Source of the DNA: a virus
Direction: 5' to 3' (one strand)
IMG/VR virus record: IMGVR_UViG_2974643820_000001
DNA length: 64,000 nucleotides
Shown here: in pieces, positions 1 to 64,000 of the stretch
Layout of the letters: every line of letters begins with the position of its first letter
Position numbering within the stretch: the first letter of the stretch is position 1
Notes under the pieces: model-generated
Told to the model about the DNA's origin: nothing
The model's database searches: none
What the model saw: only the letters and a program-made list of their open reading frames with translations
Translations under genes and position numbers: made by a program

Positions 1-1441
1 AAACGATGTCACGTGGGTTCAGCTTACAGCGAACGACACGTTGGCCCACAGAACCGAAACACTCCTTCAGGTAGGCCAGGGAGCACACATGCAGACCGTA
101 CGAACACAGGTCGGTGTTGTTGTCGTTAACGAATGAGCGAGCCATACGCACGATGGTGCCGGGAGCGTTGCTGATCGTGTTGCTGTGCTTGTCCATGTAG
201 TTGCCGCGCACGGATTTATAGAGGATGATGTCACCATCTTCATGAATCTCGATGTCGGAGTACGCCATGAACTCATAAATGCGCCCAGACTGAACCAGAG
301 CAGCCGACGGGTTCTGGAACATTTTGTCCATGAACTTCGCCATACGTTCCAGATTGTCGAAATCACCTTTCAGCATCAGAGCCAGAACACGCTTGGCGAT
401 AGACGTGCCTGTGATGTCGTGGCCAGACCAGCGAACACGGTTGTCGGTCACTTCCACCAGACCAGCAGCATACTTCGCGATGGCATCACGAGGACGCATC
501 AGGGAGTAAGCCAGCTTCACGTCTTGGTCTTTGATCGCCTGAACGATGCGGTCATAGGCCGGATGAGAGGTGGTGATCGTTTCCGGCTTACCATCAATCG
601 CGATGACAACGCTTTCCGGTAGAATCAGAATCTGGTGTTCGTTCAGGAACACATCCAAGTCTTTCGCGCCGAAGTCCTGCTTGGTCTTCTTGTCACCAGC
701 CACTTCTTCAACATCTTTGATGACGACGGTGAATTCTACAGAAGACAGAGCCAGGCGCAGAGTGCGGCCGAGGATGGCATCGAAGTAACCAACACGGCGA
801 CGGGCATCCAAGGATCCACGGATAGGATAGGTTTCCCCGTCAACCACAACGCCGATTTCAACGTTGCTTGGAACTTTGTCCGCACCTTCTGACAACGCCA
901 CAGAAATTTCTGCCATCTTGCCGATAGCTTCAACATTAAAAGCACGGCTGTTGCCTTCCACTGCAGTCAGTTCAGACTTTTCAAAGAAAGCGCCTGTGAA
1001 ATTGCCGTCGTTGGTGAGACACAGATACTTGTTGTGGTTCGGTAGATATGCCCCAACATACCATTCTGAGTCCTCTTTGTCTTTGGCTGTCCCACCCGGC
1101 TGGACTTCGAATACTTTCTGCTCTTCCGGTTTGATAGGAGAGATCACAGTTACCTTGTTTTCCTCCTCGGTAATGCGGACCAGCAGAGCGCGAGCAATGG
1201 TCTTGGCACTGACGCTGAATGCTTCAGCCAGGGCGCGATTGCTCTCACCAGCCTTACTCTTCACCTGAATCTGCTGGATGTCTTCGGTAGACAGGGATTT
1301 CAGCGACAATGGATTGACGCCGAGTTCCGTGTCTGCAACACGTTGTACAGTCGAGCGGGGTATGCCCAACAGAGTAGCAATTGCGCTCTGGCTGGCGCCT
1401 GCCTTCAAATGCTTGAGGATCTTTTCATCAATCTTGTTCAT
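1..1441 (-). CDS. rIIB: rIIB protein (partial, runs off window start; absent from ORF track)
   Basis: ATG at 1441 reads MNKIDEKILKHLKAGASQSAIATLLGIPRSTVQRVA (HTH-like) and later DLCSYGLHVCSLAYLKECFG...VRCKLNPRDIV, the rIIB C-terminal motif; directly downstream of rIIA. Confidence 0.9.
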   Translation of the reverse strand, partial: MNKIDEKILKHLKAGASQSAIATLLGIPRSTVQRVADTELGVNPLSLKSLSTEDIQQIQVKSKAGESNRALAEAFSVSAKTIARALLVRITEEENKVTVISPIKPEEQKVFEVQPGGTAKDKEDSEWYVGAYLPNHNKYLCLTNDGNFTGAFFEKSELTAVEGNSRAFNVEAIGKMAEISVALSEGADKVPSNVEIGVVVDGETYPIRGSLDARRRVGYFDAILGRTLRLALSSVEFTVVIKDVEEVAGDKKTKQDFGAKDLDVFLNEHQILILPESVVIAIDGKPETITTSHPAYDRIVQAIKDQDVKLAYSLMRPRDAIAKYAAGLVEVTDNRVRWSGHDITGTSIAKRVLALMLKGDFDNLERMAKFMDKMFQNPSAALVQSGRIYEFMAYSDIEIHEDGDIILYKSVRGNYMDKHSNTISNAPGTIVRMARSFVNDNNTDLCSYGLHVCSLAYLKECFGSVGQRVVRCKLNPRDIV

Positions 1442-1471
1442 CTTGTAGTTCCCACGTTGGTTAACAGGACT

Positions 1472-1497
1472 ATTATGCCCTGACAATGGAATTTGAA
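1472..1497 (-). promoter_or_regulatory. TTCAAT-N14-TAnnnT class promoter variant (TTCAAA-N14-CATAAT) for rIIB
   Basis: Motif variant with exact 14-nt spacer, overlapping the rIIA stop codon. Confidence 0.5.
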
Positions 1498-4229
1498 ATA
1501 ACGTCCAAGTAATCCGAAGAATTTTCAATCGGGTTCAGGGCGCTTGGTTTGTAGTTCTCTTTCAAGAACCGAATAACACGGTGTCGCTCGATGGTCAATC
1601 GATTGTCCCGCCTTGCCTTTAATGTCGGCGTCCGCGCAATATCGAATCGTGTAAACCCATGTGTTTGCAGGGCATCCGAAGCGTATCCAAAGATCTGCAA
1701 CATCTGGTGTTCTGAACGGAATATCTTTTCGTCGCGCTCGTTACTGTACAAATTCACGTTAAGAGAACTTATCGTGTCTTGGAAATGACTAAAACGACGT
1801 TTATCATGGATCGACACTGGGACTTTTGCCATGCTTTGATAATGGCGCACAGTCTGCTCATCTAAGATGTCGTCCACAACTCTCATTAACTTGTTGTAAC
1901 GTTTGACCAATTTGCCATAACGATCGTCTTCAACAACACCGAACGCCTGTTCAACCAGATGGATCCCATATTTCAATCGGTCAGCCCCAAGTCGCATACG
2001 GCGGTATGATTCCAGTATGCGCCTGGCGCTATCGCGCTCCATCATAGGCTTCACGTTTTCCAACATGATCTTCAGAATTTCATCGATCGGGATGAAGACT
2101 TCTGGGAACTTCTTCATCATCGGAACCGATTTACGACGAGCCAAGAATATTCTGTCGTGAATGTTCAGCATATCTTTGATGTACACAGGCTTGCCATCTT
2201 CATCCGCGTGAACGGCATGTTTGTACAGAGCCTCGCGGATGCCTCGCGCCGCAGCTGTGGTCAACGTTCTATCCATCACCTGGTGGATACACTCGTGGCC
2301 AGACACCTCAATGTAGACGATGCGCTCGCCCTTATTGATGATGTCAGAGATTTGTTCACCAGTCAGTTCTTCGTATTGGCGAATATCAAAATCACTTCTT
2401 GTGAACGGAAACAAACCAGGATCTTTGGTGACCGGAGGCGTGACATATGTCAGTTCATTCATGAACTTGACTTCAGCAGGCTCCAGCACCGCACCCAACC
2501 AATCCATGAACTTGTCGGCGAAGAACAGATAATCGATCGTCGTTTCTTCTTCGCCAATCCAGGACTTGAAGAAGTCATGAAGTTCTTGGGCATTCCTGAA
2601 CGCAGGGTTGTCCTTAGACTGGTTGCGCTTGGTGACATAAGAAGTGTTCGGTTTGGCCACGATGACCATCGTCCCTGTATCTTTCAGTTGCTTGATCTTC
2701 AGGTTACGAGCACGGACACTGTCTTCTACAACCACAGTAACATGTTGACCGCGATCAATCCACTTCTGGATTTCTGAAATGGTCAAAGTACTGGACTCAC
2801 CCCAGTCATAGAAGATCTCCATGGAGAACGGCGATGACAATTCATTGAACGGAGCGGTGTGGTCGTAGTCGCGGTCGATCTCAACAGGCAGCGGGTAACG
2901 GTAATATGAATCATGGAAGCGCTTGTCTGCCGGATATTCCTTTTCAACCATCTTGCGGAACCCGCTGCCGAACATTTCGCTCAGTTTCGCCTTCTCCATA
3001 TAGAGAGCAAGAGGACCGCGCTTACACGCCATCTCCAGGTCACGCATTTTATCCGTCAGGATTGCATTGGCGGTCTCTTTAAACTCCTCAGAGAGCGTCT
3101 CACGCGTAAATTCGTCATATGAGAGGTCTTCACGTGATGGCGGTACGTTCAGGGAACCGAGTTCGAAGAACGTATAGGACGACGGAAACTTGCTCATGAT
3201 GGAGGAAGTGTCTGGGTCCAGCTGATCCAGGTCAATCGGGTACGACACGCCACCCATCACAGCGTAATGGGTGTGGTCGTTGCCCTTCGGCTGGATGTAC
3301 GTGTTGTTGACCTTGAAATCGTAGCTGATGTCTTCCCAGCCGAAACGGTATGAAGCGTTCTCAACAACTGGACGTTGTTCAGGGCGCATGACACGACCAA
3401 GACGGACCAGTTCATCGGAGAACGCAGAGAAGCGAGCGTTCTTCACTGGGATCTTCACCGTCATGCCGTTGAATTCATCGGTGTCTTCCGGCTTAGGATC
3501 ACGGGTTTCAAGATCTTTGGTGATCAGATCGACCGTTGGGATGCGCTTGGCGTTCAGGTACATCAGGAAGCGATGGAGTTTGCCGTCCATGCGGCTTTCC
3601 ACAGTGAACGAATCCGATACCGCAAATGGTGATTTTGAACCAAGGCCGAACGCCCCGATCTGATCATCGTCTTCTTCCTTCGTACTGTGGAAGAGTGTCG
3701 TGTACAGGCCGGGTGAACGGATGATCTCGCCATCTTCACGGCGGAACACCAGAGACCCATTGTAGAACCCTGGGACGCCGATGACTTCAGCCGAGTCAGG
3801 GATCTCGTCTTCCTTCACGACCATGTTGCCTTCCAACAGCACTTCGTCTTCTTGGGCTGGGATGGCTTCGCCAATGATCTTCTCAAGCGGCAGGCCGATA
3901 CCGTAATCACGGATTTCCAGCCATGGCTCAAAGTCGTCAGGTAGATGCACGACAACTCGTGTGCCCTTCGGTGCAAGGTATTTGCCGTGACGGGCAGGAG
4001 GGGGAGTGAGAGGCGCGTAGTGGGATGCTACCATACGGTGCATACGATCACGCATGCCATGGGAGTCGATGGCGTTACAGGTGGTTTCACGCAGGGCTGC
4101 TGCCTCTTTGTAACGATATAATGATGAGAACAGAGTCTCAAACATCTTGTCGTTCATTTTGACGTTAAACGCCTGCCCCTGAATGGAAGACGACGAGCGG
4201 ATAAAGTGCTCGGACTTGCGCATTTTCAT
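1473..4229 (-). CDS. rIIA: rIIA protein, 918 aa
   Basis: N-terminal GHKL/HATPase motifs (RETTCNAIDS, IRDYGIGL, GAFGLGSKSPFA); adjacent to rIIB. Confidence 0.93.
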   Translation of the reverse strand: MKMRKSEHFIRSSSSIQGQAFNVKMNDKMFETLFSSLYRYKEAAALRETTCNAIDSHGMRDRMHRMVASHYAPLTPPPARHGKYLAPKGTRVVVHLPDDFEPWLEIRDYGIGLPLEKIIGEAIPAQEDEVLLEGNMVVKEDEIPDSAEVIGVPGFYNGSLVFRREDGEIIRSPGLYTTLFHSTKEEDDDQIGAFGLGSKSPFAVSDSFTVESRMDGKLHRFLMYLNAKRIPTVDLITKDLETRDPKPEDTDEFNGMTVKIPVKNARFSAFSDELVRLGRVMRPEQRPVVENASYRFGWEDISYDFKVNNTYIQPKGNDHTHYAVMGGVSYPIDLDQLDPDTSSIMSKFPSSYTFFELGSLNVPPSREDLSYDEFTRETLSEEFKETANAILTDKMRDLEMACKRGPLALYMEKAKLSEMFGSGFRKMVEKEYPADKRFHDSYYRYPLPVEIDRDYDHTAPFNELSSPFSMEIFYDWGESSTLTISEIQKWIDRGQHVTVVVEDSVRARNLKIKQLKDTGTMVIVAKPNTSYVTKRNQSKDNPAFRNAQELHDFFKSWIGEEETTIDYLFFADKFMDWLGAVLEPAEVKFMNELTYVTPPVTKDPGLFPFTRSDFDIRQYEELTGEQISDIINKGERIVYIEVSGHECIHQVMDRTLTTAAARGIREALYKHAVHADEDGKPVYIKDMLNIHDRIFLARRKSVPMMKKFPEVFIPIDEILKIMLENVKPMMERDSARRILESYRRMRLGADRLKYGIHLVEQAFGVVEDDRYGKLVKRYNKLMRVVDDILDEQTVRHYQSMAKVPVSIHDKRRFSHFQDTISSLNVNLYSNERDEKIFRSEHQMLQIFGYASDALQTHGFTRFDIARTPTLKARRDNRLTIERHRVIRFLKENYKPSALNPIENSSDYLDVISNSIVRA

Positions 4230-4279
4230 AGTGTAGAAATCCTATCAATGTCAAAGGGAAACATATTGGTTGAGTGGGT

Positions 4280-4306
4280 ATGATACTGTGGTGGGCTTCA
4301 ATTGAA
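4280..4306 (-). promoter_or_regulatory. TTCAAT-N15-TATCAT promoter upstream of rIIA
   Basis: Motif in intergenic region, overlapping the U-tract of the upstream terminator. Confidence 0.5.
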
Positions 4307-4328
4307 AAAGCCCTCGGCTGAGGGCTTT
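4305..4328 (-). terminator. Rho-independent terminator
   Basis: AAGCCCTC/GAGGGCTT stem plus U-tract on minus strand. Confidence 0.75.
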
Positions 4329-4335
4329 GTTCAGA

Positions 4336-4683
4336 TCAATCTTCAGTGGCAAATCGTGCCTGGAAGTTGAATGTCGGTCGGGTAGCGCCAGGCTCAAGAG
4401 TTTCCTCAAGGTAGCCCACGACGGTGCGGGTGACTGACACAGGCTCTTTGCGAGGGTTGACCGGAGTCGCCAGTGCGATGATAGATGCCTTCTCTTCTTC
4501 AATGCGAGTGTAGTCCACATTGAAGTGATAACGGCTACCGAACGCGGCCACTTCAACTTCAGTGATCTGTAGATCTTTCAGGTCAGTGCTGCTCAGGGTT
4601 CCCACGTTTAACTGTGAGCGCAGATGCTCAACAATGTTGGAATACACATACTGTGGGGTGATCAGCTGTTCAATAGAACTCAT
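4336..4683 (-). CDS. hypothetical protein, 115 aa
   Basis: ORF with GAGGA RBS, followed by a terminator. Confidence 0.8.
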   Translation of the reverse strand: MSSIEQLITPQYVYSNIVEHLRSQLNVGTLSSTDLKDLQITEVEVAAFGSRYHFNVDYTRIEEEKASIIALATPVNPRKEPVSVTRTVVGYLEETLEPGATRPTFNFQARFATED

Positions 4684-4693
4684 AACATATCCT

Positions 4694-4867
4694 CTACTTT
4701 TCGGGTTCAGTTTTACTTAATCGAGCGACCTCTGCGCGAAGGAAGAGGATTTCATCGGCCATCATCTTACCTTCTTCAAACATCACCCAAGACCTGGACA
4801 ACTTAGGCTCACCAACGGAAATATCCTTCAGGCGCTCCTCACTTACGTTTGCGCTTGTTCTTTCCAT
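4694..4867 (-). CDS. hypothetical protein, 57 aa (MERTSANVSEERLKDISVGEPKLSRSWVMFEEGKMMADEILFLRAEVARLSKTEPEK)
   Basis: Read by hand, below ORF-track cutoff; fills the gap between two co-oriented genes. Confidence 0.6.
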   Translation of the reverse strand: MERTSANVSEERLKDISVGEPKLSRSWVMFEEGKMMADEILFLRAEVARLSKTEPEK

Positions 4868-5042
4868 GGGTCTTCGCCTTCTTCTTGCGGGTTACAGATG
4901 GACGACCATGGCCTGGCATGCCTGGACCTTCATGGTTGGTGTAGCGTTCTGTCCAAAACTCACCACGGTGCTCCGCAAGGGAGACACTTTCTGACATAGC
5001 CAAAGCAGCAGCGATTACAACCGAAGACATCTTGGGCTTCAT
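4839..5042 (-). CDS. hypothetical protein, 67 aa, basic C-terminus
   Basis: ATGA overlap with upstream gene. Confidence 0.7.
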   Translation of the reverse strand: MKPKMSSVVIAAALAMSESVSLAEHRGEFWTERYTNHEGPGMPGHGRPSVTRKKKAKTHGKNKRKRK

Positions 5043-5707
5043 TTCGTTTCCCCTTTAGCAGCGTATGCCAGCGCCTGAACGATCATCACCGCCAGATCGA
5101 TGGGTGAGTAGGTGCCGTTCAGCTCTTCGCGAACGATTTCCTCGATCTCATGATCAGACTGAACCACAGGGCAATTCTTTTCCTGACGGCGACGTTCTGT
5201 GTTGATCAGGTCACGCAAGAGCAGGTCGGTGAAGGAGTACTGGTCAAAGTTCTCCAGATAATTCTGAATACCTGTGGATGCCGGGGCTTCCTGCTTGCCC
5301 TCTGCGGATTCACCTTTCAGTGCCAGGCGGGTGCGATATACGATACCGGATGCCTTCTCACGGAAGTTGTTCACCTCTGTGAAGTTCACTGGTTTACCCC
5401 ACGCGTTGGTTACAGGGTTGGAGCAGGTCTGAGCGAATAGTTCAGACCATGCGTCATCCAGATGCACTACAGCAGCAGCCAGTTCATCCTGGTTTGGCAT
5501 TCTAGGGGAAGCCACCGCATTAGGATCCCTCAGGGCGGCGACAGTGGCATCAATATCCCACAGAGGGTTCAGCAACAGCAGAAGATTGACTGCGTTACCT
5601 GACTCTGAAGTCGGATTCTTGCCCAGCACCTTGTACAGGGTCTTCAGTGTATCGTCAAATGTCAGAACGGTGTGTGCCAGTTCTTCATAAGTTGGTTTGG
5701 TAGTCAT
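5039..5707 (-). CDS. hypothetical protein, 222 aa
   Basis: Long ORF translationally coupled to neighbours. Confidence 0.85.
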   Translation of the reverse strand: MTTKPTYEELAHTVLTFDDTLKTLYKVLGKNPTSESGNAVNLLLLLNPLWDIDATVAALRDPNAVASPRMPNQDELAAAVVHLDDAWSELFAQTCSNPVTNAWGKPVNFTEVNNFREKASGIVYRTRLALKGESAEGKQEAPASTGIQNYLENFDQYSFTDLLLRDLINTERRRQEKNCPVVQSDHEIEEIVREELNGTYSPIDLAVMIVQALAYAAKGETK

Positions 5708-6081
5708 CAGCGTTTGCTCCGGCGTTTGTTCTTCATTTTAGTGGCCTGACGTTTTTGAGCAGCGGCTCCACGCAGGCGTGTGGGTTCTTGATAGCGGCGG
5801 TCGGCATAGAACTCCCGCATATCACATTCAGCAGACATCTCCGTGTCTCGTTGTTTCAGCTTGGCGATCAATTCCTTGGTGCCAGGCATCTGCTGTAACT
5901 CGTCGCAGATGATCATGCGCTCGCCAGGTTCACTCCGGCGCTTCGGGATATCATCGGGTGTAATGTGAACAACTTCCACTCCTGGCAGCTTCTCTTCCAG
6001 CAGGATCTTGATCAACCGAGAGCCCAGTCCGGCTCCAACAATCGCAATCTTTCTTGGCTTGTCTGTCATGTTCTTGTCCAT
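5707..6081 (-). CDS. hypothetical protein, ~120 aa, with Rossmann-like KIAIVGAGLG N-terminus
   Basis: ORF downstream of promoter/terminator at 6084-6125; start could be 6069. Confidence 0.8.
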   Translation of the reverse strand: MDKNMTDKPRKIAIVGAGLGSRLIKILLEEKLPGVEVVHITPDDIPKRRSEPGERMIICDELQQMPGTKELIAKLKQRDTEMSAECDMREFYADRRYQEPTRLRGAAAQKRQATKMKNKRRSKR

Positions 6082-6083
6082 GA

Positions 6084-6125
6084 AAAAGGGGATAGAGCAA
6101 TAATACCCTATCCCCTTTTATTGAA
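6084..6125 (-). promoter_or_regulatory. TTCAAT-N14-TATTAT promoter embedded in a terminator hairpin
   Basis: TTCAAT 6120-6125, TATTAT 6100-6105; 12-bp stem AAAAGGGGATAG/CTATCCCCTTTT encloses the -10. Confidence 0.75.
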
Positions 6126-6131
6126 GAACGA

Positions 6132-6578
6132 TTAGACTTCAGAGTCGGTTTCTTTTGCGATCTGTGTCGTAAGGTCATTAGACCAACGACGCATGTCTAA
6201 AACGGGCTTTCCGTTAGGTGCCATGATGTAGATGGTATTGATCGTCTCAAACCAAGACAGTTCTTCAACCCCTTTAGTGTAAGGAGTTACAGGTACGGAA
6301 GTCTTCACATCCTTGCCCTTTACACCAGGATGGGTTTCCGCCAGCCTTAACAGGGCACAGCGACCAGCTTGGTCTATAACGCCCTCTTCGAACATCACGA
6401 TCTTCTTGCGAGGATGATTGGCTTCACCCAGGCACACCACCAGATGATGGATCATCTCCGGACGGTTGATCAACGTGTCGTCACGGATGATCCCCTGCTT
6501 AACAGCGGAGATCACCACTTCGTCCAACAGCGCCTGCTGCTGGTCCAGCGTCAGTGATTCAGTAAGTTTCAGTGCCAT
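6132..6578 (-). CDS. hypothetical protein, 148 aa (MALKLTESL...)
   Basis: Start overlaps the stop of the upstream 42-aa ORF. Confidence 0.8.
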   Translation of the reverse strand: MALKLTESLTLDQQQALLDEVVISAVKQGIIRDDTLINRPEMIHHLVVCLGEANHPRKKIVMFEEGVIDQAGRCALLRLAETHPGVKGKDVKTSVPVTPYTKGVEELSWFETINTIYIMAPNGKPVLDMRRWSNDLTTQIAKETDSEV

Positions 6579-6706
6579 TATTCGTACCCCAGGCATTTGT
6601 TTAAGAAGGTCAGAACGTCATCCATGGTCTTGACTTCAATTTCAATACCGAGTTCCTTTGCCAGCGTGTTAGCATGCTGGACAATTTCTTTATCACGTTC
6701 TGACAT
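6578..6706 (-). CDS. hypothetical protein, 42 aa (MSERDKEIVQHANTLAKELGIEIEVKTMDDVLTFLNKCLGYE)
   Basis: Read by hand; exactly fills the gap with TAATG coupling. Confidence 0.7.
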   Translation of the reverse strand: MSERDKEIVQHANTLAKELGIEIEVKTMDDVLTFLNKCLGYE

Positions 6707-6710
6707 GATA

Positions 6711-7280
6711 TCAGCCTTTGAAGTTGATCGGTTTCTGAACCCCAGCGTCAAACGCGGCCTGGGTACGGGTATCGCTCACCACCTGACAGGTCTTATCAAG
6801 ATCGATGCGCGGGTAGCCAAACATGCCAGCAATCAACGAACCAGGGAACTGAGCCAGCTTGGTCTCGTACATCGCGCAGATGTCCAGCTTCTTGGTCTGG
6901 CTGATGCGGAATTCATCACGCCCAGAACTGATCACCACCTGGATCTCTTTGTACAGGCTGGAATCAAACTGAATGTTCTGCTCCTGGATCCACTGCATGA
7001 CAGCCTTGGAACCATCAGCGCCATAACGCCCTTCGAACGTACCTTTGATCACTTCCTTCAGGCCGTCTTTGTACATGTCAGGAATCTGCGCCGTCTCCTG
7101 AACTTTGAGCGTGTAGTTGCTCAGGTAGTTCTCGGAGTCTTTGTTGAACTTCTTGACCTGCTGCTCAGTGCGGTTGAAGTCGTTGAAGTAGCTGATGACA
7201 GTGCCGATGCCGACAACAACAGCAGCCAGTAAAGCCAAACCAACGATCCAACCTGTTGCAATACCCTTAGATTGAGACAT
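6711..7280 (-). CDS. membrane-anchored LemA-like protein, 189 aa
   Basis: N-terminal TM helix, helical body, and C-terminal YETKLAQFPGSLIAGMFGY resembling the LemA YN..I..FP..L.A..FGF motif. Confidence 0.6.
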   Translation of the reverse strand: MSQSKGIATGWIVGLALLAAVVVGIGTVISYFNDFNRTEQQVKKFNKDSENYLSNYTLKVQETAQIPDMYKDGLKEVIKGTFEGRYGADGSKAVMQWIQEQNIQFDSSLYKEIQVVISSGRDEFRISQTKKLDICAMYETKLAQFPGSLIAGMFGYPRIDLDKTCQVVSDTRTQAAFDAGVQKPINFKG

Positions 7281-7299
7281 TCTTTACTTCCTCTTTTGA

Positions 7300-8415
7300 T
7301 TAAAAATTAAACGGATAACGACGACGGCCACCATTGTACTCCATTCGCTGCAATATGAAAATTGCGGTGAACGGCAGACAGCCCAGCAGAACAACAATCA
7401 CAACTTCCCAGGTCTTGAGTTCCCGCCACTTCAGGTACTCCATTTCCTTCATCTCAACCCGGTTGTAACCTTTGGTGATGTTGGCAACAACGTCTGCCAT
7501 GACGCCGATACCCATATCATGCCCGGTCAGGTCCATACCGTTGCGGGAGTGGAGTTCACGGTTGTGCATACCATCAGCGAACGAAGTGCTCTTACCCCAA
7601 TTGATCTTCAGGTCTTTGCTGATATCGGTCACGACGATAACGTCGTTCTTTTTACCGCCATCCCAAGCATAGACCAAGCCCTGGAAGTATTCAACTGGCT
7701 GACCGGAAGTCACAACCCAGACGATATTCACCTGCTTGGCTGCGCCCAGCTTCTTCAGGACATCGTTCAGATAGTCGTTCCAGTATGTGGTCGGCAACGC
7801 CAGACCAGACACGTTCAGGACACGAGTGACACGATAATAGTCATAGACTTCAGGATACTTCGGAATCTTGTCTTTGAAGCGCTCGGCAAACTGCTGGTCT
7901 GAGCGAGAGAACAGAGAGTCCTTGTTGCCCAGCACATAGTTCATGTAGGAATGCTCACGGGCTGCGGGTTCGCCGATCTGAACCTGCGCCCAGCGCGGCG
8001 GCTGACCAAGACCACGGCGGTCGATACGGTCGATTGTCAGGTTGCCAACAGTCGTCAGCACATCCCAATCCACGTCGTATGAATGCTCATAGCAGGTACT
8101 ACAATGGCGGGTACGGGTGCAGGACTTGCTGCTACCGGAGCCGGAGCATGATGTGGTGTAATAGCAGTTGCATTGATACGAGTGCTCACAGCTTACCTTA
8201 TTCCGCTCCTTTGCAGTGACGTACCCGTTCAGGATCTCAACATCCCCTGAACTGCCGAGGGAGAACGCCGCATAAGCCCCGGCCTGAATCAGACATGACA
8301 ACACCACTACAATCGCCGTTGCGCCCAAGGTCTCTTTCGGCTCATGGGTCTTGCGGTGGTAGACCACAAACAGGATGGCCAGTATCAATGGCACACCAAA
8401 CAGGAGGTAGATCAT
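7300..8415 (-). CDS. membrane protein, 371 aa, with Cys-rich segment and TPM-like domain
   Basis: Two N-terminal and one C-terminal TM; CSCEHSYQCNC-like Cys cluster; VNIVWVVT...AWDGGKKNDVIVV resembles a TPM domain. Confidence 0.55.
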   Translation of the reverse strand: MIYLLFGVPLILAILFVVYHRKTHEPKETLGATAIVVVLSCLIQAGAYAAFSLGSSGDVEILNGYVTAKERNKVSCEHSYQCNCYYTTSCSGSGSSKSCTRTRHCSTCYEHSYDVDWDVLTTVGNLTIDRIDRRGLGQPPRWAQVQIGEPAAREHSYMNYVLGNKDSLFSRSDQQFAERFKDKIPKYPEVYDYYRVTRVLNVSGLALPTTYWNDYLNDVLKKLGAAKQVNIVWVVTSGQPVEYFQGLVYAWDGGKKNDVIVVTDISKDLKINWGKSTSFADGMHNRELHSRNGMDLTGHDMGIGVMADVVANITKGYNRVEMKEMEYLKWRELKTWEVVIVVLLGCLPFTAIFILQRMEYNGGRRRYPFNF

Positions 8416-8798
8416 AACACACCGTCCACGAGTTGAGCCTTGGACATCCCAAGGAGTTGATTTCTGTGGGCAGTATGCGCTCCATTTCTTTTCAACAACA
8501 CCCAGCGTTCATCATGATATTTGGGATCCAGGGCTTCATCAAAAGAAACATGATGAGTAAACATAATCGCAGCTACTGAATGAAGAACATGTGCCGTAGC
8601 CCTTTTCAAAGCGCGATCACTAACGATCTGATCTTCATATTCAAGACCCATGAGATCCAGTTCTTTGAAAATATATGCAAAGGACAATTCACCCTGAGAA
8701 TACATACGAACAATGGCATCCTTTTTAGGATGAAGAGTACCATCTGTTTCTTTCATGAACAGATCATACAGATACTGCTTGTATTCAGACTTTGTCAT
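8412..8798 (-). CDS. hypothetical protein, 128 aa (MTKSEYKQYL...)
   Basis: ATGA coupling at both ends; track start at 8888 is probably too far upstream. Confidence 0.75.
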   Translation of the reverse strand: MTKSEYKQYLYDLFMKETDGTLHPKKDAIVRMYSQGELSFAYIFKELDLMGLEYEDQIVSDRALKRATAHVLHSVAAIMFTHHVSFDEALDPKYHDERWVLLKRNGAHTAHRNQLLGMSKAQLVDGVL

Positions 8799-9019
8799 CT
8801 TGTACGCCCTCCAACACAGATGATGTTCAGTTCGCCACGGGCAAATCCACTCTTGCCGGAGGTTTTGTTGCCGTTCAGCATTTTCCACAGTCCATCAGCG
8901 TCGCCCAATTTCGGCATCTGATACTCTACCACAGGGATCTTGCGATCTTCTTCGAGCATTACAGACACCATAGATTCGATATCCAGGGAGTCCATATCTT
9001 CAATTCGTTGCATTGCCAT
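8795..9019 (-). CDS. hypothetical protein, 74 aa
   Basis: AAGGA RBS, downstream of promoter 9056-9081. Confidence 0.75.
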   Translation of the reverse strand: MAMQRIEDMDSLDIESMVSVMLEEDRKIPVVEYQMPKLGDADGLWKMLNGNKTSGKSGFARGELNIICVGGRTR

Positions 9020-9035
9020 GATGTATTTCCTTGCA

Positions 9036-9081
9036 AAAGAAAGGGGAACGGGCTAATATTAACCCATTCCCCTTTATTGAA
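9036..9081 (-). promoter_or_regulatory. TTCAAT-N14-TAATAT promoter embedded in a terminator hairpin
   Basis: TTCAAT 9076-9081, TAATAT 9056-9061; AAAGGGGAA.GGG/CCC.TTCCCCTTT stem followed by U-tract. Confidence 0.7.
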
Positions 9082-9100
9082 GAACGCAATCGCAGTCAGA

Positions 9101-9268
9101 TTACTTTTTCTTCAGCTCGTCCAGTTTGGCTTCGATTTGTTCCAGGATGTCTTTACCCTTCTGAACAATCACTTCACCGTCTTGCGCGTGTTTGCGGAAG
9201 ACCAGAGCACCAGCGATGAAGCCGACAACCACACCAGGAAGTGTATACACCAACAGATCTTGTAACAT
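9101..9268 (-). CDS. small membrane protein, 55 aa (MLQDLLVYTLPGVVVGFIAGALVFRKHAQDGEVIVQKGKDILEQIEAKLDELKKK)
   Basis: Read by hand; GAGGA RBS; one TM helix plus charged coiled-coil tail. Confidence 0.8.
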   Translation of the reverse strand: MLQDLLVYTLPGVVVGFIAGALVFRKHAQDGEVIVQKGKDILEQIEAKLDELKKK

Positions 9269-9271
9269 GAT

Positions 9272-9304
9272 AATATCCTCACTTTATAGGCGAGGATATT
9301 TATA
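9272..9304 (-). promoter_or_regulatory. late promoter TATAAATA overlapping an RBS-sequestering hairpin
   Basis: TATAAATA at 9297-9304; 9-bp IR AATATCCTC/GAGGATATT covers the GAGGA RBS. Confidence 0.7.
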
Positions 9305-10540
9305 TCAGCGTTTCAAGAGTGCCATGAGGTTGACGCTGTTGGACTTCGGCTTTTCCTCAACCTTGCGTACAGGCATCTTCAGGTTTGTACAGACCTCGGA
9401 TGGTTCCCAGCGCGTACCCTTTTGCAGGTGCCAAATGTGTAGAGGGATACCAGTCTCAAAGAACACAGGCATCTTCCACTTCTGGACGCCTGGAACGTGC
9501 CCTGCAGGAGCCTTTTCGCACAACAGGGTATCTGGTAGCCAGAGTGATCGGGCTTCCCAGAGCGCTGCACAGGAGTACTCCGGCCAGATGCGTTCCATGT
9601 AGTCGATCTCATCCCAGGTACGCTCGGCATCCCACCCAATGTAACGGGTGTTCTTCTCGCGGAAGAACTTCTTCAGCCAACAGGCACCTGAGGTCTCAAA
9701 GTTCAGGCGGTTGATGAACGTCAGATGCCCGAACTCAGCCACGCAATCCTGGAACGCCTGTTCAAGGTCGGCCTCAAGGATATCACACTCTTCATCCGTG
9801 ATAGGACAACCGTTGATCTTTTTCTTCCCGTGCTTAGTCACCCAGTCGTCACGGTTGGACAAGAACGCCGCGCCGTTGCGGTTGGACTCACTACCATCGC
9901 GGTCACGCAGCATGAAACCGGGGACGTCGATATCCCACATGTTACCGAAGACCATGTTCAAGGCTTCCAGGAAGTTCCAGGCGCTCAGGCGGCCGAAGTA
10001 TTTCCAGGACATCGCCGTTTCCCACAACTTAGTGAACTGGTCGCCTTGGGGCTTGGTCTCCAACATCGGTCGGAATGCTTCCATCTGGGAGCGCCCAGCC
10101 AGCCAGTCGATGTAAGACTGAACACATGGAATCATCTTGGACTTGCGGTAGCGGCAGTCGGTATCGAAGCGCATGCGATCAAAGTTCAGGTTGTACCAAT
10201 CAGAGAAGCGCTGCATCTCTTCCTTAGACTGAGGAGGCACAGGGAACTCACTGTAGATCGTCCATGGACCGATGGCGTTATAGCAGCAGCCCCAAAGGAA
10301 CGACATCCAGATCTTGCGCTCGACCTTCTCAAGCTGTGTGATGCCTTCAGTGACTTCGATGGCATAGTCCATCAGACGCATCTGCTGGTTGTGCTCTTCG
10401 GTGTAGGACAGCGCCTCCACCCAAGCCTTGAGCAGGTACATGCGATTCTCAGGCTTGCGATAGTCAACAGCCAGGTCAATCGGGTACTTCCATTCAGCCG
10501 GAGGCGTATAGCCCGTCGGCATTTTAGATAGATGGGTCAT
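9305..10540 (-). CDS. amino acid:DNA transferase (aGPT-Pplase2 family), thymidine hypermodification, 411 aa
   Basis: YFGRLSAWNFLEAL helix-hairpin-helix glycosylase-like motif; four genes downstream of the P-loop kinase, matching ViI-type synteny. Confidence 0.75.
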   Translation of the reverse strand: MTHLSKMPTGYTPPAEWKYPIDLAVDYRKPENRMYLLKAWVEALSYTEEHNQQMRLMDYAIEVTEGITQLEKVERKIWMSFLWGCCYNAIGPWTIYSEFPVPPQSKEEMQRFSDWYNLNFDRMRFDTDCRYRKSKMIPCVQSYIDWLAGRSQMEAFRPMLETKPQGDQFTKLWETAMSWKYFGRLSAWNFLEALNMVFGNMWDIDVPGFMLRDRDGSESNRNGAAFLSNRDDWVTKHGKKKINGCPITDEECDILEADLEQAFQDCVAEFGHLTFINRLNFETSGACWLKKFFREKNTRYIGWDAERTWDEIDYMERIWPEYSCAALWEARSLWLPDTLLCEKAPAGHVPGVQKWKMPVFFETGIPLHIWHLQKGTRWEPSEVCTNLKMPVRKVEEKPKSNSVNLMALLKR

Positions 10541-10722
10541 CCGAGTTTACTCCCGAGTTCAACACGGAACGCCAGATAGAATAAAGTGGCGATCGATACA
10601 GGACAAATCACCAGGAAGGGGCGCTGCTCAACCCCTTCAGTCACCATGACGCCGACGAGCGATACCGTGAAGATAACGAACATCAGCATCATAAAGATAA
10701 AATCAACCGACCTGATCTTCAT
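10537..10722 (-). CDS. small two-TM membrane protein, 61 aa
   Basis: Two hydrophobic segments; ATGA coupling to downstream gene. Confidence 0.75.
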   Translation of the reverse strand: MKIRSVDFIFMMLMFVIFTVSLVGVMVTEGVEQRPFLVICPVSIATLFYLAFRVELGSKLG

Positions 10723-11076
10723 CTTTCGCTTCCTCTTCAGGAGCCGCAGCTTCAGGAGCCAGCTGGATATCTTCCGGCTTCACGAACCCATCGGGCGCTC
10801 CCACATATCGATGAAGCGGCGGTCGGCGGTCACAAACCAAAGACGGGCTGCAGTGTGGGTCTTACCCGAGATGAACATCTGGGCATTCGTCTGGGTGCGG
10901 AACGGAGCCGCCTGCAACCACTTACCGAAGTCTTTGGACGACGGGTTGGCATTCAGCTGGAACTGAGGGATGACGCGGTTCTCTTCAGGAATCAGGCGCA
11001 CAGCAGTAATGTGCTTGGCGTTTCCGGTGTAGTCAATTGCGACAGCCACAGCATCGCGAGGGATTTGAATTTTCAT
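10703..11076 (-). CDS. hypothetical protein, ~124 aa; probable 1-nt deletion at 10787-10789
   Basis: MKIQIPRDAV...WERPMG stops at 10780, but adding one G gives ...PMGFVKPEDIQLAPEAAAPEEEAKDEDQVG* overlapping the next gene. Confidence 0.6.
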
Positions 11077-11276
11077 TTTGGTTCCTTGAATATTTTGTAA
11101 CCAGCAGCGCCGATAGACATCACCGCGCCAATACAGTACATCACAGTCACGTTCAACTTCTCTGAGGTTGTTAAGTCCAGAGGAGTGAAATGATAGGCCA
11201 GGCCAGCGCACATTGAAACGGCTGCCATAATCAGGCCGATGAACAACAGATAATTAGACAACCGTTTCATGATCAC
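11073..11276 (-). CDS. small two-TM membrane protein, ~67 aa
   Basis: Two hydrophobic helices; coupled to neighbours. Confidence 0.75.
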   Translation of the reverse strand: MIMKRLSNYLLFIGLIMAAVSMCAGLAYHFTPLDLTTSEKLNVTVMYCIGAVMSIGAAGYKIFKEPK

Positions 11277-12187
11277 CCCTTCTTCATCAGGTCAAGGAGA
11301 GAGCGCGACGCTGCCTTCGGTGCTTCTGGCTCGGCACTCGCCTTGGTTTTAGTTTTGGATGCCTTCTGCGGCTTCTCAGGCACTCTGTGCGCCAAAGGAT
11401 CCTGCCCACCGACCTCACGGGTCATTGGGTTGGTCTCACAGAAAGCATAGAAGTCTTTGCTGTAAAACCCATACGCTCGAGTTTCGTCCAATTGATGGTG
11501 GATAGCATTACCAACCACCCACAAAGGAGCATCGAACGGAAGGATAGCCACTTCTGAATTTGTCGGTGATTTGAACTCCTGGGTGTTGGTTTCCGGCGCT
11601 TTGTACAGAATGTCCTGCCCGCTGTAATTGTCTACCACAGGGGTGAAGCCCAGCGCCAGCATTTCGGCCTTCGACTTCTCAAACTCCTTGGAGTAAGATT
11701 CGTTGCGTGACCAGCCAGAGTCCCCTGCTTCCTTACCAGAGCGCCCACGGATACGCGCATCGTACTGGTAGCGGTCAGGGTATGCAAAGTACAGCAGCGC
11801 CAGAGATTCAATCGGATAGTTCTTGAACATCCATTCAGGACGCCATTTGTCCGACAACATGAGGGGTTCACCCTCACAGACCAGGGTATACCCCTGAGCC
11901 AGCCAGCCTTTGACCAGATCACGAGCGATGTCACCGGATCCTGTGGCGGCATGAACGCCGTCCATAGAAGTCCATGAAGCCAGACCGGACTTGTTGGACA
12001 CAGTGTACTGGCCGACGAAGATTAACTTCAGCTCTTCGAATTTCAGGCCAAACGGGCGCGTCTTGTCGCCGATAGTGTAGGTCAGTTCGGTAGGCTCCAG
12101 CTTCGTACGGAGCCATTCGATGAACTGTACGACACGAGTGCCTTTACCCGTGCCGGAGGTTCCTTTGATTACGATGATCTTTGCCAT
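11273..12187 (-). CDS. P-loop kinase, probable 5-hmdU DNA kinase of the hypermodification pathway, 304 aa
   Basis: Walker A IIVIKGTSGTGKGT, LVCEGE Walker B-like motif; synteny with the amino acid:DNA transferase. Confidence 0.7.
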   Translation of the reverse strand: MAKIIVIKGTSGTGKGTRVVQFIEWLRTKLEPTELTYTIGDKTRPFGLKFEELKLIFVGQYTVSNKSGLASWTSMDGVHAATGSGDIARDLVKGWLAQGYTLVCEGEPLMLSDKWRPEWMFKNYPIESLALLYFAYPDRYQYDARIRGRSGKEAGDSGWSRNESYSKEFEKSKAEMLALGFTPVVDNYSGQDILYKAPETNTQEFKSPTNSEVAILPFDAPLWVVGNAIHHQLDETRAYGFYSKDFYAFCETNPMTREVGGQDPLAHRVPEKPQKASKTKTKASAEPEAPKAASRSLLDLMKKG

Positions 12188-12492
12188 TATACAGCATCCT
12201 CAATACGCCAGCTCACGCCGCCCATCCAAGGTGCCCAGAATACAGCAACCTGCAGACGACCGTTTTCTTCAAACTTCACTTTATACTGGTCGTCGAAGTT
12301 ATAGAAGATTTCATCCGCTTCAGAGCGCTGACCGATCTCCACCAGTACGTCATGGAGAGCCTTGGCTGCGCCGATAGGAGTCGGAGTCTCCTGGCGACGA
12401 ATGAAGTTGTTCACATGGATAATCACTCCATCCATATCACTATCACCAGAGCGTTTGTCTGGGGTTTCCCCGAACTTATTCTGTTCTTGCAC
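12187..12492 (-). CDS. hypothetical protein, 101 aa
   Basis: GTG start with AGGA RBS; TAATG coupling to the kinase. Confidence 0.75.
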   Translation of the reverse strand: MQEQNKFGETPDKRSGDSDMDGVIIHVNNFIRRQETPTPIGAAKALHDVLVEIGQRSEADEIFYNFDDQYKVKFEENGRLQVAVFWAPWMGGVSWRIEDAV

Positions 12493-12501
12493 GATGTCCT
12501 C

Positions 12502-13277
12502 CTATCGGACGTATTGATAATGACCAATCAAGCGGTTCACCACTTCAACAATATTGTGATTCAGGAAGTCGAAGTGGTTCTGGCCTTCTACTGGTTTAAT
12601 ATAAAGCATATCTTCCGAGTTCGAAAGATCCAGTTTTTCATAATTGCCCTGAGGAACAAAGATGACGAAGATGTTGTTCAGGCCGCATGGCTCGACATAC
12701 TTCGGATTGTCATCAATCAGGACATCGCCAGCCAGCAGGTGCTTTTCGTCGGTGCTGACAAACCCGTTGAAGATGCCTGGGAACTTGTCGTAGACAAACT
12801 GGCGCTTGCTGCGCTCGTGTTCCGGCTCGCACTTAGACACTGCGATGAATTCAACATTGTCAAAGTCTTCGAGCAGAATCTTCTTCAGATTCACTAAGAA
12901 CTCGTAAGCACCAGGGAGCGGGTTCATCTTGGCATACAGGTCAGGGCGACGCCACCAGTCCATAGGATCGTTACCGCTCGGCACACGTTGTTTGTGCAGC
13001 CCCAATTGGACTTCACGGTACAGCCACGCCGGATGCGCACGTTCGCGCATCAGGATAGCCAGGTCGCCAGCATGGGCCATATAGCACTCTTTGGTGATCG
13101 GCTGGAATGGCGCTGGTCCATGACCGTCATAGTGCTTGGACACGCTGAGGTTGTCTTCGTTGAACCACTGTACCCAAGGGAGAGGCTATCAACCAGCGTC
13201 AGGTCAACATCCACGAGGACGCGATACAGACCACCGACCTTTGATTTCATATCATAGAGGCAGACCAGGTTGTTCAT
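12502..13277 (-). CDS. HAD-family 5'(3')-deoxyribonucleotidase (NT5C-like), split by 1-nt deletion at 13178-13180
   Basis: Motif I LVDVDLTLVDSLS lies in one frame and PWVQWFNE...VLIDDNP (motif IV) in the next; one extra base gives DSLSPWVQW. Confidence 0.8.
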
Positions 13278-13615
13278 TTGTCTTCCTCAACTTTGTCATA
13301 GCCTGTAGCAACACACTGTTCTTCTGTGCAATCAGCGTACAGAACAACAGACGCCTGCTTCACATAGGTGGTGCAGTGGTAGGTTTCGTCTTCCTGGATG
13401 GAATCGTCATAGTTGCAGACAGTCTGCAGGGGACCAGGAGTGGTGTTTTCCAGAGCCGCATGAGCCTTGATGGTGTCTTCCATCTTAGACGTGGCCTGCT
13501 CATTAGTGAACGTCGGCGCGTCGAGGTCAACGGTAGACGCAACGTCCAGTAAGGTGGAGCATGCGGTGGTAGAGAAAGCCAGAGCACACACCAGAAGAAT
13601 CTTATTGAGTTTCAT
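13274..13615 (-). CDS. lipoprotein, 113 aa
   Basis: Signal peptide MKLNKILLVCALAFSTTA-C with lipobox; AGGTGA RBS. Confidence 0.8.
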   Translation of the reverse strand: MKLNKILLVCALAFSTTACSTLLDVASTVDLDAPTFTNEQATSKMEDTIKAHAALENTTPGPLQTVCNYDDSIQEDETYHCTTYVKQASVVLYADCTEEQCVATGYDKVEEDK

Positions 13616-13644
13616 TTCAATCACCTGTTTGTCAAAGGATAACA

Positions 13645-13676
13645 GGGGGAATTATATCCCCCTTTGGTTTATTGAA
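13645..13676 (-). promoter_or_regulatory. TTCAAT-N14-TATAAT promoter with -10 in hairpin loop
   Basis: Perfect consensus 13651-13676; GGGGGA/TCCCCC flanks TATAAT. Confidence 0.8.
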
Positions 13677-16676
13677 TCAACCTTTCTTCTTTTGCATCAT
13701 GGCAAGAAGGTTCACACGGCGCTTGTGTGACCAGCCGACCACATCGAGGATGGACTGAATCGGGTCGATGAAGGACTTCTCAAAGGCTGTATGGTAATCC
13801 ACCCATTTACCCATACCCAGTTCCTCGGGGAAGAACTCAGGATATGCGAAGTAATTCTGACCAAACGGGTTGCCATTCTTCAGCAGTACCATGTTGACCT
13901 TATCACCCGACTCAATCATTGGCAAGCCGAGGTCTTCGTTCTTCTCTACCATGCGGTTGTAACCCACACATGCCTTGGCAGCATAGTGAGCACCAGAGAT
14001 GAACGAGCCGTCGGCAGCCACACACTTCTCTATGTCGGACACGCCGGATGCCTTGGCGATATCGTCTACAGAGAGCTTCATGTACTCCTCTTTGTACTGG
14101 GAGATGAGCGTCTGCACTTCCTCTTCGGTGCCGAGCAGGATACGCTCATAGCACTTAACAAGACGCTCACGACACCATTCGGGAGTGGTGGACTTACGGG
14201 CTTCCAGACCTTTGAACTTGATCTTCGGCTTCTCGTACTTGATGCCCTCACTGTCATACACAGCCATGGCATACATCTTCTTGGCTCGCCAGACGGCGGC
14301 TGATGCAATTACTTCACGCTCCCACACCATGCGCTGCTCGAACCCGTTCATGGTGTTACACAGAAGCTGTGCCCACTCATTGGTCTTCGGCTGGTAGTTG
14401 TCTTTGATCCATTGGTCGATGTTGTCAACCATCTTGTGGTGGTCAGTCTCATCCGGCCACAGTTGCTTGACAAGACGCTCAATGCAGATGTAGTTGGAGT
14501 CGGTATCACCTGCGATGACGAAGTCCTGGCCTGTCGTACCACACAGCTTGTTCAGATAATCATCGGTGTAACGCTTGTTCCACTTGTTGATCAGCTGACC
14601 GGACGTTGTGATGGCTTCAGCGATGTTGAGGTTGAAGTACTCTTTGAACCAGACGTTCGAGATCGCGCCATAGCCCGCGTTCATCAAGATCTTCAGACCT
14701 TGCTGGAGGGTATCTTGGGCAACCCCAAGGTCTTCCCACTTGTGCATCACTTCAGTCAGGGCATCAAGATCGATGTTCTTGTGCTCTTCATACCAGTCGG
14801 CATCATAGAAGCGAGACTTCATGGCCGACTCAAGCTGGAAGTCGCCCTTCGACATTTCCTTACACCAACCAGCCCACTGCTCGTACTTCAGCCCCTTGGC
14901 TTTCTCCACTTTACGGTCGCTGTAGATACCGCGCATGATTTCAGACAGGAACGACATCTTCTCGTTGCTGAAGAATTGGACGTTAGGCGTGAAGGACACG
15001 TTGTAGCGGCGCAGGGTCTCAAAGTGGAACTCACCCAGGGCGACCAGTTCATCAACGACCTGTAAACGCTCATCAACCGCACGCAACAGCTTGTCGTGCA
15101 GTGCTTTCATCAACCGACGTTTGTGCATCGGCGTGCTCATGTCGTTCATCTTCGCAGCCAGTTCTTCACACATGGCTTCAATGATTTCACGGCGCTGATG
15201 TTTGTCACCAACGATGGTCTCAGGACCGAGGTTGTATTGCTGGATGATGTGAGGGTAGAGGGAGTTCAAGTCCTCAGAGAAGACCCAGAAGTAGATTCCT
15301 GGAGCCACCTCCATGACGTATGCGCCCTCAAAGTCGGTCGGTCCATCGTACACGCGCTGGATCTTGGGCACGATCCCCTTCTCATAGAGGCGATAGTAGC
15401 ACATTGCCAGCCACGGAGCCACAGTGCCAAGGCCATCCTCATAGTTGGACTTGGTGCGGTACGCCAGGACGAACATCAGCTGGAGCAGACGCAGCTTCTG
15501 TTCAAGACGCCACACCAGCTTGACGTCCTTGATACCATATCGGGTGTGTTTGGCATAGTCGTTGAAGTACAGATCAAAGAGCGACTTACTCTCACTGTAG
15601 TCCATCTTCTTCTCACCCAGCTCAACATATGCAATCCAGTCAAGAGAGTAGCGCTCACGGGTGGTGTACGTGTGCTTCTTGTAGATCTGCATGTAGTCGA
15701 GCATAGGACAGCCCACGAACTGATACGTCGTGATGTCGCCCTTCTTATCGCGAATGATGCGCTTCTTGATGATACCCCAAGGACTCAGGCGCGATGTCTC
15801 GCTCTCACCCAGCACCTGATTCATGCGCTCAACAAGATATGGGCTATCGAACGTCTCAATGTTCCATCCCGTCCATCCGTCAAACTGACGCTCTGACCAG
15901 AAGTCAAGGAAAGATCTCAGCAGGTCTTGCTCGGTGACAAACTCCTGATACACAACCTCAAGGCCGCCGATCTCTTTGTCTTCGGTGTCGTAGGCGAACT
16001 TATTACGATCTTTGGAACACGGCATACCCCACACCATGAACTTGTTGGTCGCCATGTCCTGAAGCTGGATGAGCGTGATGGGGAAAGCCGCGTTCATATC
16101 TTGGGTGATCTTGCCGTTGCTGTCAATGACAGGGAACTGGTCGGTTACATTGTTGCTGATGAAGGAACCAGGGAAGTGCTCGCGAACAAAGTCATGGTTG
16201 GCCAGGACTTGCTTATGGAAGCGGCGGATGCGCGCCTCGCTGCCTTTGAACGTCTGTTGCTCAATGGTTGGGTGTGGGAATGGACCTTTGGTCATCACTC
16301 CGTCTTTCCATCCAGCAGAGAACACTTCTATATCCAGGTTGGCGATATGGATGTTGGTGTAATCGGGTTCAATCTTTCCTGGGAAGCTGTGGGCAATGAA
16401 CTGGTATGCATAATCCGTCTGGCCGTAGATCGCCGCTCCCTGCACTTCCTTGTACTCCTCAAGGTAGCCATCGGCTGTTCGCATGTCGGCGAACTTCTTG
16501 GCGATCAAGGGTTCATTGAGCAGGCCGACTTTGTCAACATTTGAATAATCAGCCGTGGGTAAATAGAGAGTGGGTTCGAATTTCTTTTTCAGCAGACGAC
16601 GATTGCCCATGTCATCCGCGATTCGAATCAACAGGTCATTGCCCCTTCGGGCAACGTTCGTATAGAAAACGGTCAT
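13677..16676 (-). CDS. gp43: family B DNA polymerase (T4 gp43-like), 999 aa
   Basis: Exo motifs LDIEV, GWNIETFDSPY; Pol motifs EDLNSLYPHII, KILMNAGYG, AGDTDSNY, KKMYA. Confidence 0.97.
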   Translation of the reverse strand: MTVFYTNVARRGNDLLIRIADDMGNRRLLKKKFEPTLYLPTADYSNVDKVGLLNEPLIAKKFADMRTADGYLEEYKEVQGAAIYGQTDYAYQFIAHSFPGKIEPDYTNIHIANLDIEVFSAGWKDGVMTKGPFPHPTIEQQTFKGSEARIRRFHKQVLANHDFVREHFPGSFISNNVTDQFPVIDSNGKITQDMNAAFPITLIQLQDMATNKFMVWGMPCSKDRNKFAYDTEDKEIGGLEVVYQEFVTEQDLLRSFLDFWSERQFDGWTGWNIETFDSPYLVERMNQVLGESETSRLSPWGIIKKRIIRDKKGDITTYQFVGCPMLDYMQIYKKHTYTTRERYSLDWIAYVELGEKKMDYSESKSLFDLYFNDYAKHTRYGIKDVKLVWRLEQKLRLLQLMFVLAYRTKSNYEDGLGTVAPWLAMCYYRLYEKGIVPKIQRVYDGPTDFEGAYVMEVAPGIYFWVFSEDLNSLYPHIIQQYNLGPETIVGDKHQRREIIEAMCEELAAKMNDMSTPMHKRRLMKALHDKLLRAVDERLQVVDELVALGEFHFETLRRYNVSFTPNVQFFSNEKMSFLSEIMRGIYSDRKVEKAKGLKYEQWAGWCKEMSKGDFQLESAMKSRFYDADWYEEHKNIDLDALTEVMHKWEDLGVAQDTLQQGLKILMNAGYGAISNVWFKEYFNLNIAEAITTSGQLINKWNKRYTDDYLNKLCGTTGQDFVIAGDTDSNYICIERLVKQLWPDETDHHKMVDNIDQWIKDNYQPKTNEWAQLLCNTMNGFEQRMVWEREVIASAAVWRAKKMYAMAVYDSEGIKYEKPKIKFKGLEARKSTTPEWCRERLVKCYERILLGTEEEVQTLISQYKEEYMKLSVDDIAKASGVSDIEKCVAADGSFISGAHYAAKACVGYNRMVEKNEDLGLPMIESGDKVNMVLLKNGNPFGQNYFAYPEFFPEELGMGKWVDYHTAFEKSFIDPIQSILDVVGWSHKRRVNLLAMMQKKKG

Positions 16677-16755
16677 GTAATTCTCCAGGTTATCCGCGCC
16701 GTTAGCACGTGGGCATATTTAACCATAGAGCCATTCATTGACCAAGGAGTTTATT

Positions 16756-17328
16756 ATGGCAATCCCCCTCGTTGGTATGATCCCAGGAGCGCTCAAGCAA
16801 CTCTGGAACCTCGGGACTGATTTGATCCAATATAAGCGGGAAGTTGTGCAAGCCAAACACGATGTCAAGCTGGAGGCTATCAAGTCCTCCTCAGATTGGG
16901 AGCTGTCCAAGATCACCGAAGTCGGCGGATCTTGGAAAGACGAATTCTGGACTATTGTGTTGGCCGTACCCGCTATCCTCGTCATGACTGCTCCGGTTGT
17001 GGAACTGATTCTGTTCCCTGGTGAGTATCATAAAGGGGATTTCATCAAAGCAGTAATCGGTGGTCTCCAGGCGCTTGATACCGCACCTGAATGGTATACC
17101 TATTCATTATTGACAGCAATTAGTGCATCATTCGGTATCAAAGGCTACAACCACTACAAAAGCAACGGGCGAAAAGCCCAGGCTGTGGATGCTCTCAAGC
17201 AGTTTGGGGTCAGGGTCGTACAAAAAGATCCCACTGTTGTTACTCAGTCGGGTGCTCCCGATCTTGAGTCTGCTCCCCCAGCTGGGTCTACTGCGACCTC
17301 TGGTGCGTGGCCTGATCTGAAGAAATAA
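16756..17328 (+). CDS. membrane protein, candidate holin, 190 aa
   Basis: AGGAG RBS; SWKDEFWTIVLAVPAILV...PEWY...ISASFGIKG motif and TM segments typical of 3TM-holin-like phage proteins. Confidence 0.55.
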   Translation: MAIPLVGMIPGALKQLWNLGTDLIQYKREVVQAKHDVKLEAIKSSSDWELSKITEVGGSWKDEFWTIVLAVPAILVMTAPVVELILFPGEYHKGDFIKAVIGGLQALDTAPEWYTYSLLTAISASFGIKGYNHYKSNGRKAQAVDALKQFGVRVVQKDPTVVTQSGAPDLESAPPAGSTATSGAWPDLKK

Positions 17329-17332
17329 GTTC

Positions 17333-17358
17333 AAGGGGAGGAAACTCCCCTTTCTTTT
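17333..17358 (+). terminator. Rho-independent terminator
   Basis: AAGGGGAG-GAAA-CTCCCCTT plus TCTTTT. Confidence 0.85.
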
Positions 17359-17370
17359 GGTGTTTAGGGA

Positions 17371-17583
17371 ATGAAAGTGGTAAACAAGAGATTGCTCGTC
17401 ACCCAAGGTGGGGCGACGATAGTGCGCGGAAGGATCTATGAACAGACACAGCTGGGTGATCACAAGACACGCCTGACTGTTAAGGCTCCCGATGGTGGTT
17501 GGCCGACTAAGGTGATTGTCCCAGACGGTCTCATAGAACGAGGGTCGGCAACGTACAAGGGAGCAGAGTTCAAAATTTATTAA
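17371..17583 (+). CDS. hypothetical protein, 70 aa
   Basis: AGGGA RBS; fills the gap before the next promoter. Confidence 0.6.
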   Translation: MKVVNKRLLVTQGGATIVRGRIYEQTQLGDHKTRLTVKAPDGGWPTKVIVPDGLIERGSATYKGAEFKIY

Positions 17584-17586
17584 AAT

Positions 17587-17681
17587 ATTTATTGAATAAA
17601 GTTTACTTCTTCAATAACTGGCGTATACTTCTAATTGTAGTACGAACAAACAACAATCTGAAGAGAAGGAAATACATCATG
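17587..17681 (+). promoter_or_regulatory. early sigma70-type promoter cassette GTTTAC-N17-TATACT with leader and RBS
   Basis: T4-early-like -35/-10; near-copy at 63728-63826. Confidence 0.8.
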
Positions 17682-18206
17682 AAAATTTTAGCAGAAACCG
17701 CAAACAAAAACACAGTTCTGTCTGACGCAGGTGAAGGTCACGTCTTCGGTAACTTCTTCGGCGCGGCAGACGGCGACAAACTTTCTGCTGGCCGTTACAT
17801 GGTGGTGTATCATCTTATCATGAAAGGCGTTCGCCAAGAGTTGAAACAGAAATTTGACTCCTACGTTGATGCCATGAACTTCTTCCTCTTCCAGAAACGT
17901 CACGAACTGTTCGTTGAAGCGAAAGACGCAGGCCTGGACGACGCGACTGCCGAACTGATCGCAGAAGGTAAAATGTCCCTCGAGGAAGCTCTGGGTGACA
18001 TGGATTGCGAAGCCGAAGCCCATTATATCGAATATTCCGCTTACCAGAATGAATGTGAAGACGATCCTGAAGATGACGGCTTCGACCCTGACCTTCACGG
18101 CGGCGAGGATGACAATACTCCTTCCCTGGAAGTGATCATGGCAGGCGGTCAGGCCGCTTGGGAGTGGCAGAACGAGAAGAACGCCTGGCTGGATTCCCGT
18201 CTTTAA
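17679..18206 (+). CDS. early hypothetical protein, 175 aa, acidic C-terminus
   Basis: AAGGA RBS; first gene after the early promoter. Confidence 0.85.
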   Translation: MKILAETANKNTVLSDAGEGHVFGNFFGAADGDKLSAGRYMVVYHLIMKGVRQELKQKFDSYVDAMNFFLFQKRHELFVEAKDAGLDDATAELIAEGKMSLEEALGDMDCEAEAHYIEYSAYQNECEDDPEDDGFDPDLHGGEDDNTPSLEVIMAGGQAAWEWQNEKNAWLDSRL

Positions 18207-18213
18207 TATGACC

Positions 18214-18231
18214 AAGCCCCTTCGGGGGCTT
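18214..18231 (+). terminator. UUCG stem-loop (terminator or processing site)
   Basis: AAGCCCC-TTCG-GGGGCTT. Confidence 0.65.
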
Positions 18232-18254
18232 ACTTTGAACTGAAGGACTATATC

Positions 18255-18806
18255 ATGACTATGCCCAAAACTCCTGTCCGTATCGCTGTTGAGCCTCTGT
18301 TATCACAGGCTGAAGAAGCTGCCGAGCAGTACGCGAACAAAATCATCAAGAACGTGATGGACGACCTGGCCGCCAACGGCTGGGATCTTCAGAAGTGCGC
18401 CCCTTGGCCGTCAACTGTCGGCGTCCGGATGGGTCACCACGATTACCACCGCATGAAGGCAAAACAGTCCTTGTATATGAGCCTGACTACCGACAATAAC
18501 CCGCCAAACCGCTCTTATCAGGTCGGTGCGCCGAACATCGTCAAGGCCGATCCAGAGCGCCAACGTCTGTTCATCAAGGAAGCCCGTCGCAACGCTGCCT
18601 ATCAGTATGAGTCTTTCATCTGTAAACTGGAAGACAAGATTGGCGGTCATAGCGCGGCTGTCCTCGACGGTTCCCACATTTGGGGACATTCAATCCTGAC
18701 CGTGACTACTCCGGAAGGGGTTCAGCGCTGGAAGACTCAGACGATCATCAATGTGTCTAAGCTGGGCAAACTCTTTAACCAATATCCAACTCGCAAGGTG
18801 AAATAA
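18255..18806 (+). CDS. hypothetical protein, 183 aa
   Basis: GAAGGA RBS; coupled to next gene. Confidence 0.85.
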   Translation: MTMPKTPVRIAVEPLLSQAEEAAEQYANKIIKNVMDDLAANGWDLQKCAPWPSTVGVRMGHHDYHRMKAKQSLYMSLTTDNNPPNRSYQVGAPNIVKADPERQRLFIKEARRNAAYQYESFICKLEDKIGGHSAAVLDGSHIWGHSILTVTTPEGVQRWKTQTIINVSKLGKLFNQYPTRKVK

Positions 18807-19165
18807 TGGAAAACAAAATCAAATTGACCTGGCGCGTCGCCCCTGAACCAACGGGGCGCTATCGCTCCTTTGAGCGCCGCGCATGGCCGTCAGCCGAGTA
18901 CAAGAACGGCGCTTGTGCGGCCTATATGTCTCACGAAGAAAGCTATGAACCATCTGTTCACCGAAACGCGACTGATCTCGTCATTAAACTTCACATCGCC
19001 AAATGGGATCAGAAAGAAGACGGGCGCTGGGGATTCAAATGGCGTGTGTTGAACAAGCGCGCTTCTTCCATTGCAGAAGCCAAACAAATCGTGGAAGAGT
19101 TCCTGAATGGTCAGGCGAAGAACTCTGTGGTGCACCCGGACTACCGTGGAGGGGAAGTGAAATGA
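18806..19165 (+). CDS. hypothetical protein, 119 aa
   Basis: TAATG coupling; followed by a bidirectional terminator. Confidence 0.85.
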   Translation: MENKIKLTWRVAPEPTGRYRSFERRAWPSAEYKNGACAAYMSHEESYEPSVHRNATDLVIKLHIAKWDQKEDGRWGFKWRVLNKRASSIAEAKQIVEEFLNGQAKNSVVHPDYRGGEVK

Positions 19166-19167
19166 AG

Positions 19168-19189
19168 AAAGGGGCTTAATGCCCCTTTT
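19168..19189. terminator. bidirectional terminator between convergent genes
   Basis: AAAGGGGC-TTAAT-GCCCCTTTT. Confidence 0.8.
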
Positions 19190-19190
19190 G

Positions 19191-19649
19191 TTATTCTTCC
19201 CAGAAGTCGTCATCGTCACCGACGGCGGCCAGTTCCGTGTCCAGGTCTTCATCACTGAATGGTGGCAGCACGCCATTCTGGATCAGATAATCCATCTCAT
19301 CGTCTTCCAGCTGCAGGTCAGTAGCAACATACAATGCTCCGCTGCCCTCTTCGTCCGTCTCGATGCTGTATGACGTGTATGCCATGCCATTCACCGTGAT
19401 GATCACCGACGTTGGATCCTCGGGATCTACGTGCGCCTCGAACGGTACACCGTCAATCGGCGCATCTTCCAGGAAGGTGGCAAGGGCTACTGCTGCGCGG
19501 ACAACATCAGTGCCTTCAACGCCAGCATAGATTTCTTCCGCGCCCGTCTCTTCACGATCAAACAGCTCAATCGTGATGCCGTCTTGAACGCCAGTCCAGA
19601 CTGGGGCGTCGCTTGGGCGTTCTGATTCAAACAATTTGGAGGTTAGCAT
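19191..19649 (-). CDS. acidic late protein, 152 aa, possibly virion-associated
   Basis: Own CTAAATACCCC late promoter at 19678-19688; GAGGA RBS. Confidence 0.8.
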   Translation of the reverse strand: MLTSKLFESERPSDAPVWTGVQDGITIELFDREETGAEEIYAGVEGTDVVRAAVALATFLEDAPIDGVPFEAHVDPEDPTSVIITVNGMAYTSYSIETDEEGSGALYVATDLQLEDDEMDYLIQNGVLPPFSDEDLDTELAAVGDDDDFWEE

Positions 19650-19677
19650 GTTGGGTTCCTCAGTGGGTTAGCCATAT

Positions 19678-19688
19678 GGGGTATTTAG
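19678..19688 (-). promoter_or_regulatory. late promoter CTAAATACCCC
   Basis: Exact recurring motif. Confidence 0.75.
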
Positions 19689-20148
19689 GCTTCCCGCTTG
19701 GCGAGGCCTGGTTTGTACAGGACGATTTCACGCACCATAGGCACCCCAGAGCGGTCCAGCACGATGGTGGAGTCATAGCCCGAGCAATTAGCGCGGCGGC
19801 GTTCTCATGGATCTTACCAGCTTCGATACCGAGGGCGCGCATTGCATCTTCCCATGCGGACACGTTGTTGGAGTCCAGTTCGAGCGGCTTGTTGACGTTG
19901 ACGTTGAACACCAGCACATGAGGTTCACCAGTCTTGCGATAGCGAACGGCGTTTTCAGCATAGCGCTGTGCCTCTTCTTCACTACCAGTCAGATAGAACC
20001 CAGGTCCCATCGTACCACAATCAGTCTGACCGAAGCGCTCAAAGTCGAAGACATCGAATTCTACGTTGGAGCCGTGAAAGAGGCGCATGTTACCGAACTT
20101 GGGTTCAGCCTCAGACGCCTCGCGGAAATATTCAAGAAAGGTTTTCAT
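19685..20148 (-). CDS. capsid-targeted H-Y-E ADP-ribosyltransferase-like protein, ~154 aa; 1-nt deletion at 19779-19781
   Basis: MKTFLEYFRE N-terminus; FHGS, GPGFYLT, AQRYA; one extra G restores ARGYDSTIVLDRSGVPMVREIVLYKP. Confidence 0.7.
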
Positions 20149-20150
20149 AG

Positions 20151-20181
20151 ATACCCCACACTGGTTGTATGGGGTATTTAG
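20151..20181 (-). promoter_or_regulatory. late promoter CTAAATACCCC with RBS-sequestering hairpin
   Basis: ATACCCCA/TGGGGTAT inverted repeat covers the GGGGT RBS. Confidence 0.75.
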
Positions 20182-20187
20182 GAGGGA

Positions 20188-21381
20188 TCAGGAAGGAGTG
20201 AAGGTGTTGACGTTCACTTCATCTGGGATAGCCAGTTCAGGGCATGCTGCCTTCATTGGCTCGATGTACGGCTTGCTACCCACGATCCAGAACAGAGTGT
20301 TCTCGTTGAGCAGCTCTGGCTTGTGTTGTTGGATCCAGGTCATGACCTTGCCTTCATAACGCGGATGCAGTTCGATATCACCCCACTGATAATCCATCAG
20401 GTCATTGTAACGAACCCAATTGGTCGTGTGAAGATCCCAATGGTGTACCTCGAAGCGAGGAAGCGTTATCTCTGGCTCGTCCTTCTGCCTGATACCACTT
20501 AGGAGGCCAGCCAGCGAAACGCTCTTAGAGGCATGCTGAAGCTCCTTCTTGCCGTGCACATAGTCTGGGTTGTCGTGATAACGACGAGTGAAGTCGACAA
20601 TGTGAGGCAGATTGGCTTGCTTGCCAATGATGCGTAGGCGGCTTTCAATGAAGTCCAGGCGGTTCGGACCAATGCCGATCAGATATACGCGCTTCAGATT
20701 AGGCTTCGGATGCATTGCCAGTCCGGTCAGGATGCTCGTGCATGAGTTGCATGAGCCAGCAGGGATAATCAGATCGGTAATATGGTCAGGGATGTTGGAA
20801 ACCTGCTCACCACCTAGCATGTGGAAACCTGCGATTCGCTCAGGGGAATGCACTGTATGGTCAAGGGTTATCCCATACTCCAGATAGTATGCCTTCCGGT
20901 TGGTCTGTTCGATGAGCTTCTTACAGCGCGGCTGGATGGTGCTGTTGTAGCCCGAGCCGACGAAGTTGAACTCACTGCCAAACCAGGCGCTCATCTCCAC
21001 CATGCCATGGTTCATGCAGGTGTTTGGTTTGGTCGCGCCCAGGACTGTGGTCGTCTTGCCGCCGAAGTGCCGAGAGACTGCCGTCGCCATAGGGGACTGC
21101 GGACTACCAACGACAGTGCCGTGGATGATGTCAGGAGAGCCTCCGGCCTTGAGGTGCTCAACCATCAGCCAGATGGCCTGGCGGAGTTTGCTGCCATTGA
21201 TGCCCTGCTGGCCATTTGCATAATTGGACAGCGGCGCAAAGTAATCTTCACGCTTGAACCAGACCTGCTGATTGGTTTCTGGGTTGGCAACGAGTTCACA
21301 CGGAGTGTGCTTGTAGAGATAATCTTCCCAGTGAACCAGGTTGCGGTCGAGGGAAAGGGTATCGAAGATGGTCTTGTTCAT
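20188..21381 (-). CDS. PLP-dependent fold-type II enzyme, probable hypermodification decarboxylase, 397 aa
   Basis: WFKREDY...GINGSKLRQ (PLP lysine) and DLIIPAGSCNS motifs. Confidence 0.8.
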   Translation of the reverse strand: MNKTIFDTLSLDRNLVHWEDYLYKHTPCELVANPETNQQVWFKREDYFAPLSNYANGQQGINGSKLRQAIWLMVEHLKAGGSPDIIHGTVVGSPQSPMATAVSRHFGGKTTTVLGATKPNTCMNHGMVEMSAWFGSEFNFVGSGYNSTIQPRCKKLIEQTNRKAYYLEYGITLDHTVHSPERIAGFHMLGGEQVSNIPDHITDLIIPAGSCNSCTSILTGLAMHPKPNLKRVYLIGIGPNRLDFIESRLRIIGKQANLPHIVDFTRRYHDNPDYVHGKKELQHASKSVSLAGLLSGIRQKDEPEITLPRFEVHHWDLHTTNWVRYNDLMDYQWGDIELHPRYEGKVMTWIQQHKPELLNENTLFWIVGSKPYIEPMKAACPELAIPDEVNVNTFTPS

Positions 21382-21388
21382 TCTATTT

Positions 21389-21428
21389 CTCCTGTAGACA
21401 TTGGCTTATCATAGCGTATCTACAGGAG
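21389..21428 (-). promoter_or_regulatory. 10-bp hairpin with TATGAT in the loop and AGGAG RBS in the stem
   Basis: CTCCTGTAGA/TCTACAGGAG perfect IR upstream of the PLP gene. Confidence 0.65.
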
Positions 21429-21450
21429 TATAGAAAAGGAGAATCTCAGC

Positions 21451-22152
21451 TTACTTGGTCAGGAAGTAGAACATCCGACGTAGGAAAGACGATTTGACGG
21501 CAGGCTTCTCCTTCGGCACTGGGTACTGTAGGATCGGAGGAAGTTCAGGGTCTTGGCCTACAGGGGCACCGAAGTCATTCAGAACACGACTGGCCGGAGG
21601 AGTCGGCGGTGTCGGCGCTTTCGTTTCACAGGCCGGAACGATGTTCACGACGTGACGCGGGGATCCAGCGGGATCATGAACAACCACATTACCTTGCACA
21701 CTGACAGGCTTGACCAGAGTCTTTTCATACTCGCGAGCCATGGCCTGGTACTTCCGATTCTCTGCGTCGAAGTCCATGGCAACGACTTTGCGACAACGGC
21801 GCGTTGCGCTCTCGTCACCGTAGAAATCGTATCCGTTCTTAACCAGCCAGTGCACAGCACGTTCAAATGATTGGAAGATCATGAACGGCTGACCATTGCC
21901 TTCTTCGGCAGCAGTGATGCTGGAGTAACCCATGAGCACAACCTGGCCTTTGACGCCAAGATCAAACGTCATACCGAGGTTTGGGATGTCTTTGTCACGA
22001 CGGAAGAAACCATTGTCACGGTGGATATAATTCGGCGACAAGAACTCATTCAGAGTACGTTTGTTGCCTTTGTATTCAAACAGACGGAGGCAGACCGGAG
22101 TAGACAGGTGCTCCCAATCTTCTTCGTTAGTCCAGATAGAAACATTACGCAT
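21451..22152 (-). CDS. hypothetical protein, 233 aa
   Basis: GAGGA RBS; upstream IR ATAGGGGTTTA/TAAACCCCTAT followed by TATCAT. Confidence 0.85.
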   Translation of the reverse strand: MRNVSIWTNEEDWEHLSTPVCLRLFEYKGNKRTLNEFLSPNYIHRDNGFFRRDKDIPNLGMTFDLGVKGQVVLMGYSSITAAEEGNGQPFMIFQSFERAVHWLVKNGYDFYGDESATRRCRKVVAMDFDAENRKYQAMAREYEKTLVKPVSVQGNVVVHDPAGSPRHVVNIVPACETKAPTPPTPPASRVLNDFGAPVGQDPELPPILQYPVPKEKPAVKSSFLRRMFYFLTK

Positions 22153-22222
22153 TGGTGTATCCTCAAATCAATGATAGGGGTTTAACGGTTAAATTTTAAA
22201 CCCCTATTAGTTGTTGAACAAA

Positions 22223-22741
22223 TTAGATGGTATTCATGTAGAGAGGGACAACCTGCTCAGCGATCAAAATGATCTCGTTGATGGTAAAGTCGCCGCCATA
22301 AGAGTTCAGCTTCATCTGCGCCCCGTTGGTCGCGAGGTTCCCTGCCTTGTCAACACTGAAGAACGTGATGAAAGAGAGAACGTCCGGAGGCGGTAAACTG
22401 GAATCACGGCTCTTTGACAACTGGTTGCCAGTGGAGCCGACAAAGTCCAGCAACATTGTCCTGTTGGAAGTTGAACCAGACCATGTTCCGATAATGTTCA
22501 CCTTGACAGGCAAGATGGAATCTACGGGAAACGCATGGAATTTATGATCAGACAATTTGAAGAAAGGAGCTAACCCGGTCACGGACGAAGGATGTGGTGT
22601 CTTGCCATCCAACAACGTTAAGAGATCAACACCAGTCGCTCCAGCAGGCAAAGCCGCTGTAAGGCCAGAGAACCTCACTTCGACTTTGATGCGATGCGTC
22701 TGAAGCATATTGCCCAGATAAGGAGAAGGTAGAATGGCCAT
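22223..22741 (-). CDS. hypothetical late protein, 172 aa
   Basis: AGGAGG RBS; second gene after the TATAAATA promoter. Confidence 0.8.
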   Translation of the reverse strand: MAILPSPYLGNMLQTHRIKVEVRFSGLTAALPAGATGVDLLTLLDGKTPHPSSVTGLAPFFKLSDHKFHAFPVDSILPVKVNIIGTWSGSTSNRTMLLDFVGSTGNQLSKSRDSSLPPPDVLSFITFFSVDKAGNLATNGAQMKLNSYGGDFTINEIILIAEQVVPLYMNTI

Positions 22742-22749
22742 GGCTCCTC

Positions 22750-22986
22750 CTAGGACACGATAATAGAAGAAGCGGAAGACGCGCTCTTAACCCATCCGAC
22801 CGTTGGTGGGGTGAGCACAACGATATTACCTTGATAGAGAGTATGAGCCGGAGAGGAAGCACTCGGTGTGGTTGGACTATCACACAAATACACAGAACCT
22901 TGAGTCACTTGTATTGTTTTCAATGATGTGCCATCTGAGACTTGCGTCCATGTACTTGCGTCCAGAGTAAACTTGGCTGTTGCCAT
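22750..22986 (-). CDS. hypothetical late protein, 78 aa (MATAKFTLD...)
   Basis: AGGAGG RBS; TATAAATA at 23014-23021. Confidence 0.8.
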   Translation of the reverse strand: MATAKFTLDASTWTQVSDGTSLKTIQVTQGSVYLCDSPTTPSASSPAHTLYQGNIVVLTPPTVGWVKSASSASSIIVS

Positions 22987-23013
22987 GATACACCTCCTGT
23001 ACAAGTTCAGATC

Positions 23014-23021
23014 TATTTATA
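23014..23021 (-). promoter_or_regulatory. T4-type late promoter TATAAATA
   Basis: Exact T4 late consensus in intergenic region. Confidence 0.7.
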
Positions 23022-23027
23022 CCGGAC

Positions 23028-23056
23028 AAAAGAAAGCCGGATATCCTTATCCGGCT
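23028..23056 (-). terminator. terminator closing the tRNA/ncRNA transcript
   Basis: AGCCGGATA/TATCCGGCT stem plus TTCTTTT. Confidence 0.8.
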
Positions 23057-23303
23057 ATGCCACATCGATGGGATGGGTGGAAAGACTACACACTTCGCAC
23101 TGGTACTGCCTTATGGGAGAGCGCGTCAGGAGTCGAACCTGAAGTCGTCGGCGTAGAGAAAGCTATTTGCATTTCACTATCCTCGCCTCGATTTTCTTAA
23201 CTTCCTAAACACCCGATTACGAGAGAGTCGACATGCACATCTTCTAACTCTTCAGGAAGTCACGCCCAAAATATGATTTGCGATGATGGACCCATTCCAT
23301 CTG

Positions 23304-23369
23304 GGGCTGGGTGAGTGGGAGTTGAACCCACAACGCTTGGCTCGCTTTCCCTACCATTCAGGCCACCCA
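23304..23369 (-). pseudogene. degenerate tRNA-like element
   Basis: Acceptor TGGGTGG/TCACCCA and T-arm GTGGG-TTCAACT-CCCAC; no anticodon arm; ends GCCC, not NCCA. Confidence 0.4.
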
Positions 23370-23467
23370 ATTCCAGGAGGTAGAACACCTTTGCCGTCAG
23401 TGTCCATGCGCCAGTCTTCCGCCCTAGCCTCCACTCGCGTCTGGGATTTCCGCGATGATCGCAAATT

Positions 23468-23556
23468 TGGCGGAAGGTGAAGGATTCGAACCTTCGGGGC
23501 TTATAAGCCCCACTCGATTAGCAATCGAGTCCCTTAAACCTCTCGGGCAACCTTCC
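23468..23556 (-). tRNA. tRNA-Ser(GCT)
   Basis: Full class II cloverleaf; CTCGA-TTGCTAA-TCGAG anticodon arm; GGTTCGAATCC; encoded CCA. Confidence 0.95.
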
Positions 23557-23623
23557 AGTATTAGCCCCTCCCTGTCACCATCCAGGAATCCTGTAGGAAT
23601 CGAACCTACACGAGGGGGTTATT

Positions 23624-23707
23624 TGGAGCGGGAGAGCAGGATTCGAACCTGTCCAGTGATCGTCGCCGATGATCAGTCAGCTACTGGCCAACCCCTATGG
23701 CTCCCGC
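23624..23707 (-). ncRNA. tRNA-like RNA with Gly-type acceptor and no canonical anticodon arm
   Basis: GCGGGAG/CTCCCGC-T-CCA, T-loop TTCGAAT, non-canonical interior. Confidence 0.55.
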
Positions 23708-23815
23708 GAAATTAGGACGGGCTTCACACCCGATTGTGCATTTCATCTGCCCGTTTGAAGGGCGACCAGTGCCTTCTGGTCAGATACACAGCGTGGCTGC
23801 AACGCTTACTGTGTT

Positions 23816-23899
23816 TGGTGTGAGTGGATGGATTCGAACCACCGCGCTGTTACGGGGAGATTTACAGTCTCCTGCATTCGACCGCTCTGCCACACTCAC
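23816..23899 (-). tRNA. tRNA-Tyr(GTA)
   Basis: GGAGA-CTGTAAA-TCTCC anticodon arm; long variable arm; encoded CCA. Confidence 0.95.
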
Positions 23900-23902
23900 A
23901 TT

Positions 23903-23976
23903 TGGTCTACCGCTACGTGCTGGGCCACGCTCGAGGACATCGGCCATCCTTCCTCAGCTAATCCACGCAGCGGCAG
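23903..23976 (-). ncRNA. CCA-terminated long-stem RNA
   Basis: 13-bp stem CTGCCGCTGCGTG/CACGTAGCGGTAG followed by A-CCA; sits directly upstream of tRNA-Tyr. Confidence 0.5.
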
Positions 23977-24045
23977 ATTTGTTTCAGAGTGTCCGGTGTA
24001 GCAACCCGTGAGGTGCGCACTACTGTAGCCTCTACACTCTGAATT

Positions 24046-24150
24046 TGGTGGGCGTTACTATCGTCGTCTTCGGATTCCGTTCGGCTATTGGACAGAGGCT
24101 TGGAGCTTGTCGGTTGCGTACTTCGTGCCTATCCACTTTCGTTCACACCC
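24046..24150 (-). ncRNA. CCA-terminated ~105-nt RNA
   Basis: GGGTGT/ACGCCC-A-CCA terminal stem; no T-loop; directly downstream of tRNA-Asn. Confidence 0.5.
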
Positions 24151-24156
24151 ATTGTC

Positions 24157-24232
24157 TGGCGACGATGGCAGGACTTGAACCTGCGACATACGGTTTAACA
24201 GACCGCCGTTCTACCGACTGAACTACATCGTC
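24157..24232 (-). tRNA. tRNA-Asn(GTT)
   Basis: 76-nt canonical cloverleaf; GCGGT-CTGTTAA-ACCGT; encoded CCA. Confidence 0.95.
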
Positions 24233-24233
24233 T

Positions 24234-24431
24234 TTATCCGTGCTTGTTCGCTTCAATCGCCCTTAATTGGGCATCAGCGTCAGCTTTGGTGTCATGTGTC
24301 CCAAGAACCTTCGTCTTGGTGTGGTCAAGGACAACCCACTTGTCGCCTCGCCTTTCAACAAACTCGACAATCTCTTTGTTGTCAGTAGCGAGGCCATCCC
24401 ACTCAGCAATAAAATCACCGAACGTTTTCAT
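24234..24431 (-). CDS. putative internal head protein, 65 aa (MKTFGDFIAE|WDG...)
   Basis: T4 capsid-targeting-like N-terminus; own TAAATA late cassette. Confidence 0.75.
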   Translation of the reverse strand: MKTFGDFIAEWDGLATDNKEIVEFVERRGDKWVVLDHTKTKVLGTHDTKADADAQLRAIEANKHG

Positions 24432-24470
24432 CTTACTCACCAATTGTTTATTGAACAACTGGTTTATTTA
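24421..24470 (-). repeat. 50-bp late-promoter/RBS/start cassette, copy 1
   Basis: 46/50 identical to 24685-24734. Confidence 0.9.
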
Positions 24471-24695
24471 AACCCCGTACACGATGCCACGGCCTTTCGG
24501 TGTCTTACCATTACCGAACCATTTCCCTGTCATCTGAGCAGAGCCTGGTGTACTGGCAACAACAAATTCACTACCACCGTGACCTTCTTTGGTGAATTCG
24601 GCCTTTGGATTCTTCTTCAGGCAGACCTGTTTCCATTCATCAAAGTCATTGTATTCCTTGTTGGCTTCGGTCAGGAATTCTTTAAACGTTTTCAT
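24468..24695 (-). CDS. putative internal head protein, 75 aa (MKTFKEFLTE|ANK...)
   Basis: N-terminus matches T4 IPI MKTFKEF; own CTAAATA late cassette. Confidence 0.78.
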   Translation of the reverse strand: MKTFKEFLTEANKEYNDFDEWKQVCLKKNPKAEFTKEGHGGSEFVVASTPGSAQMTGKWFGNGKTPKGRGIVYGV

Positions 24696-24734
24696 GCTAC
24701 TCTCCAATTGTTTGTTGAACAACTGGTTTATTTA
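24685..24734 (-). repeat. 50-bp late-promoter/RBS/start cassette, copy 2
   Basis: 46/50 identical to 24421-24470. Confidence 0.9.
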
Positions 24735-25010
24735 GGTGCTCCCGAGGCGGCATTTCAATTCCGCGATCCCATCACGCCTGCCGTAGACCGGAGCTTGCTG
24801 GCAGTCCAACAATATTTGGTGTTCCCTGAGGGAGTCGAACCCCCAACTTCCGTTATTCTCAACAACCTTCCCCAGTCCGTGCAGTCTGGTACTCAGATGT
24901 CTACCTTCACGTTCGCCTGTATCCAAGCCTATCTCTTCATTTAACCTTACAGCCTCAATCTGCACGGGTGAAAGAGCTTCAGAGATACTGCCATACAACG
25001 GGAACAAAAC

Positions 25011-25113
25011 TGGCGGGGTCTGAGGCTTTTCACCTCACCTGCTGGGTTTGGCCGCCCAGCCGTTCTCTATGAGGATTCGCTGTCCGGACAGCTATCCCTT
25101 AAACTATCGCCCC
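25011..25113 (-). ncRNA. degenerate tRNA-like RNA ending GCCA
   Basis: GGGG/CCCC-G-CCA ends; TAGTTTAAGG D-loop-like start; TGAGG-TGAAAAG-CCTCA T-arm-like hairpin. Confidence 0.4.
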
Positions 25114-25119
25114 TCAATT

Positions 25120-25199
25120 TGGTTGGAGGAGAAGGATTCGAACCTTCAACGGCTGCCGCCATCCCCTCAGGGAATGTCTACCCCTTCCATCATCCTCCA
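25120..25199 (-). ncRNA. Leu-type class II tRNA-like RNA with collapsed anticodon arm
   Basis: Perfect acceptor TGGAGGA/TCCTCCA-A-CCA, T-arm, Leu-like D-arm and variable arm; anticodon arm is only TCCC-TGAG-GGGA. Confidence 0.65.
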
Positions 25200-25204
25200 A
25201 ATTA

Positions 25205-25950
25205 TTGTGTGACCAACCAAGGACTGTCAACCCTTTATCCCGTTTGTGCATGATCAGTTCATGCAGGCCTCTTTGTGCTGCCTCACGGCAACGCGCTTCT
25301 GCTGGTCATTGGCTTGCACCGTAGCCTCACAACAGGCGTTTATTTTTCCAGGGCTTTCCACTTGCAAGTCTTGACCATACAGGGATACGGGCTTGCAAGA
25401 TCGGGTTGGTAACAACTCTGATGGCTCTGAACGTTCTTTTCACTAGTCATCCACAACTGATATTCGGATGTCCAGAGCCATCAGAGTTGCAGCCAGGCTA
25501 CAACCCGCACTTCAGTGTCTTCGTCACACTTCGGCACTTGTCCTCTACGCTCGGACCAAACGAGGCTGGCCGACATAAACATAACACCACTCATCACTAG
25601 AGCGAGGATGTGGTTGATAGCCACGATGTATGCCTCTGTCGCAGAGTGATCACGCTTGTCAGGATGATCACTGTTTTGCAGTACCTGCCGCAAAGTAGAG
25701 TTCTCTGAACTTCAATGACCCCTCATCTTGTACTATCGCCGTCGGGAACGTTCACCATGTGAATCAAACCTTTAGGTTAAGTTCAATGTCCAGAGGACTC
25801 TACTTTGCGTTGTGGGGGCAAACCCCCACACGGCTACTTCTTTAACAGGGATTGCTAGCCCTGGGGATTCCACTGTTTAAGGCTTTATCCCATAACGCCT
25901 GAGGCGTGTTCTCAAACTAATAGAGTTTGCTTAATTGCAAACTGATGTGG
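25205..25950 (-). ncRNA. structured non-coding segment
   Basis: 17-bp IR 25413-25429/25473-25489; 11-bp IR 25690-25700/25798-25808; several hairpins; no credible RBS-led ORF. Confidence 0.5.
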
Positions 25951-25954
25951 CTAT

Positions 25955-26477
25955 GGGACACATCTGTGACGTATCTCTTATCCGGATTCGAACCGGATTT
26001 ATCCTGGCAGAGGAATCTAACCCCTTTACCTCGTGGCAACGAGGACGGTCAACAGACCTCAAGATACGTCACAGATGTGTTGCCCGTCACTTGCCAGAGA
26101 TCGGGGCGGATGGTAAGACTTCGCTCACATCTGGGAGGACACTGCTGTCGTTCGCGACCGACAACCACTCAGATATATTTCAATCATGTTGTGGTGCAAT
26201 GCCCTCTCAGATGTCGGCGGGAGCTTATTAATCACACCCTCCCGCCTATTGTTAGTGCGCCGAATTTTGTTATGAGGAGTCGGAAGACCTCACTGACTTA
26301 TAGGCTATTACGCCGCCATCAGAACTACATCATCGTTTGCATTTATTTTTGTGGTCTGTTTCTAAAAACCCGCAAAGTCACGCACAACGAAAACGAAAAC
26401 CTGTTTGAGCACAAGACGCCATGTCCTGGGTTCACATCGAAGTGTTTGTCTAGTGCCCAAACAGCTTTTCGTTCAGT
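25955..26477 (-). ncRNA. tmRNA-like structured RNA (3' end uncertain)
   Basis: Own promoter at 26484-26509; 21-bp helix; resume motif and tag frame; stop-codon hairpin; H-type pseudoknot; 19-bp helix enclosing a TTCGAAT T-arm. Confidence 0.55.
26305..26340 (-). other. tmRNA-type proteolysis tag reading frame ANDDVVLMAA**
   Basis: AAAAATAAAT|GCA AAC GAT GAT GTA GTT CTG ATG GCG GCG TAA TAG; ten codons, as in E. coli ANDENYALAA. Confidence 0.7.
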
Positions 26478-26510
26478 GGGTTAACTATACTTTGTAACCC
26501 GTTATTGACA
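26478..26510 (-). promoter_or_regulatory. promoter (TT)GTCAAT-N14-TATAGT with -10 in hairpin loop
   Basis: Same architecture as the TTCAAT-N14 class; GGGTTAC/GTTAACCC encloses the -10. Confidence 0.65.
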
Positions 26511-26519
26511 AAACTTTAA

Positions 26520-27140
26520 ATCTGCCGGAACTTACGCATCCGGCCTCGCCTGTTGGTGCTCCTTCGAATCCGGGAAGATCAGCAGGAACTATGAATCAAG
26601 TTAATTCGACCAACAGGAACCTTTGTGTTGCCCTTTGACGCAACATTATGAACCCTCTGTGAAGACTCATAATGTTGTCGGCGTGATGGAACCTGGCAGA
26701 TCCGACCTCCCCTATATGTTGGTGTCGACTTGCCAACGGGGTGCTCTCAAGCATCTGAGCTAATCACGCTACAACAGGGAGTTTCGTTCTCCGACGGTCA
26801 GTGCGTCCACTAACACCATGCAAGGTGGATATTCCGCCTCTATTCACACAAGCCCCTGAGACTAGGGGTTAACTGGTTTTGGGCTGCAAACCCGACTCCC
26901 ACTGTGCTGTTTCCCTCGTGTTTAATACTTTACCGCAGACCAGCTAATTTGAAAAGTCCTCTCCTCTTTGAGCTACACTGCCCACAGCAGTGCGGACGAA
27001 CCTTCACTCAAAACCGGATGCGCCGAAGTGGGCGACTGAGTACCGGACTGATCGGGTAGACCCAGGAGAGTAAAGGTAATCCCGATCAGGAGGATAAGGA
27101 GCAACATCATGTAAAACATAGTGTTCCCTCCCTTCCATGC
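26520..27140 (-). ncRNA. ~620-nt structured non-coding RNA candidate
   Basis: IRs at 26549-57/26609-17, 26641-51/26667-77, 27048-56/27081-89; terminator-like GCCGGA/TCCGGC hairpin at 26524-26544; no ORF of 60 aa or more. Confidence 0.55.
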
Positions 27141-27145
27141 AACTA

Positions 27146-27169
27146 ACTTTACTGCAATTCTGTATTGAA
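27146..27169 (-). promoter_or_regulatory. possible promoter TTCAAT-N12-TAAAGT for the large RNA
   Basis: TTCAAT present at 27164-27169 but spacer differs from the N14 consensus. Confidence 0.4.
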
Positions 27170-27176
27170 TAAAGCG

Positions 27177-27749
27177 TTAATTTAACACTTTTAACTTCAC
27201 ATCGCGCTCGAGCAGATACACATATTCGCGAGCGGCGGCCAGCGACATATAATGGGTGGACGGGATGCTGTGTTTGTTCAGCGTCTCTTTTAATTCAACG
27301 CGCTCAGCCCAACCATTAATGGATGTGCCGTAGAAGCCGATGATAGCCGCAAAATAAATGTTGCTAGTCTCAGGCTCCAGGATATAGTTCACCGTGAAGC
27401 ACACCTCGGAGCGGATTGCTTCAAGCTTGATGCCGACACGAGTGCTAGGATAGTCGTTGGCCACACATAAATGGCGGAAGCGGTCACGCCTGGCTTGTGA
27501 CGATTGCGTTAATTCGGATACCAATGTCGCCGTGGCATCGATATTAAAGGAGAAAGTGGAAGCCGTGTTCAAATCTGACTTTGCCCGATCTACCGCAGAT
27601 GGGGGAACACGGCGGAAATTGACTTCTTTACGTGTCAGGCGCTTCACTTCGGCGGATATATCTTCAAACGAAATATCCTTTGATTTCTTCCCTTCATATT
27701 TCTCTAATAAAGGAATGATATGTTTCGTGATGGCAGTGTTGATGTGCAT
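27177..27749 (-). CDS. hypothetical protein, 190 aa
   Basis: AAGGA RBS; perfect TTCAAT-N14-TATAAT promoter upstream. Confidence 0.85.
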   Translation of the reverse strand: MHINTAITKHIIPLLEKYEGKKSKDISFEDISAEVKRLTRKEVNFRRVPPSAVDRAKSDLNTASTFSFNIDATATLVSELTQSSQARRDRFRHLCVANDYPSTRVGIKLEAIRSEVCFTVNYILEPETSNIYFAAIIGFYGTSINGWAERVELKETLNKHSIPSTHYMSLAAAREYVYLLERDVKLKVLN

Positions 27750-27785
27750 GAGAGGTTCCTTAATATATGGTTAATTGACCACACT

Positions 27786-27811
27786 ATTATATTGGTGAAG
27801 GTGTTATTGAA
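27786..27811 (-). promoter_or_regulatory. TTCAAT-N14-TATAAT promoter
   Basis: Perfect consensus. Confidence 0.8.
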
Positions 27812-28050
27812 TTAAAGGCCAACAAAATAGGAGCGCGGTTTATTAATAGGCAAAAACTACTTTTCTACACCACTCAGAGACTGTATCTTACTGTGGTGCC
27901 CTTTGAGTTGTGAGTGTTAACGAACAACGAAAAGCAGCCTCCATGGCTGTGGAATGGGACTGCCTGTCAAGGCGGTGTTACGAGCGAAGCGAGTAGGTTA
28001 ATATAATCGATATATCGCGAGCGCGAGGAAGCCATTTCAATCTGCTCCGG

Positions 28051-28093
28051 CTAAATATCTTCAACACCATATTCAAGCTCAGGTGATGGAGAT
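28051..28093 (+). promoter_or_regulatory. late promoter CTAAATA with RBS-sequestering hairpin
   Basis: ATCTTCA.CACC pairs with GGTG.TGGAGAT, covering the GGAG RBS of gp6. Confidence 0.65.
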
Positions 28094-28097
28094 CAAC

Positions 28098-29876
28098 ATG
28101 GCCACACAAACAGTTCCCTCACTCGATGTCAGGACTTTCGAGTTCCTTCTCAAGAAGCGAATGAAAGCAGACCCGACCTTCAAAGATTACAACTTCGAAG
28201 GTTCCGGCCTCAGTGCCATCATTCGCCTCTTGGCCTCGGATGCCAATGCCGTCGGGTATATGCAGAACATGCTGAATGGCGAAAGTCATCTTCACTCTGC
28301 CCAACAGCGTTCCAACGTCGGCCTCGCGGCGGGGTTCCTTTCGTATACCCCTGACAACTACAAGGCGGCATTCCTGTATGCCAACGTGACTGTCACTCCA
28401 TACGATGCCAGCACAGCCCCTGATACAATCGTGATTGACCGCCGCGCGATGTTCATTGGAGCGAAGGACGGCAAGTCCTATAACTTCACTGTCGACACGC
28501 CTGTCAGCGCCACGCTGGTTGACGGATCATACAAGTTCGAAAATCTGAAGCTCGTCCAGGGCAACTGGTTGTACAAATCATACGACGTCGAGGGTAGTGC
28601 GATCTCTTCTTATGTGATCCCGTCTTCAACTGTTGACATCAACCACATGGTGGTGCAGGTGGCGGCTTCCGACACAGCAGATGAGACTAGCACATATTCC
28701 CGTTATGTCAGTCCGTTCGACCTGAGCCAATACGCCCAGCTCTACTTTGTGGAACTTGGCCTGGATGGGATGTACACCTTTGAATTCGGTGATGGGTACA
28801 TCTGCAAACGCGTCGAAGACGGGAACGTCGTCTATCTGCAGTATCTAGAGACATCTGGTGAAGATGGTAACGACATCACCTCTTTGTCTTCTGCTTCATC
28901 TATCGGTGGCTTCAACCTCGTGGACGTTGAACTGGTGTCGGAGCGCTCATCAGGCGGTGCTGCCCCAGAAAGCATCGAAGACACGAAGCGCCTTGCACCA
29001 CTGGCGTACCAGGCTGAGGGCGCGGCTGTTGCTGAGATGGATTATGCTGTGTTGACAGAGCGTCTGTTCTCCAATGTATCACGCGCTAAAGCATATGGCG
29101 GAGATACGCTCTCTCCTCCCGACTCCGGATACGTGTACATCGCTGTCATCCCTACTACTGGTGAGACGCTTTCAGACGCCGAGAAGGCAGATATCGTGGC
29201 GACGTTAGACAAGTATAATGTTGGGACCATCACACCCAAGATCGTTGATGCTGATATCACGTACATCGATGTCACCACAACCGTGTTCTGGGATCCGACT
29301 TCTACTGCGTTCAATGAAGAGCAACTCAAGGTCGTTGTGTCAAACGGTGTTGTCAATTGGGGTGCATCTAACCTTGAAGGATTCGAAGAGTTGTTCGACA
29401 AAGAGCAGCTGCAAGAAGCCATCACAAAGATGGACCGTTCTATTGCGTCCAACATCGCATCCGTGAAGTACAAGCGCCATTTCAGGCCGGACTACGGGGT
29501 TCTGGACAGCTTCACGTTTGACTTCGACAGGTCTATTGCTGCTGGCTCTGTGCGCATCAGTGGGTTCAAGCCGCTTCCGGCTGAGGTGGATTTCACGTAC
29601 TACATACGAGACGTCAGTGGTGTGTTGAATATGTACAAGGTCAGCACAACCGATACGACGAAAGAGTATCTGGTGCAGGCGGTCGGTACTGTGGATTATG
29701 TGAATGGTGTTGTGGAATTGCAACAGATCACTGTATCGAACTACAATACCGAGGGTGTGACTATCGTGGTGTCACCTGATGGTCTGAATCAGAACCTGCA
29801 GGCGGTGCAGAACCAGGTATTGCGCATTGGCACAGTGGCAGTCCTGCCGGAGGTGCGTTATGTCCAAAGATCTTAA
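28098..29876 (+). CDS. gp6: baseplate wedge protein (T4 gp6-like), 592 aa
   Basis: FKDYNFEGSGLSAIIRLLA, FEFGDG, GGAAPESIEDTKRLAP, AVAEMDY motifs. Confidence 0.92.
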   Translation: MATQTVPSLDVRTFEFLLKKRMKADPTFKDYNFEGSGLSAIIRLLASDANAVGYMQNMLNGESHLHSAQQRSNVGLAAGFLSYTPDNYKAAFLYANVTVTPYDASTAPDTIVIDRRAMFIGAKDGKSYNFTVDTPVSATLVDGSYKFENLKLVQGNWLYKSYDVEGSAISSYVIPSSTVDINHMVVQVAASDTADETSTYSRYVSPFDLSQYAQLYFVELGLDGMYTFEFGDGYICKRVEDGNVVYLQYLETSGEDGNDITSLSSASSIGGFNLVDVELVSERSSGGAAPESIEDTKRLAPLAYQAEGAAVAEMDYAVLTERLFSNVSRAKAYGGDTLSPPDSGYVYIAVIPTTGETLSDAEKADIVATLDKYNVGTITPKIVDADITYIDVTTTVFWDPTSTAFNEEQLKVVVSNGVVNWGASNLEGFEELFDKEQLQEAITKMDRSIASNIASVKYKRHFRPDYGVLDSFTFDFDRSIAAGSVRISGFKPLPAEVDFTYYIRDVSGVLNMYKVSTTDTTKEYLVQAVGTVDYVNGVVELQQITVSNYNTEGVTIVVSPDGLNQNLQAVQNQVLRIGTVAVLPEVRYVQRS

Positions 29877-30714
29877 TAATGGCCACAATGGGGTGAAGTA
29901 TGAAACCCCGTTGTTCTACCAGAACGAATTCCCTGCGTTCATTGAGTTCATGGATACGTTCTTCAATTGGCTGTATCGCCAACAGGGGTTCACTGAAGAA
30001 GAGATCTTGTCGTATCTTGCGGACCCAGAGGCTTGGGTGAATCCGAACACTGAAGATTCACCTCTCATGCAGTTGATCGACATCAAGAAGCGGAAGACTC
30101 CTGGCACAGAGGCCAAAGACTTCTTGGAAGACAAGTTCCTGACGCGCACCTTTGAAGAGATGATGGCGCTGGATGCCGAGGATCTCTTGGACGTTGATGG
30201 TCGACCTTTGTTGTCCATGGAAGACAAGAACGAACGCATCGACGACTGGTATGATGATTTCGGTTTCCAGAGAACGGTGGATAAGAACTTCCTTGAGTTT
30301 GGCCACTTCGTGCCTGATGGATCAGACTCTCTGGTGACCTCAGACGGCGACACGTTCTCTGTGTTTGTGGCGGGGATCCGACGCCGAACTCTAGACCATG
30401 TGCGTTGGTTGAAATTGCTCAAGCACATATATCGTATTCGTGGCACAAAGAAAGCTATCGAACTGTTCTTCTGGATTTACTTTGGATGTCCTGTGTCTGT
30501 ATACTATCCAAAGGAAGAGATCGGCGGCCTGGATGATAACTTTGAATGTGATGGCGCAACTGGGATGCGCGATGACTATTACTATGATGAATTCACTTAC
30601 GTGATAAGAGTCCCTGGCGACGTATCTGATTTTGAGGGCGTGTTTGAGCGCGTCTTCCGTCAGCATTTCCATCCTGCTGGGTTTACCGTATTCCTGGAAA
30701 GTTCAAGGAGTTAA
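29860..30714 (+). CDS. baseplate wedge subunit (gp7-like), 284 aa
   Basis: YRIRGTKKAIELFF and HPAGF motifs; follows gp6. Confidence 0.8.
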   Translation: MSKDLNNGHNGVKYETPLFYQNEFPAFIEFMDTFFNWLYRQQGFTEEEILSYLADPEAWVNPNTEDSPLMQLIDIKKRKTPGTEAKDFLEDKFLTRTFEEMMALDAEDLLDVDGRPLLSMEDKNERIDDWYDDFGFQRTVDKNFLEFGHFVPDGSDSLVTSDGDTFSVFVAGIRRRTLDHVRWLKLLKHIYRIRGTKKAIELFFWIYFGCPVSVYYPKEEIGGLDDNFECDGATGMRDDYYYDEFTYVIRVPGDVSDFEGVFERVFRQHFHPAGFTVFLESSRS

Positions 30715-30716
30715 AA

Positions 30717-31928
30717 ATGGCCGATTTCCTGAGTCAATATACAGGTCAGCAGATTGATGCAATTCTTGGTTCTGTTGACGACAAAGTAAGCAAGAACGAT
30801 GTTATCAACGATTTCGCCGTTGATGACCCGTTGTTCCCTCCGTCTGCTCATCTGACGTATGAGCTGAAGCGTTCTGTGGATGACATCTACGACACGCTGA
30901 ACAACAAGGTCATCCGTACTGACGGTGGTGCACAAACCATCAACGGAGCCAAATCATTTGCGGCGTTGGTGACGGTCAGTGGTGGTTTGAATGTTCCGAC
31001 TGGCGCGAAATTGTCAATCACTGATGAGCCAACGGTAGCAACAGATGGCGTGAATCTCTCCATGCTCCGCAAACACGGGGTGAGTGAGGACACGGCTGGA
31101 GTGAACTCTGGTCTAAAGATTGAATTGTTGCCCAACGGTTACAACACGCTTGTATTCGACGGCACGAATCTGGCCACATACTCTGGAACTGGTGTACCCA
31201 CTACCATGTTACTGGTGAGCGGGACCAGCACCGTCAGGTACGATACAACCGCTTTCGTGACATCCATCTTCAATGATACGCGTTTCAACGCTTATCTGAA
31301 GATTGTTGACTACGACGCCGATATGTTGGATATCCAGGCTCAGTTCAACACCGTCAACACCACACTGGCTGCGAAGGTCAATACATCGACCTATAACACC
31401 AAGATGGCAAGTCTGGATGCCAGCATTTTGGACCTGACAAACAACAAAGTGAACGTCAGCACGTATAATACGAAGATGACGTCTTTGGACAGTTCGATCA
31501 GCAGCATTCAGGGTGATATCAGTACGATCAATACCACGTTGGCTGGAAAGGTTAACACAACAACCTACAATGCCAAAATGACGAGCCTAGACGCCGACAT
31601 TGCTGCTCGTGTGACGATCGGGAAGACTAACCCGAGCAGCATCACCATTTCTGCATCTGGTAGCTCTGCCTTGCCTGATTTCAACCTGGTGAATTTGTGC
31701 CAGGTATTGGTGACTGCACAATGGGGTACAGGCAACGTCGTGGACACATATCGCGTGACGATTACCCGCGACGGGACGATCAAGACCGAGCTGTTGATTC
31801 AGAAGTCAACATCAGGTACAGTGTCATTCGCAGGTTCTGTGGTGTCTTCAAAACTTCGCCTGACGATTACCAACGCGAACACGACGACTGCTTGCTCTGT
31901 GGACTACACTCTGGTATCTTCTTTCTAA
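30717..31928 (+). CDS. baseplate/fibre-associated protein, 403 aa, with three STYNxKMxSLD repeats
   Basis: Between gp7-like and TSP4; coiled-coil repeats. Confidence 0.7.
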   Translation: MADFLSQYTGQQIDAILGSVDDKVSKNDVINDFAVDDPLFPPSAHLTYELKRSVDDIYDTLNNKVIRTDGGAQTINGAKSFAALVTVSGGLNVPTGAKLSITDEPTVATDGVNLSMLRKHGVSEDTAGVNSGLKIELLPNGYNTLVFDGTNLATYSGTGVPTTMLLVSGTSTVRYDTTAFVTSIFNDTRFNAYLKIVDYDADMLDIQAQFNTVNTTLAAKVNTSTYNTKMASLDASILDLTNNKVNVSTYNTKMTSLDSSISSIQGDISTINTTLAGKVNTTTYNAKMTSLDADIAARVTIGKTNPSSITISASGSSALPDFNLVNLCQVLVTAQWGTGNVVDTYRVTITRDGTIKTELLIQKSTSGTVSFAGSVVSSKLRLTITNANTTTACSVDYTLVSSF

Positions 31929-31936
31929 AGTGAAAA

Positions 31937-31977
31937 CTAAATACCCCTAGATGACATGAACACATTTAGGGGTATTT
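31937..31977 (+). promoter_or_regulatory. late promoter CTAAATACCCC with RBS-sequestering hairpin
   Basis: AAATACCCCT/AGGGGTATTT IR upstream of the TSP4 GTG start. Confidence 0.8.
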
Positions 31978-31980
31978 GAA

Positions 31981-34900
31981 GTGGCTAACAAACCAACACA
32001 GCCTGTTTTCCCTCTCGGCCTGGGGGCTGAAGAGCAGTCTACTTTGGCTGGTATCCTCAACACGGGAACGATTGAGCATGGGCCAGATGCTGTCCTGACT
32101 TTGCCTGAGGGTAATGCTAGCGCTGGCCTCCCGTCTTCTGTTCGCTATAATGCTGACTCCGACGAATTCGAGGGCTTCTACGAAAATGGTGGATGGTTGC
32201 CGCTGGGTGGCGGTGGTATCCGCTGGGAAGCGCTTCCGCATGCCTCTACGGCAACGCTCACTGAAGGGCGGGGCTATCTGGTAGATAACTCAACCAACGT
32301 CTCTACGGTGGTGTTTCCTTCCCCTACTCGCGTGGGTGATTCTGTCACGGTCTGTGACTTGTATGGGAAGTTCTCACTGTATCCTCTGACTATCGATCCA
32401 AACGGGCGTCCAATGTATGGTTCCACAGAGCCTATGACTCTGTCCACCGACAGTGTGTCTGCGACGTTCACGTGGTCTGGCGACGCGCGTGGCTGGATTG
32501 TGACTGCTGGCGTCGGCCTTGGTCAGGGGCGCGTGTATAGTCGTACCATTTTCACAGAAACGGTTACGGCAGACACCGCTCAGGTCACTCTGACTTCACA
32601 ACCATCTATCGTGGATGTGTACGTGGATGGCAAGCGCCTGTTGGAATCCAAGTACTCTCTGGACGGGTTCAACGTCAACTTCAGTCCATCTATCCCTTCC
32701 GGCTCGGAACTCCAGGTCATCCAATACGTCCCGATCCAGTTGGGCAATGGCTCCGGCGGTTCCGGTGGCGGTACGGTTATCACTTGGATCTACAATAGTG
32801 GATCAGCTGCGGGTGGTGAAACTGAGATTGAGTTGGATGTGGATGCAGAAGATGTTTCTGAGATCTTTATCGGTGGATCCCGCCAACAGAAAGGCCTGGG
32901 CTTCACTTATGACTCAGACACCAAGATTATCTCTCTGGCAGATGAGCTGGACGCTGGGGATGAGGTTGTCGTTGTCATCAATGGCGACCCAACCCTGTAC
33001 AACCAGATCGACCGTACACCAAACGAAGTGGCGCGTTCTGCCAACGTTCCTGTGTCTCAGGTGATTCTGACTTCCGATACTATCACCAAATTGGACGGCA
33101 AAACAGTCATCTATGACGTGAACGCACAAAAGATGTGGAGCCTGCCTTCGGGCATTCCAACAGGGGCTTCTATCGTCTCGGTGAGCGGGAGCAACCTGAC
33201 CTACGCTCCTGGCAACGTCGTGGTCTCGCTGAAACCAGTTGTTGGAAGCGGCACAGATACAGATCTGAAGTACCTACCGCTGCGCCGTAATCTGTTCAAA
33301 GGCGTCGCCGACTATGTGGGAACCCCCCTGTATGACGGTAACGATCAGACACGTATCACCTTCACCGACAACACCACAGCACTCAAAGAATTTTTGCTGT
33401 CTTCAGAAAATGTTGTCAACGGGGTGAAATACGTTTACATCCCAACTGGCCATTACGGATTTGGCGGACCAAAGATCATTTTAGACCCGACCACTCTTCC
33501 GTACAAAAGTATCTTAATCTATGGTGATGGGATCGGTAAAACAATCCTGGACTACGTGAAAGAAGACAACACAGGCACTGGCAACACAGAGCAGGGGGAT
33601 AATGCTCTTGAACTTATTCGCTTTGAAGTCGGTTTCGACCTTGTGTCCTTTGTAGACGTGACAACCAAATGTACGACGAAGCACGGGTTTGTGAATGGTA
33701 TTCCATCAAGTGATCCCTCAAACTGGGCGATCTACAACGGTACTGTTTGGTTCTGCCATATCAAGCAGGCAAAACGCGTGGAACTTGATGGTGTTGAAGC
33801 GACACGTGGGAATTATCGTTGTATCAGTATTGATGGCATCTCCGACTCTTCGCCAGCAGTCACAGACCTCTTCATGAGAAACTGTATTGGTCACCACAAC
33901 ACCAGCAGCGGTTTCTGGTTGAGGGGTATTGCCCATGCCGATATCGCAGATTGCACGTTCTATCGTAATGGCACCTTGGGTGTGACTGCAACGGGTTATG
34001 GTCTGACGTTCAGCCAGTACTGCTCGAATATCAAATTGAAAAACGTTAACTCTTACGAAAACTACAGAAAAGGCATTGACAAACACGGCGGTCTGGGTAC
34101 TGTGAGCATGGAGAACGTTACGGTAGCAGACAACATCGTATTCCAGATGTCGTTTGATCATCAGTACAACGGAAAGTATGACCCAAGCACCATTACCAAT
34201 ATGATTCTGAGTGGGGTACATATTTCATTCGGCGAAAACCTTGATTTTTGTAATGAGGCATTGGCGGCGATTGATTTACAGTACAGAAACCACATCACGG
34301 TGTTGTTGAACGACAAGAACATCGATGGGACTCCGGCCAACAGACTGGGTTCAGTCGTGATGAACGATTGCTCTATCCGATATTTGCCTGGTGTGACCCA
34401 AAACTTCTACGGTTACAATGGACTGAATTGTATGGCCAGTGAACTTCGCCTGGATAATCTTAACATGGATATCCGAAACATGAAGTTGGATCGAGCAGGC
34501 AACAAAACTGTCTACACCTTCATGCCTATCACGATGGCGAGGGATAACAACACTCTGGTGATCAACGGGGGTGATTACCTAACCGGCTCCGGCAAGATGA
34601 ATGACAATACCGGAGTGGCCAGTAATGCTCTGTTTATATCTCAGGTGGCAACTGGTAGGGTTATCTCGGACAACGCGTGCTATGATATGCAAGACATGGT
34701 TCTGTTTGGTACAACTGGCGGTGGTCGCGCGTTCGCCTGGAACGGTGCCCGCAAATTGAACGGCAACACGTTCAAGTTCAGGGATATCCAAGGCAACACC
34801 CACAACATCGTCGGTTCTGGTTTCGCTTGGTTGTCTACTGCTATGATGTTCGGTGGCGGAGCAGCAACCCAATACGGTGGCAAAAACAGAGTTGGGTTCG

Positions 34901-35310
34901 GTGATTGTAATGTCGTTGCGGATTACGCCTTTGGTGACTTGGACAATGGAGTGACATTTAAGGTCAGCAACCAAGTGTTGTCGGCTGCGTCCCCTCTGAA
35001 GATATTGACTGGTAACTTGTATGGTAACTTGTCGATGGTTCTGTCTGGTCGTTGTGTGCGCACTGGAGATACTTTGGCTGTTCGTTGGCTTGGTTCAGCC
35101 AACACGTATCAGGTTGCTACCGGAAGTGCGATCTTGGCTTCTGGTGCACCGACGGATTACACGATACAGTATAACGGCGTCAACACCGGGTTTGTGTGCA
35201 AAGCAATCCCTTTGACCACCACGACAGACCTGGCGGTGACCGAATTCTATCTGGGTGAAATTACAGGGTATGACAGCTACACGCCTAAATTCCTTGGCTT
35301 TGCTAAATAA
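31981..35310 (+). CDS. tailspike TSP4 (baseplate-anchoring hub), 1109 aa
   Basis: MANKPTQPVFPLGL anchor plus XD domains as in CBA120 TSP4; beta-helix body. Confidence 0.9.
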   Translation: MANKPTQPVFPLGLGAEEQSTLAGILNTGTIEHGPDAVLTLPEGNASAGLPSSVRYNADSDEFEGFYENGGWLPLGGGGIRWEALPHASTATLTEGRGYLVDNSTNVSTVVFPSPTRVGDSVTVCDLYGKFSLYPLTIDPNGRPMYGSTEPMTLSTDSVSATFTWSGDARGWIVTAGVGLGQGRVYSRTIFTETVTADTAQVTLTSQPSIVDVYVDGKRLLESKYSLDGFNVNFSPSIPSGSELQVIQYVPIQLGNGSGGSGGGTVITWIYNSGSAAGGETEIELDVDAEDVSEIFIGGSRQQKGLGFTYDSDTKIISLADELDAGDEVVVVINGDPTLYNQIDRTPNEVARSANVPVSQVILTSDTITKLDGKTVIYDVNAQKMWSLPSGIPTGASIVSVSGSNLTYAPGNVVVSLKPVVGSGTDTDLKYLPLRRNLFKGVADYVGTPLYDGNDQTRITFTDNTTALKEFLLSSENVVNGVKYVYIPTGHYGFGGPKIILDPTTLPYKSILIYGDGIGKTILDYVKEDNTGTGNTEQGDNALELIRFEVGFDLVSFVDVTTKCTTKHGFVNGIPSSDPSNWAIYNGTVWFCHIKQAKRVELDGVEATRGNYRCISIDGISDSSPAVTDLFMRNCIGHHNTSSGFWLRGIAHADIADCTFYRNGTLGVTATGYGLTFSQYCSNIKLKNVNSYENYRKGIDKHGGLGTVSMENVTVADNIVFQMSFDHQYNGKYDPSTITNMILSGVHISFGENLDFCNEALAAIDLQYRNHITVLLNDKNIDGTPANRLGSVVMNDCSIRYLPGVTQNFYGYNGLNCMASELRLDNLNMDIRNMKLDRAGNKTVYTFMPITMARDNNTLVINGGDYLTGSGKMNDNTGVASNALFISQVATGRVISDNACYDMQDMVLFGTTGGGRAFAWNGARKLNGNTFKFRDIQGNTHNIVGSGFAWLSTAMMFGGGAATQYGGKNRVGFGDCNVVADYAFGDLDNGVTFKVSNQVLSAASPLKILTGNLYGNLSMVLSGRCVRTGDTLAVRWLGSANTYQVATGSAILASGAPTDYTIQYNGVNTGFVCKAIPLTTTTDLAVTEFYLGEITGYDSYTPKFLGFAK

Positions 35311-35314
35311 ACAA

Positions 35315-35332
35315 AAGCCCCTTCGGGGGCTT
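35315..35332 (+). terminator. UUCG stem-loop after TSP4
   Basis: AAGCCCC-TTCG-GGGGCTT. Confidence 0.6.
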
Positions 35333-35355
35333 CATGAGAACAACAGGAGATTCAC

Positions 35356-37152
35356 ATGAATCCGCAATTCAATCAGCCGAAAGGCTCGACGTCTTGGAAC
35401 ATCAACCGCAAGGCCATTGCCCGCGCTGCGAACGTGGCCGAAAGTGCTGTTATCTTCAGTTCTGAAACAACTGTGAATCTGGATAGCAAGACCGTCATTT
35501 ATGATGAAACCGCGCAAAAGATTTGGGGCAAACCATCTGGTATCCCGAATGGTGTCAAGATCATTTCAGTATCCGGTTCTAACTTGACATACACAGGTCC
35601 GGTTACTGTTCCTTTGGTGTCGTACACGGGTTCAGCAGATGAAATGGTGGCACGACTGGGTATTGTACCACACCGTGCCAAAATCAGTGATGATCTCAAC
35701 GCCATTGACCGTCGCCCTGACGGTTATGGCGGATCATTCGCTTCGGTCCTGGCGAATGGCCAGGATGTACAGGTCAATAAAGACGTAAATTTGACCAGCC
35801 CTATTCTTCCTGGGGATTATCAGGTAATTCAGGGTGCTGGCGGCAGCGTTACCATGACCAGCATAGCGCGAGCAGTCAGTATCGCCTCCAAGAAAGGGGT
35901 TTTCGTCAGGATGCTCCGGGCGATAGGTTCTGTTGTCAATGGCGCATCAACTGGGAACGTTGCATACGCTTGCGTAGCTTCTGATTCAAGCAATATACAC
36001 GTCGACTATATTGATGCCTCCAAATTCACTGGAGCCGTGGAATTCCTGAGAACTAGTGATTTCACCATCAGGAATGTTATGGCGCGAAATATGAGGTATC
36101 ATCCAGATGTTGTGGCAGGTGGGTATGGCGTGTTGTTGGAAGGTTGTACTCGCGGCCTGGTTGACGGAATCAATTTCAGGGCATCGAACGAAGACGGCGA
36201 CCTCGGGCGTCATGCTGTGTATATTTCCGTGGACTCTAGTGGTAATTTCTGCGAAGATATTATTGTCAGAAACATTATTGCGACTTATTCTAATATTGAC
36301 AACCGTGATATGCCTGCTGCCGTTGTAAGGAAGAGCAACCGCTGCATGATTGATGGATTTGATATAAATGGTTCAAACGGCGGCATTGGACTGAATGCGG
36401 ATAACGGCGCTATTCAAGACTTTCAAATCCGAAACGGTCACATGAAGATCATCCAGTATGATGATAACGCCATTTATGGAATATCTGGAGGCGTAGACAA
36501 CACTCCAGCAACTGTTATTGGGTTGAGAGTTGACAACGTCACTATTGAGATGGAAGTCAAATCCGGTGTGACCCCGACAACTGTCCGCCTGCACGGTCTG
36601 AACATGACGTGTCGTGACAGCCGTTTTACTAACTTGAGATTCAAAAGTCACGGGTCTTCGAACCCAATTCTTGTCCCTGTCGGAGCGATGAATCTGGTGT
36701 TCGACGGTATTTCGGATTTTGTGACAGCAGGATCGGCAACGGGAGCCGCCCTCATCCGTTTCCAAGGGACCAACAGCAATATCAGTGTGTTCAACGTGAA
36801 GACAGCACGAGCCGTGTTTGTCGGCCTTGATAATGTGACTGATCTGACGGTCAACTGGGAGCGTTTCGCTCGCATCGTGAACAACAACGGAACGATCACC
36901 ACCACTGATTCTAACTCGCTGATCAGTTCGGTTACGACTACGGGCACTGGGGAAATCACTGTTGTGTTCAAGAACCATGTGACGACTGACGCAGTACGCA
37001 ACTGCACTGTGACTCCAGCGAGCGTGGCGGGGTTGGTAGTTCTTCCAGAGATAACAGGTAGAAACTTGGTGTTGCGCTTCTACAACGGTAGTGGAACTCT
37101 TGTACCTCTTTCCTCTTCGATTGTCAGCGCAGATATCCGACTGCATTCTTGA
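35356..37152 (+). CDS. tailspike TSP3-position, 598 aa
   Basis: MNPQFNQPKGS N-terminus, TD1 domain, beta-helix body. Confidence 0.88.
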   Translation: MNPQFNQPKGSTSWNINRKAIARAANVAESAVIFSSETTVNLDSKTVIYDETAQKIWGKPSGIPNGVKIISVSGSNLTYTGPVTVPLVSYTGSADEMVARLGIVPHRAKISDDLNAIDRRPDGYGGSFASVLANGQDVQVNKDVNLTSPILPGDYQVIQGAGGSVTMTSIARAVSIASKKGVFVRMLRAIGSVVNGASTGNVAYACVASDSSNIHVDYIDASKFTGAVEFLRTSDFTIRNVMARNMRYHPDVVAGGYGVLLEGCTRGLVDGINFRASNEDGDLGRHAVYISVDSSGNFCEDIIVRNIIATYSNIDNRDMPAAVVRKSNRCMIDGFDINGSNGGIGLNADNGAIQDFQIRNGHMKIIQYDDNAIYGISGGVDNTPATVIGLRVDNVTIEMEVKSGVTPTTVRLHGLNMTCRDSRFTNLRFKSHGSSNPILVPVGAMNLVFDGISDFVTAGSATGAALIRFQGTNSNISVFNVKTARAVFVGLDNVTDLTVNWERFARIVNNNGTITTTDSNSLISSVTTTGTGEITVVFKNHVTTDAVRNCTVTPASVAGLVVLPEITGRNLVLRFYNGSGTLVPLSSSIVSADIRLHS

Positions 37153-37163
37153 TTACAGCTTCA

Positions 37164-37200
37164 CTAAATACCCCATATTGGCAAATCCTCTATGGGGTAT
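37164..37200 (+). promoter_or_regulatory. late promoter CTAAATACCCC with RBS-sequestering hairpin
   Basis: Perfect 10-bp IR ATACCCCATA/TATGGGGTAT. Confidence 0.8.
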
Positions 37201-37206
37201 CTTCAA

Positions 37207-39771
37207 ATGACCAGAAACGTCGAGAGCATCTTTGGAGCGGTCGTAACAGCGCCGCACCAGATTCCATACACTTACACAGCAACGGGCGGGGAGACGTTTA
37301 TCTCCCTCCCGTTCTATCCCGTTACGGGCTTTGTTACAATCAATGGTGGTGTCCAAGTTCCTGTGGACAACTATGAAATCGATGGGAACACGATCAACCT
37401 GGGTCGGACTCTGGAACCAGAAGACGTTGTATACTGTCTGTTTGACAAGATTCTGTCGCCGGAAGATTATGCAGACGGCATCCGCATCTACAAGTTCCAG
37501 GCCGTCGGTACTGAAACATCGTTCACTCCCGACTTCACCACATACGGTGTGCAGACCCTGTACATTGATGGGAAGTTCCAGGTTCCAGACATCAACTACA
37601 GCTACAGCAGCACGACGGGCACTGTGAGTTTCCTCACGGGTTCACCAACGGCTGGAGTTTGGGTTGTGGCCGAGATGTCTGTGAAGCAGCCGAATATCAG
37701 CCCTCTGTTTGACCGCACCATTCAAGAAGTCGGTCGTTCTACCAACCTGGCAGACACTGCTGTTATTCTGAGCACTGACATTGGTACTCCTCTTGATGAT
37801 AAAACTGTCATCTATGATGTTGTGGCTGAGAAGATTTATGGTCTTCCAACCCTACCTTCTAACGCCTACATCAACACCGTTTCCAACGGACAGTTAACTT
37901 ACTCTCCTGGCAACGTCACTGTGGATCTTGTGGCAATTCCAGATTCTGCCGTGAAACTTAAAGAAGAACTGGCTGAGTTTGATGGTGAATCATTAGTTGG
38001 TGTTTGCCCTACTGTTGCCATATTACGAACCACTGAACCAAAAGCTAACAAGCAACTGATCACTGTTCGCGAATACGCTGCTGATACAGGAAAGGGCGGC
38101 GGGCGTTTTCGCGCAGTATTGGACGGTTCCAGTTATACAGATAATAGTGGCACTATCATCAAGACCACAGGCGGAGCGGCGTGGATCAGGGTTAATGATG
38201 TTGTCAGTGTTACCGACTTCGGTGCAGTTTCTGACTTTAATCGAGACACCAATGTTGGTACAGATAACACTACTGCATTCCAGGCAGCAATTGATTATTG
38301 CAAAGTATCTCATAAGGCATTGTTTGTACCTTCTGGTTGGTATCTGGTGAGTGGGAATCTTACTGCTACTTACGCCATCGTTATGTATGGTGAAGGCGCG
38401 AATGGCGTGTCAATAACAACTGCTGCACAACAGGATTCTCCATTTATTGGTTCTGTTATTGTTGGCGGTAACACTACCGGGTATACACTTAATGTTAGCC
38501 CACCTAACTACCAGTTTGGTTTGTCCATTCGTAACGTTGCATTTTATGGTTTACCCGCACAACGTTCTAATGTTAACCACAAAGCATTGCGACTTCATAA
38601 CACAGGTTTACAGGGTTATGTGGAGAACGTGGCAATTTCTGGTTATGGAGGTAATGGCCTGGTTATTGGTTATCTACAAGATACCCATATTATCAGTTTG
38701 TTCATTGAACGTTGTGGTACGCTTGACGTCGCAGCTATTAAGTTTGAAGCACGAGCAAACTATGTGTACTTCCAGGATTGTCTGATGATGGCTTGCCATT
38801 ATTTTGTAGATAACACCGATGCTACTTTGTTTGGTCGTTATATTTTCTGGAGTGGATGTCATATCGAGCATGGCGACTACAACGGTGCTCTTGGTGCCGA
38901 GTGGGACTTCTACTACAACAAGACTCCGTTTAATATCGGCGCAGGCTCAGATTGGTCTTTCCAGAACTGTATCTTTATCCCAGTATCCAACTCTGGTCTG
39001 GCCACGTCTTTGGGTATTTCGCGTTTGTCAACCCCATATTTTATGGTTTGTTCTGGTGAACGTTTTAACATGGTCAATTGCCGTTTCAATGCCCCACGAG
39101 ATTCTGTATCCAGCTTAGCCCTAACTGGCCCTAACTCCAGAACAGCTATGATTACAGATACTATTTTCCAAGGTGCTGATGGTGGCCGTCCTTGTATTGA
39201 CGCCTACTACGCAGAAATCACTAACTGTACTTTCAACCTGGATATCTCGGCTTATACCGACCGTTGTTCTGGTGTGTATGTTCGTCGTGGTGGTGCAGTG
39301 AAAAGTTGTAAATTCCGTCTTGGAGCAACTACTGGTTCGCGTCGCACCCTCGGGCACTTAATCCTCACAGACGACGACCGTTATGAGGCAATTAATGTGA
39401 GTGGTAACACTTACCCAGATACCACTTATGTGAATGCCTTTGTTCACCGTGGTTGTACTATTTCTGGGGAAGATGGTGGAACCCCTCGTTTGGTTTCCAT
39501 TACTACAACCCAGAGCATTGACCTTAGCTTGTATCCAACTAACGTTAACTTCTGGGTTACTGCTGCTGTTACTATCACTGATATTCTTAATGGCCAGTAT
39601 GGTCGCAGGGTCAGCGTTATTGCCAACACTGCTGGTGCGGTGATTAATACTACTGGTAACGTTTATCCGAAGGGTAACGTTAACTACACCATGACAGCAG
39701 GCGTACCTGTTGAGTTCCGTGGAATGCTGGATATCTCTGGAAACAGAAAGATGTTCCAACTTGCTGGATAA
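37207..39771 (+). CDS. tailspike TSP2, 854 aa
   Basis: MTRNVESIFGAVVTAPHQIPY XD domains as in CBA120 TSP2; VSVTDFGAVSD beta-helix cap. Confidence 0.9.
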   Translation: MTRNVESIFGAVVTAPHQIPYTYTATGGETFISLPFYPVTGFVTINGGVQVPVDNYEIDGNTINLGRTLEPEDVVYCLFDKILSPEDYADGIRIYKFQAVGTETSFTPDFTTYGVQTLYIDGKFQVPDINYSYSSTTGTVSFLTGSPTAGVWVVAEMSVKQPNISPLFDRTIQEVGRSTNLADTAVILSTDIGTPLDDKTVIYDVVAEKIYGLPTLPSNAYINTVSNGQLTYSPGNVTVDLVAIPDSAVKLKEELAEFDGESLVGVCPTVAILRTTEPKANKQLITVREYAADTGKGGGRFRAVLDGSSYTDNSGTIIKTTGGAAWIRVNDVVSVTDFGAVSDFNRDTNVGTDNTTAFQAAIDYCKVSHKALFVPSGWYLVSGNLTATYAIVMYGEGANGVSITTAAQQDSPFIGSVIVGGNTTGYTLNVSPPNYQFGLSIRNVAFYGLPAQRSNVNHKALRLHNTGLQGYVENVAISGYGGNGLVIGYLQDTHIISLFIERCGTLDVAAIKFEARANYVYFQDCLMMACHYFVDNTDATLFGRYIFWSGCHIEHGDYNGALGAEWDFYYNKTPFNIGAGSDWSFQNCIFIPVSNSGLATSLGISRLSTPYFMVCSGERFNMVNCRFNAPRDSVSSLALTGPNSRTAMITDTIFQGADGGRPCIDAYYAEITNCTFNLDISAYTDRCSGVYVRRGGAVKSCKFRLGATTGSRRTLGHLILTDDDRYEAINVSGNTYPDTTYVNAFVHRGCTISGEDGGTPRLVSITTTQSIDLSLYPTNVNFWVTAAVTITDILNGQYGRRVSVIANTAGAVINTTGNVYPKGNVNYTMTAGVPVEFRGMLDISGNRKMFQLAG

Positions 39772-39784
39772 GAATTGTAAAACC

Positions 39785-39806
39785 AAAGCCCTCTCCGGAG
39801 GGCTTT
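39785..39806 (+). terminator. stem-loop after TSP2
   Basis: AAAGCCCTC-TCCG-GAGGGCTTT. Confidence 0.65.
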
Positions 39807-39835
39807 AACATGACTAAAACAACAGGAGATTCTTT

Positions 39836-42406
39836 ATGAATCCGCAATTTTCACAGCCGAAAGGCTCAGTTGGTAAAGAGACAAACAAGGACTCGATCGC
39901 CCGCAAGTTCGGGTGCAAGAAATCCGAGGTTCTCTACGCTAAACCAGGTTCCACCCTGACTGGTTACAAGGTGATCTACGATAAGGTGTCTCAGCGCTCC
40001 TATGCACTGCCTTCTAACCTGCCTGCTGGCGCTACCATCACCAGCCTCACTGACGGCATTCTCGTACACAATACGGGCACTGTCGACTTGGGTGCACTGG
40101 CTGTGTTGCGTGGTGAGTTCGTTAATCTGGTCGAAAACTTCACAACCGGATTTACTTTGAAAGTGAAGAATGAACTGGTCAGCGACGGAGCGAACTTGTA
40201 TCGTTGGGGTGGGAGTCTTCCTAAAACGGTCAGTGCTGGAACTAGCGTGGGTGCATCTGGTGGTGTCGGCTCATCTGCTTGGGTAAGACACAGCGAGTCG
40301 CTGGCAACGAATTTCACCCCGCGCCCGTACAAAGCACGAAATGACATTACATTCACAACTGGTGGTGTTGTCAACAAGGGTGAGGCGATCCTCTATGCAG
40401 ACGATGGCTTGTATTATGCTTCACTTTCCACAAACCCGTATGTGACCGTGTCTACAGGATTCACGCCAGACACTACGTGGATCTGTGTTGGCCTGCTGAA
40501 CGAATACCCTCTGTGGGACAGCCGCGCATGGTATGCCCCATCCAGCACTCTAGACAACACAAAGGCTGCGAAACAATTTTATCGCACGATGTCGCTTCTC
40601 GGGCTGGAAGCGCGATTTGTGGGTGACCTCCGTTTGTCTTCGCGAGTCACGGGGTACGCACAACTCGATCTGTCGCAATGCCGTATCTACATAGACCCAA
40701 ACAGTGATGACACTGTGTCTGGTGGTGGCGGCAAGGTGTTCTTGATTGAAGATCCCGACACACAGGTTCTGACGGGGCAGAGCTTCGCCACTAGTAATAT
40801 CGGCCAGGTCGCTCACGTTCAACTTAGTGGAGCGGCGTTCAGTAACAAAACCGTGGGCGTTGAGGGCGAAGGCACGAACAACCGCGCTTATCTCAGACAA
40901 CCACAGAACACTTACATCCAGGCAAGTGATCTTTTTGTGATGGACGGCGGCACCACAGGCCTCCACCCAGATACTCCTGCGTTGTTCAAGTTCAACGACA
41001 CCGCCAAGTTCATCATCAGACCACAACGTCCTGGTATGGTAATCAAAGGTGGCGAATTCATCCTGGAAGCGCCTTTGTCTGGTGGTCGCAGTCTGAGAAC
41101 CTGTATCGCAATCGAAAGAAACAACACATGCCTGGTTGGTGGTTATTTCAATGCCCAACACGATGACGTCGTTGCAGAATCGTATGTTCAGTTTAGTTGG
41201 GTTTCCGACATCATGGTTATTGGTGTGTCGATGCCGAACAACGTGGCTTCTTCAAACTATATGATTTTAGCCCAGGGTACGAACAGACTGCGGGTTCAAC
41301 ATTGTCACGCCGCCGCAGGCTGGGCGCTGACTGATGGTAATTTCATGCGCAATACTGTGGTGGAAGACAGTTCTGGTGCGACTATCGGTTGTCACGCAAT
41401 GGCCTGGAACTTTACAGTTCAACGCTGTACGCTCATGCCTGTTCTGGTTGGTGGAAATTACCAGGGTGGTATCTCCCTGACGGGCGGTGGCCTGCTGAAG
41501 GTGAGAGATATCACTTACACCTACATGGGCGGTCCACGCAGATTAGACCATCCTGTATCCACCCGTGGTGATTATGGCCAGTCTTGGGAAGGTGTGATCG
41601 ATGTATCGCGTGTTCACCTGCGTTATGGCGCTGCTGCTCCGTCTGGGCAAGGGTGTTCTATCGTATATTGTGAAGGTGCATACAACGGCGCTATAGACCT
41701 GACGCGCACCTGCTACCTCGGCGGTAAAGAGATCAACGTTCGCAATGTCCGTGTTGAAGTGTTGAACGCATCTTGGGGAGCAACAGAGGTTGTTCTGAGC
41801 CCTGCTTGGTTTGAGACTCAGTTCAGCCAGACTGTGAAATATCCCGAGACGTATCTTGTTGACAACTTTGTTGTTGAAGGTGTTGGCAACAACTTCTCCT
41901 TCGATCCGCGCTTCCCAGCTCTGGTGAGCAATACCAATGCTGTTGTCAGTACCTGCGTGGCTAATTTCAATAATGTGCAATGGCCTTCTACCAGCGCGGC
42001 CTTTATCGGCGCGGCAGCGAGTACGACATATCGCGTGACGTTGCTCCTCACTATCGAGAACGCGAGAAGTTCATTATCTTTGAACTTGTTGGCTCTTCCT
42101 GCTGGTAGCAAGGCGACCATTCGTAAATGCATCATCGGGAACTTGGTTCTCGGGAATGCCAACAGTGCTGGCGAGTATTACCTGGAACGCAATACGGTCA
42201 CAGGAACAAACTTCGGTGGCTCGCCTGCTGGCTCTGACAAGGCGTACTATTACCAGAACCACATCACCACAGTCAATGCTGTGGCAGTGGGTACTGTGGC
42301 GAAGTACTGCCACGGAAACACGGTCGTCACCGGAGGCAGTATCACGGGAAGAACTCTCGACGAATGGTACTCCTACCGAGACACTTCAGTCTTCCGCACA
42401 ACGTAA
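39836..42406 (+). CDS. tailspike TSP1-position, 856 aa
   Basis: MNPQFSQPKGS...SIARKFG N-terminus, TD1 and TD2 domains, beta-helix body. Confidence 0.88.
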   Translation: MNPQFSQPKGSVGKETNKDSIARKFGCKKSEVLYAKPGSTLTGYKVIYDKVSQRSYALPSNLPAGATITSLTDGILVHNTGTVDLGALAVLRGEFVNLVENFTTGFTLKVKNELVSDGANLYRWGGSLPKTVSAGTSVGASGGVGSSAWVRHSESLATNFTPRPYKARNDITFTTGGVVNKGEAILYADDGLYYASLSTNPYVTVSTGFTPDTTWICVGLLNEYPLWDSRAWYAPSSTLDNTKAAKQFYRTMSLLGLEARFVGDLRLSSRVTGYAQLDLSQCRIYIDPNSDDTVSGGGGKVFLIEDPDTQVLTGQSFATSNIGQVAHVQLSGAAFSNKTVGVEGEGTNNRAYLRQPQNTYIQASDLFVMDGGTTGLHPDTPALFKFNDTAKFIIRPQRPGMVIKGGEFILEAPLSGGRSLRTCIAIERNNTCLVGGYFNAQHDDVVAESYVQFSWVSDIMVIGVSMPNNVASSNYMILAQGTNRLRVQHCHAAAGWALTDGNFMRNTVVEDSSGATIGCHAMAWNFTVQRCTLMPVLVGGNYQGGISLTGGGLLKVRDITYTYMGGPRRLDHPVSTRGDYGQSWEGVIDVSRVHLRYGAAAPSGQGCSIVYCEGAYNGAIDLTRTCYLGGKEINVRNVRVEVLNASWGATEVVLSPAWFETQFSQTVKYPETYLVDNFVVEGVGNNFSFDPRFPALVSNTNAVVSTCVANFNNVQWPSTSAAFIGAAASTTYRVTLLLTIENARSSLSLNLLALPAGSKATIRKCIIGNLVLGNANSAGEYYLERNTVTGTNFGGSPAGSDKAYYYQNHITTVNAVAVGTVAKYCHGNTVVTGGSITGRTLDEWYSYRDTSVFRTT

Positions 42407-42411
42407 TGCTC

Positions 42412-42440
42412 AAGCCCTCTTCGGAGGGCTTATTTCTTTC
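42412..42440 (+). terminator. Rho-independent terminator after the tailspike cluster
   Basis: AAGCCCTC-TTCG-GAGGGCTT plus ATTTCTTTC. Confidence 0.8.
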
Positions 42441-42461
42441 TATTCCTCGGTTGGCTGTATA

Positions 42462-42468
42462 CTAAATA
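42462..42468 (+). promoter_or_regulatory. late promoter CTAAATA
   Basis: Recurring motif upstream of VrlC. Confidence 0.7.
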
Positions 42469-42502
42469 TCTCTATAATGGCACCTATCGATGGAGCATCA
42501 AA

Positions 42503-45500
42503 ATGCAAGAAATGAACCTCAACCGCCGCCCGTACTGGGATGACTGGAATCCAGAGAAGCGTTTTTCACGCATCCTGTTCCGTCCGGCTCCTATCAAAGT
42601 TCAGACGCGTGAACTGAACCAGATGCAGACCATCTTCCAAGATCAGCTGGAGAAACTTGGCAATCATCTCTTCAAAGATGGTTCCATGGTTATCCCAGGC
42701 GGCCTGACGATCACCAACACCGCAGTGTCTATGAAGTTCACTCTGGCTGGTGGTAGCGAGTTCACTGATCTGGAAGGTATCTCCGAACTCTATGTTCTGG
42801 GCAAGGACAACAATGCGAAAGCCCGTGTCCTGTCTCTGGAACGTTACCTGGCCGAGCCGGACACAATGTACGCCATCTTGGAGATGACCGAGAGCGGCAG
42901 TTCAGACGGTTTCGAAGCTGGTGATGACCTGTACTTCAACACCTACGACGTGAATGATAACTTCATTCGTGTTGGTTACGGTGTTGCTGCAACAGTCGGG
43001 GGTTCTATCGTTGCCCGTATGACCAAGGGCGTTTATTTCGTCCGTGGGATGTTCCTTGATGTTGAGGCCGCCACCCTGATCGTCGACAACGCATCCAACT
43101 CCACTTCACACCGCGTTGGGTTCAAGGTGACAGAGACCATCGTCACCGAAGACGATGACGAAAGTTTGTTCTCCAATGCTCAGGGAACTCCTAACTCCAA
43201 AGCCCCTGGTGCGCACCGCTTCCGTGTCGACCTCGTGCTGTCTCGCTTCGGTTATGATGAAGAAGTGGCTGACTTCGTTGAACTGGCGAAGGTGAAGGAC
43301 GGTCGCATTCAGTCTATGGTGACCCAGTCCACCTATAACATCCTCGAAGACACCATGGCTCAGCGAACCTATGAGACCAACGGTGACTACAACGTGTCTA
43401 CGCACCAGATCGACCTGCGTGAACACCTGAAAGAGAACAACAACGGCGGCGTTTACACCCCTGCAGAAGGTGGTGATGAAAGCAAATTCGTGGCGGTTAT
43501 GAAGCCAGGGATCTCCTATGTTCGCGGTCGCCGTATCGAAAACCTTGGTGAAGAACTGGTCACCATTGACAAGGCGCGTGACACCGATGTCTTGAACAAC
43601 AACCCGGTGGCTGTTGCAACTGGCAACTACCTTGTGTCCAAGAACTCCAAGGGTGTCCCAGTCATATCGCGCACGATTCGTTACAAGTTCCTGAACGCAT
43701 CAAGTGTAACCCAAGCCACCGCACTGCTGATTTCGGCAGAACGTTCCGGCTCTGAATTCCGCCTGTATATGCGCGACCTCGTTGTCACTGGGGACATGGG
43801 TACTGTCACCAAAGTTGCATACGAAGAAAGCGGTACAACAATGTTCTCCTGCGAACTGGAGTCCAATCAGTTCAGCCAGAGTTCAGCGATTGACCTGATC
43901 TTCCCTCTGCCTGTGTTTGGTGTGAAGACCCTGGCTCCTACAGGGACCATTGACATCAACTACACTGTCCTGCGGTCAAACAAGATCACGTTGAACGCCG
44001 CTGGCGCAGGCTCAATCTCTGCTCCTCTGGGGTACAGCTTCAGTCCTGAATTCTCTTTGTATTCGGCGGCGAAAGCAGATGGCACTGCGGCACAATTCGA
44101 CGTTACTTCTGGTCTGTCCCTGACAGGTACGCCAGTGGGTTCTGCTCTCCAGATCTCGTTGGGCGCTGGCTATGCCAACCAATCCATCAACCTGCTGGCT
44201 CTGATGGTGCGCACAACGGCAACGATCAAAACCAAGACAGTTACTGAAGTCACGGAGACTGTAACGTTTACGACAGCGGCGAGTGTACCTCTTGCCAACC
44301 ATGACGGATACAAGCTAGTGAGTGTGAAGAACGCAAGTGGCGCTGACGTCACCTCGAACTTCACTCTGGATGGCGGCCAGCGTGATGCTGCATACTATCG
44401 TTCTAACCTGTTATCGGGCACTGGAGCCATTTCAGGGACGTTCACGGTGGTGTATCAGTATTTCGCTCACAGCTCTGGTGACTTCTTCACAGCGGATTCC
44501 TATTCTTCCATCGATTACCCAGACATCCCGAACTATGTTTCATCCAGTTCCGGTACTGTGTATGGTCTGGCAGACAGCCTGGACTTCCGTCCTAAGATCA
44601 CCAGCGGTGCTTCCGACACTGACATGGTTCGCCCGAACACTGCTATCGTCCTCGATGCGGAGTACTATCTGCCTCGTATTGATGCCGTGTATCTGGCCGA
44701 CAACGGCGTGTTCAACGTGGCTCGTGGTGTGAGTTCCAATAACCTGGCTTCGCCTGCGATCCCAGACAACGGCATGCGTCTGTACGAACTGATGATCCCG
44801 CCTTACACGGCCAATATCGACGATATCCAGATCCGTACTATCGACAACCGCCGTTACACGATGCGTGATATCGGTAAACTGGAGACCCGTATCTCTAACG
44901 TTGAATACTACACCTCACTGTCACAGCTGGAATCTTCAGCGATGACACAACAGGTGTTCGATCCAATCACTGGCAACCCGCGCTTCAAAAACGGTATTGC
45001 AGCAGACCCATTCAAAGACTTCCGTCTGATCGACGATTTGTCTTCAGACTGGATGGGATCTATCGATACTGACAATGGTCGCCTGCGCCCGTTTGTTCAG
45101 CAGAACGCGATTGACCTGACGCCAGTCGGCTGGAACAACGTTCAGGATGGCATGGTTGTGTGCAACTACACCCGTGAGATCTCTGTACGTCAGGACTATG
45201 CGACCACGACCATCAACGTGAACCCGTATGCAGTGTTCAACTGGGAAGGTTTCCTGAAACTGAACCCGACTACTGACTACTGGTTTGAGAACTACTATGT
45301 TGCTCCACGTGTGATCAACGAAACGATCAACACCCGTGGCGCGATCAAAGAGGGTTCTGTGTATGGCACATGGCGTACTGTGTCTGTGTCTGAGCGTGTG
45401 TGGGAACCGCATGGTGCAGGCGGTGTGTGGTGGGGCTACCGCTACCGCACGACTGTGTCCACTCGTGACGTCACCACGTACACGTACACCGACAAGACGA

Positions 45501-47340
45501 CGACTACCCTGACTGGTGAGCAGATCGTTGAAACGCAGGTTATCCCATACATGCGCAAAACGAACATCAACTTTGAAGCCACAGGCCTGCGTCCGTTTAC
45601 TCGCGTGTATCCGTTCTTCTCCGGTCGCGATGTCAGCCCGTACTGTACTCCAAACGGCGGGGCACTGGGCGGCGCGTTGAATACTGACGCCAACGGTAAC
45701 ATCAAAGGTGTGTTTGCAGTTCCTCAGAACGAGACTATCAAGTTCAACACGGGCGACAACGTCTTCCGTCTGACCGACAGTCCTGTGGACAGCAAGTCTG
45801 CTGATGATACCCTGACCAATGCCGAGGCCGTTCACAAATCCTTCGGTAAGAAACAAGGCATTCAGAAGACCTATGTCAACACTCGTGTGCTGGGCTACAC
45901 TGCGACCAAGTCTACAGAGAACAAGACCGAGACGGTTGAAGTTGCGAAGTGGAAAGACCCGATTGCTCAATCCTTCATGGTTGCTACCAACATCGGCGGC
46001 GAATACATTGAAGGTATTGAAGTGTTCTTCTCCACCAAGTCCCGCGATATCCCGATCACTCTGGAAATCCGTGAGATGAGCAATGGTCTGCCAGCGACGA
46101 CTGTGGTCACTCGTAAGACTTTGAACCCATCAGAAGTTTCCGTCTCTACAGACTCTTCTGTACCAACGATGTTCAAGTTTGATTATCCTGTGTATCTGCA
46201 GGCACAGACTGAGTTCGCGATCGTACTCCTGGCCAACACCCAAGATTACAATGCGTACATCGCGGAGATGGGTAAGAAGAACTTGCTGACCAACGAGTTC
46301 ATTGCCAAGCAGCCGTACACTGGCGTGTTCTTCACATCTTCAAACGGTACGACCTGGACTCCGAACCAGACTGCGGATATGAAGTTCCGTGTATATCGCT
46401 GCAACTTCGGTGCTGGTGATAACATCGTGACCTTCGATGCCAAAGTCGGTCCGAAGACTCGTCCTCTGGGTCTTAATGCTGTGAATTGCGTCAATGGTTC
46501 TTCAACTGTTACTGTGTACGCTCCAGGGCATGGCCTGACTGCGGGTGAAAGCGTGACATTGTCCGACCTGACGGGCGGCTGCGGGTTTACTCCAGAGCAG
46601 CTGAACATCCAGCATACTGTGACAGACGCGACGTTCACGACGTTCAAAGTGGTGCTGAGTTCTAGCGCAGACTCTGACGGCCAGATCGGCGGTGAGACGG
46701 CTTCTTTCTTGGGCAACTACTTGGTTGACATGTTCTATGCAAGTGTGACCAATTCAGCTCTGGAAGGTTCTGTGTTGAAACTGGAATACCGCTACCGCGA
46801 TGCGACCTCCAACTCATTCTCTGATTGGGCTGAGTTCGAATCCGATACGGACGTACCGCTGCCGACGGAAGGCATCTATCGTCAGGTGGGTGATTTCCAG
46901 GTGCGGGCAACCATGACTCGCAACGAAAGCAACGTGTACACGGCTCCGATGATCGACGGTGATGACTTCACTATCATCTTCAACACCTACGGTGTGGATC
47001 CGTTCGAAGACGTGTTCAGCTACGTGACCAAGGATATCGGCTTCGATAACCCTTGCACCACACTGAAGCAGTACTTCGGCGCGATGCTGCCTTCTCAGTC
47101 TTCAATGACTGTGCAGGTCAAACTGTTGCGTGCAGGTCAGGAGATGGACAATGTAGCATGGGAAACCGTGACACCGACGTCCCTCTGGTTAACGACGGTT
47201 CGACGTTCTTTGAATACGAATATGACAAGACCGTGGACAGCACCAACCCGTTTGTTGGCCTGAAGATCCGCCTGCTGGTGAGAGGCAACCGTACAGCGCC
47301 GCCATCATTCAAAGATTTCCGTTTGATTGCTCTGGCATAA
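42503..47340 (+). CDS. vrlC: VrlC-like large baseplate protein, ~1612 aa; 1-nt deletion at 47181-47183
   Basis: LNRRPYWDD...VQTRELNQMQ N-terminus; one extra C restores TPTSPLVNDGSTFFEYEY...PPSFKDFRLIALA. Confidence 0.88.
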
Positions 47341-47391
47341 GTAGTATTACCAAGGCGGGGGCAACCCCGCCCAACAACAGAGGATATTATC

Positions 47392-47643
47392 ATGCGTGGT
47401 GTAAAAGTACAGGGGCATGCATCGATGATGAGAAGTAGCTCTTGCCCTGGGGCTATCATCTGCACCGACAGTGCTGCTGGTTTAGCGGCTCTGAACGCCC
47501 GTCGTAATCAGGAAGAAAAGGACAGGACTATTGCAGCGCAGGCAGCGCAAATCGATCAACTGACAGCGACGGTACAACTCATGGCGGAGCACCTCGGGAT
47601 CGAAATCCCTACAGGAGGCCAAGATGACAACGTCGACGAATAA
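47392..47643 (+). CDS. hypothetical late protein, 83 aa
   Basis: GAGGA RBS; coiled-coil C-terminus. Confidence 0.8.
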   Translation: MRGVKVQGHASMMRSSSCPGAIICTDSAAGLAALNARRNQEEKDRTIAAQAAQIDQLTATVQLMAEHLGIEIPTGGQDDNVDE

Positions 47644-47962
47644 TATCATTGATGTGAAAGCCATCCTCACAGGAGTGCTGACAGCAGCGATAGTCTCTGT
47701 CGGCTCTGTTGTTTGGATGATGGGCAAATTTGAGAACCGTCTTGATGTGGTTGAGCGTGACTCCAACAAGGTCGACCAAATCCTCACCAAGGTGAACGAT
47801 ATGAGTGAGAAGATTGCCGTGTTGAACACAGACGTCAACTACGTCAAGCAGAACGTTGCTGAGCTAAAACTCAATAGCAGCAGTCTGTCCGACGACGTTC
47901 GCACCCTGCGTATCACCGTCGCCGATCTCCAGAGCAACAAGGGGAACGTCAATGGCCGTTAA
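47624..47962 (+). CDS. TM plus coiled-coil protein, 112 aa
   Basis: AGGAGG RBS; one N-terminal TM helix then heptad repeats. Confidence 0.8.
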   Translation: MTTSTNNIIDVKAILTGVLTAAIVSVGSVVWMMGKFENRLDVVERDSNKVDQILTKVNDMSEKIAVLNTDVNYVKQNVAELKLNSSSLSDDVRTLRITVADLQSNKGNVNGR

Positions 47963-48704
47963 TTCTATTGTCGACCGCAAAGGCTTTATGAATTATATCC
48001 TCAAGAAATTGGGGGCACCTGTAATTCAGATCAACCTTGACCCAACACAGGTATCGGATGCTGTGGACGACGCTCTACAGAAGTTCTGGGAGTATCATCG
48101 TGATGGCAGCCAAGACGCATTCTTTGTTCACCAGGTGACCGAAGAAACTATCACCAATGGTTACATCGAATTCCCCAAAGACATCGACGACGTGGTTGAA
48201 GTCATCGTCGGACCTCCGATTGAATCGATCGGTAACTGGGCAACCCCTCAATGGCAAATGGCCCAGGCCATGTTGGTTCCAAAGGCCGCCCTCGTGTCCA
48301 TCCGTCTGATTGACTACGTGTCTATGCAGCAGCGCCTGTCTGACATCACCAGTGTACTGAACGTGAAGCGCACCTTCGTGTACAAGAAATTCCAGCGTAA
48401 ACTCTACCCACAATTCGCCCTGACAAAGGACGAGGCTTTGGCGTTCAAATGTTATCAGAACATCGATCCAGAGGTAGAAGGGAACGAAGAAGCGTGGAAT
48501 GACATGTGGCTGAAGGCATATGCGACTGCGTTGGTCAAGCGCCGCTGGGCTGAAGTGCTCAAGAAGGCAAGAGGCATCCGTCTCCCAGGCGGTATCGAGC
48601 TGGATGGTGATACTATGTTCAGTGAAGCCGAAAGCGAGATTGAGCGTTTAGAGGAAGAACTGCGTACTGGTCAGCAGTACCCGATTGACTTCTTTATGGG
48701 ATAA
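47952..48704 (+). CDS. gp13: neck protein gp13
   Basis: YILKKLGAPVIQIN; WLKAYATALVKRRW; LPGGIELDG motifs. Confidence 0.92.
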   Translation: MAVNSIVDRKGFMNYILKKLGAPVIQINLDPTQVSDAVDDALQKFWEYHRDGSQDAFFVHQVTEETITNGYIEFPKDIDDVVEVIVGPPIESIGNWATPQWQMAQAMLVPKAALVSIRLIDYVSMQQRLSDITSVLNVKRTFVYKKFQRKLYPQFALTKDEALAFKCYQNIDPEVEGNEEAWNDMWLKAYATALVKRRWAEVLKKARGIRLPGGIELDGDTMFSEAESEIERLEEELRTGQQYPIDFFMG

Positions 48705-48731
48705 GGAAAGGCGGGATTACCCGCCCTTCTT

Positions 48732-48944
48732 TTAGATTTTCAAATCCAGATTTCCATTACCGCTACCACGCAGCAGGCCGTCTTCGGTCTTGTCGTTGGA
48801 GTTCCACCACTCAATGAAGTCTGTGCCATCCACTTCCTTCACCAGACCGACAATGTCGTAATCACCGCCTCCAATCTTGGCGTCCACACAGATGATTCGG
48901 ACGCGACGACCGCTTCGAACTTCTTTGATGTCTTCCACTTGCAT
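48732..48944 (-). CDS. hypothetical protein, 70 aa, antisense within the structural operon
   Basis: GAGGA RBS; convergent on the gp13 terminator. Confidence 0.7.
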   Translation of the reverse strand: MQVEDIKEVRSGRRVRIICVDAKIGGGDYDIVGLVKEVDGTDFIEWWNSNDKTEDGLLRGSGNGNLDLKI

Positions 48945-48973
48945 GAGCTATTCCTCAAAAGAATAAACTTCGA

Positions 48974-49000
48974 CTAAATACCTTCAAAATTGAGGGTATT
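48974..49000 (+). promoter_or_regulatory. late promoter CTAAATACC with RBS-sequestering hairpin
   Basis: AATACCTTCA/TGAGGGTATT. Confidence 0.7.
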
Positions 49001-49003
49001 GAT

Positions 49004-49654
49004 ATGGCCACTTCAAAATATTTCAACTACACCGGACACAACGGCACACAGAAGCTGATTGATGACCTCGTGCAGGAAATGATCGAGTTGCGTGGGATAG
49101 ACGTCAAGTATATACCACGTTCCATCGTTGAAAAATTTCCCATCACCAACGATGCTAACCATCGATTCGACCAAGCGTTCGACATCGAAGTTTACATGCA
49201 GGATTACCAGGGCTTCAACACCCAGATGTGGGAGAAGTTCGGGGGCATTAGTCTACAGGATGAGGTGACGTTCACCATATCCCGTCGTCGTTTTTCTGAA
49301 GTAATCGCCAATGGTGTTGGCCTGGAGCAACAGCCTCAGGAAGGTGACCTGATCTATCTACCATTGGCGAACAAGATCTTCAAGGTCAACAACCCGAACA
49401 ACGATGAAGACTTCATGCAATTTGGCAAATGGTATACGTTCTCTCTGCCATGCACGTTGTTCCAGTACGGCAACGAAAACTTCGACACAGGCGTTCCAGA
49501 GATCGACGATATCGACAAGCGCCTGTCCATCTTGGACGAAGAGAACGAACCGGATGTGTACAAAGATTCTTCTCTGCAGACCGACAATGCTCTGGCGGAT
49601 GTGCTTGAGCAGGGGCTTGCAGTAGACAAGATGAAGATCGACTTTGGAGAATAA
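49004..49654 (+). CDS. gp14: neck protein gp14
   Basis: GIDVKYIPR; PQEGDLIYLPL; FMQFGK motifs. Confidence 0.92.
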   Translation: MATSKYFNYTGHNGTQKLIDDLVQEMIELRGIDVKYIPRSIVEKFPITNDANHRFDQAFDIEVYMQDYQGFNTQMWEKFGGISLQDEVTFTISRRRFSEVIANGVGLEQQPQEGDLIYLPLANKIFKVNNPNNDEDFMQFGKWYTFSLPCTLFQYGNENFDTGVPEIDDIDKRLSILDEENEPDVYKDSSLQTDNALADVLEQGLAVDKMKIDFGE

Positions 49655-49656
49655 TC

Positions 49657-50352
49657 ATGGCCAGACCATTTGAAAATTACTTCTACCATGAGTCGCTGCT
49701 GAAATACATCAATCTGTTCGCCACCATCATGTCTGATCTGAAGGTGGACACAGAGCGCGGTCTTATGGAAGTCCCGTTACACATGGCCATCGGGCGACGC
49801 AATGACCTCAATCGCAACGTGCCGTCCAATATGTTGCCGTTTGCGACGTTCAGCTTTGGGCAATTTGAACCGAATAAGAACGTGACGAAGTCATTCCACA
49901 ACCGCCAGAGCACCCAGACAGCAGGGGCGAAGCAACGCATCCCCATCAATATCGATTTTGAGTACAACATTCGGACGAAGAAATTGATCGAGATGCTTCA
50001 GGTGTTGGAACAGATCTATTCTGTGTTCACGCCATCTCTGGACTGCGCTATCAAGGACAACGATACACTACAGCAAGACCAGAAGATCAAGCTGCAGCTG
50101 ACAGGTCACCAGATGTCCGACAACTGGGAGGGAGACGCTTCCGAATCACCACATGTTGATTGCACTTTCACCTTCGTGGTCAGTGGGTTCATCTATGGAT
50201 ACGACTATTGGGTGGACAACGGCGGCGGTGGGGATCCTAACGGGATCAAAGAGATAATTATCGAAATGTCTAATGATTTGAAAACGCCGTGGTCGGAACT
50301 GCCAGAGTGGTTCCGCGTCGATAAAGACGGTGTACATCATCCTGGAGATTGA
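49657..50352 (+). CDS. gp15: tail sheath stabiliser/terminator gp15
   Basis: FYHESLLKYINLFATIMSDLKV; IPINIDFEYNI; position in block. Confidence 0.88.
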   Translation: MARPFENYFYHESLLKYINLFATIMSDLKVDTERGLMEVPLHMAIGRRNDLNRNVPSNMLPFATFSFGQFEPNKNVTKSFHNRQSTQTAGAKQRIPINIDFEYNIRTKKLIEMLQVLEQIYSVFTPSLDCAIKDNDTLQQDQKIKLQLTGHQMSDNWEGDASESPHVDCTFTFVVSGFIYGYDYWVDNGGGGDPNGIKEIIIEMSNDLKTPWSELPEWFRVDKDGVHHPGD

Positions 50353-50354
50353 TT

Positions 50355-51050
50355 ATGAGTGCTATGTCAGAACGCCTATTGTCCACCCTCGGTGCTATCC
50401 AAGCGCGGGATGAGGTCGCTCAGGAAGTGATGGAGAAGACCGCGCCTGTGGCTGGGAAAGATTATGATCCAGATACTGGAGTGTGGTTGGGTGAAAAGCC
50501 TGCAGGGTATGAGCCTGTGGTGTTCCCTCCTTCTCTGGACCCAGAAGAGCTGAAGTCCAAGGATTCCAAAGTCCCAGACTTTGACGACACGGACGCCACC
50601 ACGGATTACAAACGCATCCGCGACACGACTTACGCCATGCAGGAAGCCACGATGTTCATGATGGGACAGGCGGCCAAACTCGCGACGACCACAGAAGCGC
50701 CTCGGGCGTTTACAGTCTTCAAGGAGTTGGGTGAACTCATGCGCGGCCTGAACAAAGACTTGATGGAGAACCAGAAGACCATCAAGGCAGTTACAGGCGA
50801 CAAAGAGCCTCCAACAGATGACACGACTGTCGAGGTCACAACATCTCCAGATGGTGCAACCAAGGTTACAGTCGGGAAACAGGCGCGTTCTTCTCGAGAT
50901 CTACTCAAGACAATCGAGGATGCCAAGAAGCGTGCTGACGAGCGTACTCAGTCCAAGGTTAAGCCGAACGAAGAAGTGATAGACGTTCAGGCTGAACAAC
51001 CTGTGGAACCGAAGGATGAAGGTGAAGACAATGGCGTATCAGAAGCGTGA
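50355..51050 (+). CDS. gp16: terminase small subunit gp16
   Basis: EAPRAFTVFKEL motif; directly before TerL. Confidence 0.85.
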   Translation: MSAMSERLLSTLGAIQARDEVAQEVMEKTAPVAGKDYDPDTGVWLGEKPAGYEPVVFPPSLDPEELKSKDSKVPDFDDTDATTDYKRIRDTTYAMQEATMFMMGQAAKLATTTEAPRAFTVFKELGELMRGLNKDLMENQKTIKAVTGDKEPPTDDTTVEVTTSPDGATKVTVGKQARSSRDLLKTIEDAKKRADERTQSKVKPNEEVIDVQAEQPVEPKDEGEDNGVSEA

Positions 51051-53241
51051 TATAGAATATGCCCCGCTCAAGACGGGGTTCAAGATAGAAGACGTCAAAT
51101 TGCGTATGGACCAAACGTTCATGCGCAAGCCGTCTGTGCGCGCCCCTCGTGTCCAGTTGATGTTGACAGATGAGCAGGAAGATGAATTCGTCGAATGCGC
51201 GATGGATGCCCATTACTTCGCTGCCAACTACTACAAGATCACGACTATCGATAAAGGCTTCATCCTATTCGATATGCACGACTATCAGAAGCAGTTGTTC
51301 CATGACTTCCAGGATCACCGCTTCAACGCCGTTGTCCAGGCACGTCAGTCAGGTAAATGTGTGAAGGGTGACAGCATCGTCGAGGTCTACGACACAGTCA
51401 GCCAAGAAGAGTTTAAAGTCACCATCGAGGAGCTTCACAGCCGCTTCGAGGGACCGAACCACGCCGAGCCACTGAACGCCTTTGGCAAACACGATAAGTT
51501 CGTAGACAGCCGCTTCGGCAAGCGTTATTTCGTTCGCTGTGATATAGGCTGGGTGCCTGTCATCGCCGCGCACAAGACCAAGCAGTATCAGGAATATGTT
51601 GTCGTCACTTCCAGCGGCCGTCGTATCAACGTGGCCGATGATCACATGTTCTTCAATCAGAATATGAAGGAAGTGTTTGCCAAAGATCTGGTTGCTGGTT
51701 CACAGCTGATGACCGAAGAAGGTCTAGAAGAAGTCGTTGAGGTATGGCAGACTGGTGAGATGCACCACATGTATGACCTACAGGTGAAATCCAGCGACCA
51801 GCGCTACTACACCAACGGCTTCCTCAGTCATAACACGACTGTTGTGGCTGCGTTCCTTCTCTGGTATGCGATGTTCCACTCTGACAAAGAGATCGCGGTA
51901 CTGGCGAACAAAGAGAAGCAGGCGATTGAAATCCTTGACCGTATTCGTAAGGCGTATCAGGATTTGCCATTCTTCATCCAGCAGGGCTGTGAGAAGTTCG
52001 GCTCCACGCTCATCGAATTCGAGAACGGCTCGAAGATATACGCCTATGCAACATCTTCTGACTCCATCCGTGGTCGATCTGTATCGCTCCTGTATGTGGA
52101 CGAAGTGGCGTTCATCGAAAACGACTTTGAATTCTGGGAGTCAACATTCCCTGCGATTGCATCTGCAGAGACTTCACGTTGTATCCTGACCAGTACACCG
52201 AAAGGCCAGCGCGGGTTGTTCTACGACATCGTCACCAAGGCGAACCCAGAACATCCTCAGTACAACGACTTCAATCTCACAGAGGTTCCATGGTATCGTG
52301 TGCCAACATACACCAAGGATCCAAACTGGGAATCCAAGCAGAGGGCGAAGCTGGGCGATGCACGTTTCGATCAGGAATTTGGCATCAAGTTCCGTGGGTC
52401 GGTCGGTTCACTTATCCCGGCCAAGTGCCTGGACAAGATGACCTCGAAGCTGTATCAGGAGCCGAACGAGTTCACCAAGATCTATCACGACTACGATCCG
52501 AAGCGAATCTATATGGGTATCGCAGATACAGGCAAGGGCGTCGAGGGGGATTATTCTGTGCTGACCATTATCGACATCACAGACTATCCTCACAAGATCG
52601 CAGCCAAGTATCGAAACAACACGATACCTCCAATGATGTATGCGTACACAATCGCCGATATGGGCGAGAAGTATGGGACGTGTCCAATGTTGGTAGAAAC
52701 CAACAACGACGTGGGTGGACAGGTAATCACAATTCTATATCAGGAAATTGAATATCCAGAGATCATCTTCACCACAACAGATGCGAAGGGTACTGGTAAG
52801 CGAATCGGCGGTAGGCGGCCTGAACCTGGTATCAACACCAACAAGAAGGTGCGCACAAACGGCTGTGCCAACCTGAAAGCCCTGATCGAAAGGGAGATGC
52901 TGGTTGTTGACGATCAAGACACGATAGATGAACTCAGTACATTCGTATGGACTGGGACAAGGTATGAAGCCGATGATGGTTGTCATGATGACTGTGTAAT
53001 GCCTCTTGTGCTGTATGCATGGGCGGTGAAACAAGAATGGTTTAGTGACCTCACCAATTCCAGTATCTCAGTCGACATGAGAGGCCGCTTGTCTGCGATG
53101 GAAGAATCGCAGATGATGCCTTTCGGTGGTGTGTTGTCGGCTCCTGATCCGTTCTCTGTGGAGAGTGTGCCAGGATTTGGTGGCGTGCAGGTTTATGACG
53201 AACGTTCTGGCATGTCCATGGAAGAATGGCTGAGACGGTGA
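51031..53241 (+). CDS. gp17: terminase large subunit gp17 with intein, 736 aa
   Basis: ARQSGK|T Walker A; LLYVDEVAF Walker B; DDCVM nuclease motif. Confidence 0.95.
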   Translation: MAYQKRDIEYAPLKTGFKIEDVKLRMDQTFMRKPSVRAPRVQLMLTDEQEDEFVECAMDAHYFAANYYKITTIDKGFILFDMHDYQKQLFHDFQDHRFNAVVQARQSGKCVKGDSIVEVYDTVSQEEFKVTIEELHSRFEGPNHAEPLNAFGKHDKFVDSRFGKRYFVRCDIGWVPVIAAHKTKQYQEYVVVTSSGRRINVADDHMFFNQNMKEVFAKDLVAGSQLMTEEGLEEVVEVWQTGEMHHMYDLQVKSSDQRYYTNGFLSHNTTVVAAFLLWYAMFHSDKEIAVLANKEKQAIEILDRIRKAYQDLPFFIQQGCEKFGSTLIEFENGSKIYAYATSSDSIRGRSVSLLYVDEVAFIENDFEFWESTFPAIASAETSRCILTSTPKGQRGLFYDIVTKANPEHPQYNDFNLTEVPWYRVPTYTKDPNWESKQRAKLGDARFDQEFGIKFRGSVGSLIPAKCLDKMTSKLYQEPNEFTKIYHDYDPKRIYMGIADTGKGVEGDYSVLTIIDITDYPHKIAAKYRNNTIPPMMYAYTIADMGEKYGTCPMLVETNNDVGGQVITILYQEIEYPEIIFTTTDAKGTGKRIGGRRPEPGINTNKKVRTNGCANLKALIEREMLVVDDQDTIDELSTFVWTGTRYEADDGCHDDCVMPLVLYAWAVKQEWFSDLTNSSISVDMRGRLSAMEESQMMPFGGVLSAPDPFSVESVPGFGGVQVYDERSGMSMEEWLRR
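51358..51834 (+). mobile_element. mini-intein, 159 aa, in the TerL Walker A
   Basis: Begins CVKGDS, block B ADDHMF, ends YTNGFLSHN, followed by T; no LAGLIDADG motif. Confidence 0.92.
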
Positions 53242-53244
53242 TCA

Positions 53245-53251
53245 CTAAATA
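53245..53251 (+). promoter_or_regulatory. late promoter CTAAATA
   Basis: Upstream of the sheath gene. Confidence 0.7.
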
Positions 53252-53293
53252 TCTTTCAAATTGAGCGAAACTCTACCGAGAAGGAATAAGATT

Positions 53294-55192
53294 ATGGCAA
53301 CTACAAGCTTCAGCGTTGCGCCGTCCGTACAGTGGACGGAGCGTGATGCCACGCTTCAGACGTCTCCGTCCGTTGTTGTTCAGGGCGCGACTGTTGGTAA
53401 ATTCCAGTGGGGTGAAGTTGAACTCCCTGTGCTGGTTACTGGTGGTGAGACTGGTCTGGTGAAGAAATTCTTCAAACCTAACGATGACACTGCTGTCGAC
53501 TTCCTGGTCGTGGCGGACTTCCTGTCCTATAGTTCTGTGGCATGGGTCACCCGTGTTGTCGGACCTCTGGCCAAGAACTCTGTGACCAAAGGCCAAACGG
53601 CGATCACCATCAAGAACAAATTGGACTTTGAATCAGCAAGCCCATCAGCATCTATCACCTGGACTGGTCGCTACCCTGGTTCTCTGGGTAACGATGTGGC
53701 GGTGAACATTTGTGACGCTGCGTCTTTCTCTACTTGGGAATTCCGCAACAACTTCGCTTATGCTCCGCAGGCTGGTGAATACCACATTGTCGTTCTGGAC
53801 AAAGTAGGTCGCATTACCAACTCTTCTGGTGCTGTTGGTCAGGTTGAGCGTATCTCCCTGTCCGGTACTGCGACCGCTGATGGCAACATCACCGTCGATG
53901 GCGTGGCTTACGACTTCCTGACTGGTGATACAGCGGCCGAGATTGCTGCTCAGCTGGGCACTGATCTGGCGGCTCTGACAAACAAGTTCACCAACGTGGT
54001 AGCCAAGTCCAACACTGTGACTTTCACTCGCGTTGACATCGGTCCACAGACTGCAATTGCTGTTTCTGTTGAAGCCTCCAAAGGCATCACCATCGGCAAC
54101 GTTGTAACCACTGTTGGTACTTCCGGCTCCATCATCGAGAAGTATGAACTGATGCAGCAGACCCAGGGTTCTAAGAAATCCGACGGCGCGAATGCATACT
54201 TCAAAGATGTGATCAACGACACGTCCAACTGGGTGTATGTCTTCACCGATACTCTGGCGGCTGGCGTGACCGAGCTGGAAGGTGGTGTTGACGATTACGA
54301 TGTGAACCGCGTGGCGGCCATCGAAGTTCTGAACAACGCAGAAGCCTACGCCGCCAAACCAGTGTTCGCATACTGTGAAGAACTCATCGAGCAGCAGGCC
54401 ATCATCGATCTGTCCACCGAGCGCAAAGACACCGTGTCCTTCGTTTCTCCACTGCGAGATAACGTTGTTGGCAACCGTGGTCGTGAGATGGATGATGTTG
54501 TGGCCTGGCGTGAAAGCCTGGTGCGCGACTCCTCCTACTTCTTCATGGATGACAACTGGGCGTATGTGTACGACAAGTACAACGACAAGATGCGTTGGAT
54601 CCCTGCTTGTGGCGGTACGGCGGGTGTTTGGGCACGCAGCATTGAGCTGGCTGGTATCTACAAGTCTCCGGCGTTCCATAACCGTGGCAAATACAACAAC
54701 TACAACCGTATGGCGTGGTCTGCGTCTTCTGATGAGCGTGCTGTCCTGTATCGCAACCAGATCAACAGCATCGTTACCTTCTCCACCGAAGGCATCGTGC
54801 TGTATGGCGACAAGACTGGCCTGACCCGCCCATCTGCGTTCGATCGCATCAACGTTCGCGGCCTGTTCATCATGGCAGAACAGAACATCGCTGCAATCGC
54901 CAAATACTACCTTGGTGAAAACAACGATGAGTTCACTCGCAGCCTGTTCAGCAACGCAGTGCGTCCGTATCTGCGCCAGCTGACCAACATGGGTGCGATC
55001 TATGACGGTACTGTCAAGTGTGATGCAGACAACAACACTGCCGATATCATCGCTGCGAACCAGATGGTTGCGGGTATCTGGATGAAACCAGAATACTCTA
55101 TCAACTGGGTGTACCTGGACTTCGCTGCTGTTCGTCCGGATATGGAGTTCAGCGAGATCGAAACGGGTGGTGGCATCGTAGCCGCATCCTGA
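53294..55192 (+). CDS. gp18: tail sheath protein gp18, 632 aa
   Basis: GKFQWG; SPAFHNRG; AFDRINVRGLF motifs. Confidence 0.95.
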   Translation: MATTSFSVAPSVQWTERDATLQTSPSVVVQGATVGKFQWGEVELPVLVTGGETGLVKKFFKPNDDTAVDFLVVADFLSYSSVAWVTRVVGPLAKNSVTKGQTAITIKNKLDFESASPSASITWTGRYPGSLGNDVAVNICDAASFSTWEFRNNFAYAPQAGEYHIVVLDKVGRITNSSGAVGQVERISLSGTATADGNITVDGVAYDFLTGDTAAEIAAQLGTDLAALTNKFTNVVAKSNTVTFTRVDIGPQTAIAVSVEASKGITIGNVVTTVGTSGSIIEKYELMQQTQGSKKSDGANAYFKDVINDTSNWVYVFTDTLAAGVTELEGGVDDYDVNRVAAIEVLNNAEAYAAKPVFAYCEELIEQQAIIDLSTERKDTVSFVSPLRDNVVGNRGREMDDVVAWRESLVRDSSYFFMDDNWAYVYDKYNDKMRWIPACGGTAGVWARSIELAGIYKSPAFHNRGKYNNYNRMAWSASSDERAVLYRNQINSIVTFSTEGIVLYGDKTGLTRPSAFDRINVRGLFIMAEQNIAAIAKYYLGENNDEFTRSLFSNAVRPYLRQLTNMGAIYDGTVKCDADNNTADIIAANQMVAGIWMKPEYSINWVYLDFAAVRPDMEFSEIETGGGIVAAS

Positions 55193-55230
55193 TAAGAAAG
55201 CCCGCTCCGGCGGGCAATTTCTTTGAAGAC

Positions 55231-55237
55231 CTAAATA
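55231..55237 (+). promoter_or_regulatory. late promoter CTAAATA
   Basis: After the sheath terminator, upstream of the tube gene. Confidence 0.7.
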
Positions 55238-55268
55238 GAATTGTGTAACTCTTTTTGGAGAATCTATA

Positions 55269-55801
55269 ATGGCTACAGTTAATGAATTTCGCGCGGCCAT
55301 GTCACGTGGGGCGGCGTACAACGTCAGCACCGCTGGCGTGTGACCGTCAACTTCCCAGCTTTCGTAGCAGGTTCGGACACCATTCGTGACGTGTCCCTGT
55401 TGGCTGTAACGACCAACACCCCTACTGGTCAGCTGGGCGAGATCCTTGTGCCTTGGGGTGGTCGTGAACTTCCATTCCCTGGTGACCGTCGCTTCGAAGC
55501 ACTGCCTATCACATTCATCAACGTGGTAGAGAACGGACCATACAATGCCTTTGAGGTCTGGCAGCAGTACATCAACGGTAGCAACAACAACCGTGCAAGC
55601 GCGAACGCTGACGACTACTTCCGTGACGTGATCATGGAGTTGCTGGACGCGAACGACAACGTCACCAAGACCTGGACTCTGCAGGGGACCTGGCCTCAGA
55701 ACCTCGGTCAGCTGGAACTGGATATGTCCGCGATGGACTCATATACTCAGTTCACTGTTGATTTGCGCTACTTCCAAGCCATCTCTGACCGATCTCTCTA
55801 A
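55269..55801 (+). CDS. gp19: tail tube protein gp19, 177 aa; 1-nt deletion at 55308-55311
   Basis: One extra G restores MATVNEFRAAMSRGGGVQRQHRWRVTVNFP, joining the track ORF. Confidence 0.92.
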
Positions 55802-55868
55802 TGTCCTCAGTGCTGGGGGAATCTTTATTCCCCCTCACTAATTACAAGAAAATGTTGAGGACTTAATC

Positions 55869-57560
55869 ATGGCATTCGGTAATGGTGCATTCGGTAACGG
55901 GTTCTTCGGTCTGTTCGGTACTGGCGGGAAGATTGAAGCCCCAGTAGACACCGACAAGCTGGTAACGAACCAAGAAGAGAAGTTGCTTTCTAAAGCAACT
56001 GTTGTTGCGCTGGACGATGCTCAGGATGGTTCTATCATCTTGCAGGGCGGTGCCAACACATTCAATTTCGTAGGCGTTGAGAGTGAACTGCTCAGCGTCA
56101 AACAAGTCGTCGAAGAATACCAGTCTATGGCTCAGCAACCTGAGATCCGTAAGGCTGTCGACATCATCGTGAACGACGTCGTCACCTGTGAAGAGGATGA
56201 GACGCCAGTCACCATCAATCTAGAGAAGGTTGAGGGGATCAATGACGCTCTGAAAGAGAAGATCAGCGATGCCTTCAAGGAAGTTCTTGAACTCATGGAC
56301 TTCGACAACACCGCATACCAAAAGATCCGTCGCTGGTATGTAGAAGGTCGTCAGGCTTACCATGTTGTTGTTGATCCCAAGAACAAGAAGAATGGTATCG
56401 CCAAGCTGGTGATGCTGGACTCTCGTTGTATCCGGCCTGTGTATATCGTTCAGAAAGAACTTCGCGATGGCGTTGAAGTTATCAGCAATGTCAAACTTCA
56501 ATACTACTACAATCCGAATTACAACCGCAATCAGTTCACTGGCCAGTCTGGCACTTCACAGAACTTTCAGCCGTCTCAGCAAGAACTGGTGTTTGATGAA
56601 GAAAGCATTGTCTACATCGACAGCGGTGAAGATCCATTGGCCAATGGGGTTATCCCAGGCCTGCTGAACCCTGCTATCCGTCCCCTGAACAACCTCGTTA
56701 CAACTGAGGATGCGACGGTCATCTATGCCATCACACGTGCCCCTGAGAAGCGAGCGTTCTATCTCGACGTGGGTACTCTGGGCAAGAAGTCTGCGGAAGA
56801 GTATATGCAGGCGATGATGGGTAAGTTCAAGAACCGTCTGGCGTATGACCGCACCACTGGTAAAGTAGCAGGCAACACCCATCTGATGGGTATCGCTGAA
56901 GACTACTGGTTGCCACGCCGTGAAGGTCAGAACGCAACGGAGATATCCAACGTAGGTGGTGGCGATCAGCTGGGTCAAATGGATCACGTAGTATACTTCC
57001 GCGAGAAGCTCTATGAGGCTCTGATGATCCCTAAGAGCCGTCTCCAAGAGGAAGGTTCCATCAACATCGGCGGTTCCAATCTTGCTGAGATCACCCAGGA
57101 AGAACTGCGCTTCAACAAATTCTGTGCAGGCCTGCGTCGTCGTTATTCAGGATTCTTCCTTGAACTTCTTCGCCGTCAGCTGATCCTGAAGAACATCACC
57201 GACCAGACTGATTGGAACGAAAAGATCAAGCCGTTTGTCAAGTTCGAGTTCACTTCCGACAGCTTCATTCGTGAGCAGCAGGAAAACGAAATCCTGGCGC
57301 AACGCATGTCTGCTCTTGGCCAGATCGAACCGTACATTGGCACTCTATTCTCTATCGATTATGCTCAGCGCAATCTGCTGCGTATGTCTGACGAAGACAT
57401 CAAAGAACAGCAAGAGAAGATCGCGCAAGAGAAGAAAGACGGGAAATATCCTGAAGTGCAGGCAGATGAATCCGGCGGCTTCGGCGGCGGCGAAGTCAGC
57501 CCACTGAAATTCAGACCTAACGTCATCCCAGCGCCAATCCAGCCTGGTGGTGAAGAATAA
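55869..57560 (+). CDS. gp20: portal protein gp20, 563 aa
   Basis: RRWYVEGR; YAITRAPEKRAFYLDVG; EDYWLPRREG motifs. Confidence 0.96.
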   Translation: MAFGNGAFGNGFFGLFGTGGKIEAPVDTDKLVTNQEEKLLSKATVVALDDAQDGSIILQGGANTFNFVGVESELLSVKQVVEEYQSMAQQPEIRKAVDIIVNDVVTCEEDETPVTINLEKVEGINDALKEKISDAFKEVLELMDFDNTAYQKIRRWYVEGRQAYHVVVDPKNKKNGIAKLVMLDSRCIRPVYIVQKELRDGVEVISNVKLQYYYNPNYNRNQFTGQSGTSQNFQPSQQELVFDEESIVYIDSGEDPLANGVIPGLLNPAIRPLNNLVTTEDATVIYAITRAPEKRAFYLDVGTLGKKSAEEYMQAMMGKFKNRLAYDRTTGKVAGNTHLMGIAEDYWLPRREGQNATEISNVGGGDQLGQMDHVVYFREKLYEALMIPKSRLQEEGSINIGGSNLAEITQEELRFNKFCAGLRRRYSGFFLELLRRQLILKNITDQTDWNEKIKPFVKFEFTSDSFIREQQENEILAQRMSALGQIEPYIGTLFSIDYAQRNLLRMSDEDIKEQQEKIAQEKKDGKYPEVQADESGGFGGGEVSPLKFRPNVIPAPIQPGGEE

Positions 57561-57598
57561 TTCGACTAAGTATAGAAAACATTTGAGAGGATATGATC

Positions 57599-57766
57599 AT
57601 GGCCGCTATCGATCTGGTAAAAGCAATCATCGCTGGTGACACCGATGCTGCTGTTGCTGAATGTCAAACTGAACTGTCTGCTCGCGCCCAGGAACTCGTT
57701 CAACAGGGCACCGCATATGTCATGAACTCTCTGAGTCAAGACATGTCTCCTGCGAAAGACGAATAA
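57599..57766 (+). CDS. prohead core protein (gp67-like), 55 aa
   Basis: Read by hand (MAAIDLVKAIIAGDTDAAVAEC...); GAGAGG RBS; T4 gene order. Confidence 0.75.
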   Translation: MAAIDLVKAIIAGDTDAAVAECQTELSARAQELVQQGTAYVMNSLSQDMSPAKDE

Positions 57767-57776
57767 GGAGAGCATC

Positions 57777-58082
57777 ATGGAAATCGAAGAAGTTGCGACA
57801 TTCGCTGATTTCCTGGCTTCCCGCATGGACGAGCAGAAAGTCATTGACAAGGTGAATGCAAAAGGTAAACGCCGCCGCCGCCTGCAATGTGCTCCTGGTT
57901 TCAAATTGTCTGCAGATGGTTCTCGTTGTGAGGTTATGGTTGCCAGTGAGCGCCGTACTCGCAAGCTGGGCAACCGCAAGGCAATCCGAGCCAAGAAACG
58001 CATGGGCATGGGCTACAATCGCAAGATTGAGCGTCGTAAGAAGAAAGCGATGAAGTTCCGCAAAATGATGGGACTGAGTTAA
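57777..58082 (+). CDS. prohead core protein (gp68-like), 101 aa
   Basis: Basic C-terminus; T4 gene order. Confidence 0.8.
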   Translation: MEIEEVATFADFLASRMDEQKVIDKVNAKGKRRRRLQCAPGFKLSADGSRCEVMVASERRTRKLGNRKAIRAKKRMGMGYNRKIERRKKKAMKFRKMMGLS

Positions 58083-58089
58083 GGAGCGA

Positions 58090-58758
58090 ATGATGAAACT
58101 GTTGCGTGAGATCACGGCGATAGGGAAAGACCTCCAAATCGGTGAAAGCACCACCTCCACTGGGGGTAAGGCTATGTTCATCGAAGGTCCATTCGTGATG
58201 TGTAATCAGGTGAACCGTAATGGACGCAACTACGATCTCCAGAAAGTGGGCATGCCAGCTGTCGAAGCATATGACAAAGAGTATGTTCAAGATCGTCGCG
58301 CAATCGGTGAACTCAAACATCCCGACTACCCTTTCCCAGATATTGCTGAAGCTGCGCTGAAGACCGAGAGCCTCCGTTGGGAGGGCACGAACGCAATCGG
58401 TCGAGCGCGTGTGCTAAATACACCAAAAGGCCAGATCATTCGTGCTCTGGCTGAAGCAGACTTCAACTTGGCCGTGTCTACACGTGGCCTTGGTGAGACC
58501 AAGTCAGTAAACGGTTATGATGACGTTCAACCTGGCTTTATGCTCACTGCTGTTGATGCAGTCGACCGTCCTTCTGGACAAGTTTGTTATGTAAAGGCTG
58601 TGAGCGAATCTGTTGAATGGCAGCTTGATGAATCTTCAGGGATTTGGGTTCCTAAGGACATCAAAGGGCAAGTGGTCGATTCATTGGTGAAAACCAATAT
58701 TCAGTTCGAAGACGACTTCCTGCGCCGCCTCGATATCGCATTGAGACATCTGGGCTGA
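58090..58758 (+). CDS. gp21: prohead protease gp21
   Basis: NRNGRNY; AIGELKHP; VSTRGLG; DAVDRPS motifs. Confidence 0.95.
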   Translation: MMKLLREITAIGKDLQIGESTTSTGGKAMFIEGPFVMCNQVNRNGRNYDLQKVGMPAVEAYDKEYVQDRRAIGELKHPDYPFPDIAEAALKTESLRWEGTNAIGRARVLNTPKGQIIRALAEADFNLAVSTRGLGETKSVNGYDDVQPGFMLTAVDAVDRPSGQVCYVKAVSESVEWQLDESSGIWVPKDIKGQVVDSLVKTNIQFEDDFLRRLDIALRHLG

Positions 58759-58803
58759 ATTCAGCCTCACTAAATACTGAAAATCGTTCAGAAGGAAATA
58801 ATC

Positions 58804-59679
58804 ATGAAACCTGAATTGCAAAAACTGTTTGAGGGCGTTAACGGCCTCAGCACCGACTTCCTGGATAAAGTGTCCGGTCTGCTGGAATCTAAAGTAGAAG
58901 CCGCTCGCCTGACCGCTATTCAAGAAACCGAAAACGCTGCCAACGTTGAGCGCCTGCGTCTGGTTGAAGCTCATCAGTCTGAGATTGCTCAGCTGAAAGA
59001 GTCTCACTTGATGGAGATCGCAACCAAAGTTGACAGCTTCCTGAACGCTGTTGTAGAAGAGTGGGCTAACACCAACGCTCCTGCAATCGATGCTCAGATC
59101 AAGCGTGAAGCAGCTGAAAACCTGCTGACTGGCCTGACTGGCGTTCTGAAAGAAGCTGGTATCAACTTTGCGACTGACGAAAACGGCCAGATCGCTGCGC
59201 TGACTGCCCGCCTGACTGAAGCAGAACAACGTGCTGCGGCTGCTGAAAGCGAAAACCGTCAAATCAAAGAAGCCGCGAATGCAACTCTGCGCGACTCTGT
59301 GATCACCCGTATCTGTGAAGGTATGGTCGACACCAAGAAAGCAACGGTTGTCAATCTGCTGGAAGCGGTGCAGTTCACCACCGAAAGCGAATTCGCTTCC
59401 CGCGTACACACCTTCCGCAACCTGGTAGAAGGTAAGTCCGCGAAGAAAGAAGGCGATGACGATGACTTCCAGGACAAAGTCGGCGGCAAAGACGGTGACG
59501 ACGACAATAAAGACAAAGGCGACAAAGACAAAGTCGACGAAGGCAAAAAGCCTAAGAAAGAAGGCGATGACGACAAAGACGATGATAAAGACGATGAAGA
59601 TGAAACAGACAAAGAGCTGAAAGAATCTATCAAGCGTCAGTTGGAAGACTACAATCGTCGCTTCGGCATCAACGGCTAA
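58804..59679 (+). CDS. gp22: prohead scaffold gp22, 291 aa
   Basis: Helical, acidic linker; CTAAATA promoter at 58770-58776; T4 gene order. Confidence 0.9.
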   Translation: MKPELQKLFEGVNGLSTDFLDKVSGLLESKVEAARLTAIQETENAANVERLRLVEAHQSEIAQLKESHLMEIATKVDSFLNAVVEEWANTNAPAIDAQIKREAAENLLTGLTGVLKEAGINFATDENGQIAALTARLTEAEQRAAAAESENRQIKEAANATLRDSVITRICEGMVDTKKATVVNLLEAVQFTTESEFASRVHTFRNLVEGKSAKKEGDDDDFQDKVGGKDGDDDNKDKGDKDKVDEGKKPKKEGDDDKDDDKDDEDETDKELKESIKRQLEDYNRRFGING

Positions 59680-59770
59680 TTTTAGCAGCCACAGCCCTCG
59701 AAAGGGGGCTTGATTTTGAACTACTAAGTAATTTCAACTTAACTGAATATCAATGTAAGGAATGACCATC

Positions 59771-61093
59771 ATGGCTAAGAAACTTGTTACCGAACAAATG
59801 CGCGAGCAGTGGCTGCCAGTTCTTCAGAAAGAATCTGAAAGTATCCAGCCGCTTTCTGCCGAAAACGTTGCCGTCCGCCTGCTGCAAAACCAGGCTGAGT
59901 GGAACGCCAAAAACCTGGGCGAATCCGACGCTCCTGGTTCTGTAAACGCCTCTGTGGGCAAATGGCAGCCAGTCCTGATCGACATGGCTAAACGTCTGGC
60001 TCCGATCAACATCGCGATGGACTTCTTCGGTGTTCAGCCGCTGTCTGGTCCTGACGGTCAGATCTTTGCTCTGCGTGCTCGCCAGGGTATCGCCGACGGT
60101 TCCAACACCCAACAGTCCCGTAAAGAACTGTTCATGCAGGAAGCTGATTCTGGCTACTCTGGTGACGGTACTGTACAGGCTGGTGACCCATCTGGCTTTA
60201 CTCAGGCCGAGATCGAAGGTTCCGGCGCTGGCGTGACCACCATCGGTAAAGGCATGCCAACCACCGACGCTGAACTGCTGGGTACTACCACCAACCCTTG
60301 GGCGCGTGTTGGTATCACCGTTCAGAAAGCAACCGTGACTGCGAAGTCTCGCGGCCTGTACGCTGACTACAGCCACGAGCTGCGTCAGGACATGATGGCG
60401 ATCCACGGCGAAGACGTTGACAGCATCCTGTCCGACGTGATGGTAACTGAAATTCAGGCCGAGATGAACCGTGAGTTTATCCGCACCATGAACTTCAGCG
60501 CAGTACGCTTCAAAAAATTCGGCGCAAACGGCGTTGTAGACATCTCCACCGACATCTCCGGTCGTTGGGCGCTGGAAAAATGGAAGTACATGACTTTCAT
60601 GCTGGAAGTCGAAGCGAACGGCATCGGTGTTGACACCCGTCGTGGTAAAGGCAACCGTGTTCTGTGTTCTCCGAACGTAGCATCCGCTCTGGCGATGTCC
60701 GGCATGCTGGATTACGCTCCGGCACTGCAGGAAAACACCAAGCTGGCGATCGACCCAACTGGCCAGACCTTCGCTGGTGTTCTGTCTAACGGTATGCGTG
60801 TCTACATCGACCCGTATGCAGTAGCAGAGTACATCACCCTGGCATACAAAGGCGCGACCGCGCTGGATGCTGGTATCTTCTTCGCGCCGTATGTGCCGCT
60901 GGAAATGTACCGCACCCAGGGTGAAACCACCTTCAGCCCACGTATGGCGTTCAAAACTCGTTACGGCATCTGCGCGAACCCATTCGTACAGATCCCAGCG
61001 AACCAGGACCCACAGGTTTACGTGACTGCCGACGGTATCGCTCAGGACAGCAACCCTTACTTCCGTAAAGGTCTGATCAAAGGTCTGTTCTAA
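59771..61093 (+). CDS. gp23: major capsid protein gp23, 440 aa
   Basis: VQPLSGPDGQIFALR; TVTAKSRGLYADYS; FKTRYG motifs. Confidence 0.97.
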   Translation: MAKKLVTEQMREQWLPVLQKESESIQPLSAENVAVRLLQNQAEWNAKNLGESDAPGSVNASVGKWQPVLIDMAKRLAPINIAMDFFGVQPLSGPDGQIFALRARQGIADGSNTQQSRKELFMQEADSGYSGDGTVQAGDPSGFTQAEIEGSGAGVTTIGKGMPTTDAELLGTTTNPWARVGITVQKATVTAKSRGLYADYSHELRQDMMAIHGEDVDSILSDVMVTEIQAEMNREFIRTMNFSAVRFKKFGANGVVDISTDISGRWALEKWKYMTFMLEVEANGIGVDTRRGKGNRVLCSPNVASALAMSGMLDYAPALQENTKLAIDPTGQTFAGVLSNGMRVYIDPYAVAEYITLAYKGATALDAGIFFAPYVPLEMYRTQGETTFSPRMAFKTRYGICANPFVQIPANQDPQVYVTADGIAQDSNPYFRKGLIKGLF

Positions 61094-61112
61094 TCTAACA
61101 GACTGGTCCTAC

Positions 61113-61138
61113 AAAACCCCGCTTCGGCGGGGTTTTTC
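61113..61138 (+). terminator. strong terminator after MCP
   Basis: AAAACCCCGC-TTCG-GCGGGGTTTTT. Confidence 0.9.
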
Positions 61139-61161
61139 ATTATGGGGATTCGCTATATGAT
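61136..61161 (+). promoter_or_regulatory. TTCATT-N14-TATGAT promoter overlapping the MCP terminator U-tract
   Basis: Motif variant with exact 14-nt spacer. Confidence 0.55.
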
Positions 61162-61185
61162 GTGCCAAACTAATTGGAGGCCATC

Positions 61186-61410
61186 ATGATTGACAAAGAA
61201 ATAGACATCCGCGGCATAGAGCTGCAGGGCACCAAGAAATATATCGTCTCCATACTGGAAGACATAGACAAAGAAACAAGCGAAACCCGCAAAGGATTCG
61301 GGTGGCTGTTGCGATCTAAAGAATTGGAGAGTCTCCGCCTGTTCAGGCGAGTTGTCTGCATTATGCTTGACGACATCAATGAAAAGATCGCCAAGCACAT
61401 TCCGAGCTAA
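61186..61410 (+). CDS. hypothetical protein, 74 aa
   Basis: GGAGG RBS. Confidence 0.75.
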   Translation: MIDKEIDIRGIELQGTKKYIVSILEDIDKETSETRKGFGWLLRSKELESLRLFRRVVCIMLDDINEKIAKHIPS

Positions 61411-61443
61411 TTCCTTTATCGTGTCGATTTAATACCCGCGTTG

Positions 61444-61469
61444 TTCAATACACCCACCTGTTGTATGCT
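61444..61469 (+). promoter_or_regulatory. TTCAAT-N14-TATGCT promoter
   Basis: Consensus spacing. Confidence 0.7.
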
Positions 61470-61502
61470 TATACAGTCAACCATACAACAGGAGTACAAA
61501 TC

Positions 61503-61820
61503 ATGTCAAGTAACCTCGTAGCACCACCACAATCCGTGTCCCAAATCTTGGTCAATGCTCGTTCTCATAAAGAGCGTCTGTGCAACCTCCTCACCAATAT
61601 CAGAAACATCCGTATCCAACTCGACGGTGATTTCCCAACCCCTCAGAATGGGGACGACAAAGAAGTGGCCACGCCTGGTCTGGTTGGCAGGGTGATTGAC
61701 ATCCAGTCTGATCAGGACGATATTGTCGACGCTATCTTTACCCATCTGGATGTGATCCATGAAAAGTTGGGCAGTTCCTATCACCCAGATTGTGAAGATG
61801 AAAGAGACTCAGGCAATTAA
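61503..61820 (+). CDS. hypothetical protein, 105 aa
   Basis: AGGAG RBS. Confidence 0.8.
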   Translation: MSSNLVAPPQSVSQILVNARSHKERLCNLLTNIRNIRIQLDGDFPTPQNGDDKEVATPGLVGRVIDIQSDQDDIVDAIFTHLDVIHEKLGSSYHPDCEDERDSGN

Positions 61821-61877
61821 TCTAAGCCTTGGGGTGGATATATAATACATTCACCATATTCACCCCAGGAGTCTTGA

Positions 61878-62735
61878 ATGAAAAAGGCTATATTCATTTG
61901 TAACCTGACCGACATCATGGCAGAGCCGTGGCACAAAGCAGGTTACGAATGCTGGTTGTTCGATGCCCAACATCCTGAAGGTTGCCACAAAGGCGACGAT
62001 GGGATCTACAGAGTCGGTTGCTGGCTCAATACCCCCGAAGATATCTTCCGCCATACTGGGCGCGACAACATTGCGTTCGTCATGGGGTTCCCTGAATGTA
62101 CCCATCTCACTGTGACAGGATCGCGCTGGTTTGAATCCAAGCGTGAAGAGGATCCGTTGTTCCAAGAGAAGGCAATGGAACTGGTCTATCTGTGCCGCGA
62201 TGTTGGTGAGGCTGCAGGTTGCCCATGGGCGCTTGAGAACCCCGTCAGCGTGATCTCATCCTTCTGGAGACCATCCGACTTTCTTATCAACCCACATGAA
62301 TACGGTGCATACCTCCCTGAAGATGATGAGCACCCTCTGTATCCCAAGTACATCAAGCCCCGCGACGCATACACGAAGAAGACTTGTCTTTGGGTGGGCG
62401 GCGGTTTTAAACTGCCTGAGAAGAAGCCCGTGGGTCCAGATGGCACAGCCCTGGTTCATGGTCGCCATCCTGATCCTAAGCTGGCACACACTCTGCTGTA
62501 TCCTGAGGGGGAAGACAGGGCTGGCGAGCCGATGTATGACGAGCGCGGTTATCCGGACTGGAATTACAGTCTGCAGCACAGCAAGCTCGGCGGCAAGGAT
62601 ACATTCACCAAGAACGTCCGTTCTGCTACGCCTCGGGGATTTGCTCTGGCTGTGTTCATGGTTCACAACGGATTATGTCGCGAGCACGTAGAGGGAATTC
62701 GAAGCCGTAATCTGCTAGAGTTGCTCGGGAAGTAG
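61878..62735 (+). CDS. C5 DNA cytosine methyltransferase-like protein, 285 aa
   Basis: GFPECT (motif IV PC-like), WALENPV (motif VI), YTKKTCLW, RSATPRGFA. Confidence 0.75.
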   Translation: MKKAIFICNLTDIMAEPWHKAGYECWLFDAQHPEGCHKGDDGIYRVGCWLNTPEDIFRHTGRDNIAFVMGFPECTHLTVTGSRWFESKREEDPLFQEKAMELVYLCRDVGEAAGCPWALENPVSVISSFWRPSDFLINPHEYGAYLPEDDEHPLYPKYIKPRDAYTKKTCLWVGGGFKLPEKKPVGPDGTALVHGRHPDPKLAHTLLYPEGEDRAGEPMYDERGYPDWNYSLQHSKLGGKDTFTKNVRSATPRGFALAVFMVHNGLCREHVEGIRSRNLLELLGK

Positions 62736-62737
62736 TT

Positions 62738-62771
62738 TTCAATAACGGGGCGAGAGGTATTATTGCCCCGT
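62738..62771 (+). promoter_or_regulatory. TTCAAT-N14-TATTAT promoter with -10 in hairpin loop
   Basis: ACGGGGC/GCCCCGT flanks the -10. Confidence 0.75.
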
Positions 62772-62792
62772 CTACTATCCGAGGGCTGTGCC

Positions 62793-63017
62793 ATGTACCT
62801 GAAAAAGATCGTGAAGAAGCCGAAAGGCGATATTGTTGAAGTGTGCCTTGTTGAGGTTTATGTTGACTCCTGGAACAATGAGCAGCGTTACTTCATGGTC
62901 AACACATTGGTGTACGTGCCAGCCTCTCACCTGAACCGTGATTTCATCACACCAGAAAATATCGTCCGCTGGGAGATTGCAACGCAGTCCGACATCGACG
63001 AAGATCAAATTCTTTGA
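62793..63017 (+). CDS. hypothetical protein, 74 aa
   Basis: GAGGG RBS. Confidence 0.7.
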   Translation: MYLKKIVKKPKGDIVEVCLVEVYVDSWNNEQRYFMVNTLVYVPASHLNRDFITPENIVRWEIATQSDIDEDQIL

Positions 63018-63034
63018 ACTGAAGGATCTATATC

Positions 63035-63475
63035 ATGTCAAAAGAGAAATACATTTTCATCAGTCCGGCCACGAAGGAGTTCTTCATCTCCGAAGTGAAA
63101 GATCGTGTTGAGAAGTTCCGCTACATGCGCAGCTATGGCCTGGCGTCCGGTGAGATCGATTATCAGTCACTGGACAATGACCGCCAGGATCTGATCGACG
63201 ACGGCTGGCGTCTGGTCCCGTCCCCTCAGTACATCCACATCAAGTTGTACTACATGAAGGACAGCGGGAAGTATTATTCTGAAGGTGAACTCGTCCTCAA
63301 TCGTGGCGAAGCCGAAGCCGAACCCGCCAAGAACTGGATGTTGGCAATGGACCAGATCCGCGAACTGCTAGACTCTGGCAATCTGCCTGGCCTGATCAAG
63401 GGTTCGAAGTTCGACGTGTTCGTTACGGGTCAGGGTCATCCTGGCGGTTATCCACATCTGTTCCGTATTAACTGA
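63035..63475 (+). CDS. hypothetical protein, 146 aa
   Basis: GAAGGA RBS; leader nearly identical to 18233-18257. Confidence 0.85.
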   Translation: MSKEKYIFISPATKEFFISEVKDRVEKFRYMRSYGLASGEIDYQSLDNDRQDLIDDGWRLVPSPQYIHIKLYYMKDSGKYYSEGELVLNRGEAEAEPAKNWMLAMDQIRELLDSGNLPGLIKGSKFDVFVTGQGHPGGYPHLFRIN

Positions 63476-63483
63476 GGTTGATC

Positions 63484-63720
63484 ATGAGGATCAAAACTAT
63501 CGGCGCAAGCCCATTGGGTGGAACTATCTATCAGGGTACTCTCGACACAGTCAAGTCCATGTGGGTTGGCAACAAGACTGATATCACCGATGAGTGTGTT
63601 CGGGCTACCGCAGAGCACCTGAAGATCGTGAAGAAGGACTATTGCTTTCCGACCAAAGATGGCAAGTTCCTGGTCATGTCAGCTGAACTGCACGACACCC
63701 TTCCCGACCGCTTCAAATAA
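63484..63720 (+). CDS. hypothetical protein, 78 aa
   Basis: GAGG RBS. Confidence 0.75.
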   Translation: MRIKTIGASPLGGTIYQGTLDTVKSMWVGNKTDITDECVRATAEHLKIVKKDYCFPTKDGKFLVMSAELHDTLPDRFK

Positions 63721-63727
63721 ATTTTAA

Positions 63728-63826
63728 ATTTATTCAATAAACGGGGTTTACTTCTTCAATAAACCCCGTATACTTCATTCCATAAGCAGCACAACACTGA
63801 CTCTGAAATGAAGGAACTACACCATG
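63728..63826 (+). promoter_or_regulatory. early promoter cassette GTTTAC-N17-TATACT inside a 10-bp stem-loop
   Basis: ACGGGGTTTA/TAAACCCCGT IR; near-copy of 17587-17681. Confidence 0.8.
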
Positions 63827-64000
63827 AACAACATGCCAACCACCAAAACTGCTCTGGTAATCGATTCTCGCTTTATCGTTGAAGCATGGGCCAATAGCCA
63901 AAACTCTTATGTGTATTCCCTTTACGTCGGCGACACCTATATTTCTTGCCTCGGCATCGATGGTTCCGTGAATGAGCACGGCGTGAACGAGCGCTATACC
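63824..64000 (+). CDS. early hypothetical protein (partial; MNNMPTTKTALVIDSRF...)
   Basis: AAGGA RBS; open to the window end. Confidence 0.75.
   Translation, partial: MNNMPTTKTALVIDSRFIVEAWANSQNSYVYSLYVGDTYISCLGIDGSVNEHGVNERYT

Follow-up and report, generated by a model that had tools for sequence, protein, structure and literature searches.

Positions 26402-26216 (minus strand) of the window, a 64,000-nucleotide stretch of viral DNA (IMG/VR record IMGVR_UViG_2974643820_000001), hold one copy of a conserved phage RNA module of ~187 nt that is common to many unrelated enterobacterial phages. Judged by its sequence, the 3′ two-thirds of the module copies tmRNA in the sense direction, in diverged form, starting at about nt 68, and the 5′ third is antisense to nt 68-107 of host tmRNA. 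The phage RNA probably docks on host tmRNA to block or rewrite the degradation tag. The module itself is no tmRNA: an acceptor stem, a G3:U70 pair and a CCA end are all missing, and its score is below the Rfam thresholds.

Homologous modules are found in hundreds of unrelated enterobacterial phages (Vi1-like, P1, lambdoid, T1-like, N4-like and SE131-like), in 451-738 phage records and in 655 of 5426 complete E. coli genomes (about 12%). Most of the listed sites carry no annotated feature, and a few lie under a "hypothetical protein".

Organization of the locus

Features of the locus are shown in Table 1.

Table 1. Features of the module and its surroundings, by position in the window
Feature	Positions	Strand	Remarks
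Sigma-70-type promoter TTGTCA-16-TATAGT	26484-26511	minus	predicted; 10/12 consensus positions matched
Lineage-specific 5′ closing helix with small internal hairpins	26392-26473	minus	arms 26473-26448 and 26417-26392
Core module	26402-26216	minus	~187 nt; tag frame, stop-codon hairpin, two pseudoknots
Antisense arm	26363-26402	minus	complementary to host tmRNA nt 68-107
Single-stranded linker GAAACAGACCACAAAAAUAAAU, 22 nt	26341-26362	minus	U at -5 and A at -4 of resume codon
Tag reading frame ANDDVVLMAA and two stops	26305-26340	minus	GCA...GCG 26340-26311; TAA 26310-26308; TAG 26307-26305
Helix 5 equivalent CUGAU/GUCAG, inner GGC/GCC, stop codons in loop	26293-26322	minus	pairing in relatives
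First pseudoknot after tag: UGAGG/CCUCA and CCGA/UCGG	26260-26292	minus	covariation
Second pseudoknot: CGCACU/GGUGUG and GGCGGGAG/CUCCCGCC	26216-26259	minus	conserved module ends here
Separate long-stem cassette (composite helix)	26122-26219	minus	26219-26196 with 26145-26122; outside tag module
Separate cassette, perfect 19-bp helix	25958-26080	minus	26080-26062 with 25976-25958
Weak terminator-like hairpin	25924-25943	minus	3′ of cassettes

A first-pass annotation of this DNA had described the module's own promoter, an upstream helix, a tag frame with tandem stops in a hairpin loop and an H-type pseudoknot, and all of these are present. The arms of the upstream helix are 26 nt long and 88% complementary. 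The frame reads AAAAATAAAT|GCA AAC GAT GAT GTA GTT CTG ATG GCG GCG TAA TAG on the minus strand, as described, and both stems of the pseudoknot are found (CGCACT/GGTGTG at 26259-54 with 26238-33, and GGCGGGAG/CTCCCGCC at 26246-39 with 26223-16). The other pseudoknot, directly 3′ of the stop hairpin, had been missed. The antisense arm consists of the blocks GGUUUUCGU(U), GUGAC, UUUGCGG and UUUUUA; in this window its first 11 nt are overlapped by the 3′ strand of the 5′ closing helix.

Other described elements exist in the DNA but have a different standing. The stem of the T-arm-like CAC-TTCGAT-GTG is only 3 bp long and its loop 6 nt; among the loci read, this element is confined to Vi1-like phages. 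The composite helix is not part of the tag module; its type (CAGGUAAGRGC...GCUCUUUCCNG) also brackets other cassettes in P1, HK633 and EC1-UPM. The perfect 19-bp helix belongs to a separate, variable cassette, missing from many Vi1-like relatives including Vi01, and encloses a T-arm (TCCGG-TTCGAAT-CCGGA, 25997-25981) without acceptor stem or CCA.

The 5′ closing helix is conserved in Vi01. T1-like, P1 and lambdoid relatives lack it, and in N4-like phages another helix takes its place. In T1-like relatives the upstream hairpin is absent and a sigma-70 promoter (TTGACA-17-TAGATT) abuts the conserved core. The "rearranged or vestigial tRNA-like domain" assigned to this RNA is not upheld, as the upstream hairpin and the 19-bp T-arm cassette are lineage-variable and have no acceptor. 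Helix 2 and pseudoknot 1, which link the tRNA-like domain to the template in tmRNA, are also absent, and the antisense arm stands in their place.

A custom scan of positions 23300-27300 yielded eight T-arms, none with a G3:U70 acceptor, in agreement with the earlier remark that a G3:U70/CCA acceptor is lacking. Near the 129 collected relatives no consistent alanine-type acceptor was found; the loose candidates at 25 of these loci are chance partners of ordinary tRNA 3′ ends. The partner tRNA-like RNA that had been proposed to come from the adjacent array is thus unsupported, there being no alanine-type acceptor in the window's RNA island or consistently in relatives.

Similarity to tmRNA

Neither ARAGORN with its defaults nor Rfam at gathering thresholds detects a tmRNA at the locus, as the first-pass annotation had predicted of standard finders. 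The sole match to the one-piece tmRNA model RF00023 at E<=10 (11.3 bits, 24828-24844) is outside the module. The Rfam model tmRNA_permuted gives a sub-threshold 29.4 bits (gathering threshold 47). This score is driven by the resume region, and the alignment skips practically all of the model's tRNA-like part. The same model scores 25-34 bits in P1, Sf11 and EC1-UPM.

A covariance model of the module, termed R1 (linker, tag, helix 5 and first pseudoknot), matched the tag region in 50 of 66 real tmRNA loci, and nothing else in 577 kb. The matches begin at tmRNA nt 67-72 in ten hand-checked loci, and R1 aligns the first base of the linker to host tmRNA nt about 68. The earlier view of a genuine ssrA-type tag template with tmRNA-like anatomy downstream is supported.

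At thresholds of 70-80% ARAGORN reports "tmRNAp" with correct tags along with many nonsense tags. These reports, whose tRNA-like parts are inconsistent, were not accepted as evidence for a permuted tRNA-like domain. The large phage RNAs GOLLD and ROOL, considered because the element is near tRNA genes, gave no Rfam match.

The tag reading frame

The tag frame has no ATG and no Shine-Dalgarno sequence at its start and resumes at the alanine codon GCA. Its length is exactly 10 codons, with no internal stop, in 129/129 collected loci. These display 18 peptide variants, all of which fit AN[DE][DEN]xx[LM]x[AV]A, and the variable positions 6-8 are hydrophobic across the variants. The four highly variable codons are stop-free in 34 distinct sequences. 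Synonymous third-position changes occur at codons 2, 3, 7, 9 and 10 (swaps GCG/GCC/GCT, CTG/TTG, AAC/AAT and GAT/GAC). Frame length, synonymous changes and hydrophobic positions suggest that the frame is translated. Part of the apparent coding conservation is structural, since codons 7-8 and the GC of codon 10 lie within helix 5; for codons 9-10, too, conservation is partly accounted for by this helix.

The linker is 22 nt long in all eight BLAST-found relatives, the same length as host tmRNA nt 68-89; in the pattern-found loci its length was preset by the search pattern, of which the BLAST-found relatives (n = 8) are free. The AUAAAU|GCA context, with U at -5 and A at -4, is present in the window and in most relatives. 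The A at -4 was also preset by the pattern and is likewise present in the eight BLAST-found relatives. In E. coli tmRNA, U85/A86 set the tag frame (PMC2481249).

Helices downstream of the tag

Among 51 diverse relatives, compensatory changes accompany the conservation of the tag, the hairpin and both pseudoknots. In this set 91.7% of cells are paired, against 37%-43% in slid controls, and the observed pairing is matched by 0/500 shuffles. Both-sided changes are present in 12 of the 20 pairs tested. The helix 5 equivalent is 100% paired with both-sided changes at 4/4 pairs. Stem 1 of the first pseudoknot is 98% paired, and three of its pairs have changed on both sides, in 22, 21 and 12 sequences; stem 2 occurs as CCGA/UCGG, CCAG/CUGG, CCAA/UUGG and GUCG/CGAC. 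Variants of the second pseudoknot stem include GCCC/GGGC, CGGCCCUGA/UCAGGGC and UCCCCGU/ACGGGGA. The helix covariation that the first-pass annotation had suggested looking for is accordingly seen in the helix 5 equivalent and in the pseudoknots.

3′ of the second pseudoknot the relatives split into differing cassettes, with no conserved partner for the 5′ part. Two internal pairings were rejected, one resembling pseudoknot 1 (UUUGCGG with CCACAAA of the module) and one from RNAalifold (UGCG/UGCA), as their columns are invariant or mismatched without covariation. Both are retained only as a weak cis hairpin.

Complementarity of the arm to host tmRNA

Being antisense to host tmRNA, the conserved 5′ arm points to that RNA as its partner; the complementarity had not been noticed in the first-pass annotation. 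The predicted target encompasses the pseudoknot 1 loop and 3′ strand, the resume codon and the template through codon 6. Of this, nt 79-107 form the single-stranded template region of the accepted tmRNA structure. In most of the tmRNA genes compared from Enterobacterales and Pasteurellaceae, the target site is nearly invariant.

With E. coli K-12 tmRNA the arm has a predicted duplex of 34 bp and -37.9 kcal/mol (equalled by 0/200 shuffles). For 35/35 arm variants the best duplex on E. coli tmRNA overlaps nt 74-98. Extended arms give 29-35 bp on host tmRNA (-33 to -40 kcal/mol, z -2.4 to -6.2), the z of duplex energy being modest in some lineages, e.g. -2.4 in P1. The arm also forms a weaker cis hairpin, of 12-17 bp, with linker and resume codon of the module itself. 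Uninterrupted Watson-Crick pairing spans 7-11 nt with the host, compared with 5-7 nt with the tag region of the module. The first block of the arm is complementary to the host at 10/10 positions and to the module's own sequence at 4/10, and is invariant in 27/28 variants, although the module's own codons 3-6 have diverged. Lineage-specific extensions of the arm (UAGUUUUCGU, GUUUUCGUC, GCGAUUAU and UCGUCGU) each complement host sequence. The complementarity is conserved and extends over an accessible host tmRNA site, as would be expected of the proposed trans-acting antisense RNA.

On whole E. coli tmRNA, the arm of an Erwinia phage has its best duplex elsewhere (nt 119-183, z -1.0); with the search restricted to nt 56-125, the nt 67-107 site is found on the tmRNAs of Erwinia, Pantoea and Serratia. 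Viral contigs were also scanned with two patterns for arms that match the variant templates of Pasteurellaceae or Yersinia; the patterns were too loose and gave random matches, with a tag frame after none of those listed.

Proposed mechanism and alternative explanations

The explanation favored here, at somewhat short of an even chance, is docking of the module on host tmRNA, with the tag template of the module taking the place of the host's. The module RNA would be transcribed and its arm would anneal to host tmRNA, clamping the host's own template. The phage linker would exit the duplex at host nt 68, and for this reason the phage resume codon would lie at the host-like distance of 22 nt. 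Alanyl-tmRNA-SmpB would still enter stalled ribosomes and translation would resume on the phage template, so that rescued proteins would carry the phage tag, here AANDDVVLMAA, in place of AANDENYALAA. The net result would be a virus-host chimeric two-piece tmRNA. The broader proposition is more tentative: P1, lambdoid, T1-like, N4-like, Vi1-like and other enterobacterial phages may encode a template cassette that base-pairs with host tmRNA, forms such a chimera and specifies the tag added on rescue in infected or lysogenic cells. Docking needs helix 4 of host pseudoknot 1 to be opened, and in Vi1-like phages, including that of the window, the upstream helix ties up the first 11 nt of the arm. 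As a counterpoint to docking, arm complementarity may stem from an inverted duplication of the tmRNA tag region.

The arm might also act as an antisense blocker only, shutting off tagging or trans-translation, with a tag frame that is unread and persists by RNA structure or recent descent. The arm complementarity argues equally for this and for docking, some of the coding conservation is structural as noted for codons 7-8 and 10, and phage inhibition of tmRNA has a precedent in the tRNA-like-domain-only RNA of phage DS6A, reported to inhibit tmRNA (PMC4131195). Blocking is nevertheless considered unlikely: an antisense RNA of 30 nt would suffice, yet at least six phage lineages keep ~150 nt of the tag-region anatomy, with an invariant frame length, stop-free variable codons, hydrophobic residues at the variable positions, U-5/A-4 and the 22-nt spacing. 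Still less probable is a decoy for proteins, an idea already raised in the first-pass annotation for SmpB and ribosomes. Such a mimic of the tag region would, with no tmRNA pairing, soak up factors that bind there (e.g. S1 of the ribosome, RNase R, Hfq or the tail of SmpB) or occupy ribosomes. Retention of the tmRNA pseudoknots and A-rich linker is consistent with such a role, but an invariant arm that matches codons 3-6 of the host and not those of the module is left unexplained, as is the strict 10-codon frame. SmpB binds mainly to the tRNA-like domain of tmRNA, and this is absent from the module.

A self-contained cassette or relic, improbable to a similar degree, would use the arm only for a cis hairpin (e.g. 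in processing or stability of a tRNA operon), the host similarity being inherited. Minimum-free-energy folds do pair the arm with the module's own CAAAG, UGC and ACGA, the N4-like arm GCGAUUAUG also fits its own CAUAAAUGC, and modules are found in mosaic arrays separated by long helices that are candidate RNase III sites. The coding-type constraints remain unexplained on this account, however, and the arm is far more complementary to the host than to its own module in both base pairs and first-block positions, the first block having stayed constant despite the diverged codons 3-6. The view of the first-pass annotation, a coding piece of a phage two-piece tmRNA with an acceptor from a neighboring T-arm cassette or a permuted upstream domain, is very unlikely. 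Permuted tmRNA is indeed the best Rfam match, and the RNA islands that hold the module also hold tRNA genes and tRNA-like cassettes, some with encoded CCA. In KpCHEMY26 a T-arm with the host tmRNA T-loop is just upstream of the module, and the relaxed ARAGORN reports include correct tags. Against this, the same reports include the nonsense tags, the window island has no G3:U70 acceptor and the 25 of 129 loci have chance candidates only. The flanking cassettes vary by phage, T1-like phages having a promoter upstream and only ordinary tRNAs downstream, and the match of the arm to host tmRNA is left unexplained.

Relationship to known systems

The module resembles one-piece tmRNA (SsrA, Enterobacterales, RF00023) in its A-rich linker, U-5/A-4, GCA resume codon without AUG or Shine-Dalgarno sequence, 10-codon AND...AA tag, stops in the helix 5 loop and H-type pseudoknots that follow. 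Unlike these tmRNAs it lacks a T-arm, helix 2 and pseudoknot 1 as well as the acceptor elements, and is ~187 nt long as compared to 363 nt. It has two pseudoknots after the tag where real tmRNAs of the clade have three, and no tmRNA is known to have an arm antisense to host tmRNA.

The coding piece of permuted tmRNA (RF04321, RF01849, RF01850, RF01851) is similarly a template RNA that needs pairing with an RNA bearing the tRNA-like domain, and the resume context UAAAU|GCAAACGAU of the module resembles the permuted consensus (best Rfam match, 25-34 bits). In permuted tmRNA, however, a single precursor yields both pieces, and the 5′ acceptor strand is provided by the coding piece. The module has no acceptor strand, is predicted to pair with a complete host tmRNA in its template region, and scores below the threshold of 47.

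As a phage-borne tmRNA derivative the module can be compared with the tmRNA genes of mycobacteriophages and Bacillus phage G and with the "tmRNA" of DS6A. The DS6A RNA keeps the tRNA-like half without a template, and the module is the converse. Complete tmRNA genes are present in mycobacteriophages and Bacillus phage G (PMC4131195; PMC11915505), and the DS6A RNA reportedly interferes with trans-translation in its host (PMC4131195). In a 2014 survey, phage ssrA was confined to mycobacteriophages and Bacillus phage G, with no example from enterobacterial phages (PMC4131195).

The arm has a further parallel in the module's predicted pairing with a host RNA. AgvB and AsxR of EHEC are prophage-encoded antisense "anti-sRNAs" that base-pair with abundant host regulatory RNA, and some anti-sRNAs are in the same late-leader region of lambdoid prophages. 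Anti-sRNAs of this type are short sponges without a coding-type template, and to our knowledge none targets tmRNA. Bacteria rely on trans-translation as their main pathway of ribosome rescue and quality control. We know of no virus that supplies only the template half of tmRNA or base-pairs with host tmRNA.

If docking is true, it would be a new mode of viral host takeover: the phage would reprogram the tag on rescued proteins and decide which proteases and adaptors see them. Its carriers would include the long-studied P1 and lambdoid prophages as well as about 12% of complete E. coli genomes. Part of the conserved "non-coding" islands beside phage tRNA genes would be accounted for, and synthetic biology would gain a natural, portable means of rewriting the ssrA tag. 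If the module is a blocker only, it would be the first antisense regulator of tmRNA.

Literature and transcript data

No published description of the element was found in the literature on phage and permuted tmRNA, on Ackermannviridae, or under the commonest tag peptides. Assembled RNA-seq contigs from four E. coli studies contain the P1-type copy together with neighboring genes at similar depth; as assembled contigs they do not allow ends, strand or level to be read and, because the neighboring genes are at similar depth, they are not taken as evidence of transcription. Sequencing runs that contain the stretch of the window are mostly wastewater libraries.

Distribution of the module

The module, a conserved ~187-nt phage RNA, comprises an arm, a 22-nt linker, a tag frame, a stop-codon hairpin (helix 5) and two pseudoknots (see table). 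BLAST with the tag region finds relatives in 451 phage records. Module loci were read in P1 (between dmt and tRNA-Asn/Thr), Sf11 (T1-like), EC1-UPM and KpCHEMY26 (N4-like), SE131, Erwinia phage Ea2809, Vi01 and the lambdoid HK633 (between pR′ and the holin gene); together with an IMG/VR pattern scan these give a set of at least 129 loci. Of 5426 complete E. coli genomes, 655 carry the element; 150 of the places are chromosomal and 553 are on plasmids, and those listed are mostly without an annotated feature, a few falling under "hypothetical protein". Shigella phage Ag3 (Ackermannviridae) shows 99.5% identity to the module-bearing region of the window, and its genome paper reports only four tRNAs (PMC3121705). 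None of six tag peptides occurs in any of the papers searched. The module is a real, widespread phage RNA gene and apparently an undescribed one.

Tag frame and RNA structure

The distance from GCA to the stop is exactly ten codons in all 129 loci among the matches listed. The first-pass annotation proposed looking for synonymous-only change in the tag. The 129 loci listed display 18 peptide variants, e.g. ANDDVVLMAA, ANDDLMMVAA, ANEEMYLAVA, ANDEQFLAVA and ANDNTFLAVA. Among the 34 distinct nucleotide versions, synonymous codons occur at position 7 (CTG/TTG) and position 10 (GCG/GCC/GCT); codons 5–8 are highly variable with no stops, and positions 6–8 remain hydrophobic. Conservation of codons 7–10 is partly structural because these codons lie in helix 5. 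The frame appears to behave as a translated tag.

For an alignment of 51 diverse module copies, the RNAalifold consensus includes the first pseudoknot stem, each pair being compensated in 12–22 sequences. A hand-specified structure, covering helix 5, the first pseudoknot (both stems) and stem 1 of the second, has 91.7% of cells paired, versus 37%–43% with slid partners. Covariation in relatives, also proposed as a check, is present: 12 of the 20 pairs change on both sides, the observed value being reached by none of 500 shuffles. The conserved module ends at its 3′ side with the second pseudoknot, beyond which relatives carry different cassettes. The promoter, upstream helix, tag frame, stop hairpin, pseudoknot (the second of the two), composite helix and 19-bp helix of the first-pass annotation are all located where it had placed them.

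Positions of features in the window and in related phage loci
Feature	Position	Strand	Basis or sequence
Module	26402–26216	-	
Arm	26402–26363	-	
Tag frame	26340–26305	-	GCA AAC GAT GAT GTA GTT CTG ATG GCG GCG TAA TAG; read from sequence
Helix 5	26322–26293	-	
First pseudoknot	26292–26260	-	
Second pseudoknot	26259–26216	-	
Sigma-70-type promoter	26511–26484	-	TTGTCA-16-TATAGT; motif match
Upstream helix, 26 nt	upstream of module core	-	complementary arms
Perfect 19-bp helix around canonical T-arm	separate cassette 3′ of module	-	sequence complementarity
Strong sigma-70-type promoter	25230–25201	-	TTGACA-18-AATAAT, 11/12 matches; directly upstream of tRNA-Ser(tga)
tRNA-like element, ~185 nt	25005–24818	-	T-arm GGGGG-TTCGACT-CCCTC (24844–24828), then AGGGAAC-A-CCA
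Mini tRNA-shaped element	23644–23586	-	GAATCCT...GTAGG-TTCGATT-CCTAC-AGGATTC
Mini tRNA-shaped element	23369–23300	-	TGGGTGG...GTGGG-TTCAACT-CCCAC-TCACCCA
tRNA-Asp, unusual anticodon ATC	51439–51526	-	ARAGORN call, distant from tRNA island
Recurring long helices	P1 locus (L001) 1660–1760, 2120–2220; HK633 locus (L008) 1400–1480, 1650–1760; window 26219–26122		bracket cassettes

Relationship to tmRNA

A covariance model of linker, tag frame, helix 5 and first pseudoknot (model R1, from which the arm was left out) was searched against 66 loci with real tmRNA genes, ~577 kb in all. It yielded 50 matches, all full-length alignments with weak scores of 14–23 bits. The matches at 10 loci, checked by hand, are inside the tmRNA gene on the correct strand and start at nt 67–72; there were no matches elsewhere in the ~577 kb. 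The single copy in the window scores 122.6 bits. At a relaxed threshold the Rfam permuted-tmRNA model gives 29.4 bits, below its gathering score of 47, in an alignment driven by the resume region, CAGAcCAcAAAaAUAAAU/GCAAACGAU...GCgGCgUAA. These alignments indicate that the module is related to tmRNA.

As had been anticipated, standard finders miss the element: neither ARAGORN nor Rfam, the latter at curated thresholds, calls a tmRNA here. The tRNA-like domain claimed for it was not upheld. A consensus promoter in T1-like phages adjoins the 5′ end of the core, which marks the upstream hairpin of the window, together with its pseudo-T-arm, as lineage-specific. Many Vi1-like relatives lack the T-arm cassette with the 19-bp helix. 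The window's RNA island has eight T-arms, all lacking a G3:U70 acceptor, and no consistent candidate was found near relatives in the 129 loci listed. The module is not a tmRNA. Judged from its sequence, it is a headless tmRNA derivative with an arm directed at host tmRNA (the ssrA RNA). A 2014 survey gives ssrA genes in mycobacteriophages and Bacillus phage G as the sole phage cases besides DS6A, which has a form with the tRNA-like domain only (PMC4131195); a 2025 update screened RefSeq viruses (PMC11915505).

The antisense arm

Among the parts not fixed by the search pattern, conservation in the 51-copy alignment is highest in the segment preceding the linker. Its consensus is GUUUUCG, a variable linker, GCGAC, UUUGCGG and a U-run. 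Compared with E. coli K-12 ssrA (...GUAAAAAGCCGCAAAAAAUAGUC/GCAAACGACGAAAACUAC...), the arm is colinearly antisense to this sequence: block UAGUUUUCGU is complementary to ACGAAAACUA (codons 2–6), GCGAC to GUCGC (-3 to +2), and UUUGCGG(U)UUUUUA to UAAAAAGCCGCAAA, the loop and 3′ strand of pseudoknot 1.

The best RNAduplex site overlaps nt 74–98 of E. coli tmRNA in 35 of 35 arm variants, with perfect runs of 7–11 nt, compared with 5–7 nt on the tag region of the module itself. Arms including the U-run form predicted duplexes of 29–35 bp (-33 to -40 kcal/mol), equalled by 0–3 of 200 shuffles. The Erwinia phage arm is an exception, its best duplex over the whole E. coli tmRNA being at nt 119–183; when the search is limited to nt 56–125, this arm pairs with the tmRNAs of Erwinia, Pantoea and Serratia at the site shared by the other arms.

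The match is extended or shifted in register differently from lineage to lineage, and every variant fits host sequence. The N4-like arm GCGAUUAU is complementary to host AUAGUCGC, the P1 and lambdoid arm GUUUUCGUC to host GACGAAAAC, and Vi1-like arms have an additional UCGUU or UCGUCGU. Substitutions in the GCGAC block, read by hand, are mostly wobble-compatible transitions, a pattern that a general transition bias could also give. The target is nearly invariant in most Enterobacterales and Pasteurellaceae tmRNA genes fetched. In one relative, IMG/VR contig L066, UAUUUUUCG replaces UAGUUUUCG, and this arm is the exact complement of CGAAAAAUA, a template variant of Photorhabdus/Xenorhabdus tmRNAs (loci L161 and L201). 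This could be host tracking or a chance singleton.

Possible mode of action

In the predicted complex, the last paired arm base would lie opposite host U68. The phage linker then runs 22 nt to GCA, with U at -5 and A at -4, and host nt 68–89 are likewise 22 nt; in E. coli, U85 and A86 are the bases that set the frame (PMC2481249). The linkers are identical at 12 of 22 positions by hand alignment, and model R1 aligns both. Because of the arm complementarity and the matching 22-nt geometry, the module reads as an antisense copy of host nt 68–107 with a diverged sense copy of nt 68–~220 after it. The sense copy would have drifted out of complementarity to the arm, whose match to the host persists.

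The best-supported mechanism, put at somewhat under an even chance, is that the module docks on host tmRNA and substitutes the tag template. The main rival, a pure antisense block in which the module would only occlude host tmRNA, is considered rather unlikely. In folding predictions the arm also forms a cis hairpin, weaker than the host duplex, with the linker and resume codon of its own module. In the window, 11 bases at the start of the arm are sequestered in the upstream helix.

Neighboring RNA elements

The ~3.5-kb stretch around the module has few plausible open reading frames and contains four minus-strand tRNA genes (ARAGORN). The ~185-nt tRNA-like element has a 6-bp acceptor partner, GTTCCC, near 25005 and receives no ARAGORN call; its T-arm and 3′ end are the sole RF00023 match of the region (11 bits). 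Both mini elements display a 7-bp acceptor stem and a T-arm with little between them, and are without G3:U70. The T-loop of the second (23369–23300) is identical to that of host tmRNA. The tRNA-Asp call scores below the gathering score of the Rfam tRNA model and may be false.

In EC1-UPM (locus L003, 1900–2300) there are several tRNA-shaped genes with encoded A-CCA, missed by default ARAGORN; one has the acceptor TCCGGTG/CGCCGGA and another, ~130 nt, lies between TACCAGT and ACTGGTA. Long helices of a recurring type (ACAACAGGTAAGRGC ... GCYCTTWCCGTTGTG) flank successive cassettes in phage RNA islands, and some enclose a T-arm, then NAAG. They may represent RNase III processing sites or shuffling junctions. 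Downstream within the same islands, sub-threshold Rfam matches to STnc100, a Salmonella sRNA family, are found in P1 (L001 2891–3011, 33.9 bits) and EC1-UPM (L003 2658–2745, 22.4 bits).

Follow-up and report, generated by a model that had tools for sequence, protein, structure and literature searches.

The 64,000-nt stretch of DNA analysed here (the window) is part of the genome of an Ackermannviridae (ViI-like) phage, a family widely used against Salmonella, E. coli O157, Shigella and Klebsiella. It includes an ORF-poor stretch of ~4.4 kb (about 22750-27170) that holds the phage tRNA genes, all on the minus strand (23468-25199), and is bordered by a gene for a 190-aa protein (27177-27749, minus strand; PHROG 3788), beyond which follows a baseplate wedge gene on the plus strand. 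At this end of the stretch, positions 26520-27170 make up a module that belongs throughout to the minus strand, the strand common to the tRNA genes and the 190-aa gene. The original prediction had taken this region for a single ornate RNA of ~620 nt with its own promoter and a terminator-like end, possibly a distant member of the GOLLD or ROOL families. Comparison with relatives shows a locus for a structured non-coding RNA that is conserved, so far unannotated and placed in the phage tRNA region, and its supposed homogeneity had to be abandoned: the first ~200 nt carry a small ORF (PHROG 8415), and a promoter-like site, P2, precedes the ~400-nt part that is non-coding. The RNA is listed neither in the GenBank records examined nor in Rfam, and nothing was found in the literature on transcripts of these phages.

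The module was matched in 268 Ackermannviridae phage records, 246 of which cover at least 80% of the query, from phages that infect Salmonella, Klebsiella, Escherichia, Shigella, Serratia, Enterobacter and Yersinia; it is 94.7% identical to its counterpart in Salmonella phage P46FS4 (Agtrevirus). As far as these matches reach, the module RNA is confined to one phage family, in which it spans several genera. With the window as reference, the non-coding domains are mostly 80–97% identical to those of their relatives at the nucleotide level and are better conserved than the neighbouring 190-aa protein gene (63–77% nucleotide and 63–79% amino acid identity). Homology is continuous from the 190-aa gene down to 26520 and breaks in many genomes at 26518-26520, right after a terminal hairpin, where 80–270 nt are inserted. 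Dickeya phages have the same flanks with other cargo in between, a 52-aa Cys-rich ORF, and Yersinia phage CAU_YEP3 has lost its entire tRNA region, and half of the cloverleaf described below along with it, so that only the first ~460 nt of the module remain.

As originally reported, no ORF of 60 aa or more is found in 26520-27170, the longest measuring 52, 51, 48, 46 and 44 aa. A cut-off at this length conceals a conserved 48-aa ORF (26973-27119, minus strand) with a strong Shine-Dalgarno sequence, GGGAGGG, at about 27132-27125. The encoded peptide has an N-terminal hydrophobic helix and matches the profile of PHROG 8415 over its full length (residues 1–48 on profile positions 1–48 of 48, E = 1.4e-32). 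None of the 23 distinct variants, some of which are only 60–70% identical, interrupts the frame, and of the approximately three stop-creating changes expected none was seen; at a pN/pS of 0.91, and with 28, 23 and 33 variable columns at the three codon positions, no purifying selection on the protein is visible. The ORF, whose coding signal is weak, is probably translated. RNA helices covary within it, with pair 91:128 changing from GC to CG and pair 148:154 from CG to UA in 10 sequences each, and the predicted 9-bp helix 27048-27056/27081-27089, which is present where stated, is also located here. A hairpin that overlaps the stop codon (26975-26993, minus strand) has three consecutive pairs fully compensated in 11 sequences (CG to GC, UA to GC and GC to AU), the same 11 in which the C-terminus of the peptide shifts frame. 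In the Klebsiella-phage clade, the ORF has diverged as far as a protein gene would, to 64–66% nucleotide identity, whereas two sets of RNA domains downstream (b-c and the 3′ domain) hold at 80–89%, which places the two parts of the module under different constraints.

Two promoter-like sites precede these parts. P1 (27135-27176, minus strand) lies directly after the stop of the 190-aa gene and combines TTCAAT (27169-27164), the element given as one boundary in the original prediction, with GTAAAGT ending at 27146. Both promoter-like blocks are invariant in 32 copies, with a variable spacer between them; P1 scores under the threshold of the sigma70 scan in the window. Divergent relatives carry TATAGT or TTTTCA-17-TAAAGT at its position, and the motif TTCAA..GTAAAGT occurs twice in the 64 kb, both times within the module. 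P2 (26927-26955, minus strand) is a sigma70-like site, TTTTCA-17-TAAAGT, from which an RNA would start at ~26920. In the window, 8 of its 12 positions agree with the consensus, slightly too few for the scan threshold; its -35 block is invariant and its -10 block varies only between TAAAGT, TATAGT and TATCAT, with T1, A2 and T6 kept. This is the conservation pattern of a promoter, and we infer that P2 is used as one.

At the opposite end, the predicted GCCGGA..UCCGGC hairpin is present (26524-26544, minus strand) and is 100% paired among the relatives, with C-to-U changes only, which leave G.U pairs on the minus strand. The tail that follows it, AGAUUUAAAGUUUU, has three U among its first 8 nt and fails the scan for intrinsic terminators; the hairpin may be a weak terminator or a 3′ stabiliser. 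The next promoter does follow it as anticipated, in the form of a clear sigma70-like site, TTGTCA-16-TATAGT (26511-26484, minus strand), that belongs to the next cassette. In a crude test with RNAduplex, the computed pairing of the module RNA with a putative RNA of this neighbouring cassette (25955-26510), at -207 kcal/mol, was no better than that of shuffles (-209±9 kcal/mol).

The non-coding RNA itself, of ~400 nt, probably extends from about 26920 to 26524 on the minus strand, and the gaps of 1, 2 and 4 nt that are dispersed across it show that this part is not coding. It begins with domain a (26846-26907, minus strand), a three-way junction with a closing stem and two hairpin arms, one of which contains the pairing CCCCU/AGGGG and corresponds to the predicted AGCCCCT/AGGGGTT helix (26851-26870). 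The identical Y shape is the minimum-energy fold of window-, P46FS4- and maane-type sequences, while in L005/Ecl02 and in variants of the Klebsiella clade the minimum-energy folds differ and the equivalent pairings were traced by eye. Domains b-c (26773-26845, minus strand) consist of two hairpins and the invariant hairpin GGAG-AACGAAA-CUCC (26792-26778), show 83–97% nucleotide identity across genera, and include a pair, 370:384, that occurs as CG, UG and UA. A block, CCGUCGGAGAACGAAACUCCCUG, showed no variation among the 17 copies aligned first and in 32 copies is invariant up to CUGUU. The cloverleaf comes next and, immediately 3′ of it, helix e (26641-26677, minus strand), an invariant 16-bp hairpin to which the predicted 11-bp helix 26641-26651/26667-26677 belongs. 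Among 27 distinct sequences, 100% of its cells are paired and 13 of the 16 pairs are fixed, the other three varying only between G.U and A-U or G-C; as helix e and hairpin c never vary, covariation cannot prove their pairing. An alternative hairpin, GUUGC/GCAAC (26644-26627), may form in overlap with helix e. Domain f (26549-26617, minus strand) is a junction closed by a helix of 9–10 bp, CCUGUUGGU/ACCAACAGG, which had been predicted as 26549-26557/26609-26617 and encloses two hairpins, the first of which is missing from the Klebsiella-phage clade. Pairing in its closing helix is complete (100%), and one double change as well as several shifts from U-A to U-G are seen there; its inner helices contain five pairs with double changes in divergent relatives. 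All four helices named at the outset are thus present and fit the consensus structure.

Folding of the flagged stretch as a single sequence gives a z-score of only -1.76, with 6 of 100 shuffles folding equally well, and so the window sequence by itself is no proof of structure and the case rests on the comparison with relatives. For this purpose we used two covariance models, R1, built on the cloverleaf, and R2, which represents the 3′ domain and aligns 27 distinct copies. In the latter, 95.8% of the cells are paired and six pairs are doubly changed, compared to 1.0±0.9 in shuffles (0 of 500 as high); such alignments are biased towards the modelled structure, and the covariation stems mostly from a few lineage splits. 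Over the helices of R1 and R2 together, 268 cells are G.U and 22 are A.C, an asymmetry which implies that the helices hold only in a minus-strand transcript. An all-against-all search for covarying columns, aimed at long-range and tertiary pairs, returned 864 pairs that mostly reflect one clade split and are uninformative, and only contiguous helices were therefore counted as evidence. Covarying helices are present in both models, with 14 of 25 pairs in the cloverleaf in addition to the six in the 3′ domain. The idea of one ornate fold fared worse: no supported inter-domain or tertiary pairing was found, and the sole long-range pairing proposed by RNAalifold is broken in divergent relatives. 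The RNA looks more like a string of local domains, arranged around a tRNA-derived cloverleaf, than like one ornate globule.

This cloverleaf (26681-26769, minus strand) has a 7-bp acceptor stem, a D arm, a long 'anticodon' arm, a variable loop, AGGUC, and an analogue of the T arm. Many variants have a clean cloverleaf as their own minimum-energy fold, with the topology 7-bp acceptor stem, 2 nt, 4-bp D stem, 1 nt, long arm, 5-nt variable loop and 5-bp T stem, and the acceptor and T helices form a 12-bp stack. Searches with R1 find exactly one site per genome, at 58–113 bits; they pick up neither paralogues nor genuine tRNAs and give no match in T4 or in Dickeya phages. When paralogues of both the cloverleaf and the 3′ domain were sought in the window, the Dickeya-phage loci and T4, the one exception was a partial match of 16.6 bits to the Dickeya loci, due to a single shared hairpin. 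Across 29 distinct sequences, standard pairs fill 97.5% of the pair cells, compared to 41–52% in slid controls, and 14 of the 25 pairs have changed on both sides, a count that none of 500 shuffles (5.8±1.4) reached. In the acceptor stem, six of the seven pairs covary, and one relative has swapped five of the seven with pairing kept.

The likeness to tRNAs (RF00005) goes beyond the four arms, the 7-bp acceptor stem and the 4-bp D stem. The nucleotides of the tRNA core, U8, A9, G10-C13, A14, G15, G22-C25 and a purine at position 26, are invariant in the 29 distinct sequences, and the 5-nt variable loop reads R-G-G-N-C, with position 47 alone free. Aligned directly with E. coli tRNA-Val(UAC), the cloverleaf agrees with it in its acceptor and D arm, at the top of its anticodon stem and in its variable loop; as the search of E. 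coli genomes for similarity to the module gave no match at E<=10, the likeness to tRNA-Val rests on this direct alignment.

A working tRNA can be ruled out all the same. The Rfam search that had been suggested returned no family beyond a weak tRNA match (26680-26769, minus strand) of 22.8 bits, under the 29-bit threshold, and ARAGORN detected no tRNA at the cloverleaf. In place of the normal 5-bp anticodon stem and 7-nt loop there is an arm of 4+5 bp with a 10-nt loop, CAAGUCGACA (26732-26723). The D loop is without G18 and G19 and accommodates inserts of 11–41 nt in Klebsiella phages, and the T loop, without its consensus, is variable in sequence and length (CGCUAA, CUGGUAA, UGCCAG and others). 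CCA is not encoded either: the acceptor stem is followed by a C instead of an A, and in 26 of the 29 copies by CGA. With the features for decoding, and probably those for charging, all lost, the cloverleaf cannot function as a tRNA, and an acceptor sequence that is free to covary implies that no synthetase identity is kept. The long arm, on the other hand, is common to all copies and is kept by compensatory changes, so that it is the non-tRNA shape which selection maintains. Its loop follows the format C-(A/G)A-GUCGAC-A, and the palindrome is invariant in 28 of the 29 distinct copies, the single variant, GUUGAC, being still self-complementary through G.U. Taken together, these comparisons show that the cloverleaf is derived from a tRNA and under selection as a fold.

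How these parts might work together can be outlined only with reserve. The account to which we lean, with little more than even confidence, is that of a minus-strand unit with two products, the hydrophobic peptide and an RNA of ~400 nt arranged around a non-decoding, tRNA-derived cloverleaf, which is processed and mimics a tRNA. The RNA would be transcribed from P2, or by read-through from P1, and end at the hairpin 26544-26524. Like other units of the tRNA cluster, the transcript would then be cut by the tRNA-processing enzymes of the host, with RNase P acting on the 5′ flank of the cloverleaf, near 26769, and possibly a double-strand or 3′-end nuclease at the invariant hairpin directly downstream of it. 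One or more stable small RNAs would thereby be released, as is the case for the species 1 and 2 RNAs of T4 (rnaC, rnaD). The tRNA-shaped piece could serve as a tRNA mimic, either a decoy or a scaffold for a tRNA-binding factor, and the invariant palindromic loop as a contact or self-pairing site. A difficulty for the RNase P step is that the degenerate elbow, with neither the D-loop GG nor the T-loop consensus, and the missing CCA could make the cloverleaf a poor substrate.

Another arrangement would be one mRNA of ~650 nt, with the structured 400 nt forming the 3′ UTR of the peptide gene. This UTR would stabilise the message or regulate its translation, perhaps through a fold-back onto the ribosome-binding site like that of the hok-type toxin mRNAs in type I toxin-antitoxin systems. 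The small hydrophobic ORF with its strong Shine-Dalgarno sequence and conserved open frame fits such an mRNA, as do the covarying helices inside the ORF and the weakness of P2 in the window, and RNAalifold indeed pairs the Shine-Dalgarno region with GUUCCU..UCUUCC, ~590 nt downstream. This long-range pairing is, however, broken and uncompensated in L056 and L058 (GGAAGG to CGAAGC) and in L057, whereas a local helix that shares the same 3′ bases is compensated, and so the hok-like fold-back is unsupported. As P2 is also conserved in the way promoters are, and the ORF and the RNA domains are differently constrained in the Klebsiella-phage clade, we hold a single mRNA to be possible but rather unlikely.

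Other readings turn on the loop of the long arm. Its sequence, C-AA-GUCGAC-A, has the same format as the kissing-loop hairpin of the HIV-1 DIS, whose 9-nt loop consists of a purine-A, a 6-nt palindrome and an A; it is 10 nt long rather than 9, and the resemblance may be due to chance. A more specific form of mimicry, which strikes us as doubtful, would make the cloverleaf a purpose-built, L-shaped mimic with a lengthened arm and a kissing loop that lets the RNA join a second copy of itself or another, partner RNA. The RNA would then sequester, as a decoy or sponge, a host factor directed at tRNAs. If so, the target could be an anticodon nuclease or another tRNA-targeting defence, and a phage family employed in biocontrol would possess a counter-defence made of RNA only.

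The same palindrome, flanked by A's, could mediate loop-loop self-association in a large ornate RNA of the GOLLD/ROOL type, that is, in a globular and possibly multimeric particle of a new class. The module resembles GOLLD (RF01998) and ROOL (RF03087) in that it is phage-associated, lies near tRNA genes, is several hundred nucleotides long and has many conserved helices as well as variable sites of insertion and expansion. The kinship with these families that had originally been considered was nevertheless not confirmed: cmscan gave no match to GOLLD, ROOL or any other large RNA, whether for the whole window at the gathering score or for 22500-27400 at E<=10. The module also differs from both in being a chain of local domains limited to one phage family; its supported helices are all local, with no supported long-range pairing between domains, and, with some ten loops present, a single palindrome could well arise by chance. 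We accordingly give an ornate particle little credence.

That the module consists of relics, a decaying tRNA-Val pseudogene with leftover, functionless spacer, might be thought from the failure of tRNA detection at the cloverleaf, from T and D loops that vary freely and tolerate inserts of 11–41 nt, and from CAU_YEP3, which lost half of the cloverleaf with the tRNA region, and the Dickeya phages, which have other cargo in the slot. Against this stand a nucleotide conservation above that of the neighbouring protein gene, a non-tRNA long arm and loop that occur in all copies, with the arm maintained by compensatory changes, and the loss of a stem in no copy, which together make decay very improbable. 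An element that acts as DNA (an origin, packaging or recombination site), as suggested by the invariant inverted repeats, foremost helix e, and by the clustering of homology breaks and insertions at the module border, is hardly credible given the 268 G.U to 22 A.C strand asymmetry and a cloverleaf topology with tRNA core nucleotides that would make no sense for DNA.

Returning to a processed RNA with a tRNA-like centre, its best analogues appear to be the stable RNAs C and D of T4 (species 1 and 2; rnaC and rnaD), whose function is still unknown (PMC9697503). All are small structured RNAs on the tRNA strand within the tRNA region of a large lytic phage, and as the T4 tRNA cluster sits among genes for internal proteins and homing endonucleases, so, apparently, does the tRNA region of the module. 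The fold of rnaC, in which a closing stem accompanies a canonical T arm, indicates that it too is derived from a tRNA. The analogy does not extend to homology, as R1 and R2 match nothing in the T4 locus (L047), and the two have kept different parts of their ancestors: rnaC has retained the T arm and lost the D and anticodon arms, whereas the module cloverleaf has retained the D arm and core and lost the T-loop consensus. Unlike the T4 RNAs, whose accumulation and processing have been demonstrated, the module cloverleaf is one of several domains in a unit of ~400 nt that has a promoter-like site to itself. The module is thus a tRNA-derived RNA of the kind found in phage tRNA clusters, presumably stable like these, and not a relative of GOLLD or ROOL.

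In each Ackermannviridae genome, ~4 kb are annotated as empty or as doubtful tiny ORFs, and a 650-base block of these is now a defined RNA gene, for whose annotation we provide the coordinates, a structure model and the two covariance models, R1 and R2. It adds a second, independent example to the 50-year-old puzzle of the T4 RNAs C and D. Should the tRNA-shaped domain turn out to serve as a processing handle, or to divert tRNA-targeting immunity as a decoy, the retention of 'broken' tRNAs by large lytic phages would be explained. When an invariant 20-mer was used as a probe on metagenomes, five of the contigs retrieved were chance or unrelated matches, three of them apparently inside coding sequence, and two were further close homologues.

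In the Dickeya phages (L015) and in the IMG/VR contig behind locus L009, cargo other than the module is found between homologous copies of P1, the promoter-like blocks at the module's 5' end, and P3. Because different cargo lies between the same flanks, the slot acts as an exchangeable cassette. The alternative cargo, preceded by a good ribosome-binding site, is a Cys-rich ORF of 52 aa (L015 3380-3220, on the reverse strand; L009 6687-6845) whose CPTC...CMKTFC pattern is zinc-ribbon-like; the hairpin 3' of this ORF has the segment GAATTAACTTGATTCAT in common with the module.

The 3' edge of the module, at window 26518-26520, is an insertion hot spot, at the equivalent of which relatives carry an extra 80-270 nt. 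One element inserted at this border, in Salmonella phage SeKF_19, is annotated as 'tRNA-Ala', and HNH homing-endonuclease genes are found near the border in pSal-SNUABM-02, HMGUkp5, FrontPhageNews and locus L060. A truncated module is present in Yersinia phage CAU_YEP3 (L016 2996-3459), from which the entire tRNA/RNA island has been lost: all that remains is the small ORF and roughly the initial 460 nt of the module, and the cloverleaf, the tRNA-derived domain of the module RNA, is cut off midway through its long arm.

The D loop of this cloverleaf is a site tolerant of expansion arms. Among loci L013, L019, L045 and L058, the copies from Klebsiella phages (Taipeivirus) carry an additional hairpin of 11-41 nt there, and the insert in L058 is longer still. 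In phage T4, the species 1 stable RNA, rnaC (L047 4909-5047, minus strand; fold z = -4.6), has a predicted fold in which a terminal stem closes the molecule and the T arm is canonical (CCGGG-UUCGAAU-CCCGG); it is thus derived from a tRNA, with its inner arms expanded. The fold of T4 rnaD is not significant (z = -0.8).

The invariant 20-mer of the module, CGTCGGAGAACGAAACTCCC, is also present at L049 706-725 and L055 197-216, in the intergenic region of an unrelated metagenomic contig type, where both a TATAAT-like site and a further small hairpin precede it. It may have arisen there by chance or represent a small hairpin motif in common.

Within the window, the next cassette gives weak Rfam matches to tmRNA-type models at 26256-26457 on the minus strand, downstream of a clear promoter at 26511-26484: permuted tmRNA (RF04321; 29.4 bits, E = 0.003) and alpha_tmRNA. 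The tRNA-Asp (anticodon ATC) called by ARAGORN at 51439-51526, minus strand, is probably a false positive, since it lacks Rfam support; it falls within a long plus-strand ORF (51016-53241). ARAGORN also calls a tRNA-Ser(tga) at 25120-25199, minus strand, where the Rfam tRNA model stays below threshold and the sole match is to tRNA-Sec (24.5 bits); this is probably a further non-canonical tRNA-like unit.
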